From contig NC_085841.1 in NCBI RefSeq assembly GCF_035594765.1, positions 258,312,689 through 258,376,688 of the forward strand: a stretch of 64,000 nucleotides of DNA, in the 5' to 3' direction. How positions within the stretch are numbered: the stretch's first letter is position 1; the number at the start of each line of letters is the position of its first letter. This DNA comes from Anolis carolinensis. Taxonomy: Eukaryota. Position numbers and translations under genes: made by a program. The notes under the pieces were generated by a model. That model worked only from the letters and a program-made list of their open reading frames with translations. It ran no database searches and was not told where the DNA came from. This document shows, one piece after another, positions 1 to 64,000 of this stretch.

Positions 1-386
1 GCACTTTATCTGCTGCCCCAGCCCTTTTATTTGCAATCGCACTCACCTTTGTCCTGCTCACTCAAATCTGAACATGCTCATTTTATCCCCAGTCCCAGCC
101 CTACAGCTCAGGATTTCAAAACCATTGTCTCACCTCCTCAATTCTGAACATGCCCACTACTTTCGGCTACTGGTTGTCTGTTGTTTGATTGATTTTTTAA
201 TGATGTTTTAAATCTACTGGTTTTTATCATGTTTACTATATTTTATTGTTTATGTTTTAACTAAGTCTCTTTGTACCTTGTTTATACTGGGCTTGGTCCC
301 CATGTAAGCCGCCCCGAGTCCCTTGGGGGAGATGGTGGGGGGGGGGGATATAAGAATAAAATTGTTGTTGTTGTTGTTGTTATTAT
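1..386 (+). mobile_element. L2-type LINE 3' UTR and tail, cut by window start
   Basis: Ends GTAAGCCGCCCCGAGTCCCTTGGGGGAGATGG...TATAAGAATAAA then (TTG/TTA)n; the same terminus recurs at about 31770-31860. Confidence 0.7.
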
Positions 387-1152
387 TTTATTGTATGACA
401 CAGCAAACAAGATAGATATGCTGGATTTCGTTTCACAAAATCACAAGTCGAACACTTCCCAAGTGTCTAGGACTGTGTGATGTATTTTTGGATGATGCGC
501 GCAGATCCCAGTAGGGTGGCCTTTTGCAGTTGACAGACCATAATTTTGTCAATGCCTATTGTTTCCAAATACCGGCTGAGATCTTTTGGCATGGCACCCA
601 ATGTGCCCATCACCACCGGGACCACCTGCACTGGTTTCTGCCAGAGTCTTTGAAGTTCAATCTTGAGGTCCTGATAGCGGCAGAGTTTTTCCTGTTGTTT
701 TTCGTCAATGTGACTGTCACCTGGGATGGCAACATCAATGATCCAAACCTTTTTCTTTTCCACAACTGTGATGTCTGGTGTGTTGTGTTCCAGAACTTTG
801 TCAGTCTGGATTCGGAAGTCCCACAGTATCTTTGCGTGCTCATTTTCCAATACTTTTGCAGGTTTGTGATCCCACCAGTTCTTTACTGCTGGGAGGTGGT
901 ACTTGAGGCATAAGTTCCAATGAATCATTTGGGCCACATAGTTGTGCCTCTGTTTGTAGTCTGTTTGTGTAATTTTCTTACAGCAGCTGAGGATATAATG
1001 AATGGTTTCGTTGGTTTCCTTGCAGAGTCTGCAATTTGGGTCATCAGCTGATTTTTCGATCTTGGCCTTAATTGCATTTGTCCTGATGGCTTGCTCCTGG
1101 GCTGCAAGGATCAGGCCTTCTGTCTCCTTCTTCAGGGTCCCATTCGTGAGCC
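387..1152 (-). mobile_element. 5'-truncated R4/Dong-clade non-LTR retrotransposon (restriction-like endonuclease type)
   Basis: Open minus frame to stop at 467, short 3' UTR with AATAAA (387-392) running into TAA/CAA repeats; Dong/R4 elements are known to target (TAA)n. Confidence 0.85.

Positions 1153-1153
<1 letters not shown>
467..1153 (-). pseudogene. C-terminal ORF fragment of R4/Dong element: CCHC zinc knuckle plus PD-(D/E)xK-type endonuclease
   Basis: My translation extends the listed 467-937 ORF upstream without a stop: WLTNGTLKKETEGLILAAQEQAIRTN...CRLCKETNETIHYILSCC...QRHNYVAQMIHW...LWDFRIQTD...HNTPDITVV...IIDVAIP...EKLCRYQDL. No ATG or RT domain (5' truncated). Confidence 0.85.

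Positions 1154-1227
<74 letters not shown>
1153..1227 (+). repeat. (AAT)25 microsatellite
   Basis: Directly visible; source of the poly-Asn ORF 1002-1241. Confidence 0.98.
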
Positions 1228-2209
1228 GATCTGTTTTCTGACTCTGTCTTGTTTAGATTATGGTAAGTTCCAATGTGTCTTCCTTGGACTGTAAACCTAC
1301 AAGGCTAAAACTCTATAGTATTTTACTTTTTAAATATTCTAATGCACATGCGTTCTGTTCAGTCATTAGTACCCAATTGAAACGCTGTTTTGTATCACAT
1401 GGTTTCATCTGCATACACCACATGCATGCAACTGCTGCTAGATAGACAGGTGTAGAGATGGAGATAGATAGATATGATTTTATCAATTTTTCTGCCATTT
1501 CAGTTACCATATTATGGTATGGTCTGATAAGGAGTCCATGGGAGTAAAACCATGAGTTACCACATTGGGTGACACCAACCCTAGGGAAGTCACTGCTCCT
1601 AGGGACCACACTCCAGTCATGAAAGGGTTAGAACAGTGTTACCAAAAATGCTTTCACTGGCAGTAACTAAGCCTTGGGAGAGGCGTAATTGCCATATGAA
1701 AGGGAAAGGGAAATCCAGCAGGGCTAGACTGTGATGCCATAGAGGCTATTTTTGGCCCTAGGATCCAAGGTTCCTTTCATCTGCAAGCGTTTGATGCAAA
1801 ACTGCAGATGACACAAAATGTGCACTGAGAAACAGCTTCTTACTCAAAATATTGTTCGAGCATTTCCTCGACAAACATATTCATATAATCTGACTTCTTG
1901 TCTACTGCTTTGTGAAGATTAGTTTTTCTTCAAAAATTATATTAATAACACTTTTACATTTGTCAACATCTACATCTACATATACATATTTTACACTTAG
2001 CAAAAGGAAGGTCTTCTGAATCAGTCTATACACTGGTATTGTTGCAAGGTAGTCTTGAAAAACATTATTCTCTATGGTCTTGATATATGGACACTAAACC
2101 CACTATGTGTAAGAACTTCACTCAGATCATTATGGTATAGATCAGTTCTCCTTTGTTTTGCATATAGACCAGCCATTTAAAGCATCTGCTGTGTTAAGAT
2201 GAACACTAA

Positions 2210-2587
2210 ATAGTAAAGACAGCTGACAGGAAGAGAATCAGAATATTTGAAATGTAGTTCTGGAGGAAACCCACTGATATTGAGACTGCAAAAAAGACAA
2301 ATATATGAGTTTGAGAACAAGTCATGCCTGAATCTTTCAAAAAGCCACAATTACTAAACTGAGGCTAATGTATTTTGCACATACCATGAGACAACATGAC
2401 TCATTAGAAAAGACAATAACTCTTGGTAAAGTTGAAGGAAGCAGGAAAAGGACAAGACCACATTACAGGTAGAACGCCTCAATCAAGGAAGCCACAACTC
2501 TGAATTTGCATGAACTGAGATCTCTTGGGAGTCTCTTATTCACAGGGTTATCATAAATCAAAGCTGATTTAGTGGCAAATAACAACA
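2210..2587 (+). mobile_element. Old RTE-clade (BovB-like) LINE 3' fragment
   Basis: Degenerate match to the younger copy at 40085-40470 (GCTGACAGGAAGAGAATC...TGGAGGAAA...GGTAAAGTTGAAGGAAGCAGGAAAAG...) ending in a CAA tail. Confidence 0.7.
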
Positions 2588-3267
2588 GCTGGGCTGTTGT
2601 GGTAACAAATTAACTGCTCTCTTGGATGATGGGTGTTGTCTTAGGTTGTTCTGATAAAAGACTAAGTGTCTAAAAGTAACAGAAAAACACACATATGTGT
2701 AAAGAAGGGTGCCAGAAGAGACATACACTGAAAATCTTTCATCAGGAATTGAAGGTGTATGGTTGTAATTTATATTTACTTGGGTTTTTTTTTTTACAGA
2801 ATGTATACCATGATTCTTATTGTAAAGAGTTCTGGGCAGCTTATAATAAAATCAATTATAATAATTTAATATGCAAGACAGTTTTTTAAAAAATAAGAAT
2901 ACTTTATATACATTGCATAATTTAAAAGGTGATGTTAAATTGATATAAAATTATGTTTAGTGATATTTTTTTTAATGTTGAGTGTTGAATAAGAGCGACA
3001 GACCTGAAAAATACTACAGTATGACACCCAGAACAAAAGGAGCGATCCAGCATATTTTCCTGGTAGGAGTAACATGATGCCCAATTACATTTAATGGCAA
3101 AAATTGTTCAACTAATGAGAGAAAATGCATTTTTCCACCCAGTGTCATTAACCTGTGGGGGAAGTCCTGGCAATCAGAAAACTCTGATATTCACACTCTC
3201 CCACACACATAGTTATTAAAATATCATGTAGACTGTCAAAAACAATAGTCAAGAGAGAGAGAGAGGG

Positions 3268-3662
3268 AGGAGGAAAGGAGAGGGGTGAGAGGGTCAAATG
3301 GAAATTCTTCCTCTTTGTTGTTCTTTCTTTCCACCCACCTGCTAACCCTATATTGGGCCATCTATATGAATAATTGCAGTGGTTTGTAGTGTAAAAGGCC
3401 GGCATTACATTCAAATGAGCTAGCCAAGGTGCTGAACCTATTTGAGTGAATCAAGTTCAACACAGGGGATAGTTCCTTTAAAAACCCCTAGTCGAAGCAC
3501 CCTGGCATCTAGCTTCGTCTTGACTCTCTTACTCAATTACTAGTCTTTGTATCTTCTCCCAAGCTTTGTGTCCTTGAAGAGTCATCAGATGAGCTTCCTC
3601 ATTAGAAAGGAACCTGGGCCACAAATGCCATTTGGATCATTTTTGTATTTCCTTTTCTAATG
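3268..3662 (+). repeat. Left arm (probable source) of inverted duplication paired with 6221-6587
   Basis: Reverse complement matches 6221-6587 except three substitutions and a 28-nt indel; ORFs 3148-3414(-) and 6441-6695(+) share their first 49 residues. Confidence 0.97.
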
Positions 3663-4213
3663 AAAGCGCCCCATGAGCATGCATCCCCATGAAACAGCAT
3701 GATTTTTATTTCCTGAGCAATGGACTGCTGCTTGGAGTAAGAGTGTAAAGATCAGCGCTACAGGAGAGATAATGGTCTGCCTATTTTAAGGTAAACAGGG
3801 AATGTGTATGCGAGAGTGACAGGGGAGCTAAAAAAAATAAAGGGGGAAAAGGGGTGGATTAAGTTTAGGGTATTAATCCAATGGGCAGGGGGAGTTTTAC
3901 AAAGATCTCTTCCACTCTTTCCACTTTAAAAGTCTACACTCTCATGTGTGAATGCTATAGCAGAGTAGTTTTCAGTAAATAAAGAATTTTGAACTTCATA
4001 TGTACAAGGGTGTCCCTGCTATCCTTTTATTGGCAGGTAAAGACTTTTTCATTACAAAACACTTCCAGAACTAAAGGTTTTTATACATAGAGCTTCAGAG
4101 AGTGCAGTATTGTTTTTATTGAGCTGTTGTTGATTGCGTTTGAGAATCCTGGAGGAAATTTTGGGAGAAAAATTGAAGACAATGATGATGAGGATGATAG
4201 ATTATTATTACTC

Positions 4214-4413
4214 TGTGGTTTGAGTGTTGGACTATGATTTTGGATCAAGGTTTGAATCCCTGCTTGGCCATGGAAACCCACTGGGTGGACTTGGGCAAGT
4301 CATACTGTCTTAGTTTCCTCTGAGCAAATCTTGCCAAGAAAACCCTGTGATAATTTCACCTTTGGGTAGCCATGTTGGAAATTATTTGAAGGCACACAGC
4401 TACAACAACAACA
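4214..4413 (+). mobile_element. tRNA-headed CORE-like SINE with RTE-type tail
   Basis: B-box-like GGTTTGAATCCC, CORE-like CTGGGTGGACTTGGGCAAGTCA, tail TTGAAGGCACACAGCTACAACAAC. Confidence 0.75.
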
Positions 4414-4442
4414 CATATATACAGAGCTATACACTTAAACTA

Positions 4443-4644
4443 GTTGTTGTGCACCTTCAAATATTTTCTGACTTAGCTACCTAAAGGTGAAACTATTATG
4501 GGATTTTCTTGGTTAGACTTCTGAGAGTTTTGCCTTTGCCTTCCTCTGAGGCTGAGAGAGTGTGACTTGCCCAAGGCCAGCGAATTGGCTTCAGTGACCA
4601 AGCAGGAATTCAAACTTTGTCTCCAGAGTTGTGAACCAACACAC
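4443..4644 (-). mobile_element. Same SINE family, opposite strand, tail-to-tail with 4214-4413
   Basis: TTTGCCTTCCTCTGAGGCTGAGAGAGTGTGACTTGCCCAAGG is the reverse complement of the family body seen at 16500-16550. Confidence 0.75.
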
Positions 4645-5020
4645 AGATGCTTATTCCATATATACGTACACAGAAGTTCCCTAAGAGACATACAGTAAGG
4701 GATAAACAAGACCAACACCCAGCTGTACTCTTTAACACAACTGATATGATATATAGACAATAACAAAGCTAATCTAGTCTAGCATTCAATTTCCCACAGA
4801 TGGTCTCGAAACGTCTGTGGGAAAGCTGCAGGCAGGAGTTGAACAGCTCTCTGTTACTATTATTTCCCAGCAACTGGCATTTAGAGGCTTGTTTCCTCTG
4901 ATCTTGGAAACTTCAAATAGTCATCATGGCTATTAGCCACTGGCAGCCATTAGGAAGACCATGAGTTTATCTAATCTCTTTCCAAGGTTTGTGGCCATGC
5001 CCACACCTTGAGAAAACAAA

Positions 5021-5097
5021 CAGGGTGTTTGAAAAAGAACTCCCTAGTTTTAAGTATAAATACATTGAAACTAGGGAGTTCTTTTTCAAACACCATG
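5021..5097. mobile_element. 77-bp palindromic Tc1/mariner-type MITE
   Basis: 27-bp perfect inverted repeat 5024-5050 / 5068-5094 with CAGGGTG-type end and 17-nt spacer. Confidence 0.8.
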
Positions 5098-5164
5098 TTT
5101 TTCATTATCTAAGTGAAGGATAATCCTCAGTTCCTACATCATGAGAGAGGGAGTCTAGCACATA

Positions 5165-5394
5165 GTTATAAAAACTTTGATATCACTTTAACTGCCATGC
5201 ACCTGTTCTCCGGATCTTTGCGATTATATGTTTCATAAGGCAACTGGAATTCTCTGCTTCAGTTGCTGGAAATCCTAAGCACCAGAGGAGTTGCTGGAAA
5301 TCCTAAGCACCTCAGTGAACTACAGATTCCATACAGTGCATCCATGATTGTTAAAGAAGAATCAAAGTGCTATCATGCAGTGTGGATATGCCCC
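5165..5394. mobile_element. Old Harbinger-like MITE with an internal 23-nt direct repeat
   Basis: CACTTTAACTGCCATG...ATGATTGTTAAAG subterminal inversion, end GCAGTGTGGATATGCCCC; AGTTGCTGGAAATCCTAAGCACC at 5261-5283 and 5289-5311. Confidence 0.5.
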
Positions 5395-6220
5395 AAAAGA
5401 GAGGCACACAAATACCTGTTCTCCCTTTGCTTTTGCACATCATGTATATGCATATGATACATATTTTTACATCTCTCTATCATGTCCCTGCTTTTCTTCC
5501 CTGAACTGGAAAACCCAATAACTCCTCTTCATAGGGGATCTGCTCCAGCACTTTACCATTTTGGGTTGCGCCTGTCTGTCTCTTTTTCTGAGCTCTAAAA
5601 CATCATTTAAAAATCAAATGATTGCCCCACAACCACAACAGCTGTACTACTTTGGAAAAGACATCTGGATCCCACCAAACAAACTGAGCATTCATTGCAC
5701 AATAAAATAATCTCTTGGAAAGGCCCTTGGGTGGCCCTGCTGCAAGCTTTCTGGGATGAATCATCATTGCTCATTCAAGATCCTGAGCTTTCTAAAGCCT
5801 TCTATTATCTACCAGATTGTTCAGCCTTAAAAACATTTTTCATGCAGCAAATGAAAGCAACGCAAAACACAAGTGGGGGCTTATATTCATGCAATGGTTC
5901 ATGAGATTAAAACAATCACAATATTAACACAAAGCCTTTTTATGGTGAAAGACCGGTTAAATGGCAAGGGTAGGTAGGTGAGCTCATGATACTGAGAACC
6001 AGTAGAGGTATGTTTGAAGTTAAAATTAAAGAATAAGAAAACACAGAGCATTAGTCTGTGGATTGCTTTATACATTGTTTTCCTTATATAATGTGCTAGA
6101 AATGAACACAGTGTTACTTGTGAAGGGCAATGGGAGTGTTTATTTTGATTAGGAAGCACACGGCTTGAGAAAGCTGGCTTCAAACATGAATAACTTGTAA
6201 CTTTCATGCCAGTGGTTTGA

Positions 6221-6587
6221 CATTAGAAAAGGAAATACAAAAATGTTCCAAATGGCATTTGTGGCCCAGGTTCCTTTCTAATTAGGAAGCTCATCTGATG
6301 ACTCTTCAAGGACACAAAGCTTGGGAGAAGACACAAAGACTAGTAATTGCCAGGGTGCTTCGACTAGGGGTTTTTAAAGGAACTATCCCCTGTGTTGAAC
6401 TTGATTCACTCAAATAGGTTCAGCACCTTGGCTAGCTCATTTGAATGTAATGCCGGCCTTTTACACTACAAACCACTGCAATTATTCATATAGATGGCCC
6501 AATATAGGGTTAGCAGGTGGGTGGAAAGAAAGAACAACAAAGAGGAAGAATTTCCATTTGACCCTCTCACCCCTCTCCTTTCCTCCT
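6221..6587 (-). repeat. Right arm (probable derived copy) of inverted duplication of 3268-3662
   Basis: Base-by-base comparison; abuts a CR1 3' end with no spacer. Confidence 0.97.
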
Positions 6588-6707
6588 GGCTGGATGGCCA
6601 TCTGTCGGGGGTGCTTTGAATGCGATTTCCTGCTTCTTAGCAGGGGGTTGGACTGGATGGCCCATGTGGTCTCTTCCAACTCTACTATTCTATGATTCTA
6701 TGATTCT
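6588..6707 (+). mobile_element. Young CR1 LINE, terminal 120 nt
   Basis: Ends (ATTCTATG)n; about three differences from the copy at 26743-26862. Confidence 0.93.
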
Positions 6708-6759
6708 GGACTAAAATCTAGAGCAAATCTGTCTCCTTATTTCTATGGGAAACATCCAT

Positions 6760-6895
6760 CACTGTTCAGATGGAATATGGTCGTAAGAATTTGGTTTTCC
6801 TCTTGACACATCTCTCCCTTTCGCTCTCCATTCATGCTTCTTCAAATCCCACAGCACTGCTGGTCACAGCTGATCTCCAGTTTGATGCTCTAGTG
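6760..6895 (-). mobile_element. RTE-1-like LINE fragment
   Basis: Minus strand reads ACTGGAGATCAGCTGTGACCAGCAGTGCTGTGGGATTTGAAGAAGCATGAATGGAGAGCGAAAGGGAGA, recalled as the lizard RTE-1 ORF end. Confidence 0.55.
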
Positions 6896-8478
6896 TCTTG
6901 CAGAAAATGTTTGGTAACTTGACCCTGGCTGTAAGAGGCATTTACTTTTAATATATTGATTAGGGCTTTTGAATATTACCCTCTCAATTTAAATCTGTGA
7001 GAATTTAAATCTCTGAGAATTATCTGTACATGTCTGTGTGTGCATGTGCATATATTCATGACGTCTCCTTTCAGAAGCCTTCTTCAGCTCAGCAATATTC
7101 ATTTGTGACACTAGATAAATAGCACTCAATATGCATTAAAAATTAATCTGTATAATAATCGTGTATTAATAATTAACTTTGATATATTTCACTCCGAGCT
7201 GTCATGTCTCCTGAGTAGTCTTTTCCTTCAACTTTCTCCACACCTCCAGCTCCTTTATGAGCAAAAATGATGGTGGATGCAAAGGGTCATCAAAATGGAA
7301 ACATATTGATTCACATACCCAGGTCCTCACCCTCTGGAATGATTTCTAATACTCCAAATGCATAGATCTCACCATTAGTAGAGAGGAAGACACAAAGACT
7401 GATGTCAGAAGCAGCAGCACTATGTTGAGTCAAATGAAAGCATCTACGGTTCAATAAAACAAAGTTGCAGCCGATGGCCACAAAGAAGCACAACGGCATC
7501 ACACTTCATATTGTTTTACTACATATTACTGGGAAGAATGGAAAAGGAGAGGGAAGAGGTGGAACAAGACATAAAAATACCAAATGCTAATTTAGTCCAC
7601 AATCCTGTTTTCACAGTAGAAATTGGAAAGCCCAGATGTAGGACCGGAGGATAACAGCCCTCTCTTTATGTTCCTCTGTTGTGCACAGTGCTGTTACAGA
7701 TGGAAAATAGGCAATTGCATAACCACACAGAGTTTGCTACCTGCTAAATGTCTGGCTCTGGTGGGTCCTGAATGCCAGGAACTCTGAGCAAAGTGGCAGG
7801 GAAAATTGCCTGTACATGGAGGAGCAATGGGGGGTAGGGGACAATGAATGTACTGCTCCTGGTGAGCTGCTGCCTAAGGCAGCTACCTCCCTCCACTTAA
7901 TGGTAGAGTCAGGCCTGTTACTGATAATGAATTTTGTTCTTCCAGTAGTGAAGATGTAAGACATCTCATTATGACTGTAACATAACTCCTTTCACAGGGT
8001 AATTAACATGTTGGTTATTTTCAAGATTATGGAGTGTAGCCTTTCTAAATGGTGAAGGAGGAATGAAGGGGGAATGAGCTGTGTTTTGTGTTGATAACTT
8101 GGTTTTTTTTTAAGGGTGTTGAGGCAACAAGGAAGGGAGCAGAAGAAAAGAGTGTTTGCACTTTCTCTATTTCTCCAGGCCACCTTGCATGTTACTGCAA
8201 AGGGGTCTCAAATAAGTGGGAGTAGGCGGAGGGCACAGAAGTCTGAAGGGGAAAGGAGGATTAGCAAAAAAAACTCCTCATTCTCCACTTTCTGCTCATG
8301 GGAGTGTCCAACAGATCAAAGAGCTTTTTAGCTACAGAAAGAACAGAACTGGAAACAGGCTACTGTGGCAACAGTCTTTCTGGCATTATTTTTGTATTCA
8401 TAACCCTTGAGGTTTTTTATGGAAGGAAAAACAATTTATAGGATTCAGTAGAAACCAGTTGATGAAGACAGTCTAAAG

Positions 8479-8613
8479 CAGTGGTTCTCAACCTGGGGTG
8501 CCCAGATGTTTTTGACCCACAACTCCCAGAAATCCCAGCCAGTTTACCAGCTGTTGAGATTTCTGGGAGTTGAAGGCCAAAAACTTCTGGGAACCTTAGG
8601 TGGAGAATCACTG
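8479..8613. mobile_element. hAT (Charlie-like) ~135-bp MITE
   Basis: TIR CAGTGGTTCTC / GAGAATCACTG; 8-bp TSD GTCTAAAG / GCCTAAAG. Confidence 0.92.
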
Positions 8614-8811
8614 GCCTAAAGAATTTTTCACTTGATATTTCAGATTGTACTACAAAATTAGATATATTGGTCATTGGAAGCTAGGGCGACTTAACAATTC
8701 TCCATCATGTTTGATGTAGTATAGATTCTACATGGCATTTTATCTTTTTAAGTGCATACCTAAATTAATATTGCAATTATTTTAATTCTATTTTAAGTTT
8801 ACTTATGTTTC

Positions 8812-9172
8812 TAGCTGTGTTATTAGGGTTTGAGAGCTGGACTAGGACACAGGGAGACCAGGATTTGAATTCCCACTTGGCCATGGAAATCTTGTGCAAG
8901 TAGCATGCTATCAGCTTCAGAGGTAAACTCCCTCTTGCCAAGTTCACTTCCTGAGTCTATGAGTCTATGATATACTTGCCTTAGGGCAGTGGTTCTCCAC
9001 CTGGGGTGCCCAGATGTGTTTGGCCTACAACTCCCTGAAATCCCAGCCAGTTTACCAGCTGTTAGGATTTCTGGGAGTTGAAGGCCAAAATCATCTGCGG
9101 ACCCCAGGTTGAGAACCCTGCCTTAGGGTCACTGTAAGCCAGAATTGACTTGAATGTTCACAGTAACAACAA
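8812..9172 (+). mobile_element. CORE-like SINE with RTE tail, split by a hAT MITE
   Basis: Head GGATTTGAATTCCCACTTGGCCATGGAAA; tail resumes after the MITE as CCTTAGGGTCACTGTAAGCCAGAATTGACTTGAA...AACAAC. Confidence 0.7.
8987..9120. mobile_element. hAT MITE, same family
   Basis: Perfect 8-bp TSD CCTTAGGG at 8979-8986 and 9121-9128. Confidence 0.93.
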
Positions 9173-9357
9173 AACCAATATTTGGGGACACAGCTGGGAA
9201 ATACTACTACTGCTACTATCTATTTGATATACATATGTAGAATGCAAGGTTTGGCAAATTGATAACTGTAGCCTTGGTAGTTTTTTATGGAAACACAGGT
9301 TTGAAGGATAAACATAACTCCACTACTGTCAAGAGAAACCCCAGAATTAAGAGTGAG

Positions 9358-9546
9358 AGGGCTATTTATACTATATAATGATAGTGCTATGATCCCACTT
9401 TAACCATCATGCTGAATAGGACCCTGAGATTCGCAGCTAAAGAGGAGTCATTTAAATTTTTAAGTCAGAATTAGTTCCTCATCAAATTACAGTTATGGCA
9501 GTTAAGGTGCTATCAGAGGGCTACAAAAATGTAGTGTAAATGGGCC
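9358..9546. mobile_element. Old Harbinger-like MITE
   Basis: Ends GGGGCTATTTATACTA / TAGTGTAAATGGGCC; internal CACTTTAACCATCAT / ATGGCAGTTAAGGTG. Confidence 0.5.
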
Positions 9547-10259
9547 AACAGCCAATATGTTACTTTATAGTAACAATTTCTTTTTTAAAGTACATCATTT
9601 CCCAAAGTATCCACAATTTATTGGACATTGTGGGAAAGTTAGACCTGGAACAGGAAGATCTTTATTTTGAGCAGGCATGGATGCCTCCAAAGGGCTACTG
9701 TCTCTTGCTGGACACTTCTAGGGTAGACACCTCCAGCTGCATGTTTGCCTTGCCTGTTGTTCCCACCTGTCTCCTCAGGAAGCAAGAAATGCCATTTTCT
9801 TTCACACAGCAAATGGCAGGCTTCACCTTTGAAAGGGAGTAGAACAAGCAGCAATGCAGGGCGCTGCTGTGTAATTTAGCTGCCAAAAAGTCAGCAGGAA
9901 GAGGAAGCCCTTGCTTATTATGCTCTGTAGTGGCACGGGGGAGGGTGACAAAGGGGGAGTTATTTGCACTGCCTGGGGCCAAGCATAAGGCAGCATGAAA
10001 TGAGACGCTGCAGCTAGGAAGGCATAATACAGAAGACCCTGCTCTCCTCTGCGTCACTGAGAACAATTTTTATCCTCTTAAACAAGCACCTTTTCTCAAT
10101 ATCTTTGACCCAGTAGAGGGTTTTTCAAACAGCAATAAAAGAAAGATGAGGAAGCATTAATGGAACCTTACCTCTTTCACTAGAAAAATGGCTCCAACAG
10201 AGGACAGGGTTCCCTGTATCTTTAATGGAAAGGTAGAAAAGGGAATTGGGATACATTTA

Positions 10260-10530
10260 GGAGCCCCGGTGGTGTAGTGGGTTAAAGCCTTGTGACTTGA
10301 AGGTTGGGTTGCTGACCTGAAGGCTGCCAGGTTTGAACCCAACCCGGGGAGAGTGCGGATGAGCTCCCTCTATCAGCTCTAGCTCCATGCGGGGACATGA
10401 GAGAAGCTTCCCACAAGGATAGTAAAAACATCAAAACATCCAGGCGTCCCCTGGGCAACGTCCTTGCAGATGGCCAATTCCCTCATACCAGAAGTGACTT
10501 GCAGTTTCTCAAGTCGCTCCTGACACACAT
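10260..10530 (+). mobile_element. tRNA-derived SINE with Sauria-like head and Vingi-type tail (ACASINE2-like)
   Basis: A box GGTGGTGTAGTGG, B box GGTTTGAACCC, tail TTCTCAAGTCGCTCCTGACAC; related copies at 32537 and 41149. Confidence 0.85.
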
Positions 10531-11569
10531 ACAAACACAGCCAAAATGAGGCCAAGGAAACCTGTGTCCATTAGAATTCTTTCTTCAGTGCAAATGACCT
10601 TCTTACAGCGACACCAGAGGCACTCAAATTGGTCAGCTCCTGGTCAAAGGAAATTTAGAATAATGCCAATTTTTTAACTTTGTTTGTGGTTTTTGTATAC
10701 ATTATAATTGTATTTTCAATTCACTTCTGACATGATAAATAAATAAATGCAAATGAAGTCAGAGGAACTGCCTCCAAGGTAGCATTTACCCAAGCACTGT
10801 GACCACTGCTCATGGTTCATTTTGGGAAGAAAAAAGTACCTGTGGACTATAATCACATTATTTTAAAACTGATACATTTTCATTTTATGCAACATTTAGA
10901 TATGTTGTTATATCAAATGGCACACATATCCTATTAATCAGGGCTGAGCAATTTCTGGTGGAATGGAGAGCCAGTTCCTACCGCTGCATCCAGACCATCA
11001 TTTTGGCATTGGGCATGGCTAGACATTCATTTCTAATTTTTTAAATTACAGTTTGAGGAAAAAATAAGAAGTGCATGATGAGGTTGGTAGGTTTTGTTTT
11101 AAGGGAGAACAATACCATCCAGAGTTGTCTCTGTGTGTGATTCTCCTTTCACTGAAAGATTTATGGAGTGGGTACCAGGACCAAAAAAATCAGGTAGGAA
11201 AAGAAATCTACACACTGCATATAGCTCATGTGTTGTTCACCCCTTCCTCATACAGTAGGAAGAACCTAACAAGCAAAGTGTCTGTCTCTTGAAAGAAGCC
11301 AATGACCACATTAAACATGCTGAAAGAAATGCAAAACAACAGCATCATGCTAGACAGAAATGAGATATACGATTCCACTACCTATGTTCCATGAAGGCTT
11401 TTGATCCTACGCCAGCCTTTTTTGAAGATATTTAACAGTTACAAGAGAAGGATTATATGAGTCTACTTTGCCATATAATCCAGTTCAAAGCATAGATGCT
11501 TATGACAGAAGATGCCAGCTACATGTTCAGGATTACAACCACAGCAAAAGAGAGCTATAAACTAAGGGC

Positions 11570-12100
11570 AATTTTGTTATTATATTTTCATCATGGTTAC
11601 CATCATTTATTCATAAACACGTACAAATTATCCATAGAATCCAGACTGTTTAAAAATACTTCAATTAAAAATAAAACATAACAGTCAACAAAACACCATA
11701 TTATTAAAAGCCATAGCACTTAATTCCTGTTAAGATATAAATTTCCACTTGCAGAAAAAGACAGCAAGGAGGGTGCAATTCTAGGCCCTTTCTACACTGC
11801 CATATAAAATCCAGATTATCTGCTTTGAACTGGATTATATGGCAATGTAGACTCATATAATCCCATTCAAAGCAGATAATGTAGATTATCTGATTCGATA
11901 ATCTGGATTATATGACAGTGTAGAAGGGGCCAAAGAACTGGAAAGGAGGTCCAAGAACTGGGAGCAGGCACCAAGAAGAGCCATTCTTTTGTTTCTATCA
12001 CATGTCGTTTGGAAGGTGCTGGGGCCAAGTAGGGTATCCCCCAATATCTTAGGGCACATCAGGTTCTTATTGGAGCACAATGATCCTTTAACTAGCCTTA
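11570..12100 (-). mobile_element. Degenerate L2 3' region split by a Harbinger MITE
   Basis: AAAGACAGCAAGGAGGGTGCAATTCTA[MITE]...GGAAAGGAGGTCCAAGAACTGGGAGCAGGCACCAAGAAGAGCC parallels 32240-32330. Confidence 0.5.
11784..11931. mobile_element. PIF/Harbinger-type MITE
   Basis: TIR GGCCCTTTCTACACTGCCATATAA / TTATATGACAGTGTAGAAGGGGCC; internal palindromic repeats. Confidence 0.88.
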
Positions 12101-12162
12101 TAGCTATGTTAGTTTAGACCTGCGGAAAAAGCCCACAAAACTTAGTACTCCTTCACTAGACC

Positions 12163-13068
12163 TGTCAGGACCCAGGTTGCAGAGCACCAATAACCATACG
12201 CAGAGGCCAGAATCTATCTAATATCTTTATTAAGAAATTATATAAAGTCAATAAAAACAAGTGTAGAATATAGTCCAGAAGTAGACCCTTCAGGAAAGGT
12301 CAAATATAGTCCAGGAAAGCAATGTCCAATATGAGATATTAAAGTCCAAAGTTATAATCCACTTCACCGAAACACACACTATTTAGCAAGCAATAGTGTG
12401 GGGAACTGTCCATAGTCTTTGAGGCTCAAGGTAAATCCAAAGGAAGGGAAAACAAGGCTGGAATCCGAGAAGCAGGGTCCGTGGTTTAAAACGCAAGGCA
12501 AGGCAAGACTTGAGACTTGGCAAGGTCCAACTTGAAACAAGACAATCGTGGAACAAGAACTGAGTCCATAGAAATCCGTGGAACAAGGCAGGGCTGGAAA
12601 CTTGATTCAGGAGCTGGGAACTGGGGTACGAAGTCTACACACGATCTCACTCCACGAGCTGACGAATTGACTCCGCAAGGAATCCTTTGTGGCCAAACAT
12701 CTATATAGGATCTTGTTTTCCCGCCAAAGCACACTTTCTCTGGGGAACAAGAACCGAAACCTATACTGTCCAGATGCAGGACTCCTTAAACTTTCCCAAG
12801 GGAAACAGACTTAATTATCTAATTGTCTGGCAGCTATCCGGGTGCTTCGGCGAGTCGCTCCCGAGTGTGTCTATCTTGATTATAATAAAGGCGGCGAGAA
12901 AATGGGGGAGATTTCTCCTCAAGGCTTGTTTGGCTGACTTCTTGTGGGCAAACATCCTGCAGCTGCAAGGGCTCCAAATCTGGCAGAAACGGTGGGAAAC
13001 CCAAGTTTTCCTCTTCATCTGTCACAACAGTACTAGGAACGGGACTACATGGCCCATGTGTCATCACA
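12163..13068 (-). mobile_element. Solo LTR, 906 bp (Gypsy-like)
   Basis: TG...CA ends, perfect 5-bp TSD AGACC (12158-12162, 13069-13073), minus-strand AATAAA near 12225, CpG retention suggests it is young. Confidence 0.9.
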
Positions 13069-14079
13069 AGACCACACATAGCTTTCTCATTAATGGATAG
13101 CACATATACAATAGCTTAGATATATCTTTATTTGGAAGCAATTCTTGCTTATCCCAGGTAACCAGCCAAATGGTTCTTACAAACCTGGAGAGAGTGGGCA
13201 CTCTTTCTGATCAATATTCTTTTGTACTTGCTAGTTTAATGCAGTAGCACTAAACAGATAAGCACCCAGAGGCCAAATTGTATTTATCATGAAACTAAGG
13301 AGTATTTCAATTGTAAAGCCACACAATAGCTAGCAAAAATGTAACATCTCCTGCCCTGTGATTTTGAGTGTTTTCATGTCATGAGCCAAGCAGGCTTTGA
13401 GATTTTGATTATCCCTAGCTTAACGGTGTATGAGCCCAATCCTGATGTTTCACAACTCAGATTCAAGAGAATTGAGAGTGTAATTATGCACATTGTACTG
13501 GGAGCAAATCCCACAGAATTTAGTGAGCCTTATTTTATGGGTAAGCATCCATGGGATCAGGCTACAAAGACTGATTTGCATGGTCTTTTCAGAAGGTAAG
13601 GTACTTATAATCTGATGTGCTGCTCTATACATGTTCACCTTTCCCTCTGGAGCACAAGACTAGTTTCAATTTACATCTATGATGTATTGCAATGTTTCCA
13701 GCGAATGGTGTTATGTCAGCTGCTATTCTGGTTTGATACTATTATAATAAAAGCCAACAGTTAAAATTAGCAGAAGACAGCAGGGGGCACATGTGCTGCG
13801 CTCTTTGAAAATGATTAAAAATTGCATTGCAAAACCGTCACTACTTTGGATTCCACCCTGGCAAGTGGAAAGTCCCACAGCAAATACTGAGTGTGGGCTG
13901 TCTGCGCTCTAACAAACCCTTGTATTTCTATCCGGTTTCAGAGATCTTGCCTTGGCCAGCCCAACAAGATTATCACGATGGGTCTGGAGGACTTGCGACT
14001 ATCACAATGTTTTGCCTCGGAATTATCTGAATCTCGATCACATTAGCTTTGTTTTTCTCTGAGAGCTGCATAAATGAGT

Positions 14080-14084
<5 letters not shown>

Positions 14085-14125
<41 letters not shown>
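14085..14125 (+). repeat. (CT)n(GT)n compound microsatellite
   Basis: Directly visible. Confidence 0.95.
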
Positions 14126-14126
<1 letters not shown>

Positions 14127-15171
14127 ACATGCAAACGTTTATGGGCAAAGAAGGGCAATTTTATTTTCATTCATCCTCAGTAGCATTGGTCAATTTAGAA
14201 ATATATGAAAAGAAGCAATTGGCAGAATGGTTTATTCAGGAGAAGAGGCTGGGAAATAAAATGCATTAGCACAATTTTATGGTCCCGTAACCACTTTTCT
14301 GTCCTCTTGAACCTCAATTTGTAAGCCTTCACCTCTTTAGCTGAATTGACTTGATCAACATCTACAGCAGAGAGAAGTGATGGGAATCAATTCTGGGTCA
14401 GAAAACCAGCTTCTGACAAAAGGGCAAAGAAGTAATGGCTTGTTTTGCTGTTTTCCAGGCTACTTTTTTAGACTGTAAAAACCGATTTCATTCAAAGAGG
14501 GCAAATTCCTGCTGCTCTGAATGCTTGAGCATTCACTAAAGCTGTACCTTAGCAGCCACCACCCACAAAGCAAGAAGTTATAAATAAAAGTCAAGTCCCA
14601 ATGATGAGGACCCAGCAAAAAAAAGTTTATGGATTAGCAGGCAGGCAGATGGATGGACACCTCTTCTTTCATTCCCCAGCCAATGCCTTAATAGAGCTGA
14701 AATGAATATTATCAAATTTTGCACACAGGCATTTAAAAAAACTACTGGCTTTTCTCAGCGAAAGAGAAGTAACATCCTTCTTAGCACCCAAAGGTCATTC
14801 TTCTTAGCAATCATGTGGGAAAGTTCAACCATGTAAGTGTTGGGTGTTGCTCATAAATCATTGGGCCTAAACGATGTTTTATCAATGAGTATGGAAGCCT
14901 TTCAGGAGCAACAATATCAGACTCACTAATAAAAAGATGTAATTTATCATTAAAATAGCTACTTTACCAACATATTGGAAGAAAGCTGGTGTTATGTTCC
15001 TCTGTTAAAAAAGATATTACGGTTGAACCTGGCAACAATAGACCAAAGGTTTTCATATCTGGGCTGGGAAAAATGCATCATAGCTGGAGTTTGAACTAAT
15101 CTCACTGGCAATCATTTAGGCCAGCAACTAGGAAGAGCAGACAGAAATGGAAATGCCTGTCTATGAGACTA

Positions 15172-15311
15172 GGGCTAGATCTACACTGCCCTATATACCA
15201 GGAGTTGATCACAGATTATCATCTTATCCCAGATTATCTGGCAGTGTAGATTCATATAATCCAGTTCAAAGCAGATTAGATCCTGGGATATAGGGCAGTG
15301 AAGATCCAGTC
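15172..15311. mobile_element. PIF/Harbinger-type MITE
   Basis: GGCTAGATCTACACTGCCCTATAT / ATATAGGGCAGTGAAGATCCAGTC; core shared with 11784-11931. Confidence 0.82.
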
Positions 15312-16095
15312 TGGGATGTCTTACTGAGGACTCAGGTATAGATGTACTATCTATTGAACTCTCTATTTTTCTATCCACCTATCTACTAAACCTTCCCAAC
15401 ACATGCATACACATACACACGTTTCCAGGAATACTATAATATTTTTCTGTGTGATTGTGTTGGACTATGATGGGTTTTGTATGATGCTCACTGGTTGACC
15501 AACTTTTAGATTAACCTCATAAGATTGTTGTGAGAATACGCCTCCATGAAGCTGGTATATAAAGGCAGTAAATAAATAAATAGAAAGTTGAGAGGTGGAA
15601 ATTATTGGGACTTAGTCCTTTGTTAATTCTCTCATTCACAGATAATGTTTCAGCTATATGTCAGTTCTTTATAGATTGATAATGATTTTAGAGACTGTTT
15701 TAGCTTCCATCAGAGAAAATGTTCATTTTGCATAACCCCATCTTGTAGACCTAATAAGATAACCAATGGAGCGAGTCATACATTACATATTGTCAATTGT
15801 TTTCATTTCCTTCAATACTCTGATCCAATAAATTTATATTACGTATAATGAGAGTATCAATTTTTCACTTCTTTACATTAATGTCCCTTTGAATAAAACC
15901 AATGGGAAACGTTCCTGATTCTAGCAAAATCAAAGATTTATTTCTGAATTGGCATACCCAGGCATAACCACACACACACATCCTTTAGTTCATGCAAAAC
16001 TATTGATATGCCTTTCAAGACAGCTAACTGTCTTGAATAATGGTGAGTAGAAAGTGCAGGAACTGATATGGATGCCTATGTCTTTGAAAGGTTCC

Positions 16096-16150
16096 TATTA
16101 TTACTGCTGTTGTTGTTGTTGTTGTTGTTGTTATTGCTATTACTATTATT
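16096..16150 (+). repeat. (TTG/TTA)n microsatellite
   Basis: Directly visible; source of poly-Leu and poly-Asn ORFs. Confidence 0.9.
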
Positions 16151-16419
16151 AAGCTTTCTCTCTTGGTTAAGACCCAAAATGGTTAGCCCACAGCTCTGGG
16201 GCAACGGTAGACCCTCTATTTGGTTTCCCAGCGAAAGAAGGCATGCAAGACTTCTCAGAGCATAATCACAACAAGCAGCCACACAGACCAGGGATACAAT
16301 GGGGAATGGGGTGTAGGGAAGGGGGAGAAAAGGAATCTAGTAGCACTTTTGAGAATGATTTCAGCAATCCACTTCTTCAGGGTGAATATCACAATAGCTA
16401 CAAATATTATAATAATATT

Positions 16420-16636
16420 GAGAGCCAGTATGGAGTAGTGGTTTGAAAACTGTACTAAGACTCTATGTGAATCTCCACTCAGCCATGGAAACCCACTGAG
16501 CAACCTTGGGTGTGTCACACTCTCTCAGCCTCAGAGGAAGGCAAAGGCAAACCTCTTCTGAACAAATCCTGCCACAAAAATCGCATGACAGGGTCAGCAT
16601 AAGTCACAAGCAACTTGAGGGCACACAATGAGAACA
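16420..16636 (+). mobile_element. CORE-like tRNA SINE with RTE tail, near full length
   Basis: GAGAGCCAGTATGGAGTAGTGG head, CAGCCATGGAAACCCACTG body, GGGTCAGCATAAGTCACAAGCAACTTGAGGGCACAC tail. Confidence 0.8.
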
Positions 16637-17912
16637 TAGTAATAATGCAACATTGGTTCCATTAGTGCATTTGAAGAAATGTATTGGTATCCAGAAAAAC
16701 TCATGCTAAAATAAATCAAACTATCTCAAAAGGACTACTAAGCTCCTTCTGCCTCCCTCCTTTATATGCTGTGGCTGAATAACAAGGTTGTCTCTTTGAA
16801 AACAGTCTGGGAATACAAAATTATTCTATCTGAGCCGCGTGTTGAAGGCAACCAATCCACTTCATGCTTCCTGGACTGGAACATAATGAACGATTCTTAA
16901 GAGTGAGCATTTCTCCAAATTTTGCACTGCAAGTTGTGGCCCAAAAATTGCATTCAAAAGTTTGAATGTCAGGCAAATGTGTATGTTGAAAAGGTTGTGT
17001 ATAAAGTGCATATGTCATGGGAAACTATATTAAAAAAATAAACACAGATTCACATGCATTTTAAAAAATGAGGCAGAAATTTTTTGCCAACAAGAGGCAG
17101 AAATTTGATGGAAGAAATTTATGATGAAGTATGGGAAAGCAACTACTTTTGGATTACGGTATCTTTCCCAGATTATTTTTGTTCTGCTTATGACTATGAA
17201 AGTGACATGGAGTGGCAGATGATTGACAGATCCCCCCTTCCCTGTCACATGCAGGTCTCAGCAGCCCCTGCAGCTGATACATTTGCCCTCTTCCCTGCCA
17301 CCTCTTCCCAAACCTCCAAGTCATGTGCCTGTTTGTCCATGTGCTCTGTTGGCAACTATTACCCCTCCACCTCCCTACTTCATTTGACCATTGATGGATG
17401 GCAGCTGTCAGTTTCTGGTAGAAGAACACAGAAAATGACCTGCCCAGATGGCTGGCTTTGTTGCAACTCCAGTCATCCCTTGGGTTATATAGAAAGTAGG
17501 AATATGGGACCAAAGTGGAGTACCAGGCAATGTGGAGGGGTGGGGGTGGTGGGCTATTGAAATTGGCTCAGGGAAATGTCAAATTAGAGTTGCAATTCTT
17601 CTCTCACTTCAGTCTCAAAGGAACCAAGAAGTAATTTTAGTATTTTTCTTCCCCCTCATAAGAAAATCTTCCAAAATATATTAGAAGATTGTTTGAAGTT
17701 CTAGACATCTTCTGCACAAAACTTGCATGTGGTATGTTTGTGCAGACAACCACACTTTCTGACTAGGATGCAACATTTGCGGCACATACGCAAAATAACA
17801 CTGATGTGAAGAAATATTAGTTTCTGGGCATAAAATACTCTGCAAAAAAAGCCACACGTGAATTTTGTGGAGAATAAGCATCAAACTATGAAGATTCTCT
17901 GCAACTAACCAT

Positions 17913-17974
17913 CTTCTCTGAAAATGCCAGCCACAGATGCAGATGAAACATCAGAAGAAAATGCTTCTAGAATA
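17913..17974 (+). mobile_element. Penelope-like element fragment with decayed hammerhead ribozyme motif
   Basis: CTCTGAAAATGCCAGCCACAGATGCAGATGAAACATCAGAAGAAAATGCTTCTAGAA; its 3' part matches AGGAGAGAATGCTTCTGGAA at 51237. Confidence 0.65.
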
Positions 17975-19177
17975 CTCCTATGAAGCTTCTCATTAGTTCA
18001 GGGTTCACCACACCAAGGTTTCTAATTTTCTTTAAAAAATGTTTGATATTCTTAGCAATTGTATGTGACAGGCCTGTCAGAATTCAGAAATCCTAAATAA
18101 TCCACCTTTGTTTTCTGATGGTTCAGTGTACGCACACACTGTTTCATTTACAAATTTATTTAAAACACTATGTATAAAATTACCTTCATGCTATGTATAT
18201 ACAGTGTATACAGGGGGAAAAAACTACTCAACCTGTATAAACAACTGAAATACTTACAGAGCTCATTTTCCACAGCCAGGTCTTCATGCATAAATGAAGC
18301 AAAAACTAGCCAGATGAAGAAAGCTGGGTCAACAAGTACAGGGCAAGGAGATGAGAGGGCAGCTAGCAGGCACAGTTAAGAGTTCTGCTCACTGATCTGA
18401 ACAGATCTTGTATCTATCTGGGGCAGAGGAATAGCAACTTGGGAAAAAATTATAGGGATCTTGGGAAACAAGGATCCAACTGGAGTTAAAGTCTATTAGT
18501 TACAGCTGGCTGATCATAAGAGAAGAGACTGTCTACAGTTCCAGACTGGCTGGTGTTGCCAAAGGGCAGTTGTAGAAGGCAAGGAAACCTCTTCCAAAAG
18601 CCAGTGGCACTGATTCAAGGCAAACGTGGGCCTCAAGGCCTGGCACTCATTTCCATGATGAGGTTAGTTCCAAAATACGTTTTCTAGCAATTGTGCTACC
18701 GTCAGCCTTCTGAAATCCCTGGATAAAAAAGACAGACATTTTGTTATAATAGGCATGCTTGGTATTCTGGCAAGGAATCCTCCCTGGCTTAGTCATGCTG
18801 AAACATTCAAGATCTTTTAGAATATTTGCTAGGGAGGAAGGGGTTGGTGGAAAAATAGACCTTGGATTATGAAAGCAAAACTGTCTTGCTCATTTTCAAA
18901 AGGAAACAAAAAGCTGGACTGGCAAAGATGGGGAAGAACATCACAATGAGAACGCTATGGTTAGGCAAGTTAGGCCTTCCTCTCAAGATAAAAGAAGCAT
19001 GGAGCAAGAAGTGGGGTAAAGCAAAAATGTTAAAAGTTGCTTTTGAGAAGTATAATTTGATATGGGAATTATAATCCAAAAGACACATTTTCCATGCTTT
19101 GGTTTTGAGTGATAGAGCAAGAACTCACACCAAAAGTACCATCTAAGATAATATAATAGCAAATTACCATATACAAT

Positions 19178-19300
19178 AGTTGTGATGTGCTTGGAAGTTG
19201 ACTCTAACTTAGGGTGAACATTTGCTAGGGTTTTCTTAGAAACATTTAATGGGGGAGATGGTCAAATGGAGAATCATAGTCTAACACTCAGATCTTTTCA
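19178..19300 (-). mobile_element. Degenerate, internally deleted CORE-like SINE
   Basis: GTTGTGATGTGCTTGGAAGTTGACTCTAACTTAGGGTGAAC...AGGGTTTTCTT resembles the reverse of the family tail. Confidence 0.45.
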
Positions 19301-19354
19301 TCATGTTGGCTTTGTTGTCATGTGATAAGGCAAGTAAAATAATAGCCATAATCA

Positions 19355-19633
19355 CTTAAGGGATGCCATACAGTAGATGGAATAAGCTGTTGCTCCAGAG
19401 ACTAGTACATGAAGTAATGAATTCAATGAATTCAAATTGTAAGATACTCCACCCAAACATTGCAAAGAACTTCCGAATGGTAAAAGCTGTTAGACAGTAG
19501 AATAGCATACTTCAGAAGGTGGTGCACTCTCCTTAAAGTTTTTAAACAGAGGTACTTTAACTATGGATTCCTGCATCACAAGACTGATGGCCCTTTGGGT
19601 TCTTTCCAACTATATAATTTCATGATTCTATGA
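19355..19633 (+). mobile_element. Old CR1 3' fragment
   Basis: AAACATTGCAAAGAACTTCCGAATGGTAAAAGCTGTTAGACAGT...TTCCAAC...ATGATTCTATGA. Confidence 0.75.
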
Positions 19634-19844
19634 GACCCTATTAAGAACCATTCTTAAATGGCAAATAATAAAGTAAGAGTACTGCTGAAAGAAAGATGTG
19701 ATGGAACTTTCATTGCACACACTTAATGCTGCATCTTATGTCTTCAAACAATGGCCACATCCTTACCAACTGCACAACCTCCTATCAACCTAGATCTGGT
19801 ATAAGACATTCCATTCCTGCTGCTTACATATATTATGACAAAAG

Positions 19845-20021
19845 NNNNNNNNNNNNNNNNNNNNNNNNNNNNNNNNNNNNNNNNNNNNNNNNNNNNNNNN
19901 NNNNNNNNNNNNNNNNNNNNNNNNNNNNNNNNNNNNNNNNNNNNNNNNNNNNNNNNNNNNNNNNNNNNNNNNNNNNNNNNNNNNNNNNNNNNNNNNNNNN
20001 NNNNNNNNNNNNNNNNNNNNN
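19845..20021. other. Assembly gap (177 N)
   Basis: Run of N. Confidence 1.
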
Positions 20022-21816
20022 CTATTATCATCATCACCACCATGTGAAGCTTATGCTAAATTATTTGATTCAGGTGGTAAATGTGGCATGAGATGATCTC
20101 TCCCTGGCCTCATGCCATGTTTGGTCTAAGCAATCATTTGCTTATCTCTGCCCTCTTTGAAGGTTACAAGAAACCTGAAAGAAAGGTTACTTTTCACAAA
20201 AAGGAAGCAGTCTACACAAAACAAATTGGCCTCAAACACTTGAGCACTTTGTCAACAGCATCTACAGCTACGAGGTTCTCTGCATGAAAACAAAGGCTCC
20301 TTTACTCAGCATTGCAGACAAGAACTTGGGCGCACATTGTTTTAGTCTTCTTCTTGGTATATTGTGATAAATATGGCTGAATTAAAGGTTCCATACCCCA
20401 CTTCTCCTCTTTTACTCTTTCATTCTCAGCATAGTTGAATGTTTTGTTGTTTGCTTTCTTGAGAGCATACATCCGTACCCCACCCTCATCTTTTGTGTGT
20501 TTGTTCTCATCCACCTGTCTGTAAAACTGCAGAGCTTTTTCAAGAAACCCATAGTACCCTGTGAGTATTTTGGGAGAGGAGACAACTGGCTGTACAGCTG
20601 GGGGGCAGTGACAGAAGGGAGGCAGTTAAACAGGGTGCTTCCAGATGGACAGCTCCTAGTCCCATAAATCCAAACAAATTGCATGAAGCTATTCTGTTTT
20701 GTTTTGTTTTCTTGACAGATTTTCTGAAGTAAGAGGGGGAAAAGATGGAAGACATAGTGGGTAAATATGGACAGTTTGCAAATGGAAGATTTCATCATCC
20801 AGGCCTCCTATTACATTCTGTCAGTGAGATAAAGCAATTGCTAATGAAAGCTTCATCTTAAAGCCTCATGATGTGCTTCTCCCACTACTGATTTGCAGTA
20901 TGGGAGTGAATGAGTGAAGTGAGAACTGAAGGGATGGCAATTGCCTAAGTTGGAGCAGGGTGTTTCAACTCCCAAATGAACCATAGTGGAGCATTCCTCT
21001 GTCTCTTCTGAACCTCTGCTACCTCCAGAAATTGGTTTTGTCCTACTAGGTGGAATCTGGAATTGCTCTGATCTGGCCTTTATAAGTTATGCTGCGAATG
21101 TATTTTGTCTTCCACTGAGATAAATAAACAGAATTTGTGTTGAAGCCTTTTGATGTGCTGATCTAAAGGCAGAAAGTCCTTGGGGCTTAGAAACGGAATG
21201 AATAACCTGCCCCAGAACCCATTAGAAAGGAATACATTACAGCAGATTTCATTGCTTTGCTGTGCGCTGAATGCTTGTGTGCAGAAGTGCTTTTTTCCTG
21301 TCAAACTCCTGCCCAACTGGCACTCTCCTCCACCATCCCAGCCAGTCTTCTGCCTGTCTTGCAGATGCTCCTAACAGCTAACCAGATACTCAATAAAGGC
21401 AACCAGCTCTGGCTTCAGCACAACAGTAATCTGACTGACTAGCTGGGTGCTCCTCTCCTGCTCCCTGGCAGCAATTATGACAAGGTCAAGAAGACTATGG
21501 TAAATACTGCATGGCTCGCCTGCTCCTCTTTATCCCTCTCCTCTGTCCCAAGAGAGAACAGCCTCCTTTTCACTGATAGGAGAGTCTCTGAAGTTGGGCC
21601 AGAAGGCATACATTGCACCTGTTGTCCTGTCTTCTGCAGAATGGCTGCCCAGTGCACAGAAGCCCTGCTTGACTGTCTGGCAATCTTTTCATTTCAGGAC
21701 CTGCTCCATCATGGATGCTGTGTCTTGAAATCTTTGACTGTGCTTCTGGTCTTGTTGGTCTTTAGTTGACATCTAAAGTATATGAAGCTGTGATTGGGAA
21801 GAGGGGAAACAGGAGG

Positions 21817-22392
21817 TGTCAGGGTCTGCAATATGGACAAAGATGAAAGGCTGCCAGGCCCAGCATCTGAGTCAGAAGCAAGCAGGGAACAGCAGCAGCT
21901 GCAGCCTGACACCGAGGAAGCTACCGCTACCTCAGGCAAGTGGGAGTCCTGACTTAACTCAGGATCAGGAGAGCGATGAGGCAAAGTTAAGTATTCCAGA
22001 AAGAATGCAACTAAGGACTGATTCTATTCAGCTGTGCAGATCCACCTGGCTGGCCCAGAGAAGGGCCAACAGGGTGCTTTGGGGAATAAAGAGTAGCAGT
22101 TTGGGTTTGGTATTTTGCTGGGAGCAAGGTTTGAACCTGCTACAGCTTGGAGCTCTGTCTTGTGAATTCGTGTGTATTTTTGTGTTTTGGACCTTGGCTT
22201 TGGCACTTTGGATTACGTTTAGACATGGATGATATTGGTAAGGCTCCTGGGAATGGACTGTTGACTACGTCTTCTGGAAAACCCCTGCATAGTTTGCTGT
22301 ATTAATCTGTATTGGCTTAGACCACGGACTGGCCGACGACAAGAGTTGTGACCAGTTGTTTATATTTAGAGACGCTGTGCAGGGCTACGACA
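21817..22392 (+). mobile_element. Solo LTR, about 576 bp
   Basis: TGTCAG...CGACA ends; imperfect TSD GAGG/GATG; the end GGGCTACGACA is the reverse complement of the TGTTGTAGCCC-type start at 60984. Confidence 0.72.
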
Positions 22393-23321
22393 GATGATGG
22401 AAGTGCATTGAGTCCTAATGAAATGCTACAGTCAAGTCTTCTGATCAAATCTCTCTGTGTGTATGTGTGTAGTTTGTACTTGACAAAAAAGGTTGTCTTG
22501 ACATGTCCAGACACCTCATGGGGCATGAATCCCCAGAATAATCACTTGCTGTAAGATTGTATTCCTTCACGTATTTGCACTTGGGTACTTGTTTGTCAAA
22601 TTCACTTGAAGACTTCTAGTACAAAAAAATACACAGTATCTCCCCATGCCCAATCAATACTTTCTTTTTTGAAAATTTCACAAAATGTTCCAAAATGCAA
22701 AAAAAAAAAAGAAAAAAAAAAAGCAAAATTAAAAGTGCATAAGAACTACCACAGTTTCACGCCACAGGGAGAAAGAACATTTTGGATATGATTCATCTGT
22801 GTATGCAAAAACAACAAGAAGAAAATAAGTTTTGCATCCCTGTTATTTTTACATTATTTTTTAGTTCTTTGAGTTGTTCCATTTCCTTTTCCTGCTCCTG
22901 GTCTGAATGGATACAAGGTTAACTGGCATCTTTTGTGATGAAGAACCTGCCCCTCTGCTCTACTTTCCCTCTGCGGAATAAGACTATCACTCTGTCCTGT
23001 TAAGGCAGATAAGTTGGTCTTCTGGAATTGGGGATGAAAATGAAAATGGAAGTGAATGGCATGTGTCACCTTGGCTTAGTTTTGATGAACTGGTTTCCAG
23101 AAACCTACTACCCTACACCAACGATCTTATGGCCCTTATGATTAGAAACTGGATTTTACATCCTTTACAAAAAGGAGCAAGTTATGCTTTTTTACAGCTG
23201 ACAAAAACCAAATTCTCCAACATTTCACAGATGAAAATCAGGACATGTGTGGTGATCAACCAAAATTAGAGAACGGTCAAGTGGCACAAACCATAAAAGA
23301 GGGAGAAGACACAATCTAGGG

Positions 23322-23454
23322 CAGTGGTTCTCAATCTGGGGTCCCCAGATGTATTTGGCCCACAACTGCCTGAAATCCCAGGCAGTTTACTAGCTGTTAG
23401 GATTTCTGGGAGTTGAAGGTCAAAACATCTGGGGACCCCAGGTTGAAAACCCTG
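23322..23454. mobile_element. hAT MITE
   Basis: TIRs; TSD ATCTAGGG / ATCTATGG. Confidence 0.9.
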
Positions 23455-23842
23455 ATCTATGGGAAGCTGCAGGAATTTGCTTCTAGCCGACTCTACAGGG
23501 AGGATAAGATTCCACCCCTTCTTTTCCTCTCGTATCTGCTGTGGGGCAACAGAGGATTAATCAGAACTGTTCCTGATAAATTGGGACAATTTCCTGGTAT
23601 GGCTAAAACATTTGTGTTAATAAATGAAGACCATATGAATCAGATTCTTTCAAGAGCTATCATGGAGCCTGTAGGCAACAAAAGCCCTAAAAGAGAGTCA
23701 AAACTGGGTGAAGCACTACATTTCAGCAGTGAATGTAGTACAATAATAAAAATGGAATTTGCATTTGTATTATTGGGGGTAAAGGGACTAAGAAACATGA
23801 AACTCTACAGAGAATATACAAAAGGGCAAAATAGCTATAGAG

Positions 23843-23977
23843 CAGTGGATCTCAACCTGTGCATCTACAGATGTTTTGGCCTTCAACTTCCAGAAATCCC
23901 AACAGCTGGTAAACTGGCTGGGATTTCTGGAAGTTGTAGGCCAAAACACCTGGGGACCCACAGGTTGAGGACCACTG
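23843..23977. mobile_element. hAT MITE, opposite orientation to 23322
   Basis: TIRs; TSD CTATAGAG / TTATAGAG. Confidence 0.9.
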
Positions 23978-24897
23978 TTATAGAGCGATGTGGAATCCAC
24001 TTGAAGGATACACATTTAGCACTGTCCCTACTAAAAGTGGGCCTCTGGGATCAACAATAAAAAGGTATGCTCCTCCCTGCATTTCTTTGCTGAAGCCATA
24101 TGCTTTTCAGAACAAAGCACGAAAAGTTTCATCGGTACAGGCTGTCTGAAGCTAAACAATACTTCATTTCACTTAGGATCCTGACAGTGAAGCAGATACC
24201 AACAAAACTCACACAAGAATCCTTAAGAATATATTGGACCTCCGTGTGGCAAGCATGCATCTATTTCCCAACATACAAGTTCAAGAGGGAAATGTTTCTT
24301 GGAAGGAGAAACTGTGAAGACCACTGCTGTGGAGCAAACTCATTTAATATGAGTAGCAAGGCATAGGCAATAGCTCTTTTAATAGACATTTATGGCAGAT
24401 ACATACCCATCCCTGTCATTATAAGTAATTGTAATTTATAGCAGGTACATCACAGTATGCGGAGAAGAGGGTCTTGGCTGTACTATCAGAAAGTGGAGTA
24501 GCTAATGAAGTGTGAGTATGGGCATGCACGTTTGCATGCATTGCACGAGTTGGGAAACAATGTCAAGGATATTTATTAATAGTCTGTGAGAGGTGTGAGC
24601 AGTGAGGTGGCAAATGCTGCAGCTGACCAATGATTTAGCTTGGCAGAGGCAAGAAAAAGAACTGTGGAGGGACAGAACTGAACAAGAACAGAACATAAAT
24701 TGGATAAGGCAACAGTAAGTGACACCCCAGGCAGTGAAATACACAGAAACTTACCTGTCTGTGTACAATTCTAAAGTCTTCACAAACTGAAAGGTTTTGT
24801 GTTAGTTACAACTTTCCCAAAAAACAGATCTGAGAGTCACAGAAAATAGCCAAGAGTGTCTGCCTCAACCACGAAGTAGAAAGTGGAAAGAGCAAAT

Positions 24898-25119
24898 TGT
24901 CAACCCTCTGTATCCATGAATCCTGCATCCAAAGATTCGACCATTCATGACTTGAAAATATTTTAAATCTAAAAACTAAACCTTGATTATACCATTTTAT
25001 ATAAGGGATACCATTTTAACCATGTCACTGTATATATAATAGGACTTGAGCATGTATGGAATTTGGTATCCCTGAGCATCTTGGAACCAAACTCCAGCAG
25101 ATACTGAGAGCTCACTATA
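24898..25119. mobile_element. Old Tigger/MER2-like non-autonomous DNA transposon
   Basis: CCCTCTGTATCCATGAAT...GGACTTGAGCAT...TTTGGTATCC...GGAACCAA...GATACTGAGAG pattern typical of MER2-group elements. Confidence 0.6.
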
Positions 25120-25639
25120 ATAACATGTTCAGCACAGGACTGACAATAGTCTACAGCAGGACTGATGAAAATAAAAATACTGAAGGGCAGTTATAAAACT
25201 CTGCAGGTCAAGTCCTGATGCTAGAAAATACTTTGGGCCTCCACTGTCTTGACGCATCTGGATCTGTGATTAAAAGAAGATAAGGCCAAAAGAGCAATGA
25301 CATACTTAACAGGGCTCTGAAGTATTCAGAATGAAGAAAGATTGGGAATGTGTCCTCAGAAAAGCTGAGCATATAATTTTACTGTTTGATTGTTTGCAGT
25401 GTTTAAAAACTCTTTGTAAATTGCTATGGGACTCTCTTGAGGACTGAGGAGTAGGATACTAAATACTCTAAACAAACAAATTATTGTATTTATTTCAATT
25501 TGTACTCTGCCTTTTGGCCTACATCATGCAAGAGTGCTTAAAATACAAAGAAGCAGGGAAGGATGAGGAAGGCATGAAATGGAACAATATCAGGGGAGAG
25601 CTGAGTTCCTCTTGTGGCAATGTTTTTCAGCACTGTCAA

Positions 25640-25765
25640 ATATTTGGTTTTATTATGGACTGTTTTTAATGTTTGTATTGTTCGTATTTTATAAATGCTG
25701 TTAGCCACCTGGAACCCTTGAGTGGGAAAAGGCAGGATAAAAATAGCCTAAATAAATAAATAATG
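25640..25765 (+). mobile_element. L2-type tail
   Basis: TGTTAGCCACCTGGAACCC...GGGAAAAGGCAGGATAAAAAT...(AAAT)n. Confidence 0.55.
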
Positions 25766-26741
25766 CTTAAAATGCAAGCGCCAATATGCCTGTATGGAAA
25801 GGGGGGAGGATATTATAGTTACTCTGTTTTTAAATTTCTTCCGTCTCCATTGTAATGGACTGTATTTTAAAGACTCCACTTTTGGTTTTCAAAGATCTTG
25901 GCTATATTTGGAACCTGTTCTTGAAGACTCAGCCTCTTGGCTGTCTGCCACCAGCGAGTGCCTTTATTCTTTTGTGATCCTGCCATTATATCTCCAACTC
26001 TTCATCTGTGGCTGTCACAGTGTGCCTTGCCAAGTCAGCCGCTTCTCAGTCCCTGAGAGTCTTCAGCCAAAACTCAGATCAGAAGGTGAGCTCTTCTAAA
26101 GTTACCAGAAGGTGAGCCCATGTGTAACAATTCCAAAATCGTAAGCATTTGTGTTTGCATGCATGCAAAAACATGGTAGGGAGCTCAATGATGGGGATAT
26201 CCTGCACACTGAACAATTTTACACATTAGCATAACATGTAGGTAGCAAGGGGGCCTGGTACTATGCTGTGGCTGTTCATGGGTTCAATGACACTGGGGCC
26301 ATAAATTGCCCCATGTTTTAGTCCGAACAATAAAGGAGGGTATTATCAGGATGGAAAAAGTTTTTAATGAGGAAGAATGAGAAGAGGAAGCAGCAGTTTG
26401 TTTTTGCTTGAATGTACTGGGAAGGCCAAGACTCCGCCGTCCTCTCCTCTCTTTCCTGCCAAGTTAACTGAGTGCAAACTACTTTTGCACTTTGAATTTA
26501 GTTACCAGGAATTGTCGCAAGCTGAGAACAGGGGGTAAAGTGGAGGGCATGAGGTGTCCACTAGACTTTCACCTCTATCCTCTAAACAAGTGAATAGAGA
26601 AACATCTTTGTTCATTTGTACTGGTGCCTGGGAGGAGGGGGGGGGGCTCCACAGATGAAAACTCTAACCTGTCAAAACCTCAGTTGGCAGCGACAGTGAG
26701 ATTCCCTGAATCAACCATGATTGGCAATGGAGCACTGCACC

Positions 26742-27158
26742 TAGAATCATAGAATCATAGAATAGTAGAGTTGGAAGAGACCTCATGAGCCATCCAGTCC
26801 AACCCCCCGCTAAGAAGCAGGAAATCGCATTCAAAGCACCCCCGACAGATGGCCATCCAGCCTCTGCTTAAAAGCCTCCAAAGAAGGAGTCTCCACCACA
26901 GTCCGGGGGAGAGTTCCACTGTCGAACAGCTCTCACAGGGAGGAAGTTCTTCCTGATGTTCAGGTGGAATCTCCTTTCCTGTAGTTTGAAGCCATTGTTC
27001 CGTGTCCTAGTCTGCAGGGCAGCAGAAAACAAGCTTGCTCCCTCCTCCCTATGACTTCCCCTCACATATTTGTACATGGCTATCATGTCTCCTCTCAGTC
27101 TTCTCTTCTGCAGGCTAAACATGCCCAGCTCTTTAAGCCGCTCCTCATAGGGCTTGTT
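26742..27158 (-). mobile_element. Young 5'-truncated CR1 LINE
   Basis: (CATAGAAT)n tail; ORF2 end MFSLQKRRLRGDMIAMYKY...RRFHLNIRKNFL. Confidence 0.95.
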
Positions 27159-28189
27159 GACTGAGAATTTCTGTATTTATTTGTGTGACAGTGAATAAAA
27201 ATTCTTGTTCATTTGCATGCTTGTGTATGCCTCTCTTTCCATCCCCACCCCACATTTTTTCCTCTTTATTCTTTGTGTGCAGTTTTTTTCTCTGCCAGGT
27301 TTTCCTTCTTTTACTAGTTTTCTGCCCTCCACATCATTAGAGAAGGCCAGTCATATTTTATAGCCATATTCCTATGGCAGCCATTAACAACTAGCTCTTC
27401 CAGCAATCATTTTGCCGTTGTGCTCATAACACATTTTTAGCATCCCCCACCTGTTTGGGACATTAAATGATTGGCGGTCCCTAGATATAACTTACTCAGT
27501 AAATTTCAAAATATTATTTTTTTCTTATTCTTGCTAACAGTGGAGCCTTTCTTATTCTTCCACATGTTTGGATGATATATTGCTAGTTGCCCTTTGCTTG
27601 CATCTTTCTCCCTTCCCCTCCCTCTATGAAAAGCTGTCATAATTTGTGTTTGAAAGTGATTTATTGTATCATGTAAATGCACTCAGTGCTCCAGTGATGG
27701 TGGTGAAGATGCTACATATAAATGATCATTATTATTTACAAATTATTATTAATTGAAGAGGGTGTACAGAGTATCATGCCTATAAAATGTAGAGTGGGTG
27801 ACATATATTAAATACATGGCATAAACTATAATTAATGTAACTGGGAAGTTCATTATGTCTTTCTCTGCCACTAGAAGCAGAGATTAGTGCTATCTGCATG
27901 ACCTGTGATCGATAGCAGGCCAGGCAAAATTCTCCCTGCTGTATACTTTCAAAGTAAAAGGGAATGGTATTGAAAAGACCGAAGTAGTGATTGTGGCTCC
28001 CAATTCTTTCCATTGCACAAGTGTCAAGGAATGAGATTTTGATTTAATGTCAGGATCAGTAAGGTCGTGAGTCCACACGCAAAGTCCAACCACCTCCTTT
28101 GCCCATTTTCTTCAGAGTACAAGGCAGGTAACTGTACAAGCAATCCACAAGACAACCAGATGGTGTATATCCAATTCTAGTCTTGCCAT

Positions 28190-28676
28190 TATTAAATTGC
28201 ATCAACATGAGCAGAGTATCCAGATCAAGGGAAGCAGTCATGTCCCTCTACCTTGCTTGAGTCAGGCCTCACCTGGAATACTGTGTCCAGTTTTGGACAC
28301 CACAATTTAAGAAAGATATTGACAAGCTGGAACATCTCCAAGGATTATGAAAGATCTGGAACCAAGCTGTATGAAAAATGGCTTAGGGAGTGAGATATGT
28401 TTAGCTTGGACAAAATAAGACTGAGAGGTGACGTGATAGCTATCTTTAAATATCTGAAATGATGTCATGTAGGAGAAAGAGCAAATTTGTTTTCTGCTGC
28501 TCCAGGACTAGAACTTGAACCAATGGATTCAAATAACAAAAATAAGATTCCACTTAAACAGAAGAAAGACAATTTTTCATTATAAGAGCTGTTCAACAGT
28601 GAAATAGACAGAGAGTGATGGACTCCTTTTCTTTGGAGATCACAGTTGAATCTTTCAGGAGTGCTTTTGCTGTGTA
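28190..28676 (+). mobile_element. Older CR1 ORF2 3' fragment
   Basis: GTCAGGCCTCACCTGGAATACTGTGTCCAGTTTTGG (VRPHLEYCVQFW) and AGACTGAGAGGTGAC. Confidence 0.85.
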
Positions 28677-28796
28677 TTTATTATATTTTAATTCTGTTTG
28701 TTCCACACTGTTACTATATAATTGTTTTTTAACTTTTGTATTGTACCTTTTAAACTTGTCTAGTGTGGGATTGTTTGCTGCCTTGCGTCTCTAATG

Positions 28797-28930
28797 CAGT
28801 GGTTCTCAACCTGTGGGTCCACAGATGTTTTGACCTTCAACTCCCAGAAATCCTAACAGCTGTAAACTGGCTGGGATTTCTGGGAGTTGTAGGCCAAAAT
28901 ATCTGGGGACCTACAGGTTGAAAACCACTG
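28797..28930. mobile_element. hAT MITE inserted in an L2 tail (about 28680-28985)
   Basis: CAGTGGTTCTCAACC / GGTTGAAAACCACTG; the L2 terminus GCTGCCTTGCGTCTC...GGGAGAAATGTGGGATATAAATAAAG is split by it; TSD degenerate. Confidence 0.88.
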
Positions 28931-28989
28931 TTCTACAGGGAGAAATGTGGGATATAAATAAAGTTAATAATAGTAATAACAATGTGTAT

Positions 28990-29357
28990 TGTGAGGGTTT
29001 GTAAAAGAGGCACCATGATGTGGTGAGTTGACTGGAAAGGGCATGTGGTGACAGTTGATTGGCTGAGCCAGTCAGGAGCCAGAATTCCAATTGGCTGCTA
29101 TCTCTAACTTGGTGCTGAGGCAAACAGTTTTAACTGCCACTTTCATCTCAGAGAGGGCGGAGAGCAGCTGACTGGAAATTGGTCAGGAATGAAATGGCTG
29201 CCATACTCTCCGAAGCCTGATTATTTATATGGCAAATGAGGCATATTTAAAGGGACTGTTTATTCCCCATGTTCTCTGTGTGAATTCAGGTAGACTGTTA
29301 TATATATATTGTTTCCATGTTTGAACTTTTGAACTGAAGTAAAGATACTGTTACTTG
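28990..29357 (+). mobile_element. LTR-like fragment between 91-bp direct repeats
   Basis: Starts TGTGAGGG, two ATTGG boxes, AGTAAA near its end; no clear short TSD. Confidence 0.4.
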
Positions 29358-29448
29358 CAAAACACCTGGGTACCTACAGGTTGAGAACCACTGCTTTACA
29401 GGGAGAAATGTAGGGTATAAATAAAGTTAATAATAGTAATAACAATGT
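29358..29448 (+). repeat. Direct duplicate of 28895-28985 (MITE right end plus L2 tail)
   Basis: 91 nt ungapped, eight mismatches by manual alignment. Confidence 0.92.
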
Positions 29449-30774
29449 TATTACTATTCCAGATGGCATGGGAAGATTATCTTGTGTAATCGCCTCCAGC
29501 ATTATGATTCTGTGAAATCATTTCGCTCAACCTGATATGATATTATGTTTTTAAACCTGAAAGAAAGACAATTGTTTTCTGTGAATATTTCCAGTTGCAA
29601 ATTCCAGTGCAATGTGACATTGTCAGCCTTTGCTTCTATATAGGACATAGTAGTGTGAACAGTGAGTACACAGCCTGGAAAAATATCTTGGAGATCAAGA
29701 GTTGTCAGAATCTCCCAGACATCACCATAGAGTATTCTGGGAATTGCAGGCTAAAATAAGTAACTTTCTTCAGATCTGAATGGATTTCCCAGAAAATTGA
29801 AATTTGTAGATCAGTTCCCATCATTATGACTAAAGTGAAGTTTAGCTGTTCCTGCCTCTTTCCCAATATGGAGTAGTATTGGTGAGTGGGGGAAGGAGCA
29901 AAGTATGATCAGCTGCCACATCCAGGTACCAGCTGAGATTTGAATTAGAGTCCCTTATTGTGAGGATGTTTTTTTTTTTACCTTCCAACTGTTTCAGTTT
30001 GGAAAGGCCAATTCCACTCATTCTTCTATTATCTCACTTTTTAGCTGCTCTTAAAATGTCCATGTTTGTCTCCACTAACTGTCCCATGTTGTCCTCAACT
30101 TACATTTACACTTAATTAACTCAACAGGAGGAAAGGTTGGAAAGCAGGGAGAGTCTTGGCCTCCCCTATAGGCTCATTTAGGGTTTTTTTCCATTTTCCT
30201 CTAACCTCAGTACACAAATTGCAGCATTAAAAGTTTAGAATAGTAGCTTTGCATGTTATTCCCTGTTACAGGTTGATAATCCCTTATCTGGAATTCTGAA
30301 ATCCAAAATCTGAAATTGTACAGTCCCCAGCTGCAGTCAGCACTGCTAAAACCTATTGCTGGTTGATTTTGCACAGAATCTAGTATGTCATTCTCCCCAA
30401 TGTCAACAGCAGCCCCCAAGCACTACTGCAATATAAATATTAAATAACGAGAGTTAATATTTAATTCACTTGTAGGCCTTCTTAACCGTTTAATGAAATT
30501 CACAACAGGGTCAAACATGCCTGTGACTGCACAGCATCAGCAACGACAACTGTTGCCTCTGAATAAAAATCATTAGTTAAAGATGAGAAATTTCCTCCTA
30601 AGATTAACACAGTGTATGGGCAATCAATATGTGATAAAAATCATTGCACTTTCCTCCCTCACAAACACAGTGGGGAAAGCTACAAAGCAACGAACCTTGT
30701 AAATCTGCTGGTTATGAAACTATGAACAGCATGAATTTTCAGAATGGTTTTACGCCACACCCCTTTTGGTATAT

Positions 30775-30870
30775 AAGTAATGGTTGCCGCTTTGAGTCTC
30801 CTTGTGGAGAGAGAAAAGGGATATAAATAATAATAATCATCATCATCATCAACATCGTCGTCGTCGTCAT
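30775..30870 (+). mobile_element. L2-type tail with (AAT)/(CAT)/(CGT) repeats
   Basis: GCCGCTTTGAGTCTCCTTGTGGAGAGAGAAAAGGGATATAAATAA. Confidence 0.65.
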
Positions 30871-31380
30871 AGCAAACCTCTGCAAAGTCCATTCGGTTTT
30901 CATTTCATCCTACACATCTTATTTGTTCCTTAGTAAAATCAACATGTCTATCCCTCTCTTTTATAATTGTTTGATAGTCTAATATTCCTACCTTGGATCC
31001 TGGATTCTGTAATTAACTAGCGAACAGGTCGCCCTAATCATCATCTAAACGGCAAACAAATATCAAGCAATACATGTTTCCCTTTCTACACTCATTCCAT
31101 CCATTGCTAACCAGACTGCTACAGTAAATGCCATGGACACCTTCTATATGATTTTGAAACCAGGAAAGGATCTTTCCAATCTCTCTCTCTCCCCTCCCCC
31201 CCTCTTTCTCTTTCTCTCACGCACACACATTTACACATACCATGGAGGACACTCGAAACAGGGTCTGAATCAGTACCTTTCTAAAAGGCGGGACAAGAAG
31301 AGGATGTGGGGAGATGGTGGAAGCTTTTTGTTAATTTATATCATGCTTTCTCCGTCTGTACTGTGACTCACAGTATCTTA

Positions 31381-32012
31381 GGTAAAGGTAAAGGTTTTCC
31401 CCTGACATTAAGTCTAGTCATGTCCGACTCTGGGGTTGGTGCTCATCTTCATTTCTAAGCCGATGAGCTGGCATTGTCTGTAGACACCTGGTTATGTGGC
31501 CAGCATGATTGCATGGAATGCCATTACCTTCCCCCTGGAGCAGTACCTATTGATCTACTCACATTTGCATGTTTTTGAACTGCTAGGATTAGTACTCCAA
31601 ACATATTGCACAATTATAATCTTATCCCTCTTCTCCAAGTCTGAAGTTTAAAGTACCATTATGTCATCCGTGGCCACTGGCTACACTTTTATTTTCTGAT
31701 GTTGTGTTTTAACTCTTGATGTATTTAATTTGCTGTGGTTGTATTTTACTGTATCTTGTTGGGCTTGGTCCCCATGTGAGCCACCCCAAGTCCCCTGGGG
31801 GAGATGGGTCGGAATACAAGGATAAAGTTGTTGTTGTTGTTGTTATTATTATTATTATTATTATCAGCCTCATCATCATCATCATCTTTAGGTTGGCTGA
31901 AGCCGGGGCTAACAGCAGGAGCTCATTCCGCTCCCCGGATTCGAACCACCGACCTTTCAGTCAGCATGTTCAGCAGCTCAGGAGTTTAACCCACTGCACC
32001 AATAGGGGCTCC
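31381..32012 (-). mobile_element. Sauria SINE, full length, interrupted
   Basis: (ACCTTT)n tail, B box GGTTCGAATCC on minus strand, perfect 14-bp TSD CTCACAGTATCTTA at 31367-31380 and 32013-32026. Confidence 0.92.
31588..31888 (+). mobile_element. L2 3' fragment inserted in the Sauria SINE
   Basis: Same terminus as 285-386; SINE sequence CTGCTAGG|TTGGC is split with TAGG on both sides. Confidence 0.8.
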
Positions 32013-32536
32013 CTCACAGTATCTTACAAATTATTAAAACGAGTACAGGTTTAAAATATACAAGAACGTCAATAACATTTATATGAAAGTTATTTTAAAT
32101 CAAACAATGTAGTGTTAAAACCATATAAAATTCATCAAAAGATAAAACATTTAAAAGATCAACAAAAAAGCACACAGCCAAAAACTCATCACAATCCATT
32201 CCTAAAAGCCTGATGGAGTAGTATTTTTTTCAGTTTACTGGAAGAAGAGGAACCAGGAGGTCTTCCCAGAAATGGAGCTCCAAACTATTGGAACAACTAG
32301 CAAGAAGGCTCACCCTCTTGTTCTCATGAAATAGGTAGTGAAGGTAGTTAGATAGAGAGAAAGGCCTCTCCCAAAGATTTTAGAGCTCAAATGGGCTCAT
32401 ATAAGGAAACAAGTTCCTTCAAACAGCCTAAATTCCAAGTGTATCTTATTCTCCAGTCAATGCTGCAGGTGGAGACTTGGACAAAAGAAATTGCCTCAGA
32501 ATGAATTCTCAAACTTAACCTTTCGCCTCTTGTTTT

Positions 32537-32779
32537 GCCGCAGTGGTGCAATGCATTAAACCCTTGTGCCGGCTGAACTACTGACCTGAAGGTTGCCAGT
32601 TCGAATCCATGAGACAGGGTGAGTCCCGTCTGTCAGCTCTAGCTGACAGAGACATGAGAGAAGCCTCCTAGCTAACACATCCAGACATGCCTGGGCAACG
32701 TCTCTGTAGACAGCCAATTCTCTCACACCAGAATTGACTTGCAGTATGTTCTCAAGTTGCTTCTGATACGTTAAAAAAA
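32537..32779 (+). mobile_element. ACASINE2-like SINE
   Basis: AGTTCGAATCC B box; tail TTCTCAAGTTGCTTCTGATACG plus A-run. Confidence 0.85.
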
Positions 32780-33560
32780 GCCTCTCCCCAAAAACACCAG
32801 GAATGTAAGTGGCAGAGGCCTGGATGAAAGTGAAAGAGAGGAAGAGCGAGAGTAAATATGCTTTTGACTTTCCAGAGCAAATAGTACCATCGTGGATGCA
32901 TCCTGGGTACTCTTTAAAAAGACCAAGCCAACACAGTGCCCTGGAAGGCAGGGAGTAGGATCACAGAATTCCTTGACAGTAAGCTTGGCATTAAACAGAC
33001 TACCCATGGCTTGGCTGATGCAGTTCCAAAACAGAAAGCATAATAATGAAATGAAGCATCTCCCAAAAGATTCTCATCTTCAGTTAGCAATGCAATGACA
33101 GTGCATTGAGATCTAGATACACCCCCTGAATCCCATTCCTTGTTATGCCACCAATATGACAAGACACTTGGATAATGTAACATGACTGGTTCTCCTTAGG
33201 GTTGTCATAAACTGGAAATGACTGGAAAGTAAGCAACAAATACGTGGTGTAGCCCTAGGGCACAAAATTTGTTTTTTCTCACCTTGCATATATACAGGAT
33301 AAAAAAAGACAGGAACCATTCCAGGTATTTGTAATATATAGGTATAAACCTCCTGATTTCATAATATGAGAAATCATAATTTTTTTAAAGTAATCAACTT
33401 CCCGATAATAATGCCAGAGTGTCTTTTCAGTTCTGAAATATGCATTGATTTGAATGTCAATCTCGTCCTCCTCCTCTTCTTCTGTTTCCATGGTCCAATA
33501 ATGAATTTTACATTTACAAAAGTTTACACTCATCACACTTCAAAGGCATTACATCTCTGT

Positions 33561-33708
33561 GGCCCCTTCTACACTGCCATATAATCTGGATTATCAAACC
33601 AGATAATCCACATTATCTGCTTTGAACTGGATTATATGTGTCTACACTGCCAGATAATCCAGTTCAAAGCAGATGTTCTGGATTTCATATGGCAGTGTAG
33701 AAGGGGCA
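33561..33708. mobile_element. PIF/Harbinger-type MITE
   Basis: GGCCCCTTCTACACTGCCATAT / ATATGGCAGTGTAGAAGGGGC. Confidence 0.9.
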
Positions 33709-33954
33709 TTTGTTAGGCAACGATGGCTGTGACTATTGATCCAGAATATCAGAATAGACTTGTTACCTTATATCAATCTGGTTCAGCTCTCTTGTAAGAA
33801 TCCCTTCAATAACCTCCACTATAGAATGATTTTTGTTGATTTCTATTTTAAGAAATAAACAAAAACGATTACATTTCAAGGAGCATATTTATATCTATGT
33901 AAATTTTCAAAATGGATGTCAGAACCTGTCTGTGTAAGTCAAAAGCTTGTGTGA

Positions 33955-34167
33955 ATGCATATGTGCCTTCAAGTCACCTGTTGACTTATGGCGATCCCAT
34001 AAATTTTGTAAGTATTCTTGAGTAACCAATACTCAAAAGTGGTTTTGTCCTAATAAATATAATCTATAGTACCTGATATGTATTTTGGTTTCCCATCCAA
34101 ATACTAACTAGGACTAACCATGCTTACTTCCAAGAACAGGATTTGGTGCCTTTTGGGTGTTTAGGCC
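33955..34167 (-). mobile_element. 5S rRNA-headed SINE (SINE3-like) with RTE-type tail
   Basis: Minus strand TCTTGGAAGTAAGCATGGTTAGTCCTAGTTAGTATTTGGATGGGAAACC resembles the 5S internal control region; tail CGCCATAAGTCAACAGGTGACTTGAAGGCAC. Confidence 0.7.
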
Positions 34168-34566
34168 AAAGTCATAAAGTAAGAAGCGTACACCTAGCAT
34201 TTTGAATCTTACTTGGCCCAATAAGAGCAACTGTCTTGCTGCCTTGATCATCTGTGTGACATGTACCAATACCAGGTAAACAAATCAATTTCATTGTGGT
34301 CAGTTCCTCACACTGATGAGATTTAGAATTTCAGGAACACAGCACTGCTTATGTTAAGGGAGGACAGATTTGTAAAATAAACTTTGCTTTTGTACTAGAA
34401 TTCAGGTCCAGCAGATATAGCTAGGTGCCAAATAGTATTGGCGGAGGGGGAGTGGGGAGGATAAGTGCAAAATAAGAAATGGGAGACTGGATGTTTCTGA
34501 ACACATGCGAAATCCAAGGATTTATTTCCAATATCAGAATAAAGCTCACCACTAGTCCTACACCTA

Positions 34567-34705
34567 GGGCCCTTCCACACAGCCATATAACCCAGAATAT
34601 CAAGGCAGATAATCCACAATATCTACTTTGGACTGGGTTGTCTGAGTCCACACTGCCATATCATTCAGTTCAATGTGGATTTTATACAGCTGTATGGAAA
34701 GGACC
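34567..34705. mobile_element. PIF/Harbinger-type MITE, variant subfamily
   Basis: GGGCCCTTCCACACAGCCATATAA / TTATACAGCTGTATGGAAAGGACC. Confidence 0.85.
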
Positions 34706-34770
34706 TTAATTTCTTCATTTCAGAAGCCTAATTTAGGAAGTGGGTGGAGTAAAGACCCACTTTCTAAATT

Positions 34771-35040
34771 TTATTGTTCATTTGTTCATTGCTTCTGACT
34801 CTTCGCGACCTCATGGACCAGCCCACACCAGAGCTCCCAGTCAGCCGCCCCCACCCCCAGCTCCTTCAAGGTCAAACCAGTCACTTCAAGGACACCATCC
34901 ATCCATCTTGCCCTTGGTCACCCCCTCTTCCTTTTTCCTTCCATTTTCCCCAGCATCATTATCTTCTCCAAGCTTTCCTGTCTTCTCATTATGTGGCCAA
35001 AGTACTTCATCTTTGTACTTTCTAAATTACCCATCCAGTT
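34771..35040 (-). mobile_element. BovB-type RTE LINE 3' end
   Basis: Reverse complement of 40205-40465; ORFs 34774(+) and 40189(-) give near-identical translations. Confidence 0.9.
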
Positions 35041-35044
35041 TTTA

Positions 35045-35250
35045 AGCATGAATTTTAAACACGTGTCCTTTGTTTAATCTGTACAAAAGCATATTTTAAT
35101 ATGTATCTTTTATAAAATACATTTTAATATGTGTATTTGTGGTACAATGTGTATGTGTTTTAATGATTCTGTAACCCACCTTGAGCCACGAGGAGAGGCA
35201 GATAAGAAATAATAATAATAATAATAATAATACTAATAATAAAAATAATG
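35045..35250 (+). mobile_element. L2-type tail
   Basis: TGTAACCCACCTTGAGCCACGAGGAGAGGCAGATAAGAAAT(AAT)n; a similar one lies at 47190-47250. Confidence 0.65.
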
Positions 35251-36053
35251 AAAGACAATCTCATTGTTAATATGCTGTTGTAAACACTTAGGAGTGAGGT
35301 ATCCTTACAAATCTTCTTATCACTTATCAATAGATGTTAGCCTCTGTTAGATTGCAATCTTCTATGTACACACCTGAAAGTAAACTCCACTGACTTAAGT
35401 GAAAGGTGAACAAAATTGTGCTCTTAGATAAGGCAAATTCTCCCTTTCAACAGAGTAAACATGTGAAAGACTCCCATTTTGCTTTCATCTCTGGACAATT
35501 GTATAGTTGTATCATTATTCCCAAATAAATGTTAATTTACAGGGTGGTTTAGACTCATCACTGGTAAGGGATGACTGAGAAAGAACTGGGAAACCTTCTG
35601 CAAAAGTATGCAGAATGCTCTTCCATTTTGAAAGCTATCATGGTTTGCCTTGTAAACATTTTGCTGCTGAGGTTGGAATGCCACCTTCTGAACATTATCT
35701 CATCCCAGAAGCCTCCAGGGACACTCAAGACATGAGAGCTGATTGGCCATGACATAGAGAGTGTTGCCCATGGCTCTCCGCCTCCTCTGTATAGGGCTTT
35801 TTTTTTTGTAGAGTCTAGTCATCTTCAACATTAAATGATGTGTCAACACATCACAGCTATTGTCCTGGGGGGGGGGGGAGATCAGATCTCCCAAGACTAT
35901 TCTGTATGGAATCATGCCCTTAAACTAGAGTACAGATCCTCCTAGGCCTAAACTGAAAATCGTGTGGAGCTTTTCAACCTCATCTGGATGGTCCTGCGAT
36001 GTTAGAACAAGAAGGAAACAAAAGTACTGTTTCTGTGATAGTATGAAAAATAC

Positions 36054-36222
36054 AATCATAGAATCATAGAGTTGAAAGAGATCTTGTGGGTCATCCAGTC
36101 CAACCCCCCTGCCAAGAAGCAGGAAAATCACATTCAAAGGACCCCTGACAGATGGCCATCCAGTCTCTGTTTAAAAGCCTCCAAAGAATGCTTTTAAACA
36201 GAGGCTGGATGGCCATCTGTCA
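36054..36222 (-). mobile_element. CR1 3' end with fold-back inverted duplication at its 5' junction
   Basis: (CATAGAAT)n tail; 33-bp arms 36146-36178 and 36190-36222 with one mismatch. Confidence 0.92.
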
Positions 36223-38240
36223 TGATTAGAAAGTTTTAGGTAGTTTCTTGAGTAGCTTAGAAGGACCTAGTACTAAAACTATTCTCATACCAATCTGACA
36301 GTACTTCAAATTAGAGGCGTTCTAAGAACTTCAGGAGAAAATGGTTGAGATAGAGTCAGATTTGTTGCCAGGACCTGTAGTCAGCTTTTCTAAGCCTAGT
36401 CTGAAATGTCATTCATGATAACACTGGTAGACTGTGATGTCACTTCTTTTTCACAAGTGCATAAGAGTCACATCCTGCTAGACTTCAATTGTTTGCACTG
36501 AACGTGCCCTCTCAAAATGACACTGGTAAGATTAGGTGGGTGTTATGACTACTTGCATCTCCAAGGTTTTTAAAATGGTATTGATGATGGGGGATTCTGA
36601 GAATTGTGGTTTCAAAAGCAAATTTGCTAAACTCAGCAAATCTCCATTTATACAGTGGTCCCATTAGAGCATTTCTCAAACAAAAGTGGCCATTTGGGTT
36701 TATATACTTTATCATAGAAAAAATATGCTGACATGTCAAAAACTGAATTTAGATTTGAGTGGTACTCATGATCAATCTGACATGAGAGAATGACAAGAAC
36801 ATGCATAATCAATTCTAAGGATAAATCTGGACCACTCTTGTGAAGCAATCTAGAATTTTTGTTTAGAAGAAGCTGAGCACATGGCATTGAACTAGGCATG
36901 CAAAAGGCAGTCTGCTAGCACTGTGAGCTGAAACTAACTAGAAGAGCTGCTCAGGGCTTAGGTGGGAAGTTGGGTGCTATCTATAGGTCTAGGCAGATTG
37001 TTGAGACAACAACTCTAGATGAGGCATGTGGATTTACATATTCTGGAAGGGTGGGATCATGGTGGCATCATTGCTTTGCTCCATTCCAATAGGCAGGCAT
37101 GGTTTCCAACGGCTGTGCAGGAAAGGAGCAGATGGCTTTTTCAGCTGCCCAGGTGGATGGTGGCAGAGAGAAGGGAGCAGCAAGAGCAGATATTTCATTC
37201 CGTCATACAGACAACTTGAATCTTTAATGTGACTTGTTGATGAACAGTACATCATTTAAATAAATGAACAGGCATCTAAGAAGGCTGAAAACACCAAAAC
37301 AAGGGCAGCTTTGCTTCACGAAAGCAAGTGATTGCTCTCTGTGGGCAGCATTCAGTCAGCCCCCCAGGATTTTGCAAACCATCAAGAGGAATTTCAAAAA
37401 TTCAGAAATGTGCATGCATGTGTGCATGTGCCTGCATTCTTGCCTGTGGGAGTGTAACATTCATGCATGGTTTAAGGAAAACCAGTAGACAGGCCATAGA
37501 CATGGGCACTCAGTGGAAGGCACATGGTGGAAGCAAACAAAAGACAGATAAAACTCCTCTCTGCCTAAACTGACCTGTCTGTTACTAAACAGGCATTCCA
37601 CCCAAGCCCCGCATAGATGCTATTGCCCTTTGGATCTCAACTCTTGGCCAATTTCTTTCTCACTCTCATGTAGAGCTCTCGATCTTTTTTGTTATTGTTG
37701 AAAGCTGTTGCCTTCACAGAGCAATAGAAAAATATGAGCTTCTATGTACTCACTGAAGAAAACGGAGCTACTTCCACAGTCTTGTCCTGTTTCTTGGTCC
37801 CTGTTCCTTCTAGCATGTTGCCTTTTCTTATGTTTGACACTCCTGATGAGCGAGATCAGTCAGGTTTCAGGTGTACTGAAGGTACCTTTATGAGATTAAA
37901 GCCTCAGGATATCTTTCCAGAATTGTTTGTGTAAAAGTAGCATGGAAAGAACCAAGGAAAGGAAACCAAAACATGGCCATTTCCTTCATGGTGAGCAGCA
38001 GGGAATCTGGTAAATGTGAGAAAGAAAACAGAGATGGTACATTTGCACATAGTGTGGAAAAGTAACCCACAAATCACAGTACATGAAACCATGTACCCAC
38101 ATGAGATAAGTACCCACATATCTCATCTTCAAGGATCAAAATGTGTGAAAAGAATATATCTAGTGACATTCAAGCAAAGCTGCTTTCTAAGGAAAGAATT
38201 TACAGACCTTTTTTTTCTTCCCTCCTTCCTCCTTTCTCAT

Positions 38241-38496
38241 AATCATAGAATCATAGAGTTGGAAGAGACCTCGTGGGCCATCCAGGCCAACCTCCTGCCA
38301 AGAAGCAGGAAAATTGCATTCAAAGCACCCCCGACAGATGTCCACCCAGTCTCTGCTTAAAAGCCTCCAAAAAAGGAGACTCCACCACACTCCGGGGCAG
38401 AGAGTTCCACTGCTGAACAGCTCTCATGACTTCCCCTCACATATTTATACATGGCTATCATGTCTCCTCTCCGCCTTCTTTTCTGCAGGCTCAAAC
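38241..38496 (-). mobile_element. CR1 3' fragment with internal deletion
   Basis: Colinear with 26750-27120 but lacks the equivalent of 26936-27051 at junction 38426/38427. Confidence 0.9.
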
Positions 38497-39494
38497 TGAT
38501 CAGTTCCTGAGATTTTTGTTAGGTGAAACATTGCTTCACTCTTGCAGAGATGTATTTGAGATAATTTGCATCAAGTTTATGAATTCATACTGAATATGCA
38601 ATATAAATGAAACACATATTCATCATTTAACATGGATTACTCATCCCATAAAGCATTCAGTTGTACCCACAAGCAGGGCAGTGAAAGAGGGCCTCTTCTC
38701 CCCATTTGGCTGTCTGTCTCTGTCTTTCTTACACACACATGCACACAAACACAAACACGCAGTGCACATCAGGGGGATTCTAGGAAATACAGACCACTGA
38801 TATAGTGGCTGGCTACCCCTGCCACTATAAGCCATGCACTGTGAGCATCTCATAGAAAAATCGTGCAGTGTAGCAACGAGAGCAGCAAACTCCATTCAGA
38901 CCTTGAAGAGGTCTGGACCTGACATGAAATTGAAGTCATTTTTTTAAAGCACAGTTTGACACTGAGTTTTTTCCATTCAAAATCTCACTACATCCCATGG
39001 GAAACAAGATCTGGGCTTGCCTTCCTTCATCAGTTTACATGACCACCACCTGCCTTCAATCCTCCTTCACTGAGAAATCCTAATGAGAGCTGATTTTCCA
39101 CCCTCCACCAAATTGAGAATATTATTCATAATTCAGGCTGGCATTAATTGTAGCCCAGTTCCTCCCCACAAAGTCATATGCAAACATTCAGAGAGCAGGA
39201 GGTGTGCATTCACCAAAGTATCTACTGATAAGGCCACAAAAAGCAGGATGTGGCTCCGTTTCTGCAATGGGAAGAGGAGAAACATACATGAGACTTAATG
39301 AAAAGAAGAAAGAGACACTCTCTAAATCCCTTTGAATTAACATTACATGGCTGTGAAATTGTGACCTGCACTCTCCCAGAAGAAAGCCCTTTAACCATAC
39401 ATACAAAACTGCTTGCCAATTGAAAGCTCTACCTTTGTACCCAGAACAGTGGCCACCACTGGTAGCCATAAAGCCTTTACTATAATCTCTTGGA

Positions 39495-40470
39495 TTATAT
39501 TTCTAGAAGCAAAGATCACTGCAGATGCAGACTGCAGCCAGGAAATCAGAAGACGTTTACTTCTTGGGAGGAGAGCAATGGCCAACTTCAATAAAATAGT
39601 GAAGAGGAAAATAAATACTATATTAAAGGATGCATTTACTATTATCAACTGAGAAACAAAAAGAGTCGATTTATTATATGTCAAGGTTAAAAATTCTTAC
39701 CCTCAACAAAGAATATCTATGAAGAGCAAAAATACAAAGACGCAAAAGACTAGATGGAAGTCAACATCAGATTTTTCTTCTTCTCTTCTTTCTATCTCTT
39801 AATCTTTTTCCCCCCTTTGGATTTGCTACTATCCTATTATTTTATTATTCTCACACTTTACTTGTAATAGAAAAAAATCCCCCCTCCCCCTACCTTTGGT
39901 TTTTTTTTCTTTCCTCCTTGCCCTTTCCCTCCCCATCCCTCTTATTTACCTTTAATAAAAATTATTTAAAAAATAAAAAAATAGTGAAGAGTAGAGACAT
40001 CACACTGGCAATGAAGGTCTACATAGTTAAAGCAATGGTACTCCCTATAGTAATCTATGGTTGCTAGAGCTGGACCATAAGGAAGGCTGAGCAAAGGAAG
40101 ATAGATGCTTTTGAACTCTGGTGCTGGAGAAAAATCCTGAGAGTGCCTTGGACAGCAAGAAGATCCAGTCAGTCGATCCTCCAGGAAATCATGCCCGGCT
40201 GCTCACTGGAGGGAAGGATATTAGATTAAGTAATTTGGCCACATCGTGAGAAGACAGGAAAGCTTGGGAAAGATCATAATGCGGGGGAAAATGGAAGGAA
40301 AAAGGAAGAGAGGCTGACCAAGGGCAGGATGGATGGATGGTATCCTTGAAGTGAATGGCTTGACCTTGAAGGAGCTGCGGGTGGCGACGGCTGACAGGAA
40401 GCTTTGGCGTGGGCTGGTCCATGAGGTCATGAAGAGTTGGAAGCGACTGAACGAATAAACAACAACAACA
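39495..40470 (+). mobile_element. BovB-type RTE LINE 3' part, interrupted
   Basis: KITADADCSQEIRRRLLLGR, later GATGCTTTTGAACTCTGGTGCTGGAGA (DAFELWCWR), tail CGACTGAACGAATAAACAACAAC. Confidence 0.92.
39607..39977 (+). mobile_element. L1-type 3' UTR insertion inside the BovB-type element
   Basis: 14-bp TSD AAAATAGTGAAGAG (39593-39606, 39978-39991), AATAAA plus A-rich tail, TTTT/A cleavage context. Confidence 0.8.
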
Positions 40471-40514
40471 TAATCTCTTGACAATACCAGCTCAATCATC
40501 TGCTATGGGTTTTT

Positions 40515-40617
40515 TGTCAGAGCAAATGCATCAGCTCCCATCTGATCTTGGAAGCTAAGCAAGGTCAGACCGGGATAGTACTGGGATGGGAGACCACCAA
40601 CAAATACCTGGTGCTGT
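40515..40617 (+). pseudogene. 5S rRNA-derived sequence (SINE3 head or 5S pseudogene)
   Basis: TCTGATCTTGGAAGCTAAGCAAGGTCAGACCGGGATAGTACTGGGATGGGAGACCACC...AATACCTGGTGCTGT aligns with vertebrate 5S; many substitutions and a poor 5' end. Confidence 0.8.
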
Positions 40618-41148
40618 GTGATATACCCACATTTTGTCACACCAGAAGTATGTGCTATAGATTATTTCAGTAAGGATCAGTAGTGCATGCTAAATATTTT
40701 TCTGCATTCTCAAGCAGGGAGAGGGATGATTTCCTCAATGTTGGCATGGTTTTCTGTCAAGTTGTGATTTTGAATTGACGGTGGTACTTAATTTGCAACC
40801 CCAGGACACATGAATGCAAACCGCGTTGCTATATTTAGACTTTGAGACACCTTGGGAATTCAGGGGTCGAAAAGAAATGTGGGATATAAATGCTTTAGCA
40901 GAATAAACAAATACATCACCAAGATTGTTTAAAACAGATTAATTTGTTATCTGTAACATACTTTACTGCTGAGTTTACAATAGGCTGCTGAAGAATTACA
41001 ATCGTGCAACATTTATTCATGAATTTTAGTGGAACTAAAAGAAGACAAAATAGATACAAGATTGTGGCAATGTTTCTACGTTTAGTTTGTTTACAGTGAC
41101 TCAAATTGTACACATGCTTAAAAAGGCAAAATGAAATTATCTTTTCTA

Positions 41149-41421
41149 TTTTTTGTGTGTCAGGAGTGACTTGAGAAACTGCAAGTCACTTCTGGTGTGA
41201 GATAATTGGCCATCTGCAAGGACGTTGCCCAGGGGACGCCTGAATGTTTGATGTTTTGCCATCCTTCTCTCATGTCCCTGCATGGGGAGCTGGAGCTGAC
41301 AAAGGGAGCTCATCCGCACTCTCCCTGAGCTGGATTCGAATCTGCAACCTTCAAGTCAGCAACCTTCAAGTCAGCAGTCTGCTGGCACAAGGGTTTAACC
41401 CATTGTGCCACTGGGAGTTCC
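41149..41421 (-). mobile_element. ACASINE2-like SINE
   Basis: Reverse complement of 10260-10530; flanking repeat CTTTTCTA at 41141-41148 and 41425-41432. Confidence 0.88.
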
Positions 41422-41958
41422 TAGCTTTTCTATGATATTGCAAGGGCTGCAGGTGTTGCAGTCCAAAAATATCTAGAAAGCCCCATGGTCCCTTCATTTT
41501 TTCACCTGCACATCTTAATGTTAAATACACATAAGTTTTATTAAGAGCTGAGTAAATAAATGAAAATAAGGCTAGCCTTATGGTTACAGTGATTCTGAAC
41601 AGAGTCTGCCTTTTCTCATCATCATCCCTTCAAAAGCATCTGATATAACAACTACCTCTTAGGACATCTCCACCTGATGCAAAGTAGGAAATAGAGCTTG
41701 AAAGGGGTCCCTATAAACCATGGTTAGACAAAGTGCAGTCTTCCTAAAATTACAGACATTTTCTTCCCTTAACCCTGTAAAGCACCCATAAACACCAGAG
41801 AGAGAGACAGAGAAAATGGACCAAAGGTCAGCCAAAATTGCAGCTAGATATCATGGCACTTCAGATATGCTGGAACCTACTGGTGTGGCCTGTAAGATGG
41901 CTGGAGGGAGGAAAAATGGCTCCTGTCCCCAGTGCATTAGCCCACCCTTGCTATAAAC

Positions 41959-42095
41959 CAGTGATTCCCAAAGTGGGTGCTACGGCCCCCCGGTGGGCGC
42001 TGGAGCGATCCAGGGGAGCGGTGATGGCACCTATTTGGACATGGGGGCGGAGCCAGAGGAGGGGCGGGGGCTCTTCCCAAGTGCCGGAGTGGGTG
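41959..42095 (+). mobile_element. hAT (Charlie-like) left-end fragment, GC/CpG-rich
   Basis: Starts CAGTGATTCCCAAAGTGGG after CTATAAAC; no matching right TIR found. Confidence 0.6.
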
Positions 42096-42877
42096 GGTGG
42101 GATTTGCATGCATAGATGTATGCAAATGTTCTGCTTTGTTGACAATTACCACTCCCCAATTCTCCCCAATTTTTAATCTATATTTCAGCTGATAGACCCC
42201 TAAGAGCAGCTAAGGAATCAAACGGATGGAGTGGGGGGATTGGAAGGTGGCATGTTGCTACTTTGGTTTTATTATTCTTTCTTAAGGAGTATTTAGAGGA
42301 GATATGGGGTTCCTAACCTGCATCTCTAATAGTGTGAGAACACTTCAGATTCAACCATTTTAGTCCCAGAGGATTGACATAGAGTCCTGATTACATTTAA
42401 GTACAATGGCATTTGAAAGGTAAGGCTAACAGCTAACATTTTGCTGTTTTGTTCCTCTGACTGTGTAATTGAAAAGTTAAGCAATATACCAGTATAACAC
42501 CTATGCACAGGTACTATATGGCTGTTTCAAGGCAATAATTCCTGTCTGGGCATTGGAATTAATTTACTTACTAACATCACAGAAGTACTAACCCCTCTCC
42601 CCATGAAGATTTCTTAGCGCGCTAACTCTACACATATAATGGGGTAAGGGAAGATGCAGAGTGGATAGTATGGGGGAAATTACTTGGTGCTTTACTCCTA
42701 CTTGAAGCAATTTACCTCAAATCCCACACAAGTCAACCAAGTGGTGAAATTGACTAGCCGAGTCCCCAAGCAATTTCTCATTTAATTGCAAGAGAAAGTT
42801 TAAAAGTGGTGGTGGAGGGGACGGGGAAGGGGGTAGGGGAAAGAGAAAATGTTCATTTGTGTTGAGAAACAGAAAAC

Positions 42878-44729
42878 TCACAGACTCATAGAATCATAGA
42901 GTTGAAAGAGACCACATGGGCCATCTAGTCCAACCCCCTGCCATGCAGGAAAAGCACAAAGTATCCCTAACAGATAGCCATCCAACCTCCATTTAAAAGT
43001 TTCCAAGGAAAGAGCTTCCAGCACACTCCAAGGCAGAGAGTTCCAGTGTTGAACTGCTTGTACAGTCAGGAAGTTCTTTCTAATGTTCAGGTCGAATCTC
43101 CTTTCCTGTAGTTTGAACCCATTGCTCCTAGTCCTAATTTCAAGGGCAGCAGAAAATAAGCCTGCTCCCTCTTCCTTATGACATCCTTTCATATATTTAT
43201 ACATGGTTATCATGTCTCTTCTCAACCTTCTCTGTTGAAGGCTAAACATACCCAACTCTTTAAGACAATCCTCATAAGGAATGGTCTCCAGACCTTTGAT
43301 TTTAGTTGCCCTCCTCTGGACACCTTCCAGTTTGTCAATATCTTTTTAAAATTGTGGTGCCCAGAATTGGACATAGTATTCCAAGTGAGGTCTAACCAAA
43401 ACAGAATACAAAGGCACCAAAGACACTACACTCCTTTTGATGAAGCCCAAAATTCCATTGGCTTTTTAAGCTGCTGCATCACACTGTTGGCTCATGTTCA
43501 ACTTTTTGTCCATGAGGACTCCAAGATATTTTTCACATGGACTGTTGTTGAGCCAGGCATCCTCCATTCTGTATCTTTATATTTCATTTTTTTTCTGCCT
43601 AAGTGTATCTTACATTTGTCCTTGTTGAAATTCATTTTAATAGTTTTGGCCCAGTTTCTAATCTGTTAAGGTCATTATGAATTCTGATTCTGTCTTCGGG
43701 AGTATTCGTTATCCCTCCTAATTTGGTGTCATCTGCAAACTTGATAAGCATGCCCTCTAAACCTTTATCCAAGTCATTAATAAAGATGTTGAACAGTACT
43801 GGGCCCAGGACACTCTGCAGCACTCCACTAGTCACTTCCTTCCATTGGTGAGCACTCTTTGGGTTCAGTCGCTTAACCAATTACAGATCCAACTAATAGT
43901 AGTATTGCTTAGCCCACATTTTTGACTAGTTTGCTTGCAAGAAGGTCATGGGGGACCTTGTCAAAGGCCTTACCGAAATCAAGATATGCTACATCCACAG
44001 CATTCCCTGCATCCCAAGCTTGTAACTCTATCAAAAAAAGAAATAAGATTAGTCTGGCATGATTTGTTTTTGAGGAATTCATGTTGACTTTTAGTAAACA
44101 CAGCATTCCTTTTTAAGAGATTGCAGACTGCCTCCTTAATAATCTGATCCAGAATTTTTCCTGGTATTGATGTCAGGCTGATTGGACGGTAATTGTTTGG
44201 GTCCTCTTTATTTCCTTCTTGAAGATACGATGCCATATTTGCCCTCTTCCAGTTTGCTGGAACTTCTCCTGTTCTCCAAAAATTCTCAAAGATTATTGCC
44301 AGTGTTTTTGAAATGACTTCTGCTAGTTCCTTCAATATTCTTGGATGTAGTTCATCTGTCCCTGGAAACTTGAATTCATTTAGAGTAGCCAGGTATTTCT
44401 GGACTACTTCTTTAGCTATTTTGGGTTGCATTTCCCCTATTACCTCATCTGCTTCGTATTGCTCAGGTTGAACACTAATCTGCTTTTGGGAAAAGATTGA
44501 GGCAAAGAAAGTGTTGAACAGTTTTGTCTTTTCCCTATCCCATATTAACATTTCACCATCTTCTGTACACAGAGGCCCTACCATTTCGTTTTTCTTCCTT
44601 TTACTACTGACATAACCAAAGAATTCTTTTTTTATTGGTTTTAATCTTTCTGGCAAACTTGAGTTCATTTTATGCCTTAGCCTTATGAACCTTTTTCCTA
44701 CATATGTTGGTTATTTGTTTGAATTCCTG
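42878..44729 (-). mobile_element. CR1 LINE, about 1.85 kb, decayed reverse transcriptase ORF2
   Basis: Frameshifted motifs NYRPISLTSIPGKIL, KSCQTNL, YLDFGKAFDKVPH, SVLGPVLFNIFINDL, KFADDTKLG, RRFDLNIRKNFL; CATAGAAT tail. Confidence 0.96.
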
Positions 44730-47469
44730 TTTAAAGAAAAAATAATTTCTTTTTGGACAAGTCAGAAAATGGCAGATCATTATTGTGAGGGAGTGGATAA
44801 TCTTGCATTACATTATTATTATGTTAAGACAACATGACTGCTGAAGAGGATGTGGATGTGAAACTTGCTTCCATGATTACAGTGTCTGAGGTAACCCTCC
44901 CGGGTAGAAATATTTGTGCCTAAATTCTGCAGTGTAGCAGTCAAGAGATTAGCTGGAGTTATGCCAGATTTATGTCATCTCTCTTCAGGTGCTGCTTGAA
45001 CTTGCTTGATCAGAGGAACTGGTGACCAAGTGGAAGAGAGGGCAAGGAAACTGCAGGTGCCATGAGCAAGGACAGACTTACCACATTGCCTCTGCATTCC
45101 TGATACAATATCCAACACAGTCTAAATGACCTTGACAATATGTCTCAAAGCACATAGAAGTGTGATTATGTAATCAACTCTGAACGGTTACACAAACTTT
45201 GTTGGGGCATATTATTTCTAATGGATTAGATTATCCCAAATGAAATGGCATAATTTTGTGACTACACCTACACACACGCACACACATCAATAAGCAAGGA
45301 AATGTCCTTGGATACTCTTGGAGTGACAGCTTCAATTCCAAAGTATAGTCACTTTGGGAAATTGAACAAAAAGCAACCAATAAACAACTGAAGCATTTTA
45401 AAGATCAACACATTTATTATAGCGGGAGTTTTCATCCATTTTAGCCTGCTTCACTTGAAGTACAGAAGGTTGTCCAAAATTTCAGGTGCATGTACAAGGA
45501 ATAGGTTGCAGTCCATGAATGTTCAATGCCATGATAAAATGTATAAGTTTTTAAGGTGTCCCAAGATTATGGTCTTTTTGTGGTGCAAAATACCAACACA
45601 GCTATCTTCTTTTAAAATTCTCTGTGAGGACCCATTCATCTGACTCACTTCAGCTCTAATCTCATAAAAAGCACTTCAAGTGTTCTTATGGGGCGATAAA
45701 ACTTTTCAAAAAGTTATGTCACTCAGTGCTACACTCCCCGCCCGCCCCACATCTAGTCAATCGTCCAGAGCACGTTCGTGGCACTAGATTTATTATAAAT
45801 TGTTGCTTCTTAAATTATATGATGTGATAGGCTAATAGTGCCCCCCACCATGCCAGGGATTTGCACCATGCCTGGACCCATGGGTTACAACTATTTCTTT
45901 CTATCCTGGAAGCTCATGATGGACTAGCAGCAGATGGCTCATGGATCAGCACTACTTCATAGATCAACACTCTGGGAGTTGTGCCCTAGCCCCTTCTGCC
46001 ATTTCATCATGGGTACTCAGGCATGGAACAGCGTTTTCCACCCGCATGCCTGGCTGCTATTACCGAATGTAATGGCTTGGTAGTTTTGGAACTGGAAGCT
46101 TCAGACTGGGTGACAGATGCCAGAGCCTGCTCTTGCTCCATACGGCAAGCAGTGGAGTGAGTAACAGCAGAAAGAGTTGGTTGCAATGTGCTGTGCCCAG
46201 AGCAGTCTTGCTCAGTATGTGTGTATACACACACATGGTTGTGTGTGTGTACTAATGAGGGGGTAGTATTGTTCACCAAAACCAAAATGTTCCCAAATTG
46301 ATTTTAAATATGTTTTGTACGGGTTTCTAAGGGATAAGACGAAAGGGGGGTGGTGGTGGAGGAGAGACAGTAGGCCAGATTTGAAACATGGTTTGAAGTA
46401 TGGAAACCAAATGGAGAGAATATTTGTTCTTCTGATGCCATTGGCTCTGTCTCAGTGACAGCTGCACCAAAGCCTCCCTCTGTAGCCTTTAGCACAAAGA
46501 CCTTGCAAACTATCTGAGAGAGAGAAAGTAGAATAGGGATGAGAAGAACAAACAGACTTGTGTTTGGTTTTGCTCTCTCACACACTCTTTCTTCTTCAAG
46601 GCAAAAATAGTGTCTCATCTAGTTAATTACACTGGGTTTTAGTGTGAAAGGACATAATGTTGATGGCAGAATAAGTAATTCAATGCTGTGAAGAATAGAA
46701 AAGAGCCATCAAGAAAGAGTTAAGAATAACACTTCTAAGGGAATCACCTGCCTTTGTAATTCTGCTTGATATTAGGAGCAAGTGACCTGATGGTAAAAAC
46801 CCATGCTCAAGGAGCTGAATGTTTATATCCGTTTTCACATTTTCACAGTCTGGTAGATATTGGTACTCAGATTTCACAGGTGAGGAAAGCTGCACAAGTT
46901 ATGGTATGGCACAACATGAAGTGAGTCTTAGAATTGAAATTCCAGGTAGAAATTATCATCCTGATTTTGGGGTGGTCTACAAGGATTTTTACAACAGTGC
47001 TGCAAATAATGATAATGTTCATTCCTGCTTTCAAACTATTAAGGATCAGATAGTACTCATAAGGATGTGCCCATCACTGGATCTGTCAACTTCTTTTTCC
47101 AAGTGTAACACCAACACTAAGTTACATGGAGATGGTGACAAATTCTGTAACTCGGAATAAATGACTTTATAGATGTGGAAAGTGTTTTAACTTTGTTGTG
47201 CCCTGTCTTAAGCCATGAGGAGAGAGGCGGGTAAGAAATAAAATTATTAATTATTATTATTATTATTCAAAATTTTTTTGGGATTTTGCAAAATCCTTAG
47301 CTGCAGACTTTGAAAAAATACATATGGCTATAAATGTATAAATGGGTTCTAGATCTAGTCAAATCTCAACGCTCCCAAGAAGTCAACATTACTAAACCGG
47401 GATTGTCGTATTTTGAACATATTATAGAAGATATGACTAATAGAAAAGACAATAATGCTTGCTTATTTT

Positions 47470-47590
47470 ATGATATTTATATTTATCATATTTATTATTG
47501 ATATATTTGGTCTGTTGTTTGTATGATTTTAAGAAGTTGTAAGCTGCTTTGTGTCCTGTGAGGGAGAAAAGCAGAGTATAAATAAAGATA

Positions 47591-47645
<55 letters not shown>
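47470..47645 (+). mobile_element. L2-type tail ending in about (ATT)18
   Basis: TGTAAGCTGCTTTGTGTCCTGTGAGGGAGAAAAGCAGAGTATAAATAAA then (ATT)n. Confidence 0.7.
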
Positions 47646-50503
47646 GATAAGGTGAAAGACCCCATTCTAGATGGATAAACCGAATCAATCAAAAATAAGC
47701 CACAGCTCTGAGTCTTCAAAACTTGAGCAGGACTGCTTATAAGGTGACTTGGAGGTCTCTCATCCACAGGGTTACCATTCCAATCCCATTCCTTCAATGA
47801 TCTCAATTACTTGATGAAATTGTAAGGTCATTGATTTTCTTGGACCTGTATGTTTACTATATAGCCTTGCTGCTTTGTGTATTTCAGAACACACACACAC
47901 ACACTCATACACATTCTTACTTTGGAATAGCTTATCTCTTATAATTACAACCTTTTTCCTGGGAATGCCAGTCAGTCAGGAAAACACTGTAAATGAGATG
48001 TGAGATGATGGTGTCCTCTAACCAGATTTAGGAATATGGTACCCATAAGAGCAGACTCAAGTAAGAATGATAGACATTCTTATTTATTTGAATATCAAAG
48101 CAATTAGCTCTTTCCTGATTTCTCTTAAAGCTGAGATAAACCCAAATTTGCTTCCAAAAATGTTGTGCTTTTTGGCATGTGATCACTGTTTAAAAATAAC
48201 TGAAAAATGCAGAAAGGATATGCTTCTTTTCAAAGCTATCAAAAGGATAAACTAGTTTTAGTTTTAACTAAAAACATTTCTGGTTTTACTTGGGTAGAGA
48301 CATGCTCATTAAAGTAGAAAAGAAAAACTAAGGTTCCTTAGATTCCATACAAGATGTGAAGCAATGTATCAAGAGGTCGTGCTACAATGAGGCATGACTG
48401 CAATTATCCAAGTTACTAATCCCCCACCCACAGAATTAGGACACGGTTCCATCAATTCGTTCTTGGATTTCCATGAAACTTCTCTAAAGCTGAGAAGAAA
48501 GTTAAGTTTTAGCCCTTTCAGCTGGGCATTCTCTTGCACAAACTTACAGATCCTATAGAAGAGGTTCACATCCAGCCTGACTTCATCAGACTTATTTTAG
48601 TCCTTGCTAGAGTCATCCACATCCTTATGATCTATTATTCTTTTTGCAGATTTTGCTCCAGCTGCCATGATTTATACACGAAGCGAATAAAGATGCAATC
48701 AGTGCACTTGCAATGTCTAGCAGCAGTGTTTCATTTCTTCAAAGAGGAAACTCTGGGGCTCTAGTCAGCCTGGAACTTGCAAACTCTAACCCATGCCCTA
48801 AATGAGTACACAATGCTTGCGGTTATTCCACTAGATAGGCCACTGCATATAAACAAACTCTTTGCCCTTAGTTTTAATTTTTCCCTACAAAGCTCAGCAC
48901 TTACTCCTAGCAGAGAAAACACAATTCAGGGCTCAGCCTTGGCTAAAACTATATTACATAGGAAAAGAACTAGCTTTAATAAGAGAAGGGGAGGGGACGG
49001 AAACAGAGCCACTTATTTTCAGTTTCTTCCCAGAATAAAGGGGCTGTGCTTTTGTGCTTATAGCTTGGGTTTTGTGAGTCAGAAGCCATAGGGTGCATTT
49101 CTTTCATTACCAGACTTCTCATCTTCTCTGATGCATTCATATTCCAGGGGCTCTGATTCCAAGGCTCCTCTTTTAATTAGCAGGTCCAAAGCACTGGATT
49201 AAGCTGCACTGATGATGCCCCCCCCCCCCCAGCCTTTCCTTTCTCCCCACATCTCTCAAGTTGCACTTTTTAATATATCGGTATCTAATCTGTGGGCTGC
49301 CTTTCACTTGACTCTCAGCTGCCTATTCCCCCTCGCTCCCCGCCACATAATTCATCTTTGCATCACTAGCTTCTCAATGGACAGGAAAATGACCACCTTT
49401 GTGAACCTAGCATAAATCAGAGGCAAAAACATGCTGCATGTAATTGAAAAAGAAAAGTATTTTAAAGGTACTAAATAGAGGCCATAAATGGATCTGTCAG
49501 CTCCATCAGTGCTGGAGGGGATTGCTGGAGAAGGAAGAATAATCACTAACAGAAAGGCAGCGCTAAGATTCATCTCCAGAGAAGAGCAATGATGCAGTTG
49601 CAACCTGGAGTGAACCACCAAACACACAAACATATGCGTGCGTGCGCACACACACATCTTTTAGCAAAGGCCTGTTTTTTTTGGGGGGGGGGGGTTGGCG
49701 TCTTCTTTGTTAAAACAATACAGACAGGCCTGCAAGTATCAGGCATGCATCTATTGGACACTGACTCTAGTGATTCCCCCAGAGATAATGCAAGATGGGA
49801 CTGGAATGCTTATCCATAATCAGCCATATTGTTCTTATGAATATGTATAAGAGCATGTCATTGTTTTGGATGATAAGAGAAACAGTAATCAGAGCTCAGT
49901 ATCATGTGTTGGAAGTGGTGGCAATGGTGGCAGGGTCGGCGGGGGATATACATGATTTAACAGAAAGAATAATGAGGCAGAGGAGAGAAAGACAACAAAT
50001 GTCTTACTAAGGGCTTGAATGCCTCAGCGTCATTATTGATGGGCTGTTAAATATGTCTTAAAAGATTTGTTACTTTTTTTAAAAAAAAAGAGCAATTGTG
50101 GCCCTAATTGTCTGTCAAAGGAACACAATGAAACACTCTATGGTTATAATTGTATCTTGGGATGTTGTGATGATAACTGATATACTAAACAGTGGTCTCT
50201 CCCATTTGTCTTCCTTTAAAAAAAAAGGCAGCACTGGAAGAAGGGAAGAGAAAGAAAACACACACTCAAAACCACTACTGTACCATCAGATCAGTCATAA
50301 TGAGGCTTTGTATAAAACACTCTTAGCAACTGTTGCCTGGAAGGGAATTGGGATGGTCCCTTAATTTTAAACATTTATAACCTGAAACAAGATAAGCTGC
50401 TAGAAGGGCGGTTCACTAAAACCTCCGCTTTCCTGCACAGAAGAACCAATATAGGCTGTCAGACAAAAGCGGCCTGAACCTACCTAGCTGCACACTGTCC
50501 TCT

Positions 50504-50524
50504 GCTGCTGTCCTCGGTGCTGAT
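50504..50524 (-). promoter_or_regulatory. REST/NRSF binding site (RE1/NRSE)
   Basis: Minus strand ATCAGCACCGAGGACAGCAGC has both half-sites TCAGCACC and GGACAG at the canonical 2-nt spacing; not inside a recognisable repeat. Confidence 0.7.
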
Positions 50525-51187
50525 TAGAGGGTGGGTGGCAGGGTAAGAGAAGTTAAGAAACCACTGCTGATGGGGAAAAGGAGCTGAATACTGAGAGCTG
50601 TCCACCGTCCTGAATTAGCTTGAGTGCCAGCTTCCACAGATAGCACAAGTGAGAATTCTTCCTGACCAAAATACCAAGCTGAAGTGGGAAGCCGAATTCA
50701 TAATCTTGATGCTTGACTTGCCAAGTGCTAGGCACACAGCTGGTGAGCTCCCTCGGTCTGTGATATCTCTGCTTTTGTAACATTGTCCCTACCACCACGC
50801 CTCTTGATTTTGATCTGCTTCAAGACATGATCTCAGCAACTTCCTTGCTTTCCTTGCAGGCAGTTTTCATTATGTGGTCATATGATGAATGCAAATTGAT
50901 ACACAGAGGAAAATTACTACTTATGTAATAACGCTTCAGCAGCAACTTAAGGACTCTGATAGAGATCAGGACCAGCAAGGCGCACTATTGCCCACATCCC
51001 TACACCCAAGATGTGTTATTATAAAAGATCAAAGGTAGGAAAAAGGAGGCTTGGATAGCTAAGTGGTGCTGGATAATCACAAACTGACAGAGCCAGAAAC
51101 AAGATGTAGGTTTGTCAAGAAATCTTGTCCCACACTCTGTCTATTTTCTAAAAAGTCATTAGGATAGAGAGCAGAATGCCATATAAT

Positions 51188-51318
51188 AGGGTTGTGGTGT
51201 GTTTTCTGGGCTGTATGGCCATGTTTCCAGAAGCATAGGAGAGAATGCTTCTGGAACAAGGCCATACAGCCTGGAAAACACACAACAACCCTGTTATATG
51301 AAAGCCTTTGACAACACA
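51188..51318. mobile_element. Penelope-like element remnant as an inverted-repeat hairpin
   Basis: AGGGTTGTGGTGTGTTTTCTGGGCTGTATGGCCATGTTTCCAGAAGCAT pairs with ATGCTTCTGGAACAAGGCCATACAGCCTGGAAAACACACAACAACCCT; followed by ATGAAAGCCTTTGACAACAC. Confidence 0.8.
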
Positions 51319-52388
51319 TGCCATATAATGTAGTTATATAGAAAGGTATGCTTAGGATCACCACTTGCGATTCCTTTCCATGAAATTACATTGAATTATA
51401 GGTAGCTCCTTCTCTCATCATATCCTGCTGTGAGCCATATCTCACAAACCTAATATATTGCAGAAAAATTGCCATTTTATTGGTACTATTTCCTGCAATC
51501 CTTGGGACCCCAGCTTGATATGGGTCCTATAATAAAGTATTACAATACCTTTGTCCCTTTCCCCAAAGAATCATATAGTTCACACAGGCAATAAACCCAA
51601 TAGTGAGGGCAAGAAAGACAAAGGACACACATTAATCACAAATCAAATATTTAACTTGAGTTGCAATACATGAATCTCCTTTAAGACCTTTCAGATACTA
51701 CACAGCTAGCCACACTATAGTACGGTAGAAAGAAGAAGAGTCTGTGGATATTAAGGTGCAAGATATAATGTGCCAGCTGCTGAAAGGATAAAGAATAAGC
51801 CAAGTAAGATATATCTGGATGAATACAGCTGTGAATCAATCAAAATGTATGTCATATATTTTCTTAAAACCAAGGAATGTACATAACATGAATTAAACAA
51901 GTGAACCTAGTGCCATTAATACAAGTAGACACAAAGCAAATAGTTAAAATGAACAGAGTTCTTGCCAAGATATGCAATGCATTTTAGCTCTAGAAAAAGT
52001 AAGCCATCCCACAGATTTCATGCTAACACCAAACTTCAGTATTTTCAGTGCTGCTGTAGGCTGGGATTTAATTTATTCTGGTTGACCTAACAACAGAAAA
52101 AATGAACTGACCTAGCTGATTTACATAGAACTCTCCTGAGCAAGGCCTTTGTTATTTTTAGTAGAAAATGGATTTTAAACTGCTATATGCTAGTGCTAGC
52201 AATGGTTTCCAAAAGTAAGTTCCTAAAATTGCATTTCTGATAACTGAAGTCCAGTAAGTACAGATTCAAGCTTAGGAATCATTCTACAACTATAATGGAT
52301 GTGGAGACTAGATCTCTGTCTCTGAAAATCTCTAAAAGCCACACAATGCAAAAAAATGATTTTTAAAAATGAAGAAAGTCTCTTCTAT

Positions 52389-52642
52389 GTGTGTGTTGTT
52401 TGTGTATATTTAAGTCACCTGTTGATTTAAGGGAATACCATGAATTTCATAGGGTTTTCTAAGGCAAGGAATACTCAAGGGCGGTTTTCCTATTCCTTCT
52501 TCTGAAATATAGTCTACAGCACATCTGGTATTCATTTATGGTCTTCCATTTAAGGATCAACCAGATCTTAGTCTGATTGACCCTTGAATGTCTCCATTCT
52601 GCTTAGTCTCCAGGATCTGATGGGATCCCATGCCTTTAAGAT
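52389..52642 (-). mobile_element. 5S-headed SINE, same family as 33955
   Basis: Shared AAGTCACCTGTTGA...AATACTCAA...AAATATAGTCTACAGCAC...GGTATTC, then CTGCTTAG...GATCTGATGGGATC. Confidence 0.65.
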
Positions 52643-53100
52643 TATGAGAACCTAGTAGTAGCTGGAAATTCATTTATGTTTTGAAAAACAATTCTAATAT
52701 TAACCTGTGCAAGAGAACGTTGAAACGTATTTTAAATGTGAATTTCCATTCCTGGAAAACTCAGGAAGATGGCAATTCACCTGAGGAAAGGAAGAAAAAG
52801 TAGCAGCTGATCACAGCTGACTCTGCAAAATGGGACAAAAAATACATAAATTATATGCAAGAAAAGCAGTTACAACCTTGAACATGGACTATATTTCCAC
52901 AGAATGAATGAATTTTGTCTCTCTAGCAGAATACTTTCTCTAAACATGTGCTTTACTTATTTCTTGTCTATGGGAGCTTGTATTTTCAACTAATTATTTG
53001 ATGTGACTGGTACGTACATGGTCTTAACTGGCACAAAACATAGACTAGTTGCGCTACAGACCCATTTCTTTTCTACAGTTCAATACATTAGTGCTAGTGT

Positions 53101-53218
53101 TTCCCCTGGAATTTCAATTTCACCTTGTAGTAAACTGATGGCATATACTCAGAATATTGACTTCCCTGGAATTTCAATTTCACCTTGTAGTAAACTGATG
53201 ACATAGAATATTGACTTC
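53101..53218 (+). repeat. Tandem duplication, 60-bp period
   Basis: CCCTGGAATTTCAATTTCACCTTGTAGTAAACTGATG twice; second copy lacks 6 nt. Confidence 0.95.
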
Positions 53219-53779
53219 AAATGACATCAAGGCTATTTTTGCAATGAAAATCTGTCCTAATGCTTTGCTAACACATGACAGCTATTAGTACCTTGCTACT
53301 GTATGAAAGAAAATCTACACCACATTTTGTCAAAAACATTTTAACATCTAAGTATCAAGAGGCCAGGAAATATCCTACCCCCCCCCCCCCCCCGGTTGTG
53401 CATATTTTTGGTGACATGATGGGAGCATCTCCTGCGGCTGAAAGAATAATTTGGGAGTGGGGGGAGACATTTCAGATAGTTAATTGTTTTGGAAAATTGT
53501 CAGCTGCTAGAGTGGCAAAGCTCAAAAAAGGAAGTGTTATGTCAGCACGTAGCTGTGAAAGTTAAAAAAACAGTTAAGAAATGAAGGTGATACTGACTCG
53601 TGAGCATCAATTTCTTAAGTATGTTCTTGCATATCCATGCATGTGTATGAGAGAAAAAAGATCTAGGGACTGCAGGGGAAAAAAAGCCAAACAGCAAACC
53701 TCAAATCTCTGCTTAAGAAGAATGTGTTCCAGGAAGAAAGATTACAAGCTAATAGCCTTTGCCTTCCAAGCCACTAGGA

Positions 53780-53914
53780 CAGTGGTTCTCAACCTGGGGT
53801 CCCCAGATGTTTCTGGACTACAGCTCCCAGAAATCCCAGCCAGTTTAGTAGCTGTTAGGATTTCTGGGAGTTGAAGGCCAAAAACATCTGGGGACCCCAG
53901 GTTGAGAACCACTG
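53780..53914. mobile_element. hAT MITE
   Basis: Perfect TIRs and perfect TSD CACTAGGA (53772-53779, 53915-53922). Confidence 0.95.
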
Positions 53915-56900
53915 CACTAGGACTACAGGCCCTTGTAAATCCCCCTAGGCATAGGGAGCAACTTTTACATGAATAATTCCTACCTGGCATGGATGGAATA
54001 ATGCTAGGATGACACACCCATATATGTGCACAAACATGGGAACAAACTGGTTGCTGTTCTGTTTCTAGTCAGGAAAGTGAGTGCCTATACTAGAAGTCTA
54101 GGATCACAGAGTCAATGCCAGTAAAACCATGCACAGCCAGCAGACAAGCCCTTCAACCACATCGCAAAGGCAGGGTCTCACTGTAGAACCAGGGTCAAAA
54201 CAAGTCACTTGACTGAGCCAGCTATGAAGCTTTTGTGCCTGGGTTACATGAAGCTCAGGCAGAACCCATCTGCAAGTAGTCTTATATTCAGTCTCCCTGA
54301 AAGAAGGGTCTTATATATGAGGAGACATCTTACTCACCAGGAGCCTTCAGCTACTAAAGAGATCTCTCACCAAGCCCTCCTTTTGCAAGGTCTTTTGGAG
54401 AATCTTGAACTGAGCCCATACCTTCACAGAGAGTTGCTTCCACAGACTGGGAAAGGATCCAGACGTATCATCTTATTCTGGGGTCACACTGTCTCTGCCC
54501 AGGGCTGCAGCCTAGGCTTGGAGATACAGCTATTTCCTCACTCTCTGAAATATTGGGTGTGAGAGAGTCCCACTTGTCCTTTCTAAAGGATTATTATGAC
54601 ATGACAGTTACAACTTGAAGGCACTATCCAGAAAAATCCAGATTCCTTGGAAAGACTAATGTCACACATTTGACTGGACCATTTAAATATTATCCCATTT
54701 ACCCAGAACCTACTTATAGAAAATCAACTCCCTTATAGGATACCAAACCCATCAAAATAAAGGGCATTGAATATGTCTTAGCATTAGACTTCATAAACAC
54801 CCTTCTAATAAATAAAAGAACCATGCTCTTGCTTCTTTGGAAAAGAATAATTTCATCTTTCTTGGCCTTCAGGTGTCCAAGACTGTTGTGACTCTCAAAG
54901 TCAAACAAAAATAGATGCAGGTGAAGGACATTAAAACGAACACACACAAAAATACATTACACAAAGTACAAATATAGAAAGTTGTGGTGAAACCATTTGC
55001 TTTGAAAAGAGAGACAGAAAGATCTTGATTCAGAGCTGATAGTTTATTACCACAGGATTTTGTATCTGTTGAGACAGCAAAGAAAAAAAGACACAGGGGT
55101 ACAAGGATCAATGAATAAAGGTGAAGGAACTGGCCTATCCTCAAACTCCAAAAGTTCTGCAATTTTCTAAATTGCCTGCCCAGTGATATACATGTGAAAG
55201 AGCATAGAAGGCTGTGCAAAACTGCCACCTACTAGCACCATTGTTACTCTAGTATTCTATAGCTTCTGCTTCTGAGCTTGGGGCTTTACTTTTGTTAGCT
55301 TGCTTGCTTGCTTGCCTTTTCTCTCCTCCTTCTCCTCCCACTGGGAAGCAAACAGGGAGGGAGTAGTTTCAACTGGGCTTTATACAACACTTTTAAAATC
55401 CTAAAATGGCTTCATCCATGCAACATATCACCCAGAAAAGTCATGCCCATGAAAACAGAAGCTCAGAAAGGAATGTATGAAATTCATGACCAACATATCC
55501 ATGAAAACAGAAGCCGAGACAGGAATGTGCTACATTCACGGCCAATCTGAATATATCTGGATGTATTTTGATATTTAAAGATCATTCCATAGCAAATGTT
55601 GCCAGGGTATCTTGCAGAATAAGACAGTTAAATGACAGCAGCTGATAGAAATTTTGCAATATGTGATACAGTATTAAAACAAATTCCACTTAATATTCAA
55701 AATGAAGTACAAGGAATAAAACAACAGGAGAAATTGATTTAAAAGCAACAGCTAGATGTAGAGGTGGGATGGAGAAAAATATTAGTCCACACCAAAAAGT
55801 TGCTAAAATAGGTCCCAAGTGACCCTTGCAAAGGAGAATGCTGCATAGGCAGGTTGCCAGAGCAAAAAAAAAAAAGCTCCTTCACTCATAATCATCCACT
55901 CCATTCCCTCTGGCAGAGACCTTCCTTCCCCAACGATTTGAATCCAAATATTCCCGACCTAGTAGCCGAGTGCTATGAGTTGTCATTGCCAGGGCAAAGG
56001 GTCGTAAACCCTTGTCAGGATTCTTGTACCATTGCAAGGAGACAGCTTTTAGGGGGACCGGGATGAGACATGACTGTAGAGCAATGAGTGGGTTCAAGCT
56101 CCTAAAAAAGGATTTTCATTCTTACTGCAGATTTGTTTTTCAGGCACTTAAAAAGCTGCCAGATGAAAATGCTAGCTGCTCTTTTCTCCCAGTTTATCTA
56201 TCGTCAACTGAGGTGAGAAATTGGCTGGGTTACCAAGTGACATTTTAGAGGTCTTATTCACACTATTGCACGTGATGCTTGTCCTGTAAATTCAATGCTC
56301 AAAACCATGAGCCTTGATAGAAAATTATTATTGTTAATTAATCATTGTGGTAATTTTCATTCTTGTTCTTAAAACATGTACTGGTTTCTTTTCATTTTTT
56401 TCTTTCATAGAATAGAAGGAACATAAAAATAAAATGGACAATGATGCAGAAAAAAATTACATCTGAATGTATGCATTCCCTTTTCCTAGCAAGACATTTC
56501 TCCAGTTTGATCAGGAAGAAGGAAAACTATAGTGAAAGGGTAGGTTGCACAGGAACATAAAGTACAGAACCAAATGTTGGCAAAGATTTACCTTTGCCCA
56601 TAAAGATATACCATCTAATGCACAAGAGAAGGAACATTCTGAAGACCAAAAATTAGAAACATTAGAACCACTTAGCGGGATCAAAGCACAAGCTCGCTCA
56701 AACTAGCACACTCCTTATAGCAATGGCCGGCCACAATCTTCTGGGACGGATCCAGAAGCAAGGCATGAGAAAGACTGCCATTATTTGCTGTTTATAACAG
56801 ACAATTGGCACACTGTTACAGAATGGAGAGGATCAAGTTAACAGCCATGGGTAAATGTGTGCTGTGTGAACTGTTTAGCCCTTGTTTAAAATCATTGAAG

Positions 56901-57287
56901 TTCATAAATGCATAATCATTCCTTGATGGTGCCACATCACGTGATGCTTTAAATAGGGGAAAGATTCATTTCCAATCAGACACCACACACAAGCACTAGA
57001 AATCAGCTTATGTTAAGCATAATGTTTTAACCAGTTTGTACAGTAATATCTAAATCATCAAGCACGAAATACTAGGGTGGTTTATGATTTAGTCATTTTA
57101 AAAGAGAACTATTGAATTCATTGAGGCAAATTAGTCGTTCGAGAATTCCATTGATTTCAGTGTGCCTGTTTTAAGTATGACTAAAAGGAATCAATCTGCT
57201 ATGATACATTTACCAAATCCTATACGTATTTGTGAAACTAGTTTTAAGTTAGTGGGTATGAGATGATCTTGTGATAATTCCTACATA

Positions 57288-57615
57288 CAGTAGAGTCTCG
57301 CTTATCCAGTGTTCTGTATTATCCAACGCTGTCTGCCTTTTAGTAGTCAGTATTTTTGTAGTCAATGATTTCAATACATTGCACTATTTTAGTGCTACAT
57401 TCATAAATAAGTAATTACTACATAATGTTACTGTGTATTGAACTGCTTTTTCTGACAATTTGTTGTAAAACATGATGTTTTGGTGCTTAATTTGTAAAAT
57501 CATAACGTAATTTCATGTTTAATAGGCTTTTCCTTAATCCTTCCTTATTATCCAACATTTTCACTTATCCAATGTTGTGCCGGCCCGTTTATGTTGGATA
57601 AGCAAGACTCTACTG
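57288..57615. mobile_element. Tigger/pogo-type non-autonomous DNA transposon
   Basis: TIR CAGTAGAGTCTCGCTTATCCA / TGGATAAGCAAGACTCTACTG with TA on both sides. Confidence 0.92.
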
Positions 57616-59428
57616 TATTGTCTAAAGAAATACCCAATTTAACTTGTCCTAAGCACTGATGGCTGTTTCTTTGAATCATCTCAGTTTCTGGTATTTGGTA
57701 AAAAAGCATAATATTATTGGTTTTATAAATCTTTATAATTTCCCCAGAAGCAGAGCTGTTAATCTTCCTTTCTGTACTTTCTATTCTGATGCAATTTTAT
57801 ATTTGAGATGGTTTCATTTATTACAAATAGCTATGTCAATTCACTTAGAAGATATTCAGAGTAGTGTATAGCTTTTAAACACATAAGGCTTATCTTAAAA
57901 GGTCATGGGCAAGTAAAAATGCCTACATTTAAAATGTGTACCAAAAAGGGACCACTGTCCTTTGGAAGAGCACTTCATGACCAGAAGCAGCCACTTTTCT
58001 AGGTGTGACATGCTACATACTTAAAAAGATCAGGTGTTGAGCTAGGAGGAAGGTTTTGAGGATGAATGCAGAATCACAATGGATTTATGCAGGAGCATCC
58101 ACATCCTGGGCTAGTATGGGCTTTAAAGGTAAGAATGAACATTGGTAATTACACCGGGAAGCAGTTATTTCAAGACTGGTGAAATATGTTTCATTTGACT
58201 GCTCTCAGCAATGTACCAAGCCACTCAAAAGGACTCCACAGGGAAACATCAAGAGAAGACACAATGGTGATGAAGTAATATGGCTTCTCTTTTTCAGAAC
58301 TGGCAAAGAGTAGACACTGGGATGGTCTCTGTGCCTGGCTGGGTTCACATCACATTTTTTGCCAGCTGGACATTTTCTGTTTTTCCCAACACCTGAGAAA
58401 AAGAGAGCGCTGAACACATTTTATTCATTCAAAGAGGGCGCCTGTAACAGCTTTCTGAATAACTAGGAATTGCAAGGCATGATCAAGGTATCAACAGCAG
58501 TGTCCATTATGCAGAATTTGCAACAGATCTTTTTGAGAGAAGAGGGGATTATAGTAACTAGAATCCTTTAGCTAGCATGACCGTGAAGCAAACTCTAGAG
58601 TTATGTCAACCAATGACACACGGGATGTGCTGTAGACTTATATAATGGCACAATGAGTGACATTTTATTTCAGCTTCTTTTCTTAATAAATCTTTGTTTG
58701 TAGGCTCTCATTACAGTGTAACAGTATCATTGCCATTGTGTCAAGGCAGACATGAGGCACAGTGCAGTTAAGAGGCAGATAATCACTAATGTGTATTTAT
58801 GTGCAGAATGATGTTGAGTAGGTGACCTGATTTAACAAACAAAAACAAACAAGCAAGCAGGACTGATCCTCTGCTTTCTTGACAGCTGGGCATCATCTCT
58901 TTACTTGCTCATGTCCATGTCAGCCCATGCTATAACATTCAGAATTCTGTGACATCTAAAATATGAGAGCCATAAGATGTATATGAAAATCTAGATTATA
59001 TTGAGAAAGACTTTTGCTCCATTCTCTCCCTGGCCACAAGAAACCATGCTAATTCTTGGAAGAATAAAGACTTGGGTCAATTCCTAAAGTATTATAATCT
59101 GAAGTTACCTCCATCCATCTTTCTCAATCTCTCTGTGTGTGCATGTATACAGAAGTTTACATATTGAAATGCACATCTACACTTATTCTAAATAAAGTAT
59201 ACAAGGATCTACAGCTACATTTGTCTATTTGTGAGCTGTGGATTTAGTCATATATTGAAGAGCATCTCTAACTGCTTCCAGGAGGTTTAGGTCCTTCAGG
59301 GCAATGGAAAGAAGTTGGTGGCAATAGTTGTGGAGGCCATTCTACTATTCCATTTCAGTTGGGTTACCTGACTGTAGACACTTCAGAAGTATTTTTCTAA
59401 GTGCCCACTGCCATGCTGTTTCATCTCT

Positions 59429-59576
59429 ATTTATTTATTTATGACATTTCTACCTTGCTTTCTCAACCCTGGAGAGAACTCAAGGTGGTTTTACACATAG
59501 GCAACTATTTGATGCCTTAAAAACAATGTACAATTAAAATGAGCATTTAAAATAGAATGATAAAATACATTATAAT
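59429..59576 (-). mobile_element. L2-type tail inserted in the first copy of a dispersed duplication
   Basis: (TTTA)n...TTTCTACCTTGCTTTCTC...GAACTCAAGGTGGTTTTACA; TCTA on both sides. Confidence 0.65.
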
Positions 59577-59585
59577 TCTACCTCC

Positions 59586-59818
59586 CTCAGAATCTGGAGT
59601 AGAATGAAGATAGATTATTGATTATGTTTATAGTGGGGGGGTTTTAGCAGCTCCAAAAACCAAAATATCACATGGTGCTCGGATTCAGGAACAGCTGATT
59701 TAAAGCAATTTCTGAAATCAGATAATTCATCTCCCTATCTTAAGTGAGGACTTACAACATGTATAAACAGGAGGGAGGCATTTCCAAACATCAAAATGAT
59801 CTGCTTTCATGGTGGAGT
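59586..59818 (+). repeat. Dispersed direct repeat, copy 1 (pairs with 62845-63072)
   Basis: Shared blocks CTCAGAATCTGGAGTAGAATGA, TCACATGGTGCTC, GCTGATTTAAAGCAATTTCTGAAA, TGCTTTCATGGTGGAGT in the same order. Confidence 0.9.
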
Positions 59819-60983
59819 GTTGTCAAAGGTGCAACTGGGCTGGCTGCTGTTCCTATTTTTTTTTTTAAAAAAAAAAACCAACCCTGTAAAACACTGCAAT
59901 AGTAAAAAGCCCTTCTTTTCAGCAGGTGCATTATAAAGTCAAGATTAAGTGCAGGAACTTGAATGCAGCACTCTTTTCCCAGGGTGAGCTAGATAATATG
60001 CTAGTTCCCTACACCAGTGCTTTTTCATGACAATTTTTGCAAAGCTAGTCCGGAATAATGATTACGAAAGCAAAGGCAGCTGTGTGGCTTGTGGCTGCTG
60101 AACTACAGATCATGCTTGACAAAGCAAGAAAGGTAATAGCAAATGTGTTTTCTTGCAACACATTAGCCAACAGTTCAGGGTTTGATTTTAAAGGAAATAT
60201 TTTCACACTGGGTAAGAGACCTACAAGGTGATATAAGTGCCCCATTTGATGCCTCAGACCAGGACCACATGATTGAATATAATTATGTTTCAGGGTTGGG
60301 ATTTTTTTTTAAAGACCTTCCCTCAGCTTTTCTCACCATATTCAAGGACATTTTGTTTTTGTACACAGACTTCTGTAGTAAGCCTTTTTTTTTTTTTTTT
60401 TACATTTGTTAGATAATTTTAGGCCAATATGATGCACCTCAGGTTCTAAAGCCAACATTTGGGCAAGACAAGTGCTTCCACTTTCTCTACCCTGATTGAC
60501 ATGAGAAATCCATGGGCAAATTAGTGTTTCATCAGTTCATTTGGATGACTTGCCTAATATTTGTCAGAATTCATATGGTTATAAATGGCATGACAATTCA
60601 GAAATAGATTATATATTTATTCAGCAATACTTGTATTGGCCCACATCCTGGGAAACTGTGTGTGGTCTATCCCAGTCTAAATATTCCAACACTGCAACAG
60701 TCCCTCCTTTTGTGTGGGAAGGGGGAAAAGACTATTTGGTTCTTCCTGTACGGGTTCTCTGGTGGGACCCATTATGTTGCAACTTAAGCCAGGCTACCTC
60801 TTGAGGGTATTGTTGTTGCTATTTGTTTTCAGACGCTACTAATGAAAATGACATGTTCATATTAAATTATCTCAACTCCTACAGTCTCCTGTGACACAGA
60901 GGATGGCTCACCCAATAATATAAATTTAAAACCTTATGCATTTCTCTGTCTCTGCCAATTGGTAGTTTGGGACAGCCTGGCAC

Positions 60984-61970
60984 TGTTGTAGCCCAGCCTC
61001 CATCTGAGCTGTCAGGTAAGCCTGAGGTTGGGCCTGTTCAGCCTGTGATTTTCCCTGTACCTGCCTTGTCAGAGGACTCTGGGTTTGGGTCTGATGGTTT
61101 CAAGCAGGCAGCTTGAACTGCATTCTTCAAAGGAGTCAAGGTCAGACATCCTGGTGCCAGATGGACATTCTAGTTTGGATTCTGGAAGTGATAAGTCTAA
61201 TGAGCTTGACAGAAGGAAAGTGATAACTCAGCAGAGGAGAGAAAGAGAGTGTGTCAGAAGATATTCTGATATTCAAACAAAACAATGAGCAGACTTCTCA
61301 CAGGAAGAGACCTTGAGTTTTCCTTAAGAAGGGCTGCTTTCTCAGAAATATTCCGAGGTTGCAACTTTGCTTATTGTAGAGAAAGAGAGAGAGATATCTC
61401 TGCTTCGTGCTCCATGTGAATTTCATATTATTTCCTGAAGCTTTGTACATTGATTCTAGTTCCAGCCTCATTCTTGTTTCTGGGGATTTCTGTGTATCCA
61501 GTTGATATTCCAGTAACCTTGCAGTTTGGATTTCTGCTCCAGCCAAGATCCAGTATTGACTCTGTACCTTGGACTAAACTTGGAGTTTTGTTCCTTGCCT
61601 TGTGTTCCAGCATTGACACTTTGCCTTGGACTAAACTTGGAGTTTTGTTCCTGTGTTCCAGTTTGGCTTCCTGTGTTCCAGTTTGACTTATGCCTTGGAT
61701 TAATCCTTGATATCTTGTTTGGACTATCCTTGATACCTTTCTTGGGTCTCACTTTGATATCCGGGTTAGACTATGTTTTTTGAGTGACTTTTATAGACTC
61801 TTGCTTCAAGATTTTCAAGTACTTTGTTCTTGTGGATTTAAACCCATTCTGTTGACTGTGAACTTTGATTTGCTCTTGCTTGCAAATAATCTTCAATAAA
61901 CAGCTTGCTTGCTAATATTCTGGGGCTTCAGTGTGATTTTGAGATGCCTGCACAGCCTAGGGATGCAGCA
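60984..61970 (+). mobile_element. Solo LTR, 987 bp
   Basis: TG...CA ends, TSD GGCAC / GGCAT, AATAAA near 61895, internal repeat of about 57-bp period (61549-61653). Confidence 0.85.
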
Positions 61971-62844
61971 GGCATGATCTAACACAAGAAAGAGGAAAAA
62001 CTATTGTAGAGTTGTAAGCAGAGATGTATATTTGTTGAGCAATCATTATCTAAATGTGTCTATGTTTATGTACTTATAAGTATTGTTGCTTTTCCTTTTG
62101 CGTGGTCTTTTGTTGTGAAAGATTTTAATTTAAAATATTGGGGGGCGGAATAATATGACACAACAATACCATTTTTGGAAGCAATCCCAGGCCATTCATA
62201 TCTTCTAGTTTCATCTTCAGAGGTAAATATACAGATGTGAAATATTAGAGGACTGCAAATATCTTCCTGCCACTAGGGGAAGAAATGAAGTTGTGTATAA
62301 TATATATACATTTCACCCCCACCATCTGAAATATGAAGATAGGATAGCTGTTGGTACATTGTGATATAATACAGAGACAGAGACAGAGCAAGAGAGAGAA
62401 AAAGATGGGGTAAACTAGTGCTGGGAAAATGACATCTACACATTGGTGAAAATGGGAAGAAAACCGAGTTACATCATTGCAACTGTTTACAAATAATGCA
62501 ATACACTGGCACAGAATATTCTGGGTAATAAATAACAAAACAGAAATTCTAAGAATGCTTTATAATACAATCAATATACAAAATGCATATATTACAAAGT
62601 CAGAATAGTAGGAATAACATTATATTAGAAGATCAATGAAATCAGAAGGGGAGAGACAAATGAGAGATGGACCTGTATGCAATATATTACAACCAGCACT
62701 CTCAGGACTGACTGAAGACCAGAGAACCTTAACTGAAAATGTGTTAATGAGGAAAGTGGCCTTTTTATGCCTGTCCCTCACCATTTATGAAATAGAGTTC
62801 TCACAGTATTTCTCTCAAACAGCTGCTGTTTCCTCTCTACTTCA

Positions 62845-63072
62845 CTCAGAATCTGGAGTAGAATGAGGATAGATGGTTATGTTTTGGGTGGCTTTTTTTA
62901 GCAGCTACAGAATCCAAACTGTCACATGGTGCTCAGTTTCAGGAACCGCTGATTTAAAGCAATTTCTGAAAACAGATATTTCATCTCCCGGTCTGAAGTG
63001 GTGTCTTGTACCATTTTATATACAAGAAGGAGGCATGTGCATGCATAGGCAGCTTTGCTTTCATGGTGGAGT
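62845..63072 (+). repeat. Dispersed direct repeat, copy 2
   Basis: See 59586-59818. Confidence 0.9.
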
Positions 63073-63920
63073 AAGCTCCCGCTTGCTAATTTGGGGGCTT
63101 TAATGCTTCAGTGAGTATGGAATCCAAAGTGATACTATATTTTAATCCCTTTCTTTCTCAACAGCACATTAAGCTCCCCCTCCTCCCCATACACACATGC
63201 AAATTCCCTCACACTCACACATATCACACCCACACACAATCACTCATATACCAAGAAATATAAACATACACTCCTACAGCACAGATTTAAAATCAGTGGT
63301 TGCCTCCCCCCAGTGATCGGTTCCACTCTTTCAGCGGCAGCTGAATAGGGAAAGCATGCCTTGTGCTAGGCTGTGCGGGAGGGAGGCATCTTTGTGCTCA
63401 GCCTGGAGGCTGGGCTCATTGGGTATCAAAAGGACCCCCGCCAGAAGCATAGCTCTGTGAGCTGGAAAAATGGGGAGCCCCCTGCCCCTCCATGACAATG
63501 AACAAAAGGGTTTAGTAGCACAGCTCCTCATTGTATTGTCCCACATGATTATTCTTATTCTCACCCATTCCCCTGTATCCCATTTCCCCCCTGTGATGGT
63601 ATGGTTCCTGACTCAACCCCCAAGGCTTTTCAGTCTAACAGTAATCTCAGCACAGCAGTAACATGTCATTCCCTTATTATCCCACTCAGCACGATACCTC
63701 TTTAATTGAGAAATTAAAGGTGATTGTCCTTAAATGCTCAAACATAGAAACTGAGAAAAATCAGAGATATCAAGTATTTGATTCTTTGCTTTCTTTTTCT
63801 CTACATTTTCCAGATCTACTGTCTTTAGTGTGTGTGTTTGGGGGTAGGGTTATAAGTATGCTTGAGGTTACATGCAGAAATTCATACACTGAACCAAATG
63901 CTTTCACTACCTGACCCAAA

Positions 63921-64000
63921 GGCCCCTTCTACACTGGCATATAAAACCCAGATTATCTGCTTTGAACTGGATTATCTGGCAGTGTAGATTCATATAATCC
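63921..64000. mobile_element. PIF/Harbinger-type MITE cut by window end
   Basis: GGCCCCTTCTACACTGGCATATAAAACCCAGATTATCTGCTTTGAACTGG as at 11784. Confidence 0.88.

What the first reader, a model, noticed from the sequence alone, without database searches (positions are those of the whole stretch)
3268..6707. Local unique DNA copied in inverted orientation and fused to a young CR1 tail
Seen: 6221-6587 is the reverse complement of 3268-3662 and joins directly, with no spacer or microhomology, to the last 120 nt of a young CR1 (6588-6707). The copied DNA matches no repeat I recognise and no TSD is evident. Inference: one integration event in which CR1 reverse transcription or gap repair switched template to DNA or nascent RNA about 3 kb away. 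An alternative is an inversion of 3663-6220 with staggered breaks. The arms could form about 365 bp of dsRNA or drive flipping of the 2.56-kb spacer.
Basis: partly seen in the sequence, partly recalled or inferred. Interest (0 to 1): 0.72.

Follow-up and report, generated by a model that had tools for sequence, protein, structure and literature searches.

The report
CR1 insertion with far-reaching mirror copy
In a lizard genome a 367-base mirror-image copy of DNA lying 2.6 kb away is joined directly to a short, young CR1 jumping-gene fragment, likely because the broken chromosome end folded back and copied itself during the insertion; this rare by-product is already known from human LINE-1, and this case is larger and reaches further.

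Summary
The structure is real. 6221-6587 is the reverse complement of 3268-3662 (240 nt identical, one 28-nt gap, 3 substitutions) and abuts a 120-nt 3' end of a young CR1 family with no microhomology. The arm has two full copies in the genome. Contigs of 4 of 4 runs bridge the spacer/arm junction, so it is not a misassembly; no empty allele was seen. Among 180 other family copies, none has this anatomy and 2 carry a long local copy at the 5' junction, against 0.16 expected (criteria set after looking). One is a 210-nt inverted snap-back that must have been copied from DNA. Best reading (0.55): one insertion in which the resected upstream end folded back 2.6 kb, copied leftwards and was joined to the CR1 cDNA. 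This anatomy is published for human L1 (PMC10191854; PMC11702581 Fig. S9C), and the scan noted an L1 case in a mammal (e1-9895691). An RNA template and an inverted spacer are not excluded. No host gene was found; dsRNA and flipping are untested. A known kind of event in a new LINE clade, at larger scale.

The parts
3268..3662 (+). Donor arm, 395 nt of non-coding, mostly single-copy DNA
   Evidence: no Rfam match; no Pfam match in overlapping frames of 48 aa or more
3410..3483 (.). Low-copy repeat fragment inside the donor arm
   Evidence: 15 other matches at 78-97% over 33-75 nt
3506..3533 (+). 28 nt present in the donor and missing from the copy; CA at both ends (could equally be 3508-3535)
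3663..6220 (.). Spacer of 2558 nt, the inferred loop of the foldback; its ancestral orientation is not known
   Evidence: both ends single-copy
6219..6221 (+). GAC, left half of a possible 3-nt target-site duplication (too short to establish)
6221..6587 (-). Inverted copy of the donor arm, 367 nt
   Evidence: left junction bridged in 4 of 4 runs
6588..6707 (+). 5'-truncated young CR1, 120 nt, ending in the 8-nt tandem tail
   Evidence: (7053 exact matches to its first 54 nt)
6709..6711 (+). GAC, right half of the possible 3-nt target-site duplication

Best explanation
A 367-nt inverted copy of DNA 2.6 kb upstream is fused to the 5' end of a 120-nt CR1 fragment, and it was likely made in one insertion event by foldback DNA synthesis at the upstream broken end. 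Inferred steps: (1) CR1 ORF2 nicked at about 6708 and reverse transcribed 120 nt; (2) the upstream end at about 6220 was resected to leave a single-stranded 3' tail of about 3 kb; (3) that 3' end folded back on its own strand at 3662 and was extended leftwards to 3268, skipping 28 nt between two CA dinucleotides; (4) the new strand was displaced and joined without homology to the CR1 cDNA, and the gaps were filled. The product is an inherited passenger allele with no shown function. Shown: the anatomy, the copy number, one junction in four sequencing runs, family-level excess of local copies. Inferred: single event, order of steps, DNA template, which end primed.
For: Exact abutment of arm and CR1 5' end; chance abutment to one of 7053 such copies is about 4e-5 (rough, counts only exact family matches). 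Ages compatible: 3 differences in 367 nt between arms, 0 private differences in 115 nt of CR1. Same family adds locally copied sequence at 5' junctions: 9-11-nt direct copies of the downstream flank in 4 of 95 versus control mean 0.5, maximum 2; copies with 40 or more unique nt in 2 of 180 loci versus 26 of 28,710 control positions, Poisson P about 0.012. L185 holds a 100%-identical inverted copy of its own tail plus 92 nt of downstream target DNA, which can only have been copied from DNA. Same arrangement published for human L1: foldback inverted duplication upstream of the target in 3+1 insertions, 0.3%+0.1%, 52-220 bp (PMC10191854); Fig. S9C model, and no homology at the L1/inverted-end junction in Fig. 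S9A (PMC11702581 supplement). Contigs 5069-6276 bridge the spacer/arm junction in 4 of 4 runs from 4 studies.
Against: No good priming homology at the foldback point: 0 nt exact; the DNA duplex energy of the upstream end at that site ranks only in the best 5-32% of about 6100 sites, depending on primer length, whereas published cases had 6-14 bp. The loop (2.56 kb) and copy (367 nt) exceed the published sizes I saw. 0 of 180 family copies show this exact anatomy. L185 primed from the cDNA end, not the upstream end, and L075's copy may belong to a neighbouring older CR1. The screen's criteria were set after L185 was seen, and the window's own arm (92% by BLAST because of the gap) would fail its 95% cut and was exempted. 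No TSD can be established and no empty allele was seen. All 3 substitutions lie in one third of the arm (P about 0.04, post hoc), which the model does not explain by itself.
Confidence: 0.55

Rival explanations
1. Single event, but the CR1 cDNA end did the copying: the reverse transcriptase jumped from the CR1 RNA to a nascent minus-strand transcript (or to exposed minus-strand DNA) at 3268, copied to 3662, and the product was joined to the upstream end.
For: Polarity fits: the cDNA continues as the + strand of 3268-3662, which needs a minus-strand template. 0 nt homology at the CR1 junction. Co-insertion of local pre-mRNA is reported once for L1 (PMC10191854); cDNA-primed snap-back onto nearby target DNA is reported for R2 (PMC11371274) and seen here in L185. 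A long distance is easier to bridge with an RNA than with 3 kb of resection (inference).
Against: No host gene or strand was identified: 0 of 363 window frames and 0 of 150 (of 306) upstream frames reach a Pfam cut-off, a weak test. The 28-nt gap is not a splice: the GT..AG pair inside it spans 24 nt and would give a different junction (read from the sequence). None of the 3 substitutions forms a cluster of one type.
Confidence: 0.22
2. The 2.56-kb spacer is inverted relative to the ancestor: either the insertion came with an inversion whose left break was staggered by 395 nt, or the spacer flipped later by recombination between the arms.
For: L1-linked inversion of about 0.9 kb beside an insertion is published (PMC11702581 Fig. 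S9A). Short-word contigs cannot phase across a 240-nt perfect repeat, so one search is blind to orientation. No older repeat spans either inner junction to show which is ancestral.
Against: Needs an extra break with a 395-nt stagger, where foldback needs none (inference). No positive evidence.
Confidence: 0.12
3. Two separate events: an inverted duplication arose by ordinary break repair or replication template switching, and the CR1 was captured at its end or inserted nearby, with a later deletion bringing the two together.
For: No TSD ties 6221-6707 into one block. Unique local inverted copies occur away from CR1 ends at a low rate (2 of 28,710 positions). The clustering of substitutions could reflect a more complex history.
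Against: Chance abutment about 4e-5; compatible ages; many single insertions of this family also lack a TSD of 5 nt or more (70 of 95); 120 nt is an ordinary truncation length (9 of 80 copies are 130 nt or shorter).
Confidence: 0.09
4. Assembly artefact: one copy of the arm was duplicated by the assembler.
For: The arms are nearly identical; only 1 of 4 runs lists a contig across the arm/CR1 junction, with 28 nt on the CR1 side, under the tool's 31-nt rule. One run could be the animal that was assembled.
Against: 4 of 4 runs from 4 studies bridge 6220/6221 with 56 nt on the arm side; 3 of 4 list a contig running on past 3663 towards the donor (56, 56 and 29 nt); both letters at 6283 are seen in 3 of 4 runs.
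Confidence: 0.02

Closest known systems
Foldback inversion (inverted duplication) 5' upstream of human L1 target sites, 'process C' (Nam et al., PMC10191854; passages seen)
   Same: Inverted duplicate of upstream target DNA at the 5' head of a LINE insertion; rare (0.3% plus 0.1%).
   Different: Somatic human L1 with TSD and poly(A); 52-220 bp of synthesis. Here CR1, inherited, 367 nt, 2.56 kb from the site, no established TSD.
L1 insertion with inverted duplication or inversion of the reciprocal end (PMC11702581, Fig. S9A-C and S10B; passages; supplement part 3)
   Same: Order donor, spacer, inverted copy, LINE; model of resection, foldback, displacement and ligation to the RT end; no homology at the LINE junction (S9A); slippage deletion inside a templated piece (S10B).
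   Different: Engineered L1 expression in cultured human cells; 6-14 bp priming homology in S9A and B; labelled coordinates of S9C lie within about 135 bp of the site and S9A spans about 0.9 kb.
5' extra nucleotides of zebrafish L2-clade LINEs ZfL2-1 and ZfL2-2, also named CR1-1_DR and CR1-2_DR (PMC4245944; PMC4760211; passages)
   Same: Sequence at the 5' junction copied from flanking DNA during end joining; short 3-5-nt TSD peak stated for L2 and CR1 clades.
   Different: Described as several nucleotides from the immediate flank; the primary paper (Kajikawa 2012) was not read.
Templated insertions in tumour L1 (bioRxiv 10.1101/2024.08.27.596794; passages)
   Same: Non-L1 genomic segment duplicated into the insertion (22 cases).
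   Different: Typically under 250 bp and within 15 bp of the site as the text states.
cDNA snap-back at R2 transgene 5' junctions (PMC11371274; passages)
   Same: cDNA 3' end primes synthesis on itself or on nearby target DNA, giving inverted sequence at the 5' junction; fits sibling L185 closely.
   Different: Engineered, site-specific R2 in rDNA; mostly copies the cDNA itself.

Membership tests
CR1-clade LINE (for 6588-6707) | 3' end shared with a full-length element that encodes APE endonuclease plus RT (ORF2) and an esterase-bearing ORF1 | tested here: met
   Family copy L084 (6.0 kb): RVT_1 E 1e-34, Exo_endo_phos E 2e-16, GDSL esterase E 2e-10
CR1-clade LINE (for 6588-6707) | 8-nt tandem tail instead of poly(A) (diagnostic value recalled, not from a call) | tested here: met
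   Tail present here and parsed in 97 of 100 copies
CR1-clade LINE (for 6588-6707) | RT groups with CR1 rather than L2 in a tree | not tested
   No tree built; CR1 versus L2 rests on the tail
LINE-associated foldback inverted duplication | Inverted copy of upstream target DNA directly at the LINE 5' end | tested here: met
LINE-associated foldback inverted duplication | Copied DNA is local and single-copy | tested here: met
   2 full copies in the genome; about 70 nt is a low-copy repeat
LINE-associated foldback inverted duplication | Microhomology at the self-priming point | tested here: inconclusive
   0 nt exact; rank 5-32% by duplex energy; the pre-insertion end is unknown, so shared bases may be hidden in the start of the arm
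LINE-associated foldback inverted duplication | TPRT hallmark: target-site duplication around the whole block | tested here: inconclusive
   Only 3 nt; family shows 5 nt or more in 25 of 95 versus control mean 4.5
LINE-associated foldback inverted duplication | Block absent as one unit from the pre-insertion allele, spacer in unchanged orientation | tested here: inconclusive
   4 of 4 runs laid carry the left junction; no empty allele listed; joints table cut short
Co-inserted local pre-mRNA | Donor transcribed on the strand that serves as template (minus strand here) | not testable with these tools
   No host gene identified; no stranded raw reads were offered
L1-type twin priming 5' inversion | The inverted piece is LINE RNA sequence | tested here: not met
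   The arm matches none of the 100 CR1 loci used as a repeat mask and is local DNA

The most novel reading that the evidence does not exclude
CR1 integration in the lizard germline is a recurrent maker of local copies (about 1% of young insertions, 95% interval 0.1-4%), occasionally reaching kilobases, and so seeds inverted repeats of unique DNA across the genome; this pair of arms has since let the 2.56-kb spacer flip or convert, which would explain the perfect outer 240 nt beside a diverged inner 129 nt and make it a recurrent inversion polymorphism born from one retrotransposition.
Probability: 0.2. Interest if true: 0.6.

Novelty: new member of a known kind. Interest (0 to 1): 0.33.

Why it matters
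It extends a by-product described for human L1 in somatic and cultured cells to a CR1 in a reptile germline, and at larger scale: if the foldback reading is right, about 3 kb of single-stranded DNA was exposed at the insertion and the repair was inherited. A genome with more than 7000 near-identical young copies makes the frequency, size range and template (DNA or RNA) of such events countable by one genome-wide screen. No effect on a host gene is shown. I found no paper on such events for CR1 in searches (open-access library only; PMC1716264 and PMC1190285 were not held, and Kajikawa 2012 was not read).

Tried and rejected
Older repeat across an inner junction to fix ancestral orientation: none. 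DNA search of the genome with the 120-nt tail returned nothing because common words are skipped; exact patterns were used instead. First-pass screens with a loose cut (18 nt, 90%) gave 5 of 101 including the window versus 56 of 4063 control positions and 4 of 80 versus 31 of 3427; on inspection most were short chance hits, tandem arrays (L022), neighbouring repeats (L023, L028, L047, L145) or a likely LTR pair (L101). Short inverted or upstream-derived extras were not clearly above control (1, 1 and 2 of 95 versus maxima 4, 3 and 1). Homeology of the downstream flank with the foldback site: none (60% of background scores as high). Splicing as the cause of the 28-nt gap: rejected from the sequence. 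Host gene: Pfam scans gave 3 sub-threshold hits among 363 window frames and none among 150 of 306 upstream frames; no CpG island in the window or 60 kb upstream. Rfam over 2500-7500: only sub-threshold hairpin hits at about 5010-5110. No RNA holder listed. A-to-I editing could not be examined with contigs. PMC2912911 passages added nothing specific. PMC5389967 passages: CR1 is the most polymorphic LINE clade in the green anole, used as background only.

Full report
Observation. The arms are as described: 3268-3662 and the reverse complement of 6221-6587 align over 395 columns, with 240 nt identical next to the CR1 and 129 nt at 98% beyond a gap. The copy lacks 28 nt bounded by CA on both sides and differs at three positions, all in the part far from the CR1. 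It abuts 6588 with no added base and no microhomology to either the donor's continuation or the CR1's missing upstream sequence; the spacer/arm junction also shares 0 nt with the donor's continuation. A genome search with the arm gave 17 matches: the two arms and 15 short matches to about 70 nt inside it.

The element. The first 54 nt of 6588-6707 occur exactly 7053 times in the genome. A 6.0-kb member of the family encodes an esterase-bearing ORF1 and an endonuclease plus reverse transcriptase ORF2. With the 8-nt tandem tail this is a CR1-type LINE; the value of the tail as a CR1 mark is recalled, and no tree was built. The fragment equals 62 of 180 fetched copies over its first 115 nt (copies were selected on parts of this tail), and 9 of 80 copies are 130 nt or shorter, so its size is ordinary. 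That the host is a lizard rests on my recall of its repeats and on another note of this scan (e1-9849841), not on a test.

Is it in other animals? Contigs of four runs from four studies were laid on 3663-7700, 4 of the 24 runs listed. In 4 of 4 one unbroken 1208-nt contig covers 5069-6276, across the spacer/arm junction with 56 nt on the arm side, at a depth like that of neighbouring single contigs (depth is not a copy number). Three of 4 list a contig that runs past 3663 by 56, 56 and 29 nt; that these letters are the donor arm is inferred from the lengths. One run (X11) lists a contig 6348-6615 across the arm/CR1 junction without differences, 28 nt on the CR1 side; the table is cut, so the other three are not informative. 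No joint from 6220 to 6708 is listed, but 307 joints were not shown. So misassembly is very unlikely and the allele looks common; the empty site and the spacer's orientation stay unknown, and one run may be the assembled animal. Two hints could not be resolved: in X11 all listed depth at 6283 has the donor letter, and in X1 and X2 a single contig passes through the arm with mixed donor and copy letters; both may be effects of contig simplification.

Does this family do such things elsewhere? I fetched 180 copies with 10 kb each, the first listed on the largest contig for two patterns (179 independent, L185 and L186 being one event). In the first 100, with 5 dropped (2 too close to the locus edge, 3 with an unparsed tail), direct repeats of 5 nt or more flank 25 of 95 against a control mean of 4.5, and 9-11-nt direct copies of the downstream flank precede 4 of 95 against 0.5. 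For long copies (40 or more unique nt, 95% or more identical, ending within 40 nt of the 5' junction) 2 of 180 loci score, against 26 of 28,710 control positions, 2 of them inverted; expected 0.16, P about 0.012. These criteria were set after L185 was seen, control positions are not independent, donors further than about 4-6 kb are invisible, and the window's own arm was exempted from the identity cut. L185 is a 341-nt CR1 preceded by a perfect inverted copy of 118 nt of its own tail and 92 nt of downstream target DNA, which had to be copied from DNA after priming. L075 has a 96-nt direct copy from about 365 nt upstream, lying between two head-to-head CR1 5' ends. None of the 180 has the window's anatomy (95% upper bound about 2%).

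Mechanism. The CR1 lies on the + strand, so its cDNA grew leftwards from about 6708. The inverted copy can be made in two single-event ways. Either the upstream end, single-stranded after resection, folded back at 3662 and was extended to 3268 before being joined to the cDNA; or the cDNA end copied a minus-strand template from 3268 to 3662. The first is the model published for the same arrangement beside human L1 (PMC11702581 Fig. S9C; PMC10191854) and I put it at 0.55. Against it, priming homology is weak (best 5-32% of sites) and about 3 kb of resection is needed. The second (0.22) has precedents in a co-inserted pre-mRNA and R2 snap-back but needs a minus-strand transcript or exposed strand for which I have no evidence: no host gene was found. 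An inverted spacer (0.12) cannot be excluded without an orthologue (searches found no informative repeat). Two separate events (0.09) need a coincidence of about 4e-5 or a later deletion. All steps are inferred from anatomy; none is shown.

Consequences. The arms are predicted to pair over 364 bp if transcribed together, which is expected of any such repeat and says nothing about expression. Flipping of the spacer is possible in principle and invisible to short-word contigs.

Comparison and verdict. It works like, and on the features that could be tested belongs with, LINE-associated foldback inverted duplications; priming homology, TSD and empty allele are inconclusive. It differs in clade (CR1), in being inherited, and in size (367 nt at 2.56 kb, against 52-220 bp, or under 250 bp within 15 bp). 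Flank-copied 5' extras are established for zebrafish L2-clade LINEs. The scan noted an L1 case with a 214-bp copy in a mammal (e1-9895691), unchecked by me. Papers were seen as passages only, plus one supplement part for PMC11702581; supplements of the other papers were not read and may hold larger cases. Searches showed no CR1 report. Verdict: real, new member of a known kind, interest 0.33.

Noticed in passing
   Followed up: partly
L075, about 460 nt upstream of the CR1 5' end, G000:C1 about 13.56 Mb: 96-nt direct copy (99%) of unique DNA from about 365 nt upstream sits between the 5' ends of an older opposite-strand CR1 and a young CR1 with a 6-nt TSD.
   Followed up: partly
L101, G000:C1 about 20.43-20.44 Mb: Two identical copies of at least 193 nt, 5.46 kb apart, one abutting a CR1 5' end; likely the two LTRs of a young LTR element.
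   Followed up: no
L028, G000:C1 about 3.15 Mb: Two CR1 copies head to head about 10-25 nt apart; the young one has a 7-nt TSD and a short addition resembling the downstream flank.
   Followed up: no
L084 and L009: Near full-length CR1 copies of about 6.0 kb, 99% alike; L084 has open ORF1 (GDSL esterase) and ORF2 frames.
   Followed up: partly
window 6247-6587 in runs X1, X2, X3, X11: Contigs combine the donor letter at 6283 with the copy's 28-nt gap; X11 shows only the donor letter at 6283; X3 and X11 have a further variant at 6292. Could be conversion between arms or contig simplification.
   Followed up: no
window 4246-4619: Two inverted copies of a high-copy short repeat form an imperfect hairpin inside the spacer.
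   Followed up: no
window 5018-5100: 36-bp, 94% perfect hairpin of a very high-copy short element; sub-threshold miRNA-like Rfam hits only.
   Followed up: no
window 5261-5311: Two identical 23-nt units 28 nt apart, a small tandem duplication in the spacer.
   Followed up: no
window 26743-27156: Another young CR1 3' end of the same family on the minus strand, 117 of 120 nt identical to 6588-6707.
   Followed up: no
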